From Lytechinus pictus (taxonomy: Eukaryota): DNA of 60,000 nucleotides. Below the pieces are notes generated by a model. The model saw only the letters and a list, made by a program, of their open reading frames with translations, was not told where the DNA came from and made no database searches. Position 1 is the first letter of the stretch, and every line of letters starts with the position of its first letter. Positions 1 through 60,000 of this stretch are shown here, one piece after another. The position numbers and the translations under genes are program-made. The stretch spans positions 25,732,001 through 25,792,000 of the forward strand of contig NC_087251.1 of NCBI RefSeq assembly GCF_037042905.1, given 5' to 3'.

Positions 1-117
1 CAACCAGTTATAGAGACTTACAGCTGAGGATTGACCTATTACACACCATTTGAAGGATATAAATTGGGAGATTTAACCTTTTACGCTGCAAGCCACAACA
101 CCCAGTGAACAACTTAA

Positions 118-898
118 CCCTAAAATGGCCGGGGGGGGGGGGGTTGAATCAACCCCCCCCTCAACATTTTCTGCGATCATTCCGCCGCGCGAAATTTTTT
201 GACTGCGCCACTCGCAGAATTTATACTTTTAAGTCTCGCGCATCTTTTGAGACCAAATTTACGATGCCAGGGTACGCTGTTCCGAAGTTACGCAACATTT
301 TGTAAGTGCATGTCAGACCAAAAATTGTTCCAAAACGTGATTTTGTGTACAAAGTCAATGCAAATTGAGTTTTCTCATCTTATTCATAAAGATATGATTA
401 TTTTTACTTTAAACAGCTGAAAGCAATTTATTTTAGCATAATTATGCTTCAAAAAGGTTGTGCAATAAATCTGGTGAAAAAAACAAAGAAAAACAAAAGG
501 TTGAAAAACAAGGAAATACATAAGAAATTCATAAAACAATAAAATACATAAGAAATTTATTTCTAAACCAAAGTTTTTTTCAATTGCCATTGTTAAGACT
601 GCTACAAAGAATATTTTTACCAAAAATTAGCATTCTAGGAGCTTTATTTAGTGAATTAAAGCATAAAGTATGATTTCTGCATAAATTAGCATAATTAATT
701 CATATAAAATAAAATCTCATTATTTTGGAAAATTTTACCATACAGCCTTGTAGATTACATCGCACACTACCAGCATGCAAATTTTTGCGACGCTCGCGCG
801 ATCGGCGGCCGAGATCTCAGGGGGGGGGTTGAATCAACCCCCCCCCCCCCCCCCCCCCCCGGCCACAGAACAGCCAAAAAAGCCCGGCCTAGTTAGGG
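118..898. mobile_element. Non-autonomous piggyBac-like DNA transposon
   Basis: TTAA on both sides (114-117, 899-902). TIRs CCCTAAAATGGCCGGG / CCCGGCCTAGTTAGGG, plus an internal direct repeat of GGGGGGTTGAATCAACCCCCC. Confidence 0.85.
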
Positions 899-1065
899 TT
901 AAGAGGAATAAGTCTTATCACCTATATGGTTTGATTAAAATTTCAAAATTCCAATCATCAATTGGAAGTAATCATTTAGTATAATATAGCGACAAATAAA
1001 TAAACTTGAAACTAGCTAAAATTTGAAGGTTATTTTTGCACGTCCTTTGCATGTCCATATCCTAC

Positions 1066-4000
1066 CTGAATGGATGTCTTGTACTGACGCTGGAGTAGTG
1101 TAATCCTTGTGGCTAGGTAAACACATGTACGTAATTCATTCAGCTTACTGACAATCTTATTCCTATCTACAAGGTTGTATAGAGCATTAGTCCTGTTCTC
1201 TCCCAGTAGACGGTCTCTCAATTCCACTGTGTAAAAGATACAAGCAATGGAGTTACATGGACAATATTTCTGGCTTCTTTCATCAAAATTTAAGCAAACC
1301 TGAGCGGTTTAATGCCAAGGGTGATCTATCAGATCCATTGGAGCAACAAACACCCCAAACAATGTTCTTAATTGGTATACTTCACCAGAATTCTAGCTGG
1401 TTTGGATAAATTCAACAAGGCATGCAAAAAAGTAGTAACGTCGTCGAAGTCAGTTTAAAAATGTAAATTAATGGAAATATGAATTCTGCTTCTTTTATGT
1501 GAAACAGCAATATGCATGTCAATAGAAAAAAAGGTTCTCCAGTATGAGCATAAGTCCAGAAGACAAAATCAAATATATATTGGTTATTGATATGCATGCA
1601 TATAATGTGTAAATAAGTGAGCTGATGTCATATAACCATTTTTTTTTATTCTGCATGTCATTACATGAACTCCAATATTTAATTTTTCTTAGATGTACAT
1701 AGAGTATCTCTCACTTGTAACAAAAACAGTAAGGATAATTTATCACATCAAATTATTTTTAAAAAAAGGTGGGCTTGTTTCTTGAATATCACTCATTAAA
1801 TATACATGTATAACTCAATGAAAATTGGAACAAAGAGATGAGTAGGGGAAGGCGGGGTAAGTTGTGACACTTTTTGCATTTTGCATGATAGAATTGATAT
1901 GACTAATGATATTGTAGAAATAAGTACCTCGCCTTTAAATATGATTCTTGGGAAATCTTTTTCACCTATATACAACTTTCTACCCCCACACAGAAAGTCG
2001 TTGTGACCTTTGAAAAAAACAATGTCAAGTGGCACAACTTGCCACTGTGGGGTAAGTTGTGCCACCTTCTAGGGTAAGTTGAGCCACAAAAACTACATGT
2101 ACAAAATGAATGAGGGAAGAACCAGCATGTCAATATTTCATTTAAAGTCTTTTCACTTGCTAATTCTCTATAAATACTAACATTCTCTAAAAGTAAAAAG
2201 AACTGTCATGTGAATTTGCTCTTTTCTGCCTGCATATCGATGGATTTTTAAGGTTTGATTGTTTTTTTATTTACATTACCATAAGAATTACCATGGCTCA
2301 ACTTGCCCCATGTTGGCTGGCTCAACTTACCCCAGTCCGAACTTAACGCGATAATTTCACATCCACACATTTCTTATGCATTCATCATGTAAAAGACTAT
2401 GACAAGAATGAAGGTCCATACCTGGACTAACAATATTGTTCTTATGTCTTTATTATATGTAAAGACGTGTGTGTGTAAAAAACACTTATCTATTTCACAC
2501 CCGTTTTTACTTTTTTTGCTGAAATTTGTATTTTTCCCTCTAAAAAAGTACTTTTTGTTTCAAAGGTGAAAACAATGTGGTGGGGTTAAAGGTTGTGTAA
2601 TGGGTCATCAATACATGACACCACCATAATATCTGACTCATTCATTTTTGGCCTGGGGCTGGTGGCTCAACTTGCCCCTATGCTCAACTTACCCCACCTT
2701 CCCCTAATGTTCTTTTTGGTTTCTTCAAAATAGGTATATAGGTATATGGGCAGGTAGTCTATATATAATATAAGAGCTTACAATCATTCATGCAGAATAT
2801 CCTCAAGAACGTCAACAGCTCCAGAGATACTGGTACCTTTCCCGAAGAAATATGGTAGTTCTGGGAAGGTCTAAATAACAAGAAAAGAAAAAAATATATA
2901 TCAACAAAACTGCTGACAACAAGACTTCTACTATAAATGTACATGTAGGAAAATGTTATTGAAAATCATCCAATTCCATTGTTTGGACTAAAGAATAAAT
3001 AATGTTCCTTCAAAAGAGTTAATCAAATGTCAGTAAAGCATTCTGAATATGATGGCTTGGAAAAATACTTCCAAAAATCTTGTAATAAACAGATCAAATA
3101 TCCCTATACACTACAATGCTGAAAACTGATAGAAAATAATATTGCAAACTCAATAGTATTTTTTAAAATATCATAATCATACATGTCACTAGTTGTTAAT
3201 TAAATTCTTATCAAATTAATTAATGATACAATTATCAAGCTATCAAAATTACTTTCAAGGTAAGCTCCATGACTGAATATTTGATTCTTACCACATGAAA
3301 TGAGCCCTTCCCCAAATTACATTCACAACTTCCATGGTAATTTTCATCACAAACACATTGGCATCCTTGCTCATCATCCAATCAAACTTATTTTCCTAAG
3401 AAGTTACAATTAATTGGACATTTTATGCAACATGGCCCTAGATAATAAGGTGGTGTGGAAATGACTTACACCGTAAGCTTCATTACAGCACAAAGCTGTG
3501 ATTTCATGGCATACAGTCTATCGCTGGTGCTTAGTCCTAGCTGTATGGCCATGCCATCAAAGATGTTGTCCTGGTAAATGAATCCGCTGTAGAGCAGCAG
3601 GTCAGAGCTGGAACGACGGCCGTAGCAGATGAAGATCTGCTCCCCAACGTTAAAGTCCCTGAGAGCCATGTTGATACAGGAATCTGTTTCTTCAATAAAA
3701 TCTGTCTTCATCTGAAAAAACGAATGTGATGTGGCCATCTTTATCTCACAGGAAGTTAAGTCACATCTTCATGTTATAGCTTTGACAGTTGTGGGAGTAT
3801 ACAGGTATATATGCTGCAGGATCTATATTGGTTACAACATGAAAATGGATAGGGTATAGAGATTACTTACCTCGCCATTAGCATGGTTACACATATCCCA
3901 CAATGGAATAAGACTCAAAGACAGTCCCTTGCCATCCTTGGCTGGTATCTGATTCTGTCGGGTCATCACTGTGGAAACTGCCCATCTGCACAAATGGAAT

Positions 4001-7000
4001 TGTAAGTGGCATGTCATAGATGCTTGGAGCTGTTTCCACAAGAAGATTACTAGATCACTGGCCAAATTAAAAACCTGTGAATTCTAATTAAATACCACCT
4101 TACTATAAAGAAATATTTGTGTTTTGATCCCATAATGTATTTTCCATGAAACTGGCCATAGAGATCACACACAAAGAAATGACTTTTTTGTGTCATTTTC
4201 TTATTCCTATACATTTTGTCATCAACAGTCAATAGATAAGACAATATAATTTCTTTATTATCACCTTCACCACCATCACCACCAACATCACCATCATTAC
4301 CATCACCACAATCATCATCAGCATCATCACCAACATCACCACCATCATTATCATCATCATTGTCACCGTCACCTAGTTGCATCTCTTATGAAGAAGTCAG
4401 AAGCTATGCACCTTCATTGATTTTTGTTAAATAATGAATGCTCCTTAAAATTTTCAATGAAAGCATAAGTCTTATGAATTGAGTTACCCTCTTAATGTAG
4501 TTGGAACAAATTCAGGTACATGTTATAAACTGTAAAGATTAAAATCCATAAACCTAGAAATACACCAAGCACTAACCTATAGAAGTCATATGTGAAGTGC
4601 TCTCGAAGCTGCAATTTACTATTATCAGGTAACTGGAAAAGAAATGACAAGAATGGACACAAACGTCACTGTCAACACGATCATGGTTACCATTGTCATC
4701 ATCATCATCATCAACACCATCTATTATCATCATTATCATCATTGTTAATCATCATCACCATCATCACTATCAACATTATATGTAATAAGAATCAAATTGG
4801 AAAATCTAAATCTTTATTTTGCCTCCGACGAAGATTCTGCTAGGATCGAAAGCTTAGGCCCCTTTTTGACTTTCTTCTTTCTTTATAAAAATGTAAGAAA
4901 CATTTAAAATCAAGTTTAAAACCATCACAAAAGCTTTGGTAAGGCTTATGTGTGGACAATGAAATACACAACCATTATAATAAAGGAACAAAAAAAAAAT
5001 TGTGCGCTTTAGAATAATCCCTTATTGTTGTTGTTGTTGTCGGTGTTGTCGTCGTCGTCATCATCATCATCATTATTATTAAAAGAATAATAAAAGAAAA
5101 ATGATGAGGATAGAAGAGACTTACATTGAATATTTTAAACAAGTACCCATACTGCCTTGCAATGTTTTTATACTGCTTCAAGAATTCACCTGTATAGAAA
5201 GAGAGGCTCATAGTTAATCTAAAGTTACATCAAAATGCTTTCCATTGGTAAACATGCCAATTAACGAATAACACCATGTTCTGCATGATTTCTTCTTTAA
5301 ATTGATATTTGGGAATTGGCTATGAAGTTCAACTTTAAAGACAAAAAAAAAATGCAGAATTCAAAGGCTAACAAAATGTAAAAGGGGAAGACATTATCTA
5401 CCCATTGTATTCATTTTTCTTTTTGAAATATACTTATGGCTTTCTCACAATTCAAAGTGCTACACATATCACCAGTACTTCTAATCACATGGATTTGAGT
5501 GCACCATGCATACAAACATCAACGACTCCCAACCCTTTTTTTAAAGGAGATGCATAGAACTATTTTCTAGGCCACCATGGACTTGTAAATCCATTGTGTC
5601 AGGAACATATCTCAAAGGGTTTAGAAATATAAACCTGATGTTTTAAGCATTGAAGTATAATATGATTTACTTTTTTAAAAAAGCAAAACGGGAAGAATCT
5701 TTAGTCTTACCATACACCGTAGTCCCCTGAAATAGCTTTATGTCATCAGGTGTGAAATACAGAGGGAGGTTGTATGATGAAGGCAAAATATCTACAGGTC
5801 AAAGGTCAAGGCTAACAATACTACCTTACTCAAAGCAGCAATGAAAACAACAATGTCATCATATTATTTTTCAACAAGATATAACTGTATTTACTGGGCA
5901 AAGAATTTGCCATCACCTTTTTGCAATTTGTAGTCGGGGAGATCGGGGTTAGTTGGAACGCAGGGTAAGTTGAAACATTGTAATTTTCTTTAACGCCTGT
6001 AAAATACATTTATGCAATACTGCCCTCAATTTATTGCTATTGATAATACAACAGTACCCGATCTCCCCTACTCCTGCCTTAGAATATCATGTGCAATTTT
6101 TCTCTCTGGATAAAAAAGGGTCAAATATTCTATATTAAAGGTTGTGCATAAGGCATCATAATAGTCAATGATTGAAATATAAATGTTTTGTACAGTTCCA
6201 TATATACATACTTGTGTCTCATATTATATTGATAGGTCATTACATATCTTTTCAATGATTTCGGAATCCTCACATTGTCATTGCTTTTCATGTTAATAAT
6301 AGAGAGATTAGAAGTTTCTAATCATTCATTTTCCCCCAAATTTTTCAATATATGACCAGAATTCCCTAAATTTGAAATAAAAAAACTTCTGTTCCATAGA
6401 AGATCACACTCAAAGTAATAATAAAGCTTCACTACCGCTAGGTTGACAGTAGTAAGTAACTGCAAAGTTTACCAGGGATTTTAATCAATGCTTGAAAAAA
6501 AAATAGAAACACAAAGCAGGCTTCATTTCTAAAGGATACCCAGGTATGGCTTCCAGAAGGAGTTAGGCTTCAACTTCTCAGAGATAATGAAGACAGCAAG
6601 AGCTACATTGGGCATTCCTTTCAAAAGGCGATCTCCTCGAACCAGTTCCCCTGCAAACATAACAAAACACAAAAGGATGCCTGAAATTGATCTACTAATA
6701 TACCAGTTAAGTTCCGCATCCCCTACAGGTCTTACAGAAAACATTTCAGTAAATAATAATAATAGGCATTTATATAGCGCCATCTATCTAGAAATATTCT
6801 ATTCCGAGGTGCAATATTATTATTACCCCGGCTTTAGCTTGAGCTGCCTTTCAGCGCTCATGCATTCAAGGAATTAATCCTACCGGGTACCCATTTACCT
6901 CACCTGGGTCGAGTGCAGCACAATGTGGATAAATTTCCTGCTGAAGGAAATTACGCCATGGCTGGGATTCGAACCCACAACCCTCTGTTTCAAAGTCAGA

Positions 7001-10000
7001 AGACTTATCCACTGGGCCACAACGCTCTACACTGAACAGTCAGACCGCAGGTCCCTATGCTAATGAGCAAAAAGGCCAGATTCATCCAAATCATCTCGTG
7101 GCTGAATCCTCCTCCTTGCAAAATCTCGTGATTTGTGAGATTTTCTTTCTCTAATAATTTACCTGTTTTAACCTCTAGTTAAATGAAATATTATTGCACC
7201 ATCAGATAGAGTAAATGTCATTCTTTCACAATGGTCATTTATTTTGTATACAATAGTTTGATAAATAAGTGAATTGCTAGCCTGAAAATGTGCCTCACTA
7301 CTGAATTTTCTTCCTCTGTTTTCTTTTGCAAATTGTGCAAAACTTTTTATTTTGAGCCTCAACAATATATATATCACCATAAAGCTGAACTTCTGTACTT
7401 TCTCACAATGCCACTCTTGATATGCGGCACCTTTTAATCGGGTCAAGATCACGCTTTTCCCACCAAGGTACAAGACGAGATTTCTGAAATTTTGCACTTG
7501 CATGAAATCCAGAGTTCTGATTGGCTGGATAAGGTTCACAGAGCAACAGGCGCGGGTAGTTTGAGGAGATTACCACATGGGAAGTGTGACCTTCCCATGA
7601 AGCCAGGAAGTGGAACCGTTGGAATTTGCCAGTGTGTGGTCCCTTTGACCAATCAGAGTGCAGTATTCTTGTTTTCAAGCTGCTTTATGAAAAGTGTGAT
7701 CTTGACCCGATTAAACCAATTCTTATTTTGAAACCTATACCATTTTAAAGCATACATATTCAGCTTTATCATGATATAAAAATCATTTGGGCTCAAACAA
7801 AAATAAAGTGTGAAAATAGCAGCTTTTGTCAGGTGAAAATAAATATTTTGTAGCATATTTTAGATCAAAATTTAAACCTATATTACAAAATCTTTGTATA
7901 AATTCAAACACATGACCTGAAAGAATGATTCTTCTTCTTTACAATGATACCAGAATCATGAAATTCGATGCACAATTAAAGCAGCAATGACAGAATGAAA
8001 AGAGGTGTTTTGGTCCGCATCAAGCTCATTAAATATGCAAAACTTCTCAAGTCATGAATATCACTTGGATGAAAGAAGCCACTTTTTTGGGACCTGCCTA
8101 CTGACTGTGAAATGAACTTCCTATCACAGCTTAAGCTATGGTTGTTGCTTCCAGTATGCAGTGCAAAGAATAAATGAAAGAGACAGAATCCAGAATGGCA
8201 CTAAGGGGAAATTAAGGCAACATTTCAGTTAATGTAGGTTTGATTTGTGATATGATACTGAAGGTTGATGTTACATATTTTATCTCGTCTTTAAAACTGC
8301 ACCAAATTTTTTTTCTTTTGCTTTTGCAATTGTCTTTGCTTTGTTTTTTTAAACAATTGATATGTAACACTTTTCTTTGAATAAATAAAAACAGAAAAAA
8401 AAAAAGAATATTAAATGCTATCGTGTACTCACTTATTACACCTGGGTTGCATGTAGCCAATGTAGATCAATATGAAAATCTACCATTTCATTCTTCATTA
8501 TTAGGCACAATACCAGTGGGAAGCAGGCTGCCAGGTATCCAGTAGAGTTACTCTTTGAGATCAACAGTGTTTTTTCTTTCTTTTTTCTTTTGGAAGACCA
8601 AATTATTGTTTCAGCTATTTACACAGAACCTTTCCTGGCAACTTATTGTTGGTTTTGGGGTATCTGGTCAAAATTGCAGGGACAGTGATTTTCTGCGATC
8701 ACGGAAAATGGATGGAATTCACGATATCGGCCTTTTGAAACGGGAAGTGGCTTTTCAAACGAAAAATCACAGAAAACATATTTTTCCTCAAAATGCACAG
8801 AATAGCAAAAGAAATTACTCCCATATCCTCAACGAAATACAAATATCAACTGGCCAAAAAACACGATCTCACTTCGCTACAACCATGACAATCCACACAT
8901 CGTGACTGCACTCAACTCCATCACCCAATCATATCAAAATTACATTCACGTCCGCATAAAGGCAGAGACCAGGCTGTGTGTTGCTGCCCTCTGCGATCGG
9001 TCATAACATCGTGATCGCAGTACTCCTCATATCCAAAATGGCGGATAGGCGAAAGTCGTTAAACGCTCAAAACGATGTTCAATAAGTCCCGAAATTATTG
9101 ATAAAATCTCATTCAACCGCAAAATAATGCTAATAATGTGAAAGGTGAGGATATATTCATGTTAAATATGTTTCTTTAAAGAGTTTTTGTGCTCATATCT
9201 CTTCGATTACAATAGATTTTAAAGCGTTGTTAGTACAGTGGCAGATACAAATTTTGACCTGCGCGAGCATTTTGACATTGCTATTCGTTGCGCATTGATT
9301 TTCTATGTAAACGAAATTGTCAACTTTTCATGTACACATCAGGGGCCGCGGAAGTGGGGAGGGGGCTTCAGCCCCCCCCCCTCCATTTTTTTCAAAAACC
9401 AATTTTTAGAATCAGAAAATCACTGTCCCTACAATTGTTTGGTTTATGGATAGTTGGTCTAATCTTCAGATGGGCCAGCAACATTCGGGCTAAACCCACT
9501 TAATCCAATTCTCATTTGGTCTAATTACCACTTGGTCTAATAGCCAATTAGTCTAATAACCACTTGAATAGCCAATTGGTCTAATGACCACTTGGTCTAA
9601 TAGCCATTGGGTCTAATGCCCAGTTGGGCTAATCATCTCTTGGTCTAATTTTCATTTGGTTTAATTGCATTTGGTCTAATACTAGTTCGTCTAATTGTCG
9701 GTTAGTCTAATACTAGTTGGTCTAATACCAGTTCATCTAATCCTCACTTGGTCTATCATTCATTTGGTCTATATTGCAGTTGGTCTAATGTGCAGTTGGA
9801 CTAATTTCCATTTCGGCTAATTTCCACTTGGTCTAATTTCCATTTGGGATAATGGTTTGTTGGGCTATTCCCATTAGGCCATCATACATACAGTTTATCA
9901 TGTTATTTGTATTTTTCTTTTTCATTTTTGAACCTGAACAGTGTAGAAATTTAATATTGCATTGCATGTTGTCTGCTCTAGGCCATATTAGGCCTATCCA

Positions 10001-13000
10001 TTTTCTTAAAGAGAAATTCCAGTAGTTGCAGTAAACACTGATTTCATGAGAAAGTCTGTAAAACCAGGCTTAATTGCCAGTATATCATCGAGGATCTAGA
10101 TCTGGTACAGTTACATAAACTGAACTTTGTGAAATCTTGAAAAAAAAAATAACAAGCGAAAAATAAAGTAAGTGGAAATGAGAATGATAGAGTTTGAATG
10201 AAGAAGCCCTACATTTAAAAAAAGTTGATGAAGAAAAAGTAGAAGAGGAAGTGGAGGAGGAGGAGAAAGAGGAAGAAGCATGCAGAAAAACAAGAAGACA
10301 AGTTCAAGCATCGTCCATATTAATGCGTGGTGTCTCCTCGGTGACTCAAAAAGATATTTTTTTAAAACGTTTACGTTACCCATAATCTATTATTAGTACA
10401 TTGAATTGAGCAAGGAGAACCTTTGTACTTGTCTTCATAATCCGGTTATTCTGATGTAACTTATCACTGGCAGGGCTATAGCTTAAAGGGGGGTGCGACA
10501 CCCCCACTACTCTTCATACCGTTGGAAAATCTGCACTCCCGTCAGCAAATTTGAAGTACCGTCGGCAAATCTGCACTCCCTTCGGAAAAATGAAGGGAAA
10601 AAGAGGAAAGAAAAAAGAAGAGAAGGAAAGAAAAAAAAGGACAAAAAAGGATATTGTCGGTTGGCAAATCTGCGCTCCCGTCGGCATATCTGAGGCTCGT
10701 CGGAAAATCTGCGCTCCCGTCAAAACGAAAAGATAGAAAAGGGTGAAAAGAAACATACATCAAATAAAATTTTATCTTGCTACCACATACAAAACTGCAA
10801 TTTCTTTCAAGTATTTTGTTGGGGTCATCATTCATAATCTTAGGGATCGCACCTGTTGCCCCCTCCCCCCCATCCAAGCAGTAGAACAAAAAACAGAATG
10901 AGAAGATAAGATGAATGACTAACAAAATATTCCAAAACAAAATTACATGATCTAATGGCTTTGTAACTTTTGGAATCCCCCAAACTGCATAACTATTTGC
11001 TTATTTACCATCAAGTTCAAGTATCGTCCGTAATGGTGCATAACAATGATTATAAAAGAGGCATAAACATGTTTACCAGATACGTATCCACACAATCAAT
11101 TACATTATAATTTCATTTTTGTTCCTTTCTTCATAATAATGTTATTCTGATGAAACCCCCACCATTCGACCTTTAAAGCTACAAGGTCCCCAACTTATTA
11201 TTTACCCAATAATTAGAATCCGCAAGCATGTGGTGATGTAATGATTATGAGTATAATATAATTGTCAGCATCATAGGTATAATTGATATAGGCCTAATTA
11301 TAAGAATTATATTTGATTAGAATAATTAATTTGATGAGTGACTATCTTGTCATAGGTAGTCCTTCACGGAGAGGTTTGCGCCCTCCACCAGCCCTACCCC
11401 GGCTCTACCCCTCCGGATCCTGGTGACATGTATTAACAGATGCATGGTGTATTTTATTTATTTCAGTTTTCTTTTACCAGGGTAGCCCCTTCAGTTACGT
11501 AAACTGATTTACAAGAGGGCCCTGGGAATGATAAAAGACATAAAAACATACAAAGATAAATCAATAAAAATGAATTTAGTAGTCAAATACATCATTACGA
11601 TAAGAATATTTAAGATTACAATTTTTCAGAGTTTCAATAATAGAATACATAGTTTAATCAAATGTAACAATTAAAAAGAATAACAATTTAAAATCTACTG
11701 CATAATATAATCATAGTTGAATCAAAGAGTACCTCACCCCCCCCCCCCCCCATATCACCAGATTGAATCCGGGTGCTTTCAGTATAAGATCACCAAGTAT
11801 GACTCAACAGACGACATGTTCGTTTAAAAAATTAAGTGAAAGGCTCATCTGCACTGAACAAGGAAGATTATTAAATGCTTGACTGCCAGAATATGAAAGA
11901 GATTTCTTCATGTAATCTGTGCTAGGTGTTGGTACGAGTAAAGGACAATTACTTGCATAGCGTGTGGCATAAAAACTGTTCGTTTGTTAATCAAAGGGTC
12001 AAAATATGGGGGTGCTAATCCGTTCAGGATCTTATATACTGTAACACATTGCTGGTATTTGATTCTCTGTTCCATTGACTGCCATTTCAATTTGTTCAAC
12101 AAACAGATCTGGATGCATAGTGATCAGCATTTAAGAGAAGTTTTGCACATTTATTTTGAACCGTTTGAATTCTTCTTTACATTGCTTTTCGAGCGTTTTC
12201 CGTATATTGCACAACAATAAACCGACAAAATATGGTATTCAATTTTTTATCTTTAACTCAATCCACATTATTTCTAGTTCATCAATTTCCAGATCATATC
12301 TCCTGACATACACAAGACCTTCTTTAATGTACCAACCAACTCCACCTCTAAGGGTCTTTACATTTACTCTATCCTTTCTTTCAAATTTGAATCCATCTAT
12401 ATTGAACATATTTGTAGGGCAGTTATTACATAGCCATGTTTCTGAGAGAGAAAGAATATCATATGGATTATTTTGTAGAAATAGATCAATATCATCTCGC
12501 TTATTTCTTAAACTCCTAATATTCAAATGTGTGACCTTGATTCCTCTGTCTTTAGGAAAGTTACAAGGTACAGTGCCTGGTGTGACAATTTAATTAACAT
12601 AAAAGTCAACATTTTCATGTGAAGAAGTGTCAGCTTCAGTTCCCTGAAAATCAAATGGCAGTTGCTGAAACATACAGTGTACAAATCCAGTCATCTGGGC
12701 ATTTTCACCACAGATGGACACAGAGGCAAAAAAATCAAGTTGATATTCATGTCAAATGCTTTATGTTTTTTAATAAAACAAGACCTGAAGTTTCTGAGAC
12801 AAATTTTTTTTCCGACTCTGGCAGCCATTTTTTATTTCAAAATGGCTGCCAAAGTATGGATACAAATTAGTGTTGAAAATAGTATTTTGATACATATTTT
12901 GTTTTGACAGATTTTTAAAGAACAGGTTTGATCATGATGTTTTTGCCTGTGATTTAGCTTGCTATTATAACACTTTTTAAAATCCCACAGAAAGAAACAC

Positions 13001-16000
13001 CAGTAATTCATTCATCTGATAAAAAAACATTGATGAAGTATGTGATATGGTATGTAATGTCAGTTACCGAAAACATGAACTTTTTTTTCTCATTTCCTGG
13101 AAAAGAGGATATATTATATGAAACTTGGTAGATTTCCTCTTTAGGTAACACCCCTCCCTTCTACACCAAAATTAAAGATTACCAATTAACAATGAAGCCA
13201 TAGGGTACCATTAAATCTATGTAATGTCAGTTACCAAGTGGAAAATGTAATGTCAGTTACCGAGATGTAATGTCAGTTACCATGATAAAACGTTGGTTAC
13301 CAATATTGAAATGCAAATATGTGGTAAATTTTATGGTGAAGAAATGTTGTATACTTGTTATTTAAGTCTTTCACTTTAAAAGTCACACCAGAAGGAGCTT
13401 GCTATTGACTTTTAAAAGGTATAGTTCACAAGGAATACTATATGAAATTATGAAGGAAGTTGCATTCCCATCGTGCAAAAAAAATTACTATGAAATTGTT
13501 TTGTACATGCACTTACCAAGTACCTAATTGTTTGTATCAGACAATTTTTTGTTTGGTTTTCGGGGGGGGGGGGGGGGGGGTAGGGGGTACTTTCCCCAAC
13601 CTATTGCCTAAATCTGCAACATTTTTTAAGCTTAACATTGTGACGAAAGGGATTTCCAGGGTCCCTTTTTTAGTTTCTAGGATTCTTTTGAGCATTGCCT
13701 CGCTAAAAGTAAATTCCTGGTTTTTATACCTGTTAGTAGTGTGGATGTGTGATACAATTTTGTTTTTGGTTTACAAGTATAGATGAAAAGTGAAATTTGA
13801 CAGTTCTGATCAATGTTGCATGGATCTACTAAAACTGTTTTTTTTTCTTCAAATTTACAAATAGTTCAGTTTCAGTTTAGAAGCTGGAGTTTATTTTTTG
13901 TTGACAGCTTATAAAAGAAATTAGCAAAGAAAATGATTAAACAAATTATGAAGAGAATTGAAATCGGACAGATATGAACAAGCATTGCTTGCACTGACCA
14001 GAATAGAAATCAATAAAACTACATGGCTGCATGAGATTCATGGGAGGGGTACATGTAGCCTAGGGGAGGAGACCCTTATTAATTTTGCCTTTTTTGAGGG
14101 GAGGGGGAGGTTGGAGAAGGAAAAGGTTTAAAAAGTCAATATAAAACTGATGAATATATTATGGGTGTATAATCAGAAAAATCCATGTGTACAGTCAATG
14201 CAATATTAAATTACTATAGGAAAACATGTAGCTGCTATGACCCCACCCCCCCCCCCCCCCCCCGAGTAAGTAAAACATACATTTCTTATCTTTGGATAAT
14301 TAAAAATGTGAAGTATTATGAGACTTTTATGATTTTAAAAAGCCTTACATATAAGTACCAAGAAAATTATGCCTTTGAAAATCATATAGCACCGGTAAAT
14401 GTTAATGTGTATATTGTCAGTTACCGACAAGTAATGATAAAAATGTTCAAATCAAAGAAAGGAATTAAGAAAAAGAAAAAGTTTTTTCATTGAAATGTTC
14501 CTAAAAACTCGGGTATACTTCCACATCAAGCTCACTTTCATGTGAAGCCCTGCACAGAAGATACAATGCAATGATTCCACACATTTGACTTCCATGTGTT
14601 ATCTCTATGGCAAATTAAGTGTAATGTCAGTTACCGTAATGTCAGTTACCAGCATGGTTGTGGAAAAATTATCATAGTCCCCAAAAGACAAAAACGAATT
14701 GTTTAATATTTTGACACATCTTAACCTAGTAACGGAGGTATATTTACATATTCAAATTATTACTCTATCTACTCAGGGACATGAGATATTTCAATTTTAA
14801 TGAACACCCTGAAATTGCATGTCCTTTTGCGTAATGTCAGTTACCGACACATTTTTGCTTGCTGATGCGTAAAAAAATGTGGTTACATAGGAAAACTTAG
14901 TATCAGAATATACAGCAAGGTTCACTTTATTAACTCTATCAAAAGCAAACTCCCATCATTTGTTGTTTTAGAGATACACACAATGAAAGGTGTGAAAACA
15001 TTGTGCCGTGTAATGTCAGTTACCGTGAAAATGCCCATCTGTAGAATTGATTGGTTCTTTGATATCGTTCATTCAGCCCATTTTGCAATGACGTCATCAA
15101 CCGTGCAATTTTGGATCCATTCATCATGCAATTTTGGATTCATACGATTTTGTCCATTGCACGCGCGTACCGAGACTGCAGCTCAGGCACCAGCAGTGCG
15201 CATGTTGTAATGACGTAACAATCAACAGACCAAACTCGCACTGCATGAGCATGTTTGGCATCGAAATTCATAAATTTCATATGAAAAAAAGTCAATCTTT
15301 AGGGGTCATATAAACCAAATAATGAATGTTTTTCATTCGTGCAATGGACAGAATACTTCATTCGGTTAAAGATGAAATAATGATCCATTCAACGAGGTGT
15401 AGCAGAGTTGAATGGATCTTTTCATCTTTCACCTCATGAAGTATTTTGTCCATTGCACTCATAAACATTCATTATTTGTATATATTATTGGTGATATTTC
15501 CACAAGTAGTGTGGCTCCAATTATTCCAATTTACACATAAAACTGCATTCTGATTGGAGCGCACAGATTTACTGCAAAATACACAAGGGAATTTAACAGG
15601 CATTAGTGAGTTAACCAGACATGTTCATGAATCTGTAGAAATGAAAAGTGTCTAGCTAAACTTCTCTACGTCACCTTTGGAAGAGACAGAGACTTTCTTG
15701 TTATCATCCGTTAGTACCGTGATTCTTCCATCCAGAGTCCAAATTTTCTTGACCTTTACCTTTGATCTGAGTTCATTCACAATGGCTTGGCGAGTGGAGG
15801 TCAGGTCTTCGTGAATGTATATTCGAACCTCTCATCTTGGAACGTGCACGAAAGATGGCGTAGCGAGTGTTATTATAGCGAGAAAACTTGATGATCGGTC
15901 ATGGTTTTGATTTATCCCAGGATCTCGGAGTTACACGGTGACTGCGATCGATATGGACTGGATGGAGTTTGATGTGAATTTTCGAATGAACTGTATCGAT

Positions 16001-19000
16001 GATCAGCTGATCAGTATCCTCATGAGAACTTTCCGGAAACCCATGAAAACGTAAAAAGTTTCACCAAGAGTATTGTTCCTGCTCCTTACGAAGGCCCTGA
16101 AGATCAGTCACTTGCTTTTGAAGGTAATTCAGTTCACTGACCTTCGTAGGGAGCTTATCTCATCCTTTTGCTGTTTAAGTCAAGATGAATAGAAGAATAG
16201 ATGTCTTGTGTAACTTGATCCTTTATTGCTTCAACGACGGCCTCTACCAATTCAGCACGATGTTCTTCATTAAGGGCCGTGTCCACTTGCATCCGTATCG
16301 TGTTCAAAGGGCGGGAATCCTTTTGTTGGTCAATGGTTGCCTGACCAGTGGCTACATCAGCATCTGAAGGGTCATCATTGAGTGAAGACGCTCCATCAGT
16401 TCTCGGCGTTGGTAAGGCACGCGATTCACCCTTTGAGACTGCGTCCTGTCCTTTGCTTTTCTGAGTTCTGGGCATAGTTGAATTCCTTGTCAGTATTACG
16501 TCCAAAAACGTGAAAATTATTCCAGTTGGTATGTCCAACGTATGATGTAACTAAATCCAGTAAATAAACCCAAGATATAGGCCCAGAGTAGATTAAATGT
16601 AAAATTTAAAAAATGCCGGAGCATGGCCAAAATTCTCGTCGTTTAAAGTGCCCTCTATCATATATTTATTTATCCATGACCATATTTGTTAATTTTAGAT
16701 CAAATAAATCAGAATGAATGATTTCATATTAGACTAAATAGACATTAGACCAAGTGTGAATGAGACCAAACGATTATTAGACGAAATGAAAATTGGACCA
16801 ATTGATGATTAGCCCAACTGGTCAATGGACCATTTAGCTATTAGACCAAGTGGTCTTTAGACCAATTGGATATTAGACCAAGTGGAAATTAGACAATAGA
16901 AATTAGACCAAGTGTAAATTGGACCAAAGGATAATTAGACCACATGACAAAATGAAAATTAGCCGAAGTGGAAAGTAGACCAGTAGTGTTAGACCAACCG
17001 GAAATTAGACTAAATGGTTTTAGCCCAACTGCTCATTAGACGAAGTGGGGATTAGATGAATTAGATATTAGACGAACTGGTTGTAGACAAAATCGGTTTA
17101 GACTATGTAAAGTTAGACGAACTGATAAGTAGACCAAGTGGTATTAGACCGATAATTCACCAAACTGCTCTGGTAGTAAATATAACAAGACCACTCGACT
17201 ACAGCCTACCTATTGTGTGTGACTCTAACGCATTCTGATCAGTTATCATGACTTTCCTTGGAATGTTCAATAGTTGCTCATCACTCTTTAGGTGTAAAAA
17301 AGGAAATAATAATGCACTGAATGTTACATATCATTTGGTGGGATGTTGAAATTCTTATGATAGCTCAAAAAAAACTCTATTTACTTGTACAGAAGTGCTA
17401 ACCTTCTTTGGCATAAATGAAAGAAAATCAAATTTGATTATAAAACTGTTGGCAAAGATAAGAAAAAAATATCAAATAAGCAGATTAAAATTACAACCAT
17501 CATACTAGAAATTGAAGTCGTCATAAGGATGAATTATGTGATCTGTCTCTGATTCTCACAATCATGATCATGCAGGCGTGGATTCAAGGGGGGTTGAGCC
17601 GGCCCCGGCCTCCCTATTTTTGGGCAACCCCCCCCCCCAAAAAAAGGTCTCCTTTTTAACTTGAGAGAAACGCTGAAAAACAGAAAGAAAAGTAAGGAGG
17701 AGATATCACTCCCAAGTGTTCAATTTACTGCCTTGCGTAACGGCCAGCCCGAAAAGTTTTATCATATATAATAATAAATGTGATATGAAAATATAGCAAA
17801 ATAGCAATATTTTACTTTTATACCTTGTAATAGTCATATAGGATCATGTGGGAAATGGTAAAAAGAAAAAATATATAGGACACCTTGCCTCATTGGGAAT
17901 TTCTAATTGATAGATTGGTTATAACTCTGAAGCAGATATTCCTAGTAACATAATGGCTAAAATATTTTAATGTGCACTACACATGATTAACAGATGACTA
18001 TGCAAACTTGATGCATTGGTGCTAACAAGGCCTGATCAATATTTGAATCATATTCAATTTGATCATACCAAGTCCTACAGCTTTTAACATATTGACAAAA
18101 TCATCTGATTACCAGAATGACAAAGCCATGTATACCCTTACCTTGATATCCTTTGTAGCTTGGAGACCATACCCCTGATCAAACTTGGCAATTTTTACAG
18201 AATCTGATGAAACTCCATTCTCATTGAGCCACTTGAAGAATGCTTCAAAGTGCTCTTCTCTCTTTGACTGATGATTTGGCTCACCTGCCACATGAAAGAA
18301 CATGAAGCATAAAATGCATTTGAAAATTTCTTAACATTTTCATCACAAGTTTAGCAATCCTTAATTTAAAGAAGATAAAGTAAAGAAATATACTGGTCTA
18401 TGAGATAGTATAGTGGAGATTATGATAAGATTACCTTTCTGCAAGTTTGGAATAAGTCAGTTGTTATTTTGATAGACAGGGAAGGTAAAGTAATCAAATA
18501 TTCCAGGCTGCAAGAAAGCATTGTGAAAATGAGCTCAGATCAGACGCCCGTATGAAGGGACTCTTCACAAGCAACCCGGGTGTGGCGAGGTCGGCAACCA
18601 AAACTTGATAAGCCTCCCTCAACAGTCATAATATTATTTGTAATGTAATGATTTGTTTGACACACATATCATTTGAACATTCAAAATAAGAAAGAGCAAA
18701 GATGATTATCATGTTTCCAAATATCATTTTATTCAATTGTTTTACTTATTATTTGAGTCTGTTATCAGCTGTGGGTCAAAAGAAAAAAGCTCACTCACCT
18801 GACATTTTACATTCACCAATATTTCTGAGGGGCAAAGGCCCTATAAAAAGTAATGATTTCAACTAATCTACACTATATATTTTTTTTAATCTGTAATATT
18901 TGTATACTAGTTTAACTCATCTTTACATGAAAAATATTTTAAATAACTCTCAAATCTAATTTATATTCTTAAATGATCAGGACAAACTCTGGATCAATCT

Positions 19001-19608
19001 GGATCTATAGACAAGGCTGAATATCTGAGCTAACACTAACCAACTCTTGTCTTCTTCCACTCTTGGATTTCTGATACATACTTAAACTTTCTCTTAAACA
19101 CAATACAAAAAAATATACAGAAGGGATAAACATATTTTTCCTGCAATTACCACAATCTATTTTTGGCTGGAACTCACCATTCTGTCTTTTGCGTATCTTT
19201 TCAATCACGTTGTGGATCTGTAGGAATTCTTCCCATTGTTCACCAGTAGTTGGTGGGATTGGAGTGGCAGCCACTGAAAGAAAAATAGGGAAAATATTTT
19301 TTCAAATAAGTGTAAGAAAACTGAGAAATGGTGTATCCCCAGATATTGCAAATGAAGGGACATATAACATAGTCAACCTGATTACAGCAAAATAATCGCA
19401 TACATCACTTTCGCTTATGTTTAAAATAATGAACTCCATAATTTCTATTACTGTATTAGATTAACTGATGATTCAACAACCAAAACCCATGATTGGTGCA
19501 TTACTTACGGTCGATAACTTGTCCACACAGTTTAATCAGTTCTTTCCTATCCGCTTTAGACACTTCATCCGGACCAGGATTAGTTTTTCGCTTACTTTTT
19601 CGTCCCAT
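1066..19608 (-). CDS. SETD3: Actin-histidine N-methyltransferase SETD3, 12 coding exons; 3' end lies beyond the left edge of the window
   Basis: Exons with GT-AG sites and consistent phases: 19509-19608, 19178-19273, 18142-18284, 17210-17285, 6540-6650, 5711-5791, 5125-5189, 4577-4632, 3871-3985, 3470-3711, 2782-2870, 1066-1226 (445 codons). The joined peptide MGRKSKRK..QWEEFLQIHNVIEKIRKRQ..GYGLQATKDIK..NSFWKPYLDILPSSY..QYKNIARQYGY..FTYDFYRWAVSTVMTRQNQIP..LIPLWDMCNHANG..GEQIFICYG..SDRLYAMK..LLTFLRIFCM..YKTSIQ is collinear with vertebrate SETD3. An acceptor at 19623 implies an upstream non-coding exon. Confidence 0.96.
1845..2704. mobile_element. Non-autonomous TA-TSD DNA transposon (Tc1/mariner-pogo-like)
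   Basis: TA flanks; TIR GGGGAAGG(C/T)GGGGTAAGTTG; subterminal GGGTAAGTTG repeats on the left and GCTCAACTT(A/G)CCCC repeats on the right. Confidence 0.85.
4258..4372. repeat. (CAT/CAC)n trinucleotide microsatellite in a SETD3 intron
   Basis: Degenerate ATC/ACC run; similar runs occur at 4695-4770 and 5025-5080. Confidence 0.75.
5792..6539 (-). other. U12-type (minor spliceosome) GT-AG intron in SETD3
   Basis: The 5' splice site reads GTATCCTTT (6539-6531). Branch site CCTTGAC (5811-5805) lies about 13 nt before the TAG acceptor, with no real polypyrimidine tract. Confidence 0.88.
5936..6068. mobile_element. Miniature related MITE inside the U12 intron
   Basis: TIR GGGGAGATCGGG / CCCGATCTCCCC-TA and the internal GGGTAAGTTG motif shared with 1845-2704. 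Confidence 0.65.
6751..7030 (-). mobile_element. tRNA-derived SINE
   Basis: A box TGGCCCAGTGG, B box GGTTCGAATCC, core ACCCAGGTGAGGTAAATGGGTACC and (TTA)n tail; a second copy lies at 53880. Confidence 0.88.
7345..7810. repeat. Imperfect long inverted repeat (palindromic non-autonomous element)
   Basis: TTTAATCGGGTCAAGATCAC (7432) is inverted at about 7697-7716; the outer arms ATAAAGCTGAA/TTCAGCTTTAT and TTTGAGCC/GGCTCAAA also pair. Confidence 0.6.
12697..15036. mobile_element. Non-autonomous DNA transposon with 4-bp TSD (Sola-like), inserted in the LINE
   Basis: TIR GGGCATTTTCAC / GTGAAAATGCCC; ATCT duplicated at 12693-12696 and 15037-15040; about 9 internal copies of (G)TAATGTCAGTTACC. Confidence 0.75.
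15312..15482. repeat. ~170-bp imperfect hairpin repeat
   Basis: CAAATAATGAATGTTT..TGCAATGGACA.AATACTTCAT..AAAGATGAAA..GATCCATTCAAC pairs with its reverse complement across a 13-nt loop. Confidence 0.7.
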
Positions 19609-21564
19609 CTTGCTTCTGTACCCTGAAGAAAACCTAAAGACATGAGGAAACAGACTCAACAGAGTAGGCCTATATGTTTTTTGGTTTTTTTTCAATTCAC
19701 AATTTCACATAAGCAGCCTCAAATATTTGGAATGCCATCCATCTGGCTTCCAGTAGTTTTTCCTTCAAATTTTCCCTTAAACTTACCCACTTTCCCTTAC
19801 TAATCTAATTATTGTATATTTCTCTATTTTCTTGAAAAGAGCGATTTGTTCCAAGGTTATTCTCATGTATTGTACATGCACTTAGTACTTTTTGTTGTAT
19901 ATGGATATCTTCATATCAACCAAAAAATTACTTTTTTTCTTTCCAGGGCTCTTTTTGGAGAAACTTAAAAATTTTCCAGGGCTACTTTTTCATTTTCCAG
20001 GGCTCTTTTTCCACTTTCCAGGGCTACAATTTCTGGAGCTATTTCGCGGCTTTTTTGCGTTTGTGTGTGTGTGTATGTGTGTGTGTGTATATATATACAC
20101 ATATACACGGTAGCTAGCATATACCAGGGAAGTATAACACTTCCCTGGTTTGACCTTCGCATTGTTTCTTCGAAGTTATTGTTTATGATTTTAGTGTTGT
20201 GATGATAGATTGATTTTGATGCTTGAACGATATCTGAGTTGATTCATGGACCTAATACAGACCTATTCAGATTAAATCATGGAGGTAGAACCTCCATGAA
20301 TTAATCCAAGTTTGAATGTTTGATACTTGGTTGACGTGAGCTTTGCGTGTTTACTATTTAGTGTTATAGCCCATTTGCTAAATTAATCTAGAAAGATCTG
20401 TATTCGTGTCTAAAGACAATGTAAAAGAAAAAGAAAGTTCTGAATTTGTACAATTCTGAGGTAATTTATTTTATCATACAATATAGGTACCTGCAAATGT
20501 TATGAAGTTGAACAAATATCCTTCGTACATATTTGACTGAAAGTTATTTAAATGACACTTTTTAAAAAAGACTTAAAATTATTCATACAAAATAATGATA
20601 TAAGTCATAAAGGTCATTGAATTGTTAAGCGTTCGTATCAGTAACACAGATTCATGACAAAAAGGCCTACCAGAACCAAAACTGGCAATTTCCATCATCC
20701 ATCATGAATGCCTAGCCTTGCACGGCCTCTAATTGAAATGAACTTATCCACGTCTTTGCAAATTTTACCTGACCTAATTTCTCCACACAGTGAGAGAGGC
20801 CATGTGGCAGCCAAACCAAAACAGAATGAAAAGGGCTGCAATCTCGTACCCCCCCCCCCCCCACCACCACAAGAATATCAGATTTCCAAACATGTGCTTC
20901 TCAAGATTGTGCAATACATGACGGAGACAAAGAAAGTTATGTAAACAAATTGCCGAGGGTTGATGTCCCTGGGCCCTGTTGCAAAAAAGTTTATGTATTG
21001 ATTTATGTCATGATTTATGTCACGATTTATGTCATACAGCATAAATCATGACATAAACACAAATATTGACATAAATCCGTTGCATAAAGCTTTATGTCAT
21101 AAATCACGACATAACATCATGACATAAATCCATTTGAATGACATAAATTTATGTCGTGATTAAAATCAAGACATAACCTGCGGCTTTCTGCAATAAGTGA
21201 CTTAAGGGTAATTTTAGGATTATTTTTTATAATTATGCCCTTTGTAATTTTGATGATATATTGAGTTTTACTTGGAGTTTCGAAATAATTTTTGTGTCAT
21301 TGGATAGCCTAAGATGTATTCTTTCAATATTAAAAAATATAATTATCGTAAATATTTCCCTTATTTTTATAAGCAAAGCTAGGCCTAAGCATAAAAGTTA
21401 TTGTGTTTATTTTTTTAGGATAGGACATTTTCCTTAGAATAATATTATAATTTAATATATCAACGTCTCATGTTTTTCAAGCACCACCCCTCCCTCCCGA
21501 AATAATGATAATAACTTTGACTTTCAGTCTAGAATCGCCCCTTTTGTGCTTAATTCAGATGTGA

Positions 21565-22025
21565 TTAAACAAGAAATTTGGTACACACATTGGATGACTT
21601 CAAGTCCGGTGTTGGCGTTGGTGTTGGAATTGCGATTGCTTCCCCTAGCTCAAAAACCTATTTTGTGTGTTAGAAATCATGTTGCCATGGTAACGGCATA
21701 TTACATGACAAAAAATTGGTAAAATACTTTCAGTTTTAATTTCTTCATAAATTTTCAACCAATTCTCTTGGAATTTGGTTCACACATTGAGTGAGAGGTA
21801 AAGGTGTGAGAGACACATATTTTGTGTGTGTTGGAAGTTATGTTGCCATGGTTACAACATATTATAAGCCCCAAATTGGGTAAAAATATATTGGTTCCAA
21901 CTACTTGATTAGTTTTCAACCAATTCTAATGAAATTTGGCTCACACATTGGTCTCGAGGTAAAGACAAATACATGACATTTTTTTACATGTGTCGGAAAT
22001 CGTGTTACCATGGTAACATTATATA
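21565..22025 (+). repeat. Three diverged tandem units (~160-200 bp), HINE-like core repeats
   Basis: Recurrent GAAATTTGG..CACACATTG and GAAATC.TGTTGCCATGGTAAC motifs. Confidence 0.6.
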
Positions 22026-22738
22026 ATATGTCAATACCACTGTCACCCATCATTTATATTTTTTCATCTTTGAGCACCTGGCCATTTTCTGTCTATCTCT
22101 CTCTCATCAAATGTAATCCCCCCCCCAAAAAAAAAATGCTTTATCCTCTTTTCCCCTTTCATTATCATCCTCCCTCCGAGATTGGCCCACTATCATTCTC
22201 GGAACTTATCTCTTCAATTCTCAATACATCTATCTCTGTTAATGACTCCTTCACATTTATAGTACTTTTTCTTTCCCTTTCCCATTCTACTTCACCTCGC
22301 CCCCCCTCTCATTATTCCCTATATATATATATATATCTTTGCATCTCTGGATCTTTCTCACTTTTATATGAATTTCCTTTTAATTTCTCGCCCTTCCTAC
22401 TTCAAATCTTCATCTCAATCAATTATTTTCCTAATTTGACAATTTATGGGACAATATTCAGAGTTCATAAAAAAACAATCATACAATTTTCTACAAATAT
22501 TAATTACTATTTTTAGGAGGGAAACAAGTGTGTTCTGAGGGGCAAATCATATTTTTACCACACCCCACCCCCTCCCGATTCAATAAAAAAAAAACGAACA
22601 AAGAGATGAAGCAAAAAGAATGACATTTTATGTAAATTTTATTACTTTTAAAATAAAATCACACTAAAATTTGTAAAACAATGTAATCTTGTTACCTGTC
22701 CAATGTCCTTTAATCATGACTGTATAAATATGATTCAA

Positions 22739-23330
22739 AGGTCAAATCCACCCCAGAAAATGTTGATTTAAATAAAAAGAGAAAAATCAAACTAGCAAAA
22801 CGCTGAAAATTTCATCAAAATCGGATGTAAAATAAGAAAGTTATGACATTTTAAAGTTTTGCTTATTTTTCACAAAACATTGTATGCACAACTCAAACGA
22901 GACAGTCGATGATGTCCCTAACTCACTATTTCTTTTGTTTTTCATTGTTTGAATTATACTATATTTCTTCTTTTTTATAGATTTGACAATAAGGAACAAC
23001 TTGACTGATCATATAGTATTAAACAATGCTCATTCCACATGTTCAGGGAGGAATTAATCGTTCTTTCACTTGACAATGAGGAGAAAAATTGAATATTCCA
23101 TATTTCATATTATAAAATACCAAAGAAATAGTGAGTGGATGACGTCATCAGTCACCTCATTTGCATACCCACCAGAATGTGCATATAACTGTTTTGTGAA
23201 ATTAAGCAAAACTTTAAAATGTCATTACTTTCTTATTTTACATCCGATTTTGATGAAATTTTCAGTGTTATGCTTGTTGGATTTTTCTCTTTTTATTCAA
23301 ATCAACTTTTTGTTGGGGTGGACTTGTCCT
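22739..23330. mobile_element. Kolobok-like MITE
   Basis: TIR AGGTCAAATCCACCCC / GGGGTGGACTTGTCCT with long imperfect inverted arms; TTAA on the right and TCAA on the left. Confidence 0.8.
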
Positions 23331-26300
23331 TTAAAGAGGTACATGGATTCAAATAAAACATATTATTTATATCCTAAATGAATACAATACATGTACCTCG
23401 ATCAAGTGTACAACTACAAACATGATACATAATAATACATCTTAAAAAACAAGAATAACTAAATCCTATTTTTATGCTTAATAAATATTTTCATTTAAAA
23501 GAGACAAATATTTATGTAATATCATGAAGAGGAACTCACAGTGATGTTATTTATTCTTCTCCTTTTCTCCTCTTCCACCCCTCCTCTTCTTTTTCTTCTT
23601 CATCTTCTTCTTTTCCTCCTCATTTTTGGTTGTCTTCTTTTCTACTTATAATTCATTTGTATTATTATGACCTATCATCATTAACATTATAATAATTTTA
23701 TGATAACAATCATAAAAAGATATCCACAATGTCAATATAATGATTATTATCTCTGAAAAAAATGAAAATTATTACTTTTGCTCATTTTCAAATCTTAAAG
23801 CGAATACTTCAGGGTACAACCAGATAGTTCCCTTGCCATGTGCAACCAGGTCCATGTCGTCACGTCTTCAACAGTCTTGACTCTTGAATAATCTGAAATT
23901 ATAAGAATAATAAGTGAAAACAACTTTAGCAACTCAACTTTATAATAGTAGAGTGTTCACATACATGTGCATGTATGATGTATCTCTTCAAGATTATGAA
24001 AGAGCCTTTTGAGATTGCAATCACAGGCTTAAATAAAAAAAATGTATATAATGTAAAATTAAAAAATGGGTTAATAGTCTCCGAATATTATTTTGTTTAC
24101 CCTTATATGGTTGTAAGAATATATTTCATTTCAATCAAGTCATTGGAGAAAATGTTCATATTTGGCGAAAAAATACAACAACACAAAATTGAGGTCAAGG
24201 TCATGTTTATGTTATCAACTTGCGACCTCTCCCTTCTACTCCTACCACTATTTTATTCCTAAATGCACTTATATTGTGTTTATGCTTGTAAGCTCACATT
24301 GTTAGTCTCTTTGTTGAGATGAATTGTATGAGATGAATTGTAAAAGAGATTCATATTTGAAAATGAATGATATATAACAGTACATCACATTTACAACCGC
24401 TCTTAAAAACAATAAAATAAATTAGAATAAATATTACCGTATAGTATACTTGTATTTACAAGTAGAATATTCAATAAACACAACTTTATATAAAAACTTA
24501 CCTTCATACTAAAAGAGATTTCTTGTTCAATGGCACACAGTGGCAGAGTGTCTGGACTTCCATCTCCTTCCAGTTGCAATCCCCCTCTTTATTTCTACCT
24601 CTTCTCACCGTTTGTGTGGTTCAACTGTTAGGAAAGTGAATACAAAATTTTTAATAGTGACATATGAGAATGAATTCATATTTACATTTTGAATAAACAA
24701 CTGAAGTTCCTTCTTTAAAAAAAATATTTTAATCATTACAGATTTTGTCAAATATATTTGACAGGGGTGTTGGGACAGTTTCACTGGCTATTTTCAGAAC
24801 TGTGTAAAAATGAATTCTATCCATGAGTGCATTGAGAATACTAATCAAAGGCAAATAAGGTCTAGTCATTCAACCTTGAAATGGTTTGATGAAAACACTA
24901 AGAAGGTTCAAATTTGAACCTTAGGGGTTGGTACAATAAGGAGTGCCAATGAGCGCAATTATGCTCATTTGTGCACCTTTATGGGTGTAGCAGATTTGAA
25001 CCATGTAATAAAGGTTAAAAGATTTGAACATTTTTAATGTTTAAGTAATACTATTATGCACCTTAAAAGGTAAAATGTTGCCCCTTTTATTGTGCAAACG
25101 AACATTTCTGGGTGCAAACAATAATGACAAGGTCAATTTTTGCACCTTTATCACTTAGGATGCAATATTGCAAGGAGAGTACAAGTGTTTCATTAAGGCT
25201 TCAAATTCCTTTTTTCTGTTAGAAAAATATGTTAGAAAAATGATTTACACACGCAATATGTGAATACTTCTAATGAAGATAGGTTTTGATAGGTAAGAAA
25301 ATTGTAGGCCTTATAATTCTATTATTTATACAAAAAATTTGGGATTTAAAAAAATTCAAATTGCCAAGGTTTTTTTTTCAAAAAAAAAGCACCCCTTTAA
25401 TAATTTATCTGAAAAATCCTTTAGAGTAAATAGGTAAAGGAAATAGAAAATAGTATAAAAAATTCTCGATAACAGTCACCAAGAGAATTTCAATGATCAT
25501 GGTTATTTTTATCCACAGATCAGAAACCAAATCTTGTAGTTACCGGTAATGGAAATGCCTTTTCTCCAAACATATTACTTGTGCATTGGTTTAAAATTAA
25601 TAGAAAAGGCATTTGATAAGGTTTTTAACCTGTTAAACAAATCAAAGAACTAAAATGTGCACTATATCCTCAGAAGTGTATTAAACTTAGCAAACAGGTA
25701 GCTTGTCTACAGGCCAGCAGCCAGCTTGCAGAGAATATATTCAAATCAGAAAACACAGAGGATACATACATGTAGATCTTTTTTTTTTTTTACTGCATGT
25801 TCAACTCATTGCTTTTGTTAAAAATTGGAAGAGTCTAAAATATAAATCGAAGATGTACATTAATATCTATATTAGATATCAACATACAATGTAGTCATCA
25901 GTCTCATCAGACAAGTTTTTTGTGAAATTACATGTCTTTTCAGTTCAGTGTTTAAATTAATTAGTTCAGTGCGTAATTCTTCTCCCCCCCCCCCCTTCTT
26001 TCCCATCCTGTTCAGTAGTCTCCAGTCTTTGTTAACACAGAGGGTGTCCCAGGGTTTTCTATATTATTTTATCACAATACACACCAATCATTTCATTTTT
26101 TTTTGCTTTACAGAGAGGGACCCCCCCCCCCAACTCGCTCCTAGGGCTAGGGTCTAATACTCTACATGTTATTGTAGTGCACATCTTCCAACTGATGAAT
26201 CTTGACTAGATCTAGGCCTCTACCCCTGTCATTAGAAAACAATATTAGAGCTAGACTACCCTATTCCATAGCTCTATCATAAACCCAGGGGGCTCCACCA

Positions 26301-26999
26301 CCGTAGCGTAGGCAGCAGAGGCCCCGCCTTCCAAAGGTCTAAGTTAGAACCTACAGTACTAGACTCAATTTGAATTTTAATGTCAGAGTTAAGAAGCCAG
26401 GCTAAAGATTAGACATAGAATGGATCTAGAGTAACATTTGTAGTTCTAGTAGATCCATAGTGTTAGATAATCTATGATAGATAGGCCCTACAAATGATTA
26501 GCTTACTAATGATGCAAAGACAGTTTCAATTTTGGGCCCTAGAATATACAAATAAATTACAAGCAATCGCTCGTTCTGCCTGAGCTACATCTATTTCAGA
26601 TCTCTTGTATTGCTAAACTAGATTGGGTCCCGAATTAGGTCTCGATTTTGATCTATAATAAAAGCATGAATGGAAGGAACCCAAGCCAGACCCGGTCCAG
26701 GGGCAGGGCTGCACCACCTCATTCCCTGGCCAGAACCAAGGCCCAAACCGGGGTAGGCCTACATGTAGATCTAGTAAAGCAGTAATACAATGGTAGAGCC
26801 AGCTCGGCTAACCAAGACAAATTAAAATTTCTTAGATCTAGATCTAGACCTGGGAGGTCTAGTGACTAGTCTAAGTCTAACTAAGACCCTAGATAGAAAA
26901 CTAGATCAGAATATATCTACTGACTACTGCAGATCTAGACTAGAACTTAAAAGGGGCCAAGCTAATATAGCTAATATAGGCTTTGGGCCTGGCCCTGTC

Positions 27000-27173
27000 T
27001 ACCTCAGGCGAGGGCTCGTATACTATAGGCTCCAATACACTTCACTACCGCTACCCTCCACTCAACCTATCTCATTTGTATCTGATAGTGGAGCGGACGG
27101 TAGCGGTAGTGAAGTACGTACTAACTACTATCTATAGTGGAGCCTATACATGTACGAACCCTCGCTTGAGGTA
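27000..27173. mobile_element. 174-bp hairpin MITE (possibly AcademH-type)
   Basis: Outer arms TACCTCAGGCGAGGGCTCGTA / TACGAACCCTCGCTTGAGGTA; inner arms ACTTCACTACCGCTACC / GGTAGCGGTAGTGAAGT; degenerate 9-bp flanks GGCCCTGTC / GGCCATACC. Confidence 0.65.
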
Positions 27174-30100
27174 GGCCATACCTAGGCTCTACTCTCTAGC
27201 CTAATTCTTTTTTATCTACTAATATAGGCTCTGTTATAACTTATTATAGATCTGGCCTGGCTAGGCCCTAACTTATTCTTACTTAGTTTGTCTTAGACTT
27301 TACTGAGGGCTAGAAAGTCTAGGGCCTGGCTCTGACGCGACGGTCAGTGAGTGACAGAGCTGGATAGACTCTAGTCTAGGCCCTAACTAGAGGGTCTAGA
27401 CTAGTCTAGTCGAATCTAACATTAGGCCTAGACTAGATCTAACTTGTTAACGTTAGAATTTAGACTCTAGAAATACTACCAATATACTGACTAGATTTAG
27501 AATTTTCCAGAAAGGGCGGGGGTGCTCTAAAAAAAACCTTAAAAATCAATGTCTAATATGTCATGAAGATGAATTAAAACTGTTTTCTGTCGGTGTTCAT
27601 TCCACGCATGTTCATCCGACATGCATGTTCATCCGACACGCATGTTCATCCGACACAGGAACCTTAAAAACAATGTCCAATGTCGTGAAGATCATTTAAA
27701 ACTGTTTTCTGACGGTGTTGATTCTATGCATTATTTGTCTGTGTCAGACGCCGGAACCTCCGGCTAGCACTGCCGGCGTTGTACGGCTAAAAGCAGCCGG
27801 AGAGTTTACAAGCAATCATTGCATAAAATTGACGGCGATAATGATTAATTTAAAATATCTCTTTATACTAAGAAACTTTAATTGAGATAGATCTATTATC
27901 TATGATATATAACAATGAAATTGGATACATACCAAAATATGCCTCTATCCCGTCAAAATGGGAAGCCGATGACCCTTTTTCGCAAGAACTTGCTGCGGCT
28001 GAAAATGACAACTTATGCCAAGTTTATGTCAACAGGCTCGTTCATGACTATTCAGTTTATGTAATGATGATTAAATCGCGTCATAAGCTAAAACAATACA
28101 TAAATATTTTTATGCAACAGAATTTATGTCAACGGCATAAGCTATGCATGATTTTATGTCATGATCGAAATTTATGTCATAATGACATAAATTTTTTTGC
28201 AACAGGGCCCTGAATTAAGGGGCTAGTCTACGTTTTCAGTCACTTAAGAAAATGGCGAACTGGCCAAAGGTGAAATACATCATTGAAAAGAAAATGAATG
28301 TTTGGATTAAAATAACGAAGATTAAATGAAATATGACTGAAAAATATCCATAGTTGAATCTCTACTTTTATTACTGACAGAACAATAACATCATTTTTTT
28401 TATTAACTTCTTGCCAATATTCCAATAAGGCAAGACTCCCATTCAAGACTAGCAAGCAAACGTTATCAATGGGATTTTTGAATGAAAGAAAAAAAAATCA
28501 AAGCGTGATTTTTTTTAAAGGGATAGACGAGACTCTTGTTTTGAACAGAGATATAAAAATATTTAAAAACAAACAAGAGGTGATAAACACTTCATTAAAA
28601 TTATAATGAAGTTCGTAGTGAATTACAACTTGTAAAAGGAGAAATTAACAAGAATAATAGGGAAATAAAGTTTGGAAGAAAAGAAGGAATGAGGAGAGAC
28701 AAGCTTTGGGGGGAATGATCAAGATGGGTGGCTGCAGCTCGACATGGGGCTAGAGAGTGTACATAAATGGGAGGGGGGCCGGGGTGAGCAATCATCTATC
28801 AAGTCGCCCAAAATCTTACACCTTCAAACTTCTCACACAATCCACACACAAATCCCAGTTCATGATACAATCACAAGTGTCGCTCAACACATGCGCACGT
28901 GGTCTCTCCTGGCATTTTACAGTCACACACACAGCTAAGAAATACACACTACACACAATGCACACGATGCATCCCCATACCACATGCAGTCACACTGAGC
29001 CTAAAGCACACAAGCAGAGAAACGTTCTGCTCGAAGTGTATGACTCCTCGGCTCCAAATTCTACATTTATTTTATCTCAGTGCTTGGAGTCGGCGCTGGG
29101 GCTCGGCGCTGGGGCCGATTTTCGTCCATGAATGAGAGAGCATGGCAAAGACTCGAGTCCCTTTATCTCAGAACCGCCGCCGCTTGATACTCGAGTCTCC
29201 AGAGATCAGGGTCGACTCCCCGACTCTGGCATTGAGAATCGGGTAGACTCGATTACCCGGCGCTGGCTCCCAAGCCTAGTTGACGGGGGCGATTATGAGT
29301 TTTGCAGTCGCCCTCGTGTGAATGTTTTTAGCCCTTTTCCGGGGCTCTTTTTGGACTTTCCGGGGCGAATTCGCCCGCCGCCCCCGTGTAATTTTTTGGT
29401 TGCTTCATATTAACCTTTTAACAAGTGGAATGGCACTGGGTGCTCCACCTGCAATATGCAATGCAATAAAGCAGCACTTGTGACATTGAAATACTTTAAA
29501 CATTTTCTTGTTTTTCTTTTCAATTTGAACTTAACAATTCAAGAATTCATTGCCATCAGGGCATGTACTGTTGCATGTTGTAAGTCTTCAAAATTTCCAT
29601 TTATCTTCAAAAGTTCCTGTTTGTTTGAAATTCAACATAATTACCAATCAGCGTTTTAAGCATGTACAAATTTTGAGAAAAAAATGTTCATTAAAATAAA
29701 TTTTTTACATTTTTCATTATCTTTCAACTCAAATTTCCATTGGAAGGATGTTGCAAATGTAATTATTTTAAATTTGCGAGCGTTTGGTACAAATAAGTTA
29801 GACTCTGCCTAATGCCAACCTTACAGTCTCGGGCTATTTTCTTTTTGTAGACCAGTGCCAGTTGTGGCATGCATGGCAATGGTGAACTACTACTGAAAAC
29901 GGAACCAAGCAGTGGGTCAATAAGTCAAAAATTTTGAGGGGGCTACAGATGGCGTATCGGGCAAAATGTTTAAAACGTTGCGATTGAGCTATTATTACTT
30001 TAAGTGAAGTTAGCGAGCAAAAATTTTGAAATTTTCATTACAAAAATCAAATTTTGTGATAAATTTTTACATAACTGCCCATATTTTACCTTTCTATCAT

Positions 30101-31187
30101 TCCTTTTCTCTTTTTTTCTTCTTGATCGTGAAAATTTTTGGGAGGGCCAAGCATCCCCCCATCTGTACGTCATGTGCGTGTACGTCGCTGGACATGCTGG
30201 ACATTAGTTGAAGTTTGAACCAAACGTAACATATGGTAGTGGATCATATTAGTATTACCGAACACTTTTCATGAATCCAATCATATCAAACACATTATTC
30301 TCATGAAATTCACCAAACTTTCACCATAAATACACAATTACCTACAAAATATCAATATGTAAAAATTTTGCCAAAATCATTTTTCCTTTTTACGATATTA
30401 GCTTCCAATCGGACCCCTCTTCGCATGTGAAATATTTTGGTCACTTAATTGAAAAAGGTATCGTATTACCGAACGTGTGTTATCTAAGGGAAAAGTTGAG
30501 AAAACAACAAAATCACTGATGAGCTATTTTGACCATATTTTATTATTTTAAGAATATTAAGACTTTGAAAATGTGTTTTTTACAATTTTTCATCATCTTT
30601 CTATTCAAGTTCTCTTTCAAGTTTCAGTCTTTGGAAGGATGTTGCAAAATTTTGACTCTTTGAGCATTATAATTTATTTTCTGATGCGTATGATGCGCGC
30701 GTTCGGTAATACAAGGCCGGTCGGTAATAACTCACTATACATAGTAGTAGTAAACAAAAAGCTTTCGAAATTCTTATCCGTTTTCGATCTGCTTCAGCCT
30801 TTTCAGGCGACAGCTACAGCCTACAGTATTTAGGGCCGCAACTCAGGGAGGCGTGTCAGCTCCCCTCGCCTCCCGGCCCAGCCCCAGGCTCGGGCCCGGT
30901 GCAGCGCACCAGCACGAAAGTCGACAACAGACAGCCAGATCAGTCTGACTCGGCTCAAACTTATATCTTTTGACCCGGGGCCAGGCTTAAGAACCAGCAA
31001 AAGCAATACATCGGCCATAAATAAACTTAAATCATAGAACCTAAAACTAATTAAAATAAAGTTAAAGGTAAATAAATAAGAAACTTCCGACTAAATTCTT
31101 TGAGAAACGAGATCGGCAGGTGGTTGATGATGTCCCCCTCAACGACAGGATGCAGGGAACTTTTAGGGCACGCCTAGCCTGCGCCTC

Positions 31188-31380
31188 GTGTGTGTGTGTG
31201 TGTGTATTTGAGTTTTGTCAGACGTGTATCAATCAGATATGATTATTTACGTCTGGGACCGACCTTTAACGTCACCATCCGAAAGACGTGACCAGGGCTC
31301 GAACCTCTGCATCAATTTGTAACTTCCCCGCATAGCTTGGATTACAGGCGCACGCCACAACGCACGCCACAACGCCTCGC
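31188..31380 (-). mobile_element. SINE with 7SL/Alu-domain-like head, B box, Deu/Nin-like core and (CA)n tail
   Basis: Minus strand reads GCGTTGTGGCGTGCGCCTGTAATCCAAGCTATGCGGGG..GGTTCGAGCCC..GTCTTTCGGATGGTGACGTTAAAGGTCGGTCC..(CA)n. Candidate TSD CGCCTCG at 31182-31188 and 31373-31379. Confidence 0.75.
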
Positions 31381-31392
31381 CTGCGCCCTTGC

Positions 31393-31732
31393 TAGTCTAG
31401 TTCTAGACGATATTAAACGAATTTATTTGCACCGATATATACGTTCTATTCCGTGCGTACGCCCAGCCGAGTGTGCGCGCAAAACCGAGAACCTGTACTC
31501 CGAGGATATTTCCTCGGAGTACAGGTTCTCGGTTTTGCGCGCACACTCGGCTGGGCGTACGCACGGAATAGAACGTATATATCGGCGCAAAACCGAGAAC
31601 CTGTACTCCGAGGATATTTCCTCGGAGTACAGGTTCTCGGTTTTGCGCGCACACTCGGCTGGGCGTACGCACGGAATAGAACGTATATATCGGTGCAAAT
31701 AAATTCGTTTAATATCGTCTAGAACTAGACTA
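31393..31732. mobile_element. Perfectly palindromic MITE with 9-bp TSD (AcademH-type), carrying a 108-bp internal duplication
   Basis: TAG...CTA termini; CGCCCTTGC duplicated at 31384-31392 and 31733-31741; 114-bp perfect arms around a 4-nt centre. Confidence 0.85.
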
Positions 31733-34691
31733 CGCCCTTGCCTGCTGCGCCTCACGGAAATAAAAGGATCCTTTTATTTCCGTGCTGCGCCTCGCGATGC
31801 ATATTTCCTTCCTTCTATTCTTCCCACGCATCCGATTCTTCCTTCTTTTTCATTGGATCACTTAAAGTCTTTTTTAGCTGGAATGTTTTTCTTGATTTTA
31901 TATTTTTGAGAGAAGCGACATGTAGAAATATGGATCAGGGAACTTTCATCATTTGAAAGAGATGGAAGAGAGGAAGATTGAGACCCCGTTATATTGGAAA
32001 AAAAGATGGAACTGTGTTTGGAAACAAAGGGGACAGGAGAGAAGAAATTAATAAAAAAAAGGAGGGGCGGGGGAAAGTGAGAGACAGAGAAAGGCATAAG
32101 CGTGATAAAGTCACAAAGAAGTTTTGGTTGATTTTATTCCAGTAATTTTTAGGCCTACCATATCTAAGAAAAGGGGAAAAACAATGGAGCCCCTAAAAGG
32201 TGACATGACCGGCCCCCCACTCATTCCCTCAAGTCGAATGAGTGAATATGTTGGCAATTATCAATATTCTCATGATCATCGATCGTTATTATCACTTTTT
32301 ATCTAATTATACCAGAAAGTAATTATTTACAGTTTTGATCCTGGCCAAAATTGTAATTTTATTTCATTTGTAGATTAAAAGTTTTTTAATGAATTAACAA
32401 GGGCTGACAAGCAAGTCTAGGCTCTAGCTTATCATTATCAAGTGCAGGTTTCTGGACAGTTCCATATATTGTGGACATGTTACATGTACTTTCTATAACT
32501 TAGTTAAAACATTCTTTATATACCCCCTATATGTAGGAGCTTCCTTGAATTATTATTTTTTTTTTAGTTCTCATGAAAATTTATAGTGCTCTCAAATGAT
32601 CATGACTTGGCCCGTGGGCAACTTATGAAGTAAAGTAAGGATGGAAAATATGGGGGTTGGGGGGAACAAAACAACGTTTTCAAAATTTTAATTTTATGGA
32701 ATTGCCCTTCTTTGAATTCTGAAATGTGTTCTTAGCTTGTTCATAAAAGCATCAAGATATCGACAGACAGCATGCATACGTTTGTGTATCTTATTTGTGG
32801 TACAGCAGTTTGAGATACAATTTTGCTTTTTAATATAGAAATGTCCCCGTCTCTCTAACTCATCATTTGGCCATAAAAACTTTCAAACTTTTTTTTTCAA
32901 TGATAAGAAACTCATTACCTCCAATTTACCACTCATATCATTTTCAAATCTCACTGCACATATGAACAGCAAATGAAAACAAAACTGAAATCTCATTATT
33001 GTATGGCAATTGTTTATTTCTTTATATTTTCACAATGTTTTTTTTTTCTTCAAACCATTTTTAATGGCAGAATAGATTTTAAATCCAATGTAATGTATAG
33101 GTAGAACACATAATGTCTCACAGCAGAGCAACCATATACCAACAAATCTACTAAAAAAACAATAATTCATTTCAGAGTACCTGATAAAGTGTTGATTTAC
33201 ATTACATCAAATGCTATTTCCATGTTTCGCTTCTTCCACTTCCTTCATATAAATTTCTTAAACATTAAAATTTAAGTTTAAAGAAATACTCTACATATTT
33301 CATCAAGGGAATAATAACACAAATTTCAAAATATCATAAATAAACTTTTAATCATTTAACATTTGGCAAATGAATCGCTGACTTCATGTACAAACAAATA
33401 ACAAAAAAACAAAAAATCCAAAATAATTGGATGGATTGAATAATACCAACCTTGAAGGTAAGATGCATCTTATTATTACAAACATATCTAACAATCATAT
33501 ACCCCATGTCTTACATGGTCTAAAGTGGCCTCCTTTTTCATCTAAGGGCCATTGTCAACTGGAACCAGATCATTCCTGTACAAAGTCCATGGTAACCTAC
33601 TGTGACAAAAAGGTCAACATACTTATGCACTGAGAAGCTGTTTACAATTGGGAAGAACTCCCGTCCTGAATGTGTATTTGTACAACAATATTCGCTACAG
33701 ATGGTCACCGTACATTTCTACATTGAAGATATCTTTTTATTTATACACATTGTACCTGTGTCAAGTTTAGGAGCCTACAGTCATAAATGTATCACTGTAA
33801 TATCAAACATGGGAAGAATTGGTAAATACCTCATATAAAGTGTGTTGATGTTTGACATCTGTACATCAATTATTGTCCATAAAATGAATTCAATAAATGC
33901 AAGGATCAGTGGTCTTTGCAGAAGGAAGTGGCACCCAAAAAAAAAAAATAATTAAACATGAAAACATAGTCTAATATATTGTTTGACATCTATGAGATAC
34001 AATTGAGGGGTGATCTTGTATTTGAGTGACTTCATTTTAAAAATCCAATTTTGTCAAACACTCAAAGGGCTTTAAAATAATATAAATGCAACAAGGATTT
34101 CATGTCTTGTTGTCATTGAGCATCAATTGAGTGTCAAGCGAGTTTATAAGATGACAAACATAAATTCAAGCATTAACTTTGCAATAGTAATTTCAAAAAC
34201 TGAAAATCATTACCAGATCAAGCAAAATTTGAATAATCATAGAACAGGGGGGGGGGGCACTTACCAGCAGATACAGCACATATTGGATTACCTCTCAACT
34301 TTTAAAATACTTTCCGATTTTCGGATACCAACAGCTTCAAAGCCCAAATGTCAGAATTATATAAAAAGATGCTCTTAGGCAATCAACTGACACAATTTTG
34401 GGAGCTTACAACAGTAGTTTATAACTTGCTAAATATGCTTTGATCCCAGTAAAATATCCATTAAGATTCAATACAAAGTTCATACCTAGCAAAACAGCAG
34501 CATTATAAAAAACAATGAACTCCTCCTGAATAAAACCAATATTCCTGAATCCTCACTGAACCAAACATGACATGAAGCATGCTCAATTTCAATGTAAAGA
34601 TTAACTCAATATAATTTGTAATCAAAGGTGTTGTGAGTTGTGTCATGAAACTTTTAGGAGCAATAAAGCTTTCAAATCCAAACTAAGAAAT

Positions 34692-35888
34692 CTATTTCTT
34701 GAAGGAAAGCTTAAAGAGTGAGTAGCAACTCCAAATGGTTCCTACAGCTGTGAGACCCATCGCAAAGGCATACGTTATCCTGTCACGTCCCAGTTTGATG
34801 TGAATTGGTAGCCCATCAGGAGTCTGTAGAGAAGACACAAAATCATATGCATATGCAAGTTCTTCAAATTTCTCAATACTACATATATAATAGTTACATA
34901 TACAGCGTATCCTTTTTTTTTTAATTAAAGCTCAAAAAGACATTGTGAGCTTTGGTTTGATAAAACAAGAAAACTCACAACCAATTTATATAAATGTTGC
35001 TAATAGAAGCAGATAGTTAATTATCATTCAAATGAGAATAAATCAGAAGACTTAAGACTTCCTGAGTGAGGATCCAAGAACTACGAGTATATTGAAAGTA
35101 TTTGAAAGGGTGATCATTCATGGTGATGTTCAATGTGAATGTGGCATATCAAGAGTTACCTATGACCACCCCCCATCATTACTCCAATTTTTTTCTTTCT
35201 CTACCACTGTAAATAAGAAATATGGTCTGAGTGATACAGGCAACTTACCCCAAACCTCGCCTGGTTGAAGGCAACCTTGTTCTTGAAAAATCGGGACATA
35301 GTTCCAGACGGTGCTGGTTTCTGTGCAAACTCAATTGGAGGGGTTTCTTTAACTTTGGTTTGTGTCAAGCCCTGAATTGTAAAGAAGAAACAAACTTTTG
35401 ATATTTTTGTATGACTAAATATCTTCATGAGATATTCTAAACATCTTCTTTTTCCAGGATGATAGCTTTTTTGAACAAGTATTGTCAAAAGATGTAAATC
35501 AAAGTATTCTTACAGTTACAGCAAAGGGGCAAAACACACATATTGTGAATGCACATCATGGAAACATTTCAGCATTCATAGATTACAAAAAATAGATAGA
35601 TCCAACAATTACTGAGAGAAAATATCGCCACTCTAGTCTTACTTAGTTTTGTGTATGCATGAGTTGTGTTGCACCGCTTAGCTACATTAATCTGACAAGA
35701 CAAGTTGAAAAACAACAATGAACAAAATGAACAGCATGAATGATCAACAAACACTGAAACTGAAAGTAACAGTAGAAAAAACACGACTTCCAATGAAAAT
35801 AAGCTGGTGGTTTTACCCCTGGATTATATGCAGATAATGGATCAGCGCTAGAAACTTTTCCACTTGCTGAATTGTGTTTGAAAGCCAT
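34692..35888 (-). CDS. COX7A2L: Cytochrome c oxidase subunit 7A2-like / supercomplex assembly factor (SCAF1)-like protein, 108 aa, 3 exons, complete
   Basis: Exons 35817-35888, 35249-35371, 34692-34823, all phase 0. Protein: MAFKHNSASGKVSSADPLSAYNPG|GLTQTKVKETPPIEFAQKPAPSGTMSRFFKNKVAFNQARFG|TPDGLPIHIKLGRDRITYAFAMGLTAVGTIWSCYSLFKLSFKK*. It has the COX7A C-terminal TM module plus the N-terminal AYxP-GL..PPI.FA extension typical of COX7A2L. Confidence 0.9.
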
Positions 35889-36416
35889 GGTAAACTGTGA
35901 ATTCACAGACTGATATTATAGTAAAGGACGTTAATGACGTCGACGATACTCACTGTTCGCAAATATCTCCATGAAATGTTATGCATAAGATGGTGTTCTT
36001 TTAGTTTATAGAAAACAATATAATTGTATTTTTTATTAATTTTTTTAATAAGAATAATAATTTATAAATATTTAACTTTTAATTTTTGAAAAATATGACA
36101 CTAAAACTGTTTTTGTTAAATTATAATAGAGACCATTTTATGAAATATGCGAACGAGTACAACATGTCAGCGCCCAGAGACAAATTCGATAATTCTCTAT
36201 CTCTTCCTGGACGCATATTTCTTCCTTTTCCAGCACACTTGGACTGCATCAAATAAAGTGATTGAGATAATGTGACAGGCAGGGTCTTATTACTTTCAAA
36301 TAGAGGCTACATTATCATCTAATGAATGAGAATATTCTAATTTCTAAATGAAGTGAAGTGAACGTGAACCGTTCGTGATCGTGAAGATCCCCGTGGTCCA
36401 TGACGTGCACGTGAGT
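35889..36416. promoter_or_regulatory. Putative bidirectional promoter (COX7A2L minus strand; candidate plus-strand 5' UTR exon ending at 36410)
   Basis: Lies directly upstream of the COX7A2L ATG. Two CpG-rich patches with TGACGT motifs (35935, 36401); plus-strand GTGAGT donor at 36411. Confidence 0.4.
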
Positions 36417-36847
36417 TAATCGGAGAGCTGCGGCTACGGCCTACGCCGCCATACTCAGCTCAGGCTGCGGCCGGTGTAGCGGCGAATCCGGTGCCTGGCT
36501 CTGGCAGATCCGCCGGCGGATTGTGTGCCTAACTTTTGTATCCTATTACCGGACACCTTTTATTTCAGTGCTCTAAATACCGGTATGACAACTAGAGGAA
36601 ATACTTTACAATCAAGAAAAATTTGGGTTTAGAATTAGATATCTACCTAGGCTTTACTTAGATTCTTAGAAAACAATGCAACTCATTAATTAAAGGGTGC
36701 CCGCCAGCGTCGATGATGATTAAAACCAACATGTAGCCTGTAGGTTCTTAATTTAGGTACGTAGGTTCGCGTTCGTAGGTATAGGTGGGTAGGACGTGCG
36801 TAGGATCGTAGATAGTAGATACATTATCATGATTATGTACTGTGCGT

Positions 36848-39800
36848 CAGTAGAGGCGCACGGCCAATATTAGGCACTTCAGTCGGGCGGGCGATCGCGC
36901 GGACACAGCGCTAGACGTAGATTTTTGCATTGCAGTGAATGGCGAGCGCCTATCTAAGTAACACACACAGTTCGCTCCGCTCGGCACTTTGGCCGAGCGC
37001 TGGAGTTGCATTCGGCATTGCTCGAAAAGACAGTCAGTTTCTTCCTTTATTCCGCTGATTTTGATTGGTAAAAAATTCCCGCGGTTGCTTCGTACATCTT
37101 CGGTAAACATCGGAATTATACAAGACGGAGTCTCACTTACCTTCATGCGAGGGAAGGACCTAATATTCAGGTATTTAGTTTTCTTTGCTTGAAATCACCT
37201 TCTTGTAATCATCGGATCCCTTGTAAACTCGGTCAGTAATAAAATTGTATATTTGAGAACATTTTGTGAAATTCTAATCAAATTTGGTCCGTAGAGAGTT
37301 TGCGAATATGAGCTTCAGTTTTGAGTGTCATGAGGTGTTTGTGAATCTGACTCGGCCGATCGAGCAGGGTTGTTTTGAGCGTATACGAACAGCTGTGAGT
37401 GACGTCATCCCCACTGCGTTGGGCCTGAGATTAGTCTTGGTATTCAGACACAGTATGTTTCAGCCGTTGTATATTTTTTTTTATTACGATTTGAGCTCTG
37501 TTAATTATGAAAATCAAATTGTTATTTTGAAAATAATTTTGTAGAATTCGTGTGAAATAAGTATTAAGAGCAAAACTGCAAGTAAACTTCAAGAATTTTG
37601 TTTGATATGTGATTTTTTGTTGGAATGCGTCTGCATGTCTAGAATATGGTATTGTTAATGAAAGTCGTATTTTTGAATGGCACAGAAAGCTCCTTGCATG
37701 AATTTAATTTAGAAATAGGTTTACATACATGAGATGTGTTTCATGAATTTGATATCTGATTTATGGACCTTTGTTATGGTGTTAATTATTAATTTGAAGA
37801 TATTATGAAAAAGTAAGAGAAGACAATAATGAGGCAATTAACAGTGATGATGAGACATTAATAATATGAGACAATAAACATTGAGACAATTATAATAATT
37901 ATTATGATTATAATGATAACAATTATAATTATAATGATAATAATTATAATTGTAATAATTATTGAGACATCAATTCTAGTATTTATTGACAATAATAATT
38001 ATTACAGTAATCATTATTATAATAAAATAATTGTAATAACAATTATAATGATGTACTTTGAATTGTAATAATTACTGAGACAATAATATTAATGAGATAT
38101 CAATAATAATCATTATAATAATAATACTTATAATTAAAATAAATATAATTGTAGAAACAATTATAATTATAGTAATTATAATTATAGGCCTTATAATTAA
38201 TGAGACAATAATAACTATTATTACAATAATACTAATTATTATAAAATGATTATAATGATAACAATTATAATGAAAGTAATTATAATTGTAATAATTACTG
38301 AGACAGTAATATTGAAAGGTCATCAATAATTATTATTATAAAAATTATTATGATTATAAAAATAATCATAATTATAATTAAAGGCCTTATAATTATTGAG
38401 ACAAATAACTATTATTACAATAATAATAATAAAAAAATAATTATAATGATAACAATTATAATGAAAGTAATTGTACTTGTAATAATTACTGAGACAGTAA
38501 TATTGATAAGTCATCAATAATTATTATTATTATAAAAATTATTATAATTATAATCATAAAAATAATCATAATTATAATTATAGGCCTTATAATTATTGAG
38601 ACAATAATAATTATTTCAATAATAATTATTATTATGAAATAATTATAACAATAATTACTATGATAGTAATTATGATTGTAATAATTATTTAGAAAATAAT
38701 ATTAATGAAACAAAAATAATTATCATAATAATAATTATTATAATTATAATACTAATTGGGACAATAATGAAACGATGATGAGACAATAATAATATCAACA
38801 ATTTTATTGAGACCATAATAACAAGACAATAATGAGATAATAGACAATTGAAATCAATCTGTTTTTATTTTTTTCTAGAAATCCTAAGATTATTATTTTA
38901 ATTCTCTTTCTTTGATTACAAATTATATTCATTGAAAACTTAATTTCTAATGTTCAAGCAGAGAAAATCAATATCAAGTCATGTTTACCCTGTGCACAAA
39001 CCTACCACAGGGCAATTACCCCCGAAATAGGGTTAGGTTAGGTGTAGATTTTTGGATAGGGGTACAGTGTAGTTGTCCGGGGGGGGGGGGGTAATTGTCC
39101 AGGGTGGGTGGGGGTGGGGGAGGGGAATTGTCCGAGGGTGGGGGGGTGGGGGTTATCGTCCAGGGGTAGTTGCCCTTGAACCAAAGAAATCATATGCCAA
39201 TATGTCAAATCAATCTGAGTACTTTAAGATTTAAATAAAAAGCTTGTACAATTCCCCATAAGCTATGTATTATAAATGTGCCATGCCCAAAACAAAGAGA
39301 ATAATAAGATTTTGCAATCTTCTTTTGTCCACAGAAAGGCCTGTTTTTTCATCACAAAGATGACAATAACTCGACTTCTAGATATCGGAATTTGAAAATT
39401 CAAACAGTTTTGTGAATCGTAGATATTGAGCCTCATTGTGAGCCCATCAAATATGCTGGAACAGCCTTTCCTAATTTTCACCTGAAGTGCCTACCAATAT
39501 TGGAGACTATCTGCAATGTGGGAGATTATCTCCAATATCAGAGACTTTTGTAAAGAATTTTGGTATCCAATTTTAGAGACAGTCTCCAGTTTTGGAGTCC
39601 AATTTCCTTTGTTTACATTTGCTTCAAAAGGATTACCTTGGCGGCAAATAAAAATGTGATAAGCAGATTCCTCATAAAAAATTACCCCTTTTCACGGTCT
39701 ACTTTAAAAATTCACCGTCTACTTTTGTTTTGATAAAAATGATAAGGATTTTTGTTGTCAATCACACACAAAACAAATGGGCTTCTGACCTCAGTGAGAC

Positions 39801-39933
39801 AAAATTTTGGGTGGAAAAAATCATGCTTTTGTTGGTGTTGTTTCTTTTGTCCTTTTGCAAAGCAAGTCTCCAATGTGGGAGATTGTCTCCCCTATTGGAT
39901 AGAGTCTCCCATATTGGCCGTGCGCCTCTACTG
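36848..39933. mobile_element. 3.1-kb non-autonomous DNA transposon with CAG termini and 5-bp TSD
   Basis: 23-bp TIR CAGTAGAGGCGCACGGCCAATAT; TGCGT duplicated at 36843-36847 and 39934-39938. Confidence 0.8.
37850..38850. repeat. Extremely AT-rich tandem array, (ATT/AAT)-based with a ~198-bp higher-order period
   Basis: AGGCCTTATAATTA.TGAGACAA recurs at about 38186, 38382 and 38582. Confidence 0.8.
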
Positions 39934-42823
39934 TGCGTAGGTGTATATAGTGCACACACACACTGCTTGTTAAATGTTAATTTTTATTAAATTGGCATCA
40001 GGTGGCCGCGAGATGGGGCTCTAAAAAAAATTTTGGCGCTGCACTCTAAAGATAGAGATCTTGCAACTTGTCGCGCTAATTGGCATCAAGAGGCCGTAAG
40101 ATGGTGCTGTTGAAAAATTGTGAATTGCGTTGCATTACATTATCTCTTCATGATGGGCACATGTACTTATGAACCTACTCCACGAACCTATACTCATTAC
40201 CAACGTATCCACGATCTTACGAACCTATTCACCGCTATCTTACTATATGTAAACATCAACGACGCTGATGTGCACCCTCTCTGAGTTGTGTTGTAAAATA
40301 TGCGATTCCGAAAGGGCGCCCGCTAGCGTCATTGTTGATGAAGTATATAGTGTGATATTGGTGTGTGTGTGCAGTAGATATTGTTAACAGTGTCTCGGGC
40401 GTTACACTGCTTAGTGATACATGAAGCGAGAGAAGTGCAATATTATTCTTACAATACAGACGCTATTTTCATTCTTATATGGCGATCAAAGTGCAATGAT
40501 GAAAGTGATTGATATTCTTCGCACAAAGACTTCATTTTATTTTTTTAATAAAATGTATATATTTATAGTGTAGTGTTTATCCTAAAAATAATGAAAAATT
40601 CCTGGACAGTGAATTAAGTACTTTTTATTGTATTCTTGGATTTTATTATTATTTTTGTAATGAAAATATTCTTGGAAATTAACATGTAGTAGGGCCTATT
40701 GGAAAATAATTTTATTTCTTCTTTAATTTGTCATTCTGCTCTCTTTTTTCTTCTATTCTTCTCTTTAATACTAGTTTGTTCTTTTTATCTAATTCTTCTT
40801 ATCTATGACATAAATATCACATTTCTTTTACTTTTTTAATTTTCATTTATAGTCTTTTAGATTTTTTACTCTTTGTTCTCCTTCCCCCTTTTTTTAGAAA
40901 TTAATTATGTTTTTTTTATTTTTTCTATTTAGTTTAATTCACTTCCTTTTACTTTAATTTTCATTCATTTTGGTAGAGCCTTCTGTTGTTTAATTTTCCT
41001 GTTAAAACATTCTCTATTCATGAATTTGATAATAAAACCAAATATCTAAACACCTTCAAAAGAATTCTGCTTTATATGCCTTTTTTCCTTCTAAAATCAC
41101 ATTGTTAATTAAAGGCAATATTAGTTTGATCTTTTATCATTTATTGTTTAAAAATTAATTATTATTCCGCCTTTATATCTGGTTTCTTGATATTTTATTC
41201 TAAATTGAACTTTTTACTTTTTCCCCTTACCTTTCAATCTTTTAATATTTCATTCGGATATTTCTTTATCACTCTTTTTCACTTAAAATACTTTTTATTA
41301 AAAAATTTTTTTCCATAGTTTAATTCCTCTTATTTTAAAAAAATCTTTTCATACTTTCTTCTATTTGTTCATTATTTTTTCCCTTTTTCTTATTTATTTC
41401 CTCTTGTCTTTATTTCTTCTTTTACCCTTCACTCCTTACTGCTCTTTTTATTTTATCTTTCATCATTTACCATGAAACATTATATACTTTCTTACAAAGC
41501 AGAAAAAAAAATTATTATTTGAGGTAAGATAATGATATAATTTATACAAAATAAATAACATAAAGGGAATATACCCTGAACTCATAATCGTTAAAAAAAT
41601 CTTTGTTAGACATGATAAAAATTGCACTTCTTTAAAGTCATAAAATAAAGTTCAAGAAACTTAATTTATACTGTTATATATGATAGATATCTATCGTAAA
41701 CAATGAATGTGAAGGCTAAACTCAAGTTGAAAATTATTGTTATCAAACCTGAAAAAGGAACAAGTAAAAAATACCATCTGTAGGTAAGAGATGTTAGCAA
41801 TTTTAGTAGAGTGATTAACCTAATACGAGGGTGAAGCGCTAGCCTTTAAAAAAAAAAGTAAATATTAAAATGTTTATAATGAGTAGTCGCACTCGCAATC
41901 ATTTACATGATTCATCATTCATATAGTGAAAATCAATGCAAGCGCGAAGCGTGAATTGAAAATTGTTTGTAGTGAGACCTGTATATCCGGAACATTTTAG
42001 GGAGAAGTAATCTAAGTCTAACGTAGTGTATCAAGCAATTAATGAAAGCAGTTCTTATTTTGTTTACATAATACCTGAAAAGGGAACATTTTAATTGTAG
42101 AAATTCATGCAAAGGAAGCGGATATCATTGGTGATATGCTAGGGCAAAGCGCAATAAATGATTTTTTTTATACTTCACTTAAAAAGAGCTATTTTTTTTT
42201 GGTCAAGTTGATAAAGAAGAATTGTTTTTTTTTTGACATGTAAGAGGTGATGTAAAGCTTACCAATTAAAGAATAAATGATATCTTTTTCTGAATTTTTA
42301 GTAAGTATTAATGAAGATAACTCACTAAATGATATGTGCAGCTAGAGATGAAAGGTTATGACATTTGCGTTTTAATTTGCGTTTGTATAAGAAAGTAATT
42401 TTTTCTAAGGAGTGTTTTTTTAATTCAGATTAACAATACATATATGTCTATCCAAAATTTCTACCAAATTTTCATCTCTTGTCAAAGATAGTAGGCCTAA
42501 TAATATTTTTCTAAATTATTTAACTGCATTATAATATCAAAGGACGGGTAATACTTAGTGGTATTTCTTTTTTGCTCTTTAATTCCTTTGATTTTATTGA
42601 ATCTTTTTCCTTCATTTCTGCCGCATCTCCTCTTTTTGCATCCCCTGAAAGTTGCTCTCGGTGCACGTTCCTCTTCTTGCCACGTGCTAGAAATTCCATT
42701 GATGACGTTTTAAATATATAAAATGTTTACATAAAAAAAGAAGAATTCTTGAAAATACCTTGCTAAGTCTAACAAAAATGTCATACAATAACAGAACAAA
42801 ATAAATGTTCATATTTATACCAG

Positions 42824-44247
42824 GGGCGGTATTCTGAAAACCGTGTTAGCACAAAAACGGTGTTAGCTAACACGAATGGTATTCTGAAAATCGTGTTAGC
42901 ATGAAAAACACGTGGCCCCAGTGGTAACACCGCGCAGGTCATGAAATACGCAGTGCGCAACGCGCAACCCCCATACGCGGTGTTCGGGTGGAAAATAACA
43001 CGAAATTTGGTATTCTGAAAATGGTGTTAGCTAAAATTTTGTTCAAAGAAAACACAAAAATTTAACACTGCGTTAAGGAGAGGTTAAGTTGGGGATGACG
43101 ATGGCTGCACTTTTTCTAACAGACGCAAACGTCAAAAAAGAACATAAGCGGGCATATAGCTATTGTCTGGCAGAATAATTTACTCTAATTTTCTTTCATT
43201 TTTCCAGCTTTGGTATTTTCCATCTACCTTTCTCTCTATACTAAAAATGATTAAAGTTTAACAACAATTTCTTTGATATTTCCTGTGAAAATACACTTCA
43301 AATGCATCATTAATTATATGCTCATGAGTTATTTATTTGGTTAGTTTTTTGCCATGATATAAAAAGGACAAAAGGAGAGGAAGAAAATTAAAAATGTCTA
43401 AAAAACCACAAACAGAAATTAAAAAGAATTAGCGATTGGAGAACTGTTCTATACTATTCACAATTTGTTTTTACCCTTTTCAATTGTTATATAGTTCCAA
43501 TGATTACAATTTTTTAAATTTTCAATGCTTCTAGATTATCCTTAATTCATTTATCCCGCCAGTCAATTTATATGCTTCGGAAGTGGGGAGTAGGGGGGGT
43601 GGGGGTCGGTAAAAAGTGAAAAAAATATATATATCTTTTTTGGGGGGTGGGGCTCGTATCGCTATCAAATTTTTATAAAGAAACTGAAATACAATTTTGT
43701 ATGTTTGATATTTCTATGTCGGGTTTAATTTTTCTTATTAAAGTGCTTTTCATGCTATTCAAAATTTGCATTGCATGTTTATTTTTTCAAGTTCTCAAAA
43801 TTTTGGGGGCATGTATAACTTATGCTTGCCCCATATTATAGGGGCGATCGTCCCCTGCCCGCTCCACAAGCGATCGAGGCCTCTGTCTCCTGTCATAATT
43901 TCGTATCATCCGGTTCTTGTCACATTCACCCATCCCCACGTCTCTAACTTTTATTTAGCTGTATACTGTATGCGCTTACAAAAATTATGTCACAATGCAG
44001 GCTTCGTGACACTGAGCGCGCACTCCCCCTTTCCCTGAAATTTGGCGCGATTTGTTTCTTTAACAGCGCATTTGATTGGATTAAATGGATGCAGAGTGGG
44101 AGGAGCTGAAGATAACACGAAATGAGATAACACGCAGATAACACGGTTGTCAGAATACCGATTTGGGGGTATGTTAGGGGCGTGTTAAATCAGAGAGATA
44201 ACACGACATTTAACACGAAAGTTAACACGATTTTCAGAAAACCGCCC
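42824..44247. mobile_element. Non-autonomous PIF/Harbinger-like element
   Basis: TIR GGGCGGTATTCTGAAAA / TTTTCAGAAAACCGCCC; CAG TSD; subterminal GTGTTAGC / TAACACG repeats. Confidence 0.85.
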
Positions 44248-44521
44248 CAGAGTATTAAATTTAATGATGACTGTCTCTGTGACATATCAGTTAAAATATT
44301 TGTCTTCATATTTACATTACAACTGTTCGCCTATATTTACATTATGGTATATATATTTCAATATGTTACATTACATATTCAAATAAAGTAACCATACATT
44401 GTGATCTTTAATTGCTCATGAAATCATATATAGGGCACCTATTTTTCAATAATTGGAGTAAACTACACTATGTCATTATTACAACCACTAAAAATACCTA
44501 AGATTTCATCATCAATCATTT

Positions 44522-45483
44522 TTGTCTCACCTGCATAGCAGAGTGAGACTATAGGCGCCGCTTTTCCGACGGCGACGGCGATGGCGGCGGCGGCGTCAAC
44601 ACCAAATCTTAACCTGAGGTTAAGTTTTTGAAATGACAGCATAACTTAGAAAGTATATGGACCTAGTTCATGAAACTTGGCCATTTAAGGTTAATCAAGT
44701 ATTACTGAACATCCTGCCTGAGTTTCATGTCACATGACCAAGGTCAAAGGTCATTTAGGGTCAATGAACTTAGACCATGTTGGGGGAATCAACATCAAAA
44801 TCTTAACCTAAGGTTAAGTTTTTGAAATGTCATCATAACTTAGAAAATATATGGACCTAGTTCATGAAACTTATACATTAGGTTAATCAAGTATCACTGA
44901 ACATCCTGCATGAGTTTCACATCACATGACCAAGGTCAAAGGTCATTTAGGGTCAATGAACTTTGGCCGAATTGGGGGTATCTGTTGAATTACCATCATA
45001 ACTTTGAAAGTTTATGGATCTGATTCATGAAACTTGGCCATAATAGTAATCAAGTATTACTGAATATCCTGTGCAAGTTTCAGGTCACATGATCAAGGTC
45101 AAAGGTCATTTAGGGTCAATGAACTTTGGCCAAATTGGGGTATTTGTTGAATTACAGCCATAAATTTGAAAGTGTGTTGGTCTAGTTCATAAAACTTGGA
45201 CATAATAGTAACCAAGTATCACTGAACATCCTGTGCGAGTTTCAGGTCACATGATCAAGGTCAAAGGTCATGTAAGGTCAAAGAACTTTGGCCACGTTGG
45301 GGGTATTTGTTGAATTGCCATCATATCTCTATAAGTGTATTGGTCTAGTTCATAAAACGTGGAAATAAGAGTAACCAAGTATCACTGAACATCTTGTGCG
45401 AGTTATAGTAGTTTTCAAAATCAGCACTGCTGCTATATTGAATCGCGTGATGCAGGTGAGACGGCCAGAGGCATTCCACTTGT
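44522..45483 (+). mobile_element. Helentron-associated HINE (DINE-1/pearl/Tsp-like) with internal tandem core repeats
   Basis: Sub-terminal IR GTCTCACCTGCAT / ATGCAGGTGAGAC, a (GGC)n microsatellite, about 4.5 core units of 160-190 bp containing AAGGTCAAAGGTCA, and T-rich flanks. Confidence 0.85.
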
Positions 45484-46417
45484 TTTTATATACAAGTATT
45501 ATATATAAAGTAACACTACATTAAACTTATTTTCTTAAAAGTAATGATTCAAGACCACTATTACCCAGTTCAATCAAACTAAACAGAATTTATCAATGGA
45601 AATAAGACCATTTTATAGTAATACTATTTACCATATAAATACTTTTATAATATACTCTTCTTTTTTTTAATTCTTAAGTTCTATACATATAAATGAAAGA
45701 AAGTGTTCTTGTATAAAAGCTCATTATATCTATGTAATCTTAAAAATGCTAAGATTAAGTAGGCCTATAATTCTTTTTTTTGTTCAAGTGTTATGTAAAG
45801 GGTGCATATTTCAACTATAATCTATTGCGCGAATAAGCATATCTTAAAGAAATATTATTGGGGAAATATATCAAGTAATACTCAAAGAATGGTGTAATTT
45901 TTTTACTGAATTACAAAATTAAGTGAAAAATAATCTTAAAGGATTATTTTGTGTATTAATGTGTTACCAAACAAGCAGGTACCTTTATCATTTTTATTGC
46001 TTTTTAAATGTAATACAAATCATTCTTATCAATTAAGAAGTAATATTGGAAAATATATATATGTACAACACACTAAGTTATAAACATTAAAAACATTCCA
46101 ACAATATTATTTAAAAAAAATTGTCTCATTCATGTTTACTCCAAACACTTTGATCACTGACATAATTTATAAATGCAGTAATAAGATAAATATATCCTAT
46201 ATCTACTTCTGATGTATCACACGGATTCCTTAAAGTTATATAATTGGATCGCTGTAAAGGTATATGGTCTTTATTTCATACATTTTTTTTAGGCATCATT
46301 ACATTCTGATAAGTATGATAAGCTGATAATTGAGGTTCAAGCAGAATTAATCGCAAGCTATCAGTTATTTTATTTCCCTTTGTGTTTACAATGGCTTATA
46401 CAATTTTGCAAAATCAT

Positions 46418-47290
46418 CTAAATATCATCTAAAAATGCATCAAATATGTCTTTAAGCTTGTATCTGTTCAGAAACTCTGCGAAATAGCAGCTATAGTGTT
46501 CCTTCTTCCTCCCATGGGTTGGTAGGCTGGATATTAGCTGCTGCCAGTGGCCCTCGATTTTGTTTGTTGTAAAGCCGTCTTTGTTCTTATTATCCAAAAA
46601 ATGATTTACAGTTTCATGTGTATAACCATGCTTCACCAAGTTTGAGTATGATTTCCAGCAGTCGGAGATGATCTTGGTCCCTGGAAGAATGTACCACTTT
46701 ATTATTGGCAGGAGCGTTTCTTCAGATCTGTCATCAACAGCAACAATGAATGACTTCCTAGAATCTTCTTCAATGCCGCCAAACACCCATTGTCCTTCTA
46801 CCTTATGGCCCTTGTTGCCTTCGCCTCCTATTTTCTCCTCTGAATCAAGCAGATCACTTTGCATGCTTCTCGGCAAAACATCTCCCAATCTACTGCTGTC
46901 TTGCTGCTAATTTGCATTTGTTCCTTCATCAAATTTTGTGGCATGTTTTGTGTCCACCAATTCATCATCTTCAAAATCTCTAGAATACTTAGATTGGAAT
47001 GACCAAACCATGTTCCTCTCCTTATATTGATATTGTTTTTGAGTGTTTTTTCTTCTGGAACATCTTCCTGCACTCCCATTTGTAGCCATCCAGTTGATAT
47101 TTTGTCTCTACCAAATGTACAAGACTGTTGCATTCTGGGATAGATATGTATTGCAAAATAAGTCCTTTATTCATGAGCCATTGGAGTGTATACTCCTTGC
47201 TAACAAGAACATTTAAGAGTAAATCGTCATAACACTATCTTGTTATGAGAATGACTTATCCGATTGTATGTGTTTGGTTACTGTTCAATT
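46418..47290 (-). pseudogene. Merlin (IS1595/ISXO2-like) DDE transposase, frameshifted and internally deleted
   Basis: Overlapping frames give SKTAVDWEMFCREAC / KIGGEG..QWVFGGIE..DRSEETLLPIIKWYILPGTKIISDCWKSY..HETVNH..TNKIEGHW. The VEIDES segment carrying the first catalytic Asp is missing after KIGGEG. Confidence 0.88.
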
Positions 47291-47747
47291 TGTATACTTT
47301 TATATGTGTCAAATTTGAAGAAGTCCTAGGTTCCACACGATGGTCTGAGTGTTCAGATGACATCCTAAATACACATTCTAGAGTAATACAACTGCATACA
47401 TCTGGATATAGCCTATAATTTCACTTGTCCTGATTCTAGAGATGACGAGGTAGAGACTAAAGTTCACTCCAGTCTGTTGTCTGTTTTATACTGCCAATAC
47501 GTCATGTGTGACTGGTTTGACGTGTTATATACAGCCAGTCACATTTATCGTATCCTTCCCGGGGAAAGCCCCCTCTTAATCATTGAAGTGGAGAGATACT
47601 TTACAGTTCACTATATATTGGTGTGGGGGTAAAAACAGAAAATAAGCAAAATTCGATTTTTTTTTTTTTTTTTTTTTTTTCTTCTTCCAAACTCTCTCTG
47701 CATAATAAACAATGCAACAATTCTTGTTCTTTCCAGGAATTAGCATC

Positions 47748-50700
47748 ATGGAGGTATGTGCTAGATGTACTCTGAGATTTCATAAACTAATTTGCTACAC
47801 AAGATATTACCCAGTCAGTTTCATGGTGAGTATTAAAAAAAACACCACCCATCGTGATCATACAATTAATTAAGAAAATTGAACTGTGAACGATATTGTC
47901 TCAAAATCATTCGAAATTATTTATCGTATTGTACCTAAGCATAAGTGTATGTTGTAAGATTTTTTTAATCAACAAAATAATTTTTAAAAAATAGGGAAAA
48001 TCCCTGCTGACATCAGCTTGGTATTTGATTGACACAAAATGTAGCAGCATGTAGAATTATTTATTTGTGAGGTTTGACATCGAGATCAGAAGCTAAAAAG
48101 GGGAGTCATAAAAGCAGCATCTCTCTTATTACAATTGCATCCTCAAACCATCCCACCACCCCTTTCATCATCTACCCCTCGTCCAAATATACTTAAGAGC
48201 AAAATAGAATCAATGTCAACATTTCGGGCTATACAGAAGTATGCATGAAAATATGCTTCTAAACTGATGTATTCTTTTCTTCCAACTGCAGAGCACAAGG
48301 CCAAGTCCTGACATCCCAATTATCAGGATTCCCAAGGCCTTACAGAAGAAAGTCCAGACCATTCAAAAGGGCCAAAGGAAAGGTCCAATCAAGTGGAAGG
48401 GTAGGATCTTCACTGCTAGGCCTGGTACAGAGATCATCTCATCCAAGAGAAAGGAGTACAACCACTATCTTAACCAGACCTACCAGAAGCTCTCTCCTCC
48501 CAAGCTTGCATCTCAGGGCTGGAAGTCTAATAAATCCAGAGGGGATTACTTTAACATTCTAGCCTACAAAGGGGTAAGTGAATGCCTTGTTCTTGCAGCA
48601 GAAATTATATTGGCTACTCAAGCATCTAGTGAAAATTCAGTGGTTTTCAATTTCCCCTCACCAGGTGTTGGGTGTGAAATGTCCTTATCAGGGGGCAGGG
48701 GCTCTCATTCGTCTCTGAATATATCCTTCTTATGCCTACATTTACATCAAATGTCAGGCAAGCTCATGCCATGTCAATGTTCCCTGCCAAAAAATCTGAT
48801 ACAACGCTGGTCTTTGACTTACTTGTGGGCTTCTCTGCCCTCTTGCTGTCTCTCTGTCTTCATCTTTTTTTTCAATAACCAATCTGAAGAGTAACTTCAA
48901 GTTAAAATTACCCTTCGGTAATCACCTTCAGTAATGTATCATACTCTCTCTCCTTCTCTCTCCCTCCCTTTTCTCCCTCTATCTCTCTCTTATTCTGGCT
49001 TTCTTTAATTTTTATATCCATTTCTGTCTTTTCAGAATCCATCGATTACCAAGACACAAGAAAATGAAGCAGAGACTGCGGATAAGAAACCACAAACCTT
49101 TCAAGACCTGAAACTACATCCTTCTGTCATGAGAGGATTAGATTTTATGGATATCAGTACACCTACAAGTATACAGGTATTGTTCAATTAAACAAATGAA
49201 CTACCTATAAAAAGTTAAAGGATAACTCAAGTAGTTGCAGTCAGCAATAATTATTAAAGAAAGTCTGTAATATCAAGATTATACATTACCACATCATAAT
49301 GCATCTGGATCTAATACGTATTGACATAGTTCACGTCAACCGAATGCTCATAACAAATCCGTAGAGTGCCCAAGGTGCTAATTCTCATTACGTTAAGAAT
49401 TGCTTGGATCTTAAGATTTATATGTTATCCTCCCTTTCTTCCCCCATACCCTTGCAGTTGTCTGCAATACCTAGTATCCTGCAGGGAAAGAACACGCTGT
49501 GTGCTGCAGAGACTGGTAGCGGGAAGACCCTGACATACCTACTCCCGTTGATACAGAGGCTGCTTGATGAATCAAAACTGACAGGCACACCTACAGCTGC
49601 GGAGACTGGTCTGCCTAGGAGTGTGGTGCTTTTGCCCGTCGGTGAACTTGTCCATCAGGTTTTGGTAAGGGTCTCATTGGGCCACGTAACACAATGCTTT
49701 GTGAATGATTGCACTGTTGATTTGTGAAAAACTGATAGCACATTGTGGTCAATGCAAGGGATTGTCGGTGAACTTTTCTATCGGGTTTGGGTAAGGATCT
49801 CATTCATGGAATATTTTTTTTTTATTCTGGGGCTATATTTTTAGCCCAACAGCACATACTACATTGTAATACCATTTTATATTAGACCCTATGGGAATTT
49901 CAAGGGTTTTTTATTAGTTTTCCAGGGCTTTGTAGGGCTTTCCGGGGATGAATTCACCCCAAGCCTCTCATGTAAGTTCTCCCTGATCTCATTCGAGTTG
50001 GTTCTCTTGTGAAATAATCAAGGACAATATACACTCTTATGTTTTTGAATATATTTGGATATTGCATTGCAAAGCTAAATTGTAATATTATAGTCAACAA
50101 TCAGTGTCCCTTATTTGAAATGTCTGTTATACGGTAGCTCTCAAATTTATCAGAAATGTATTATTTGGATATCCTTTTTTTATTGTGTTTTCAGGAGGTT
50201 TGCAAGATTCTTGCTGAGTCTGCTGGTTTATCAGTTCAATACTTTGATGGGGAAACAAGCTTGGTAGGTGTCTACTTCATTATGTATTCATATTGCACGG
50301 TATATAAATGGAGTGACAGATTTACAGCATTTTTTCTTCTGTTTTCCTCCTATTCCCTTTCCTTTTCTGTTGCATTTCCATTTCCTCTTCCATATTGTCT
50401 TCCCCTTCATTTTTCCTTTCCTCTTCCTCTAACTCTTTCTCTTCATATTCCTCCTGCTTTTCCCTTCCTTTCCCTCTTACTCTTCCTCTTTCCCATTCCT
50501 CTTCCTCTTATTGTGTGTGTGTGTGTTTGAGGGGGGGTTAATAAAGAGTTAAATCGAACAGAAAACATGCTGGAAATTGAATGCAAATACGGTATCTAAT
50601 TTAGAAAATGCGACATAGATTTAGACATTAAGATTTTTTTTTTTTTTCTTTCAGAAAAACCTGGAAAAAAGACTGAGTTCATCCACCGACATTATCATTT

Positions 50701-53700
50701 CAACACCTGGACCCATTATAAATGCTGTGAGACAAGGTAACAATGTAAACTTAACCTGGGGTTTTTCACAAAGAATCAAGTGGAACTTGAGGAGGAGGAG
50801 AAGAAAAAGAAAGAGAAGAAGAGGAGGAGGGAAAAGGGGAGGAGGAGGAGAAGGAGGAAGAAGAAGGAGGACGGGGAGGAGAAGGAGGAAGAGGGAGTGA
50901 GGAAGGAAGAAAAAAAGAAAGAAATAAAAGGGGAGAATAAGATGAGAGATGGCTTGATAATGCATGTGTTTCTAGGTGCTGGTAATACTACTCCAGCTTG
51001 ATAACCCTATCTTATCTCTTCATCAGGTTATGGCAACTTGAACTGTGTATCTCATGTGGTAATAGATGAATCGGACACTATGCTTGATGATAGCTTTATT
51101 CAACAAACCCTCAAGATTTTAAAACGGATTAAGGTAAGTATAAAATGACTTATATTTGATTCATGTATGGAGAATGGGGAAAGGGCAGATATAATACAGT
51201 CTCTTGCTATCATTTGTATTGTTATTAGTTTAGATTTTTTCCATTTGTGAATCTATACCATTCAAATAGTGAATAATCATGAATGCATTGGTACAGAAAG
51301 AGTATCTTTCTGTTTGACGAGCCAAAACTGACTTGAGTAACATTATTGCATTATTCTTTCACCAACTGCATTAATGTCAATCTTGAAATATAGCTCAGAA
51401 AACAGAGTTGTGTGGTCAAAAGGTCAAAGGTCATGTAGAATAACTAACCTTGCTATCAATATTTTGTTGTAAACCATTTGAATTCAAATCTTTTTAGTTC
51501 TTCAGATGACCAGATTCAGATATTGTAGATGTTCCTGAATGTGCACGAGACTTTAGGGGGGGGGGGGGGTCATGAAGTGAGAATCCAAAATTCCACCAGC
51601 CAAAATTAAGCATTGTCATTGCTTTTACATGAAATTGGTTGTTAGTAATTGATTTGTAACCACCCCCTTTCAGATCGGAGAAGGAAAGGCATGTAAAGTA
51701 ACAGCCCCAGGTGAAGCCCAGCTGACGATGGTAGGAGCAACCATGCCGAGGAAAGCTACAAACATCCTTGCTGACATCATCCCGGTGAGTTGATGCCCTT
51801 ACAATGAAACCTGCCTATTAAGACCTCACAAAGTAAATGGGACCCCGTAACATAAAGATTAGTAATTGATTATTGGGCTGATTTTTATAATTGATCTTAC
51901 ACAATAATCAATGTAATCAATCACAGAAATCAGCCCTCACAGTCAATCGCTAAACTTTATGTAGGCTGTGCCCTGGGACTCATTTCGTAAAGAACTTACA
52001 ATTGTGGTAACTTTTGTCATTATGAAAACCCCAATACAAGCCTCGATTTTGATTGGCTGCTGACACCTGTTGCCATGGTAAATACTATAATGGCAAAGTT
52101 ACCGTGATTGTAAATTATTTATGAAACTCACCCTAGTAATGTGGTCTTTAAATGCAGATGGTCTTTATTCACAGGTTCCTGTCATACAGATGGCTTGTTT
52201 ATGTAACAAGTGATATGAGGCATATAACTAAATATTACAGTAACTTTGCTATCAATAACAGCTTCATGGTAAAAAGACTCAACAGTCAATCAAAATGGAG
52301 ATTTCCATGGCAGATAGTATAATGACAAATTTTCTATGATAGTAAGTTTTATGCCAAAAATCATCAATACTGTATTAATGAAGGAACAAAACTGAATTGA
52401 AATGAAAATGAAGTAAAATGAAATGAGAATGAAAATGGAATGAAAATGGAAATATATATCTGTTTGGCTTTTATTTGTTATAGCCTGAGAATATTGAGGT
52501 GATTTCTACCCCTCATCTTCATCGTATAATGCCTCATGTTCATCAAAAGTTTCTTAGGCTACACTCACAGGATAAAGCAGGTACGTCATTGAGTATGAGT
52601 TATGGTTGAAGTTTGATTTCGAGATTTGGTTTGTGTTCAAGTCTTGAGTTTGATATAAATTTTAATTTTGAGCTTAAATTTGTGTTTTGCATTTTTATTT
52701 TTATTTTGAGTCTTTGATTATTCGTTTTGATATTGAGTTTGATATGGAAGTTGAATTTGTGTTGAGTTTACATGTACTTGTATGTTTTTTTTTTTCTTCA
52801 AATTTTGACTTTTGTTTTTGTGTTTGTTTCTTTATAATTCGTAAACTTATTTTGAATTTCAATTATTAATTGAAATTCAGTTTGTATTTGATTTTTATTT
52901 CAGGAGCTTTTTATATTGAAGTTCTGAAGTTTTGCTTCCCTGAAATTATATAGTGTTCATTTATGTTTGACAAAATTTGTTGGATTGTATAGATGAAGAT
53001 TGACAATAAAGTGGTACGAATTCATATATTTTATTGATTTAAGTTTCTTTCTATTTAATTTGATATTAATTTCATAGTTTCTATTGATATGGATTTCTTT
53101 GATACGCATCCTTATAATTAAATTTACAGTTTGGGAAATAAATAGTAGACTATATCGCATGTGAGTAAGTGATCTGATGGTTATTTCCCAAACTGTATGT
53201 TTATTTTATTATGTTTTCTTATATTTACTCTCCATTTCATGATAATTAATATTCTCTTTAAAAATAGAATGTATATTATATTCTTCTATTATCCACCTCC
53301 ATACAGTCAAGATCCTTGAGCTAGTAAAGAGAGAACAGAAGAGTCGTGTTTCTACCATGGTATTCTGTAACACAGCATCGACCTGTGATTGGTTAGCTCA
53401 CTTTCTCACTGAGAATGGCGTTCCAGCTCTTAGATTACATTCTAAAATGGGTGGCAAGGTATGGGTTTCAATTATATTTGACAAAGAGAGAAAGAAAATG
53501 TTATTTTGATGGTTTACAAGCAGAAGGATGTAACTCAATGTGTTGCCATTTTGAAATTTTGGTACCAAATTGATCAGTAAGACCTTAAGATACTGAAACT
53601 TATAAAAAAAAAGTCACTCATTTACTTATCCAACTCTCTGTTGTACTCCAGTTACAACATCTAACTGGAGTACACTTTGTTTAGTAACACAAAGTGATAA

Positions 53701-55804
53701 CTCTGCAATGTTTTGTTTTGTGGAAAATCATTAACATCTCATTTCTCAAACTCACTGTTAGTGAGTTAAGTTCTTCCATTTGCTAACCCGTGATATGATG
53801 TTAATGAAATTTCAAATTTAAGAAAAGGAAGTAGTATAACTTGTACCCAGCAATCTCCTAAATAATAATAATAATAATTGTGGAGCGTTGTGGCCCAGTG
53901 GATTAGTCTTATGACTTTGAAACAGGGGGTTGTGGGTTCGAATCCCAGCCATGGCATAATTTTCTTCAAGAAATTCATCCACATTGTGCTGCACTCAACC
54001 CAGGTGAGGTGAATGGGTACCTAGCAGGAATTTATTCCTTGAAATGCGTGTGCGCTGTAATCTTAGTAATTACGGCTGCCAAGCTACAGCTGGGGTAATA
54101 ATATCCTTTTGATAAAGTCCTTTGGAAGCGCATAGAGACATTATTCATAATGTGATATGCGCTATACAAGAACTGTATATTATTATAATTATCTCCTCAA
54201 TGCCTTCTTATTGGCTAATAGTAATGTTATGTATGCAACAACCTTTTAGTATTCAAGACATTAAATGAAAGTCTGCATGCTTGGGTGATCTCACTCTTTT
54301 TTAAATCCATTTTCTGTTTCATTCTTGAAATTACCCTTTCTGACTTTTCACATTTCCTATGGGATTTGAAGAGTTTTGAAATAACGTTGTAAATCATTTA
54401 GAAGCTAGGAACATCCTCTTTCCATCTCCGTACATAAAAAGTAGTGTCACTTTATAATACACAATCTCCATAGTAACTATTGAAACATAATTATTCCTAG
54501 CTAATTGATGCAAGGAATCCAGAATACTCAATGAAGACATGTATGTCTATTCATAAATCTTATTAAAACTGCGTGTTTGACTATTTGATCCAATTCTTCC
54601 TTATTTCAAAACTCACATGAACAAATACTTTTGTACAAATAAGGACATAAACACCTTTATTTTCAAACAATCAAATCTTAGGAAAATTGTGTACTTTATA
54701 GTACTGCCCTTTTTTATGAAAACATAACTTTTGTGAAAATGAAAACTTCATTCATTTTTCACTGTGTTTAAATCTCTCATCCAGTCTCGTAGTGGAATAA
54801 TGAAGGCCTTCAAAGCAGGTGAAGCTAACATCCTGGTCTGTTCTGATATTGCATCCAGAGGAGTAGATACAGTAGAGGTATGTCATATAAATTCATTTCA
54901 TATCATAAGTCTTAAAGGCAGTGGCGTACCTAGGGAGAGGGGACAATTGGGCATGTTGCCCGGGCAAAAAAAAATTAGGAAAAAAGAATATTAGTCAATC
55001 TAATGAACATCTGAAGAAGCCACTAGTGTCAAAATTTAGAAGGGATGAATTTTCAGCTGTGGTAATGCTCCTTGCTACAGCTGTTCAAAAGGACACAATT
55101 TCAGCGCTTTACACTGTTACTGAAGGTCGACGGGCTACAGTTTTTAGCTGATGTCTAATATACTCTTCACCCAAGACACATCACTGCCCATGGGAACAGA
55201 ATATCTTACAAACAGGGCAGATTGTGAAGTACTGGTAATATATTTTTCATGACCATACCAATTTTCTTCAGTTTCATTCCTTCATAATAAAGGAAGCATG
55301 ATAGCTTATTTGGTAGAATGGTAAGGATGCAAGATTGATTATTTTTTCTGAGCATCATGTGTGCCCCACACAATGACTGACTAGAATATTCCTTAGAAAG
55401 TGATGAATGTACTCACATTCTTTTTGCAGGCAAGACTAATTGAATCCAATAATAGGAATGGTAATCTATAAGCACCTTGATACAATGTTTTAAGCAGTAC
55501 CCTATAAATAACCGGTACTGCTAATCTTCATAAGCCCTCTCTCTCTCTCACCCAATGTGCCATACTAAAACGGTCCTGCACTGTAGACATCCAGATCCAG
55601 AGTCAAAACTGGATTATTGTTTTTATTATCATTGGTTTTGATTTTCCACAGGTGCAGCATGTGGTAAACTTTGATTTCCCTCCGTTCATGTCTGACTACA
55701 TCCATCGAGCAGGGAGGGTAGGGCGTGTCGGCAGCCAAGGGAGCGGTCATGTGACTAACTTTGTGGTACACAAGTGGGATGTTGAGCTGGTCAATAAGAT
55801 TGAG
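47748..55804 (+). CDS. DDX28: Mitochondrial DEAD-box RNA helicase DDX28, 12 coding exons; terminal exon not identified
   Basis: Exons: 47748-47825, 48292-48573, 49036-49176, 49458-49664, 50195-50263, 50655-50736, 51027-51133, 51674-51784, 52484-52580, 53307-53458, 54785-54877, 55652-55804 (524 codons). Motifs: DDX28-type N-terminus ([15 protein letters not shown]), Q motif (PTSIQ), [45 protein letters not shown]. The first exon is the least certain. Confidence 0.94.
50788..50935. repeat. Polypurine (GAG/GAA) tract in a DDX28 intron
   Basis: About 145 nt almost purely A/G; a pyrimidine-rich tract lies at 50330-50510. Confidence 0.75.
51839..52135. repeat. Two adjacent short degenerate palindromic MITEs
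   Basis: ACATAAAG..TAG / CTAAACTTTATGT arms at 51839-51973, and TTACAAT..GGTAACTT / AAGTTACC..ATTGTAA arms at 51975-52133. Confidence 0.45.
53880..54190 (+). mobile_element. tRNA-derived SINE, same family as 6751-7030
   Basis: GTGGAGCGTTGTGGCCCAGTGGATT..GGTTCGAATCCCAGCCATGGC..ACCCAGGTGAGGTGAATGGGTACC..(ATT)n tail. Confidence 0.88.
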
Positions 55805-55962
55805 GTAAGTTATCGGTTACAATCACTGGTAGACCTCCCATGCAGATAATGCACTTTTAAGAGAAATTTTAGTGTAATGGGAAAGTTGGAAACATCTGTG
55901 AGTTTTCAAGATATGTTCTTGTAAGCTAGAAATAAATTATGGTGAAAAGGTCTAGATCTACC

Positions 55963-56830
55963 TAGCCTCTTGTCGAGGCCCTGGTGGCTGCTTCCCGAGC
56001 GAAGCGAGGGATTTCCTAATTCGCCTTGCGAATTAGGCCTGGCGCGAGCCAGGGCCTCTTGACATCTGAGTTGAATAATATATTCATGAGGAATGTCTTC
56101 CTAATGAATGTACATTAGTCATGAATATTACCGATCACCTAGTAAACCATGTCAAAGCTGTTTCGTCCGGGGTTTGGAATACTAGTATTCTACTATTCTG
56201 CAGGGGATTCATTTAATGGCGGGACACTAAAGGGGATATAACCAGCAGAATGCAACAAGTAGTGGTACTACTACTAGTACACCGCCCCGAAACTTCCCGG
56301 GAGATCGGCCTAGTCATACTCGAGTCAAGGGGAAGCACCACTAACTGCACAACTCGACTCCAGCATTCCCTCACTGCACCGCGGAGATCGATAATTGACG
56401 CATAGTGGAATCGCATGAAAGATTACATATTTTCTATATCCTGTGAGTAGATTTACAAAAACATCTCGTCCTTCCAGTGCAGATTTAATTTCATCGACTT
56501 GCAAATCCTTAAATCGGTCAATATTTAGCATTTTAGAGGCATATTCAAATGCTCATTGATATTTCGTCGTCACTCTTCGCCAAGAATCCACGGGTCGCCA
56601 TTCAAGCTGAGCTCACGAATATTCAATATATCGTCATAGCAGCCCGCGCTCTCATTGGATGATTTTCACCGACTAGTTTTTGGTCGGAATATTGGTAAAA
56701 ACAATAAAAAACAAAAGAAAGTTGGTGAAATTCGGCTCAGATGTCAAGAGGCCCTGTCTCGCGGCGCTCTGCTTCGCTATATCCCTCGCTTCGCTCGGGA
56801 AGCAGCCAACAGGGCCTTGACAAGAGGCTA
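55963..56830 (-). mobile_element. Non-autonomous AcademH-type transposon retaining a RecQ-like helicase N-terminal fragment
   Basis: TAGCCTCTTGTC..GACAAGAGGCTA with ~100-bp imperfect TIRs; 9-bp TSD AGATCTACC (55954-55962, 56831-56839). The ORF at 56325-56531 reads FKDLQVDEIKSALEGRDVFVNLLTGYRK (RecQ motif 0 and a decayed Walker A). Confidence 0.85.
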
Positions 56831-57201
56831 AGATCTACCATAAAAGATTGCATTTTAAATGACCATGCATTCAAAATATAACAAAAACCTGAAAATATTT
56901 GTGTGTAGTCTCATACATAAAGTTTTGTGTGTAGTGCATGTGACTGCACTCCTAGCAATACTTTTGTTTGTTGAAAAAGAAGTAAACAATAAATTAGTGA
57001 TGAAAGCTCGATGACCCATTGCCATTGGTTGATCAAGTAACATGCAAATTTACAATATATCAATACAGTAAGCATTCCTTGCATATGATATCATACACCA
57101 TGAATAGATTTTCCGTTCATATTAACCACATGAAATATATTGTAACATCAGGGTCCTGGAACATAAAAAATACCATGAATTGTACAATTAAGTGTAATTA
57201 A

Positions 57202-57731
57202 AGGGGAATCCAGCCTTTGCCATAAAATGTTGTGTTTGGGAAGGAGAAAAATAAATCAAACGGAATTGTGAAAGTTTGAAAGAAATCGGACAAGCAATAA
57301 GAAAGTTATAGCTGCTTTAAATTTGAGATCGCTTAGACTGTAGATTTCAAATTGGCAACTTGGGAAGTAAATTATGACAAGGGGCAAGGACAACTTTCCC
57401 ATAGGCCATGTACTTAATTATCAGGGATTTGTACCCATTCCCCTGGGGCAGTAATCTAAATATAACCTAGGTAGTATATTGTTTTATGTCCTCATGAAAG
57501 AAAAATATGATTTGAAATTAAATTTTTGGGACAAATGACATTTTAGCCATTTTATGTATTGGAGTACATGGAAGAGTAGTCCTTGCCTTACATCACTATG
57601 ACATCACATATGAGGCCAATTTGAAGTCTCCGTGGGTATAATGATTACCAATATTTACAACTTTAAAAATTCATAAATTTCTTATTCTTTGTCCGATATT
57701 GTTCAAGTTTTTATTTGGGTTGGATTCCCCT
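57202..57731. mobile_element. Kolobok-like MITE
   Basis: TTAA TSD on both sides; TIR AGGGGAATCCA / TGGATTCCCCT. Confidence 0.82.
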
Positions 57732-58544
57732 TTAAAGGTCTATTCTGAGCCATGTAAAACAAGTTGCTATCAGTTGTGGATATTGATTGTATATGTCTGT
57801 GTAACAAGGTCCAATGGTATTTCCTTGTTTGTTTTAATAATTTGGTTTGTCATTTATAAATATTGGTCAAATATAAATATTGACAGATCAAGTGATTGTG
57901 AAAGAAGGAGGAAATGAAGATATAGGGGGTGGGGTGTGATGAGGCTTGCAGCTAGCAGTGATATTACAGTAGTCTTTATGATTTTTTCCCCAATGCAATA
58001 CAACTTGTTAATTTTTATGGTATTTCTTTTGGTCTTTCAAAGCATTTATTGGAATTTTAAACTAGGAGAAATGATATGGGAAGTTGGAAGTCTTCATTAA
58101 CCTTTGTTTTAAAGAGTCAGTGGATTTTGTGATTAACCAATTGTCAAATACATGTACATGTAGTCTTTTTTTCTGTATATATATGATACTGGTCTCAACA
58201 CCTCATAAATCACTTTGCACACATACAATGGTTAACTTCACCAAGTTTATTATTTTTTAGTTACAGTATAAAAGAACTAATGCTCTATAAAGATACATAT
58301 GTGTAAATCCACTCTATTGCACTATCATGCTAGATTATAACTTGCGAATACCTTTTAAAGTCATTATTAACCATATATATACTTTTAAAATTTTAATCAT
58401 ACTCTTTGTATACGATTATAGTACTGTTTAATGGTGTGGAAATGTGGATACATATTTTTTTTTTTTATAAATTGATAAAAAGGGACTCCATGTAGTATGA
58501 GCAAATGCCCATCGTGATCTATGTAGAAATTGGAAATGTTTTGA

Positions 58545-58960
58545 CCCCCCCTCAACAAATTTCATCACTACGCCATCGCGCGAAATTTGTTGACCGCCCT
58601 GCTCACTGGCTTTTTACTTTCAAGTCTTGTGCATCTTTTAAGACCAAATTTGCGATGCCCAGGTACGTGGTTCCGAAATTACGCAACATTTTGTTAGTGC
58701 ATGTCAGACCCAAAATTGCTAAAGAATGTGATTCCATGTACAAAGTCAATGCAAATTGTGTTTTTTCAACCAAAAATCATAAATGTATGATTATTTTTAC
58801 TTTTGTTGGTTTAAATTTATTCATTTTATGCTATTTATGATCACAAAAGGGTCCCTGACAAACTTCATCGGAAAAATCAATAAAAAACAAAGGTTTGAAA
58901 ATGCAAAGAAATACATAAGAATTTTAAAAACAATAAAATACATAAGAAATTAATTATATT
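58545..58960 (+). mobile_element. Diverged partial copy of the 118-898 piggyBac-like element
   Basis: Collinear similarity to 155-560 (CCCCCCTCAACA..AGACCAAATTT.CGATGCC..TTACGCAACATTTTG..AGTGCATGTCAGACC..ACAAAGTCAATGCAAATTG..AATACATAAGAAATT). Confidence 0.8.
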
Positions 58961-59137
58961 TTTTATACTCCCGCCTGGCTATCAAGCTCGGTGTCTGTCT
59001 TAGTAGCATCTCACATTTTCATCCACTTGTGCTCTGCTTCATTTTTTTCTTCTGTATATTTAAAAAACCAAAGGCATTCACTTTATTATATAAACAAAAA
59101 AATGAAATATTACCTTCATGAAATAATGTCTTCATTA

Positions 59138-60000
59138 TTATACTCTACAGTATTCATTGTTTATGTTCTCCATTTTATCTTTTGAAAGAAAATGGATCAT
59201 ATTACCATTTTGCGTATATTCTTTCTTTCGAGAGTAAATTTTGATATGCCTGATTTGACAAAATATCAGCACACTGAAGATTATATTCATGATAATCAAA
59301 ATATCAAAAACAATGTGGCTCCACATCTTTGGATACAAATTTTGACAGGCCTCTTTAGGCTCTGTGAAGATAAGATCAGATGTTGGAACAGGAGTTTCAA
59401 TCTCCTGTGTATCAGGATAGATACCGGTATGGTTAGGGGTTGTTGCTGGTGTTAGTGTAGGAGTAGGTGTAGCTTCTGGACATGGCACTTCGATGTCAGC
59501 AAGGGTTTCGTCAAGAACAGGGTCCCATCCACAATCGAAGCACTCACACCTATTAGGAATATACTCAGCCAGGGATGAACAACAGATCACACTGCCTGCA
59601 GTGAGCCCCACCAATATACTCTGGTGTAGGTGCCCTGTTCTCACTGTTGGCATGGTCAAAGGGGGAACTCTGCTTCCATTCTGATAACATACAATCCACC
59701 CAGACAAGGTTCCTGCTGGAGCCATGCATTCTAGCGTTGTCCATTCCTGGTCGATGTACCCTGTAGTGGAGTCACATCGTGCCACTCCAGGAGGATAATC
59801 GACGCGTAACCCAATTCTTGGATATTCAGGTACCATGATACCGTCTTTGTATGCAGTTAAGATGTACGTTCCTTGGTCATCTCTTGAGACGGGATCAATT
59901 GTGAGGCGGATAGAACAGCTATCATTTTTACCTCCATTTTGATTAACAAGGATTTGATTATGAGCCAGAGATGCAACCTCTGGATTGGTCGAAGTGTAAA
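59138..60000 (-). CDS. Ig-like domain type I membrane protein, 5'-truncated by the window edge
   Basis: The frame is open from 59998 to the stop at 59138. It encodes ..CSIRLTIDPVSRDDQGTYILTA (Ig E/F-strand motif), a Cys-rich second domain, a Pro/Thr stalk (PEATPTPTLTPATTP), a hydrophobic TM (IVFDILIIMNIIFSVLIFC) and a short cytoplasmic tail. Confidence 0.7.
   Translation of the reverse strand, partial: YTSTNPEVASLAHNQILVNQNGGKNDSCSIRLTIDPVSRDDQGTYILTAYKDGIMVPEYPRIGLRVDYPPGVARCDSTTGYIDQEWTTLECMAPAGTLSGWIVCYQNGSRVPPLTMPTVRTGHLHQSILVGLTAGSVICCSSLAEYIPNRCECFDCGWDPVLDETLADIEVPCPEATPTPTLTPATTPNHTGIYPDTQEIETPVPTSDLIFTEPKEACQNLYPKMWSHIVFDILIIMNIIFSVLIFCQIRHIKIYSRKKEYTQNGNMIHFLSKDKMENINNEYCRV

Follow-up and report, generated by a model that had tools for sequence, protein, structure and literature searches.

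A 60,000-nt stretch of DNA, referred to below as the window, contains one member of a young SINE family of a sea urchin, in which a 7SL-derived head is joined to the 3′ end of a tRNA-His, a short piece of the conserved Deu/Nin domain, a stem-loop and a (CA)n tail. Taken singly the copy in the window is ordinary; it is the family that is unusual. The homology to 7SL ends at base 45–47, which is the end of the 5′ Alu domain, and this domain is the only part of 7SL that is clearly kept, since in shuffle tests the head matches 7SL, whereas the rest of the element matches neither 7SL as a whole nor its 3′ end. We give even chances to the reading that this is the first invertebrate 7SL-derived SINE, a natural minimal Alu of a fourth independent origin, which would have kept exactly the 46-nt SRP9/14-binding domain and borrowed the B box of tRNA-His because the B boxes of the host 7SL genes lie outside the transcript.

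RESULTS

Anatomy of the window copy

The element measures about 165 nt plus tail (Table 1). A previous sequence-only reading of this DNA had recognized a 7SL-like head, a 12-nt duplication, a B box, a core, a CA tail and a 7-bp target site duplication (TSD) on the minus strand, all of which were found where it had placed them. The A and B boxes lie about 50 nt apart, and no T4 is read within the element. The suspicion that the outermost 8 nt or so of the head might derive from the target proved partly right: the last four bases of the 5′ TSD also fit family bases 5–8, a microhomology at the 5′ junction; about four family bases are missing from the 5′ end, and the next twelve are duplicated. 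In the predicted fold this duplication disturbs helix 3 and splits off the closing helix of the head. Private 5′ duplications of a similar kind occur in two other copies (L015, L079). Because its 5′ end is clipped and duplicated and its head disturbed, the window copy is probably a product of the family and not a source of new copies. Its exact 7-bp TSD lies within a GC-rich, degenerate repeat, where a duplication of 15 bp with a single mismatch could also be read but is less likely.

Table 1. Features of the SINE copy, in window coordinates
Feature	Position	Strand	Basis or remark
SINE copy	31188..31375	minus	one member of a sea urchin SINE family
5′ TSD copy, 7 bp	31373..31379	(-)	family 5′ end known from other copies
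12-nt tandem duplication of head start	31361..31372 (31349-31360 / 31361-31372)	(-)	private to the window copy
7SL-derived 5′ Alu domain (family bases 6-47)	31322..31363	(-)	A box, helix 3, UGUA turn, helix 4, 3′ strand of closing helix
Linker with weak in-register likeness to 7SL bases 45-66	31307..31321	(-)	shuffle p 0.013-0.16
tRNA-His 3′ end (T arm and acceptor strand)	31287..31306	(-)	Pol III B box at 31295-31305
5′ piece of Deu/Nin conserved domain (putative Inv/alpha part)	31256..31287	(-)	by-eye comparison, unscored
3′ stem-loop, stems of 7 bp and 6 bp	31219..31255	(-)	predicted fold
A-rich spacer preceding the tail	31206..31218	(-)	sequence
(CA)n tail, nine units	31188..31205	(-)	unit number varies among copies
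3′ TSD copy, 7 bp	31182..31188	(-)	exact repeat of 31373-31379
Predicted Pol III stop of the window copy (first downstream T4)	31053..31056	(-)	about 130 nt beyond the tail

A young, multi-copy family

A search of the genome (812 Mb) with the stretch from the window returned 1,381 candidates. Among the best 40 of these that were scored, the window copy included, 23 of the 39 others are 100% identical to it over 171–176 bases; identical copies lie on many contigs, each in different AT-rich flanks. Exact matches genome-wide number 740 for a 27-nt head pattern (seven 7SL genes included), 1,044 for the core and 1,258 for the tail, with no match to the reversed control in any of the three cases, and by arithmetic from these counts we estimate the family at 1,400–1,700 copies, mutated ones included. 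Taking the first 30 places matched by the core pattern and by the tail pattern (60 loci) and merging duplicates left 42 distinct copies, whose median identity to a window-type copy is 98.2%; 37 of them begin no more than 8 nt from the 7SL 5′ end and five are truncated. TSDs of 5–11 nt flank 20 of 68 copies, as compared with 3.4 expected from shuffled pairings, TSDs of 3–4 nt occur in 23, which is near chance, and the remaining 25 have none. One head–body junction is common to every copy read, diagnostic subfamilies are present, and all copies read carry a (CA)n tail, poly(A) being absent. The family is a young, multi-copy SINE, and its short TSDs, variable repeat tail and 5′ truncations are marks of target-primed insertion; the multi-copy family anticipated from the single copy is borne out by the genome counts.

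Several copies sit at slightly shifted positions within shared host repeats (L002/L007/L010/L101, L014/L028/L046/L089 and L017/L019/L026), and two head-to-tail pairs were noted (L073/L074, L125/L126). Target preference or carriage by other elements are possible reasons for these clustered and paired copies.

The 7SL-derived head

The host genome contains seven full 7SL genes, and it is with these, not with human 7SL, that the head was compared. Family bases 1–30 are identical to the 7SL gene on contig C12 at 30/30 positions and to the other six genes at 29/30. The window head agrees with host 7SL genes in 29/30 and 30/31 columns, with one gap each. An intact copy aligns to positions 1–44 of Rfam Metazoa_SRP, closing helix included, with an E-value of 1.3e-7 and 34.1 bits, short of the gathering score (70) that applies to the complete RNA; the window copy alone reaches 13.9 bits (E 0.49). 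The sequence-only reading had suggested this very model for checking the head, which it derived from 7SL. In shuffle tests, full-length family heads came out closer to host 7SL (p < 1/3000) than to tRNA-His, the one tRNA tested (p = 0.08). The rest of the element gave p 0.18–0.9 against 7SL; the 7SL 3′ end (250–299) finds no match in the SINE body (p 0.91–0.92), and the 15–20 bases past the head align in register with 7SL bases 45–66 weakly (p 0.013–0.16). ARAGORN found no tRNA genes within the 60,000-nt window.

In its closing helix the SINE has ACU/AGU, as does the C12 gene, whereas the other six genes have ACC/GGU, and for this reason the head donor would have been a 7SL gene of the C12 type. 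A short C12-type 7SL fragment lacking the SINE body was also observed (L234, G000:C4:2435850).

In a sample of 94 heads, which leans to the subfamily of the window copy, 86 are 45 or 47 nt long, and length changes are confined to loop 4. Of the 94, 76 have an intact helix 3, 69 an intact closing helix and 84 the loop-pairing GC, and 59 heads show all features; helix 4 and the UGUA turn are found in 93/94 and 92/94, counts that are partly built in, these bases having anchored the search. According to the Rfam structure alignment, the helices, the UGUA turn and the loop–loop GC pairs of the 5′ domain can form, albeit disturbed in the window copy. Loop 4 has drifted, being 9–11 nt long in the common subfamilies and having lost the C after AGCUA in most, and the A-U pair that caps helix 4 is lost. 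Changes that subfamilies have in common lie outside the helices, the turn and the loop GC. In a rare subfamily (L232, L236, L242) the G-U at the base of helix 3 has become A-U, and helix 4 is as in 7SL. The one two-sided helix change found also occurs in a 7SL paralogue and so does not speak for selection acting on the SINE; covariation is not visible because the copies are too young. Energy folding showed no gain in stability of the heads over shuffled sequences (z 0.06–0.71), host 7SL itself scoring 0.03.

B box, core and 3′ end

Together with nine adjoining bases, the B box corresponds to the 3′ end of the host tRNA-His, with 18/20 positions identical in the window-type subfamily and 20/20 in the L040 type; this upholds the chimeric build proposed earlier and traces its B box to tRNA-His. 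The genome also carries a tandem array of at least 27 tRNA-His genes spaced about 160 bp apart, some with a GCG anticodon (L142–L155, G000:C11:6.687–6.691 Mb).

To the eye, the 32 bases at 31256–31287 are similar to the beginning of the Deu domain in AmnSINE1 and EbuSINE1 as drawn in Fig. S4 of PMC7245038, and also to the core of the moth elements HaSE1 and HaSE3 in the supplement to PMC5786205; mollusc rows were compared in the same way. The Deu/Nin-like core of the sequence-only reading is present, but limited to the first 30–40 bases of that domain: the tail side follows at once, and the full Deu domain (about 140 nt) is absent. In the covered sections of PMC5804259 and PMC4758252, Nin lies within Deu, and Inv corresponds to the 5′ portion of Nin; the likeness to the Inv/alpha domain rests on the Deu 5′ end and the HaSE1/3 core by eye, not on the Inv consensus itself. 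A relation to MetaSINEs was rejected, the 66-bp Meta consensus being unlike the SINE body by eye. The 3′ stem-loop has a predicted energy of −13.2 kcal/mol (z −1.8) and was equalled in stability by 11 of 200 shuffles; judged from this model, it is a likely recognition signal for a LINE.

Searches for a partner LINE and a parent SINE

Alignment of the tail to the 3′ regions of 90 reverse transcriptase (RT) loci, from 150 scored among 12,239 candidate RT hits, yielded no convincing partner. The best tail match was to the 3′ terminus of L202/L227, a young LINE whose frame measures 1,008 aa and whose tails are (AAATC)n; with 11 ends tested, it stood out from shuffled ends at p < 1/3000. It was rejected as partner: it is a post hoc pick, the similarity consists of AT-rich sequence and does not take in the stem-loop, and L227 matches better than most other members of its family. 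A young LINE family with an intact 1,008-aa endonuclease–RT frame and (AAATC)n tails (L254–L283, L304) comprises about 30 copies with 98–100% protein identity. Two tail patterns designed to avoid typical SINE copies, like 16 tail-only places, led to SINE copies or fragments only.

Searches for a tRNA-headed parent gave 10 matches to a Deu-type pattern, as compared with 15 in the control, and 18 to a pattern of A box plus junction, all of them SINE copies; a tRNA 5′ half was found in 0 of 42 unbiased copies.

Host 7SL genes and SRP proteins

In six of the seven 7SL genes (L031–L036) a consensus Pol III B box lies 18–42 bases beyond the 7SL 3′ end, downstream of the terminator, and has been kept although the flanks have diverged. 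The C12 gene (L037) has no such B box within 120 bases. A literature search on downstream 7SL B boxes found nothing relevant. An exon of SRP14 is present in the genome; the search for SRP9 gave no match and was itself uninformative.

Three 7SL genes in tandem (L031, L035, L036; G000:C10:7.91–7.92 Mb) are each preceded, at a distance of about 35 bases, by a SINE copy in the same orientation, and these three genes were duplicated after the SINE had inserted.

Neighbouring features in the window

The echinoderm host presumed from the start is corroborated by the exons of a DDX28 helicase at 49365–55849 (+), one of which (49434–49670) shares 94% identity with the protein of Lytechinus pictus and 77% with its counterpart in Strongylocentrotus purpuratus. 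A remnant of an ISXO2-like transposase occupies 46418–46906 (-). Only 13 bases from the SINE lies a palindromic element (31393–31732) with a 9-bp TSD (31384–31392 / 31733–31741) and an internal 108-bp repeat. Its ends recur genome-wide at 100% identity in 198 candidates, as copies of 200–340 bp and of about 8.5 kb; the five pairs read all have 9-bp TSDs, and one 8.5-kb copy contains no open frame of at least 120 aa. These marks make it Mutator-like. Matches to Rfam microRNA families came from this neighbour, all below gathering scores, and were discarded.

DISCUSSION

How the SINE may have arisen and spread

In our judgement the SINE probably spreads through Pol III transcription, docking on ribosomes through SRP9/14 and copying of its 3′ end by a LINE. 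A template switch or recombination would have replaced the 5′ half of a Deu/Nin SINE with a tRNA-His head by 7SL bases 1–45, a C12-type 7SL gene being the presumed donor. The outcome would be a hybrid internal promoter, with an A box from 7SL and a B box from tRNA, and it is the presence of these two boxes that suggests transcription by Pol III. The tRNA B box may have been needed because six of the seven host 7SL genes hold their good B box outside the transcript: a copy of bare 7SL RNA would lose it, so that the chimera with a tRNA B box would be the form that spread.

The use of SRP9/14 by the SINE, which we favour to the same degree, is suggested by the likeness of its head to 7SL. In human cells, according to the covered sections of Moldovan et al. 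(PMC11760393), a 46-nt 5′ Alu domain binds SRP9/14 and retains about 86% of Alu activity, but lacking a B box it achieves no second round; in sequence, the urchin element combines this domain with a B box. For the human domain, the covered part of PMC4238359 describes three base pairs that link the two loops, with the U-turn and helices 3 and 4 as the contact sites of SRP9/14. The urchin head RNA may likewise fold into a three-way junction that binds SRP9/14, and the bound protein would then dock the SINE RNA at ribosomes. There its 3′ end would be recognized by the protein of a LINE with short-repeat tails, of the CR1/L2 or RTE type, instead of the poly(A)-binding L1, and would be copied by target-primed reverse transcription. 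Exchange of heads on a Deu/Nin core has precedents, 5S rRNA and a LINE promoter being documented in the covered part of PMC4758252.

Alternative explanations

A less probable reading, though one to be taken seriously, is that the 7SL piece merely supplies part of the promoter (A box and start site) and a stable 5′ end; it would end at base 45–47 because the reverse transcriptase changed templates on reaching the border of a folded domain, SRP9/14 would have exerted no selection, and the 3′ stem-loop alone would recruit the LINE protein. That the element ends in a stem-loop and a CA tail rather than in poly(A) would suit this reading, as would the drift of loop 4. So would the occurrence of the same core under tRNA, 5S rRNA and LINE-promoter heads (covered parts of PMC4758252; HaSE1/HaSE3), which makes heads look interchangeable. 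On the other hand, an A box needs only the first 15 bases or so, yet 45–47 were kept, and the changes shared across subfamilies leave the helices, turn and loop GC untouched; moreover, if the weakly matching linker is also 7SL-derived, it has decayed and the domain has not. Retention of the domain for SRP9/14 binding remains the reading that we prefer.

The other explanations concern the family itself. One-off 7SL retrocopies or 7SL–SINE chimeras, forming no self-propagating family, could be imagined from the existence of at least one bare 7SL fragment (L234) and of SINE copies adjoining three 7SL genes, but the shared junction, the diagnostic subfamilies, the 740 exact heads and the 23 of 39 top matches that are identical in different flanks make this very unlikely. 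It is still harder to believe that we are dealing with an ordinary tRNA-derived SINE whose worn 5′ half is 7SL-like by chance. The B box and the bases that follow are indeed those of tRNA-His, and the window copy alone gives an Rfam E-value of only 0.49; yet the family head is identical at 30/30 positions to one host 7SL gene, separates tRNA-His from 7SL in the shuffle tests (p 0.08 versus p < 1/3000) and, in an intact copy, reaches E 1.3e-7. Contamination with primate Alu or an assembly artefact may be practically dismissed: the head is Alu-like since both derive from 7SL, but it has the host's own 7SL sequence and is joined to parts foreign to Alu, the copies are dispersed over many contigs in distinct AT-rich flanks with TSDs, and at least 75% of sampled element words recur in 14 public runs from six studies and under two organism labels (one run maybe the assembly source; runs with fewer than five element words were left out of the comparison).

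Classification and significance

With its 7SL-derived head, uniform chimeric structure and own subfamilies, and being distinct from retrocopies, the urchin family is a SINE1 in the definition of Kojima. Like SINEs in general, it is short, interspersed and present in at least 100 copies. It falls short of the head rule of SINEBase, which in the covered part of PMC3531059 requires an identity of 60% or more to 7SL, 5S or a tRNA across no fewer than 60 nt; the clear overlap is 45–47 nt to 7SL and 20 nt to tRNA, and its extension to about 66 nt is weak. The family is not of the Alu/B1/Tu/Urop type, having neither a 7SL 3′ end nor poly(A).

In the sections covered, 7SL SINEs are listed from primates, rodents and hagfish (PMC10886601, 2024) and from supraprimates, hagfish and now the shrew mole (PMC13023118, 2026), and both papers hold them to be very rare and confined to vertebrates; a single internal deletion has been described as common to all of them. 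The urchin family breaks both the vertebrate-only range and the common deletion. No invertebrate 7SL SINE was found in the full-text literature searched, a scope outside which lie most subscription journals, Repbase, Dfam and SINEBase. The sea urchin SINEs SINE2-1 to SINE2-6_SP and SP-4 to SP-6 are filed in the sources covered as tRNA-type, CORE, Deu or Meta, and the two named ones whose heads could be compared are both tRNA-like.

The promoter and the SRP9/14 handle, which are tangled in Alu, are separate in the urchin SINE, and this would permit a direct test of the ribosome-docking model. The 46-nt domain that was defined by deletion in HeLa cells here appears to have been isolated by evolution, and the natural loop-4 variants of the subfamilies suit assays of binding and transposition, in an animal with accessible embryos. 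Young copies should also serve as insertion markers. If the element is truly a natural minimal Alu, docking through SRP9/14 would pay off with a partner that is not L1 and does not use poly(A), and would do so across deuterostomes.

Comparison with known systems

The nearest case is SINE1-1_EBu of the hagfish Eptatretus burgeri (Kojima 2020, PMC7245038, sections covered). Both families are young, put an independent 7SL head on an older tRNA SINE, number in the thousands or so (2,363 in hagfish), end in a microsatellite tail and likely have a partner other than L1. However, SINE1-1_EBu keeps 7SL bases 1–96 and the 3′ end, that is, the whole Alu domain with its own B box, whereas the urchin SINE, in an invertebrate, keeps only bases 1–45/47 and takes its B box from tRNA-His. 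The hagfish element has a bipartite RTE tail, (AAC)n and TSDs of about 17 bp, in contrast to the Deu/Nin piece, (CA)n and TSDs of 4–11 bp of the urchin element.

With the Deu/Nin/Inv SINEs (AmnSINE1, EbuSINE1, SINE2-3_SP, HaSE1/HaSE3, Sgl_LP) the family shares the first 30–40 bases of the domain; unlike them it lacks the rest of Deu, and a 7SL head is not among the heads reported in the papers covered. Alu, B1 and Tu of Euarchontoglires and Urop of the shrew mole (Kosushkin et al. 2026, PMC13023118, sections covered) have in common with it the 7SL 5′ Alu domain at the very 5′ end and an A box from 7SL; they have lost about 183 nt internally, retain the two ends of 7SL, terminate in poly(A) and use L1, whereas the urchin SINE has neither the 7SL 3′ part nor poly(A).

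In its 7SL portion the urchin SINE is like the engineered minimal Alu SA46/AY46 (Moldovan, Yin and Moran, PMC11760393, sections covered): the same stretch of 7SL is retained, and the differences from 7SL fall mainly in the loops. SA46, however, was engineered, depends on an external promoter and, having no B box, stops after one round, whereas the urchin SINE occurs naturally as a family and contains a B box from tRNA.
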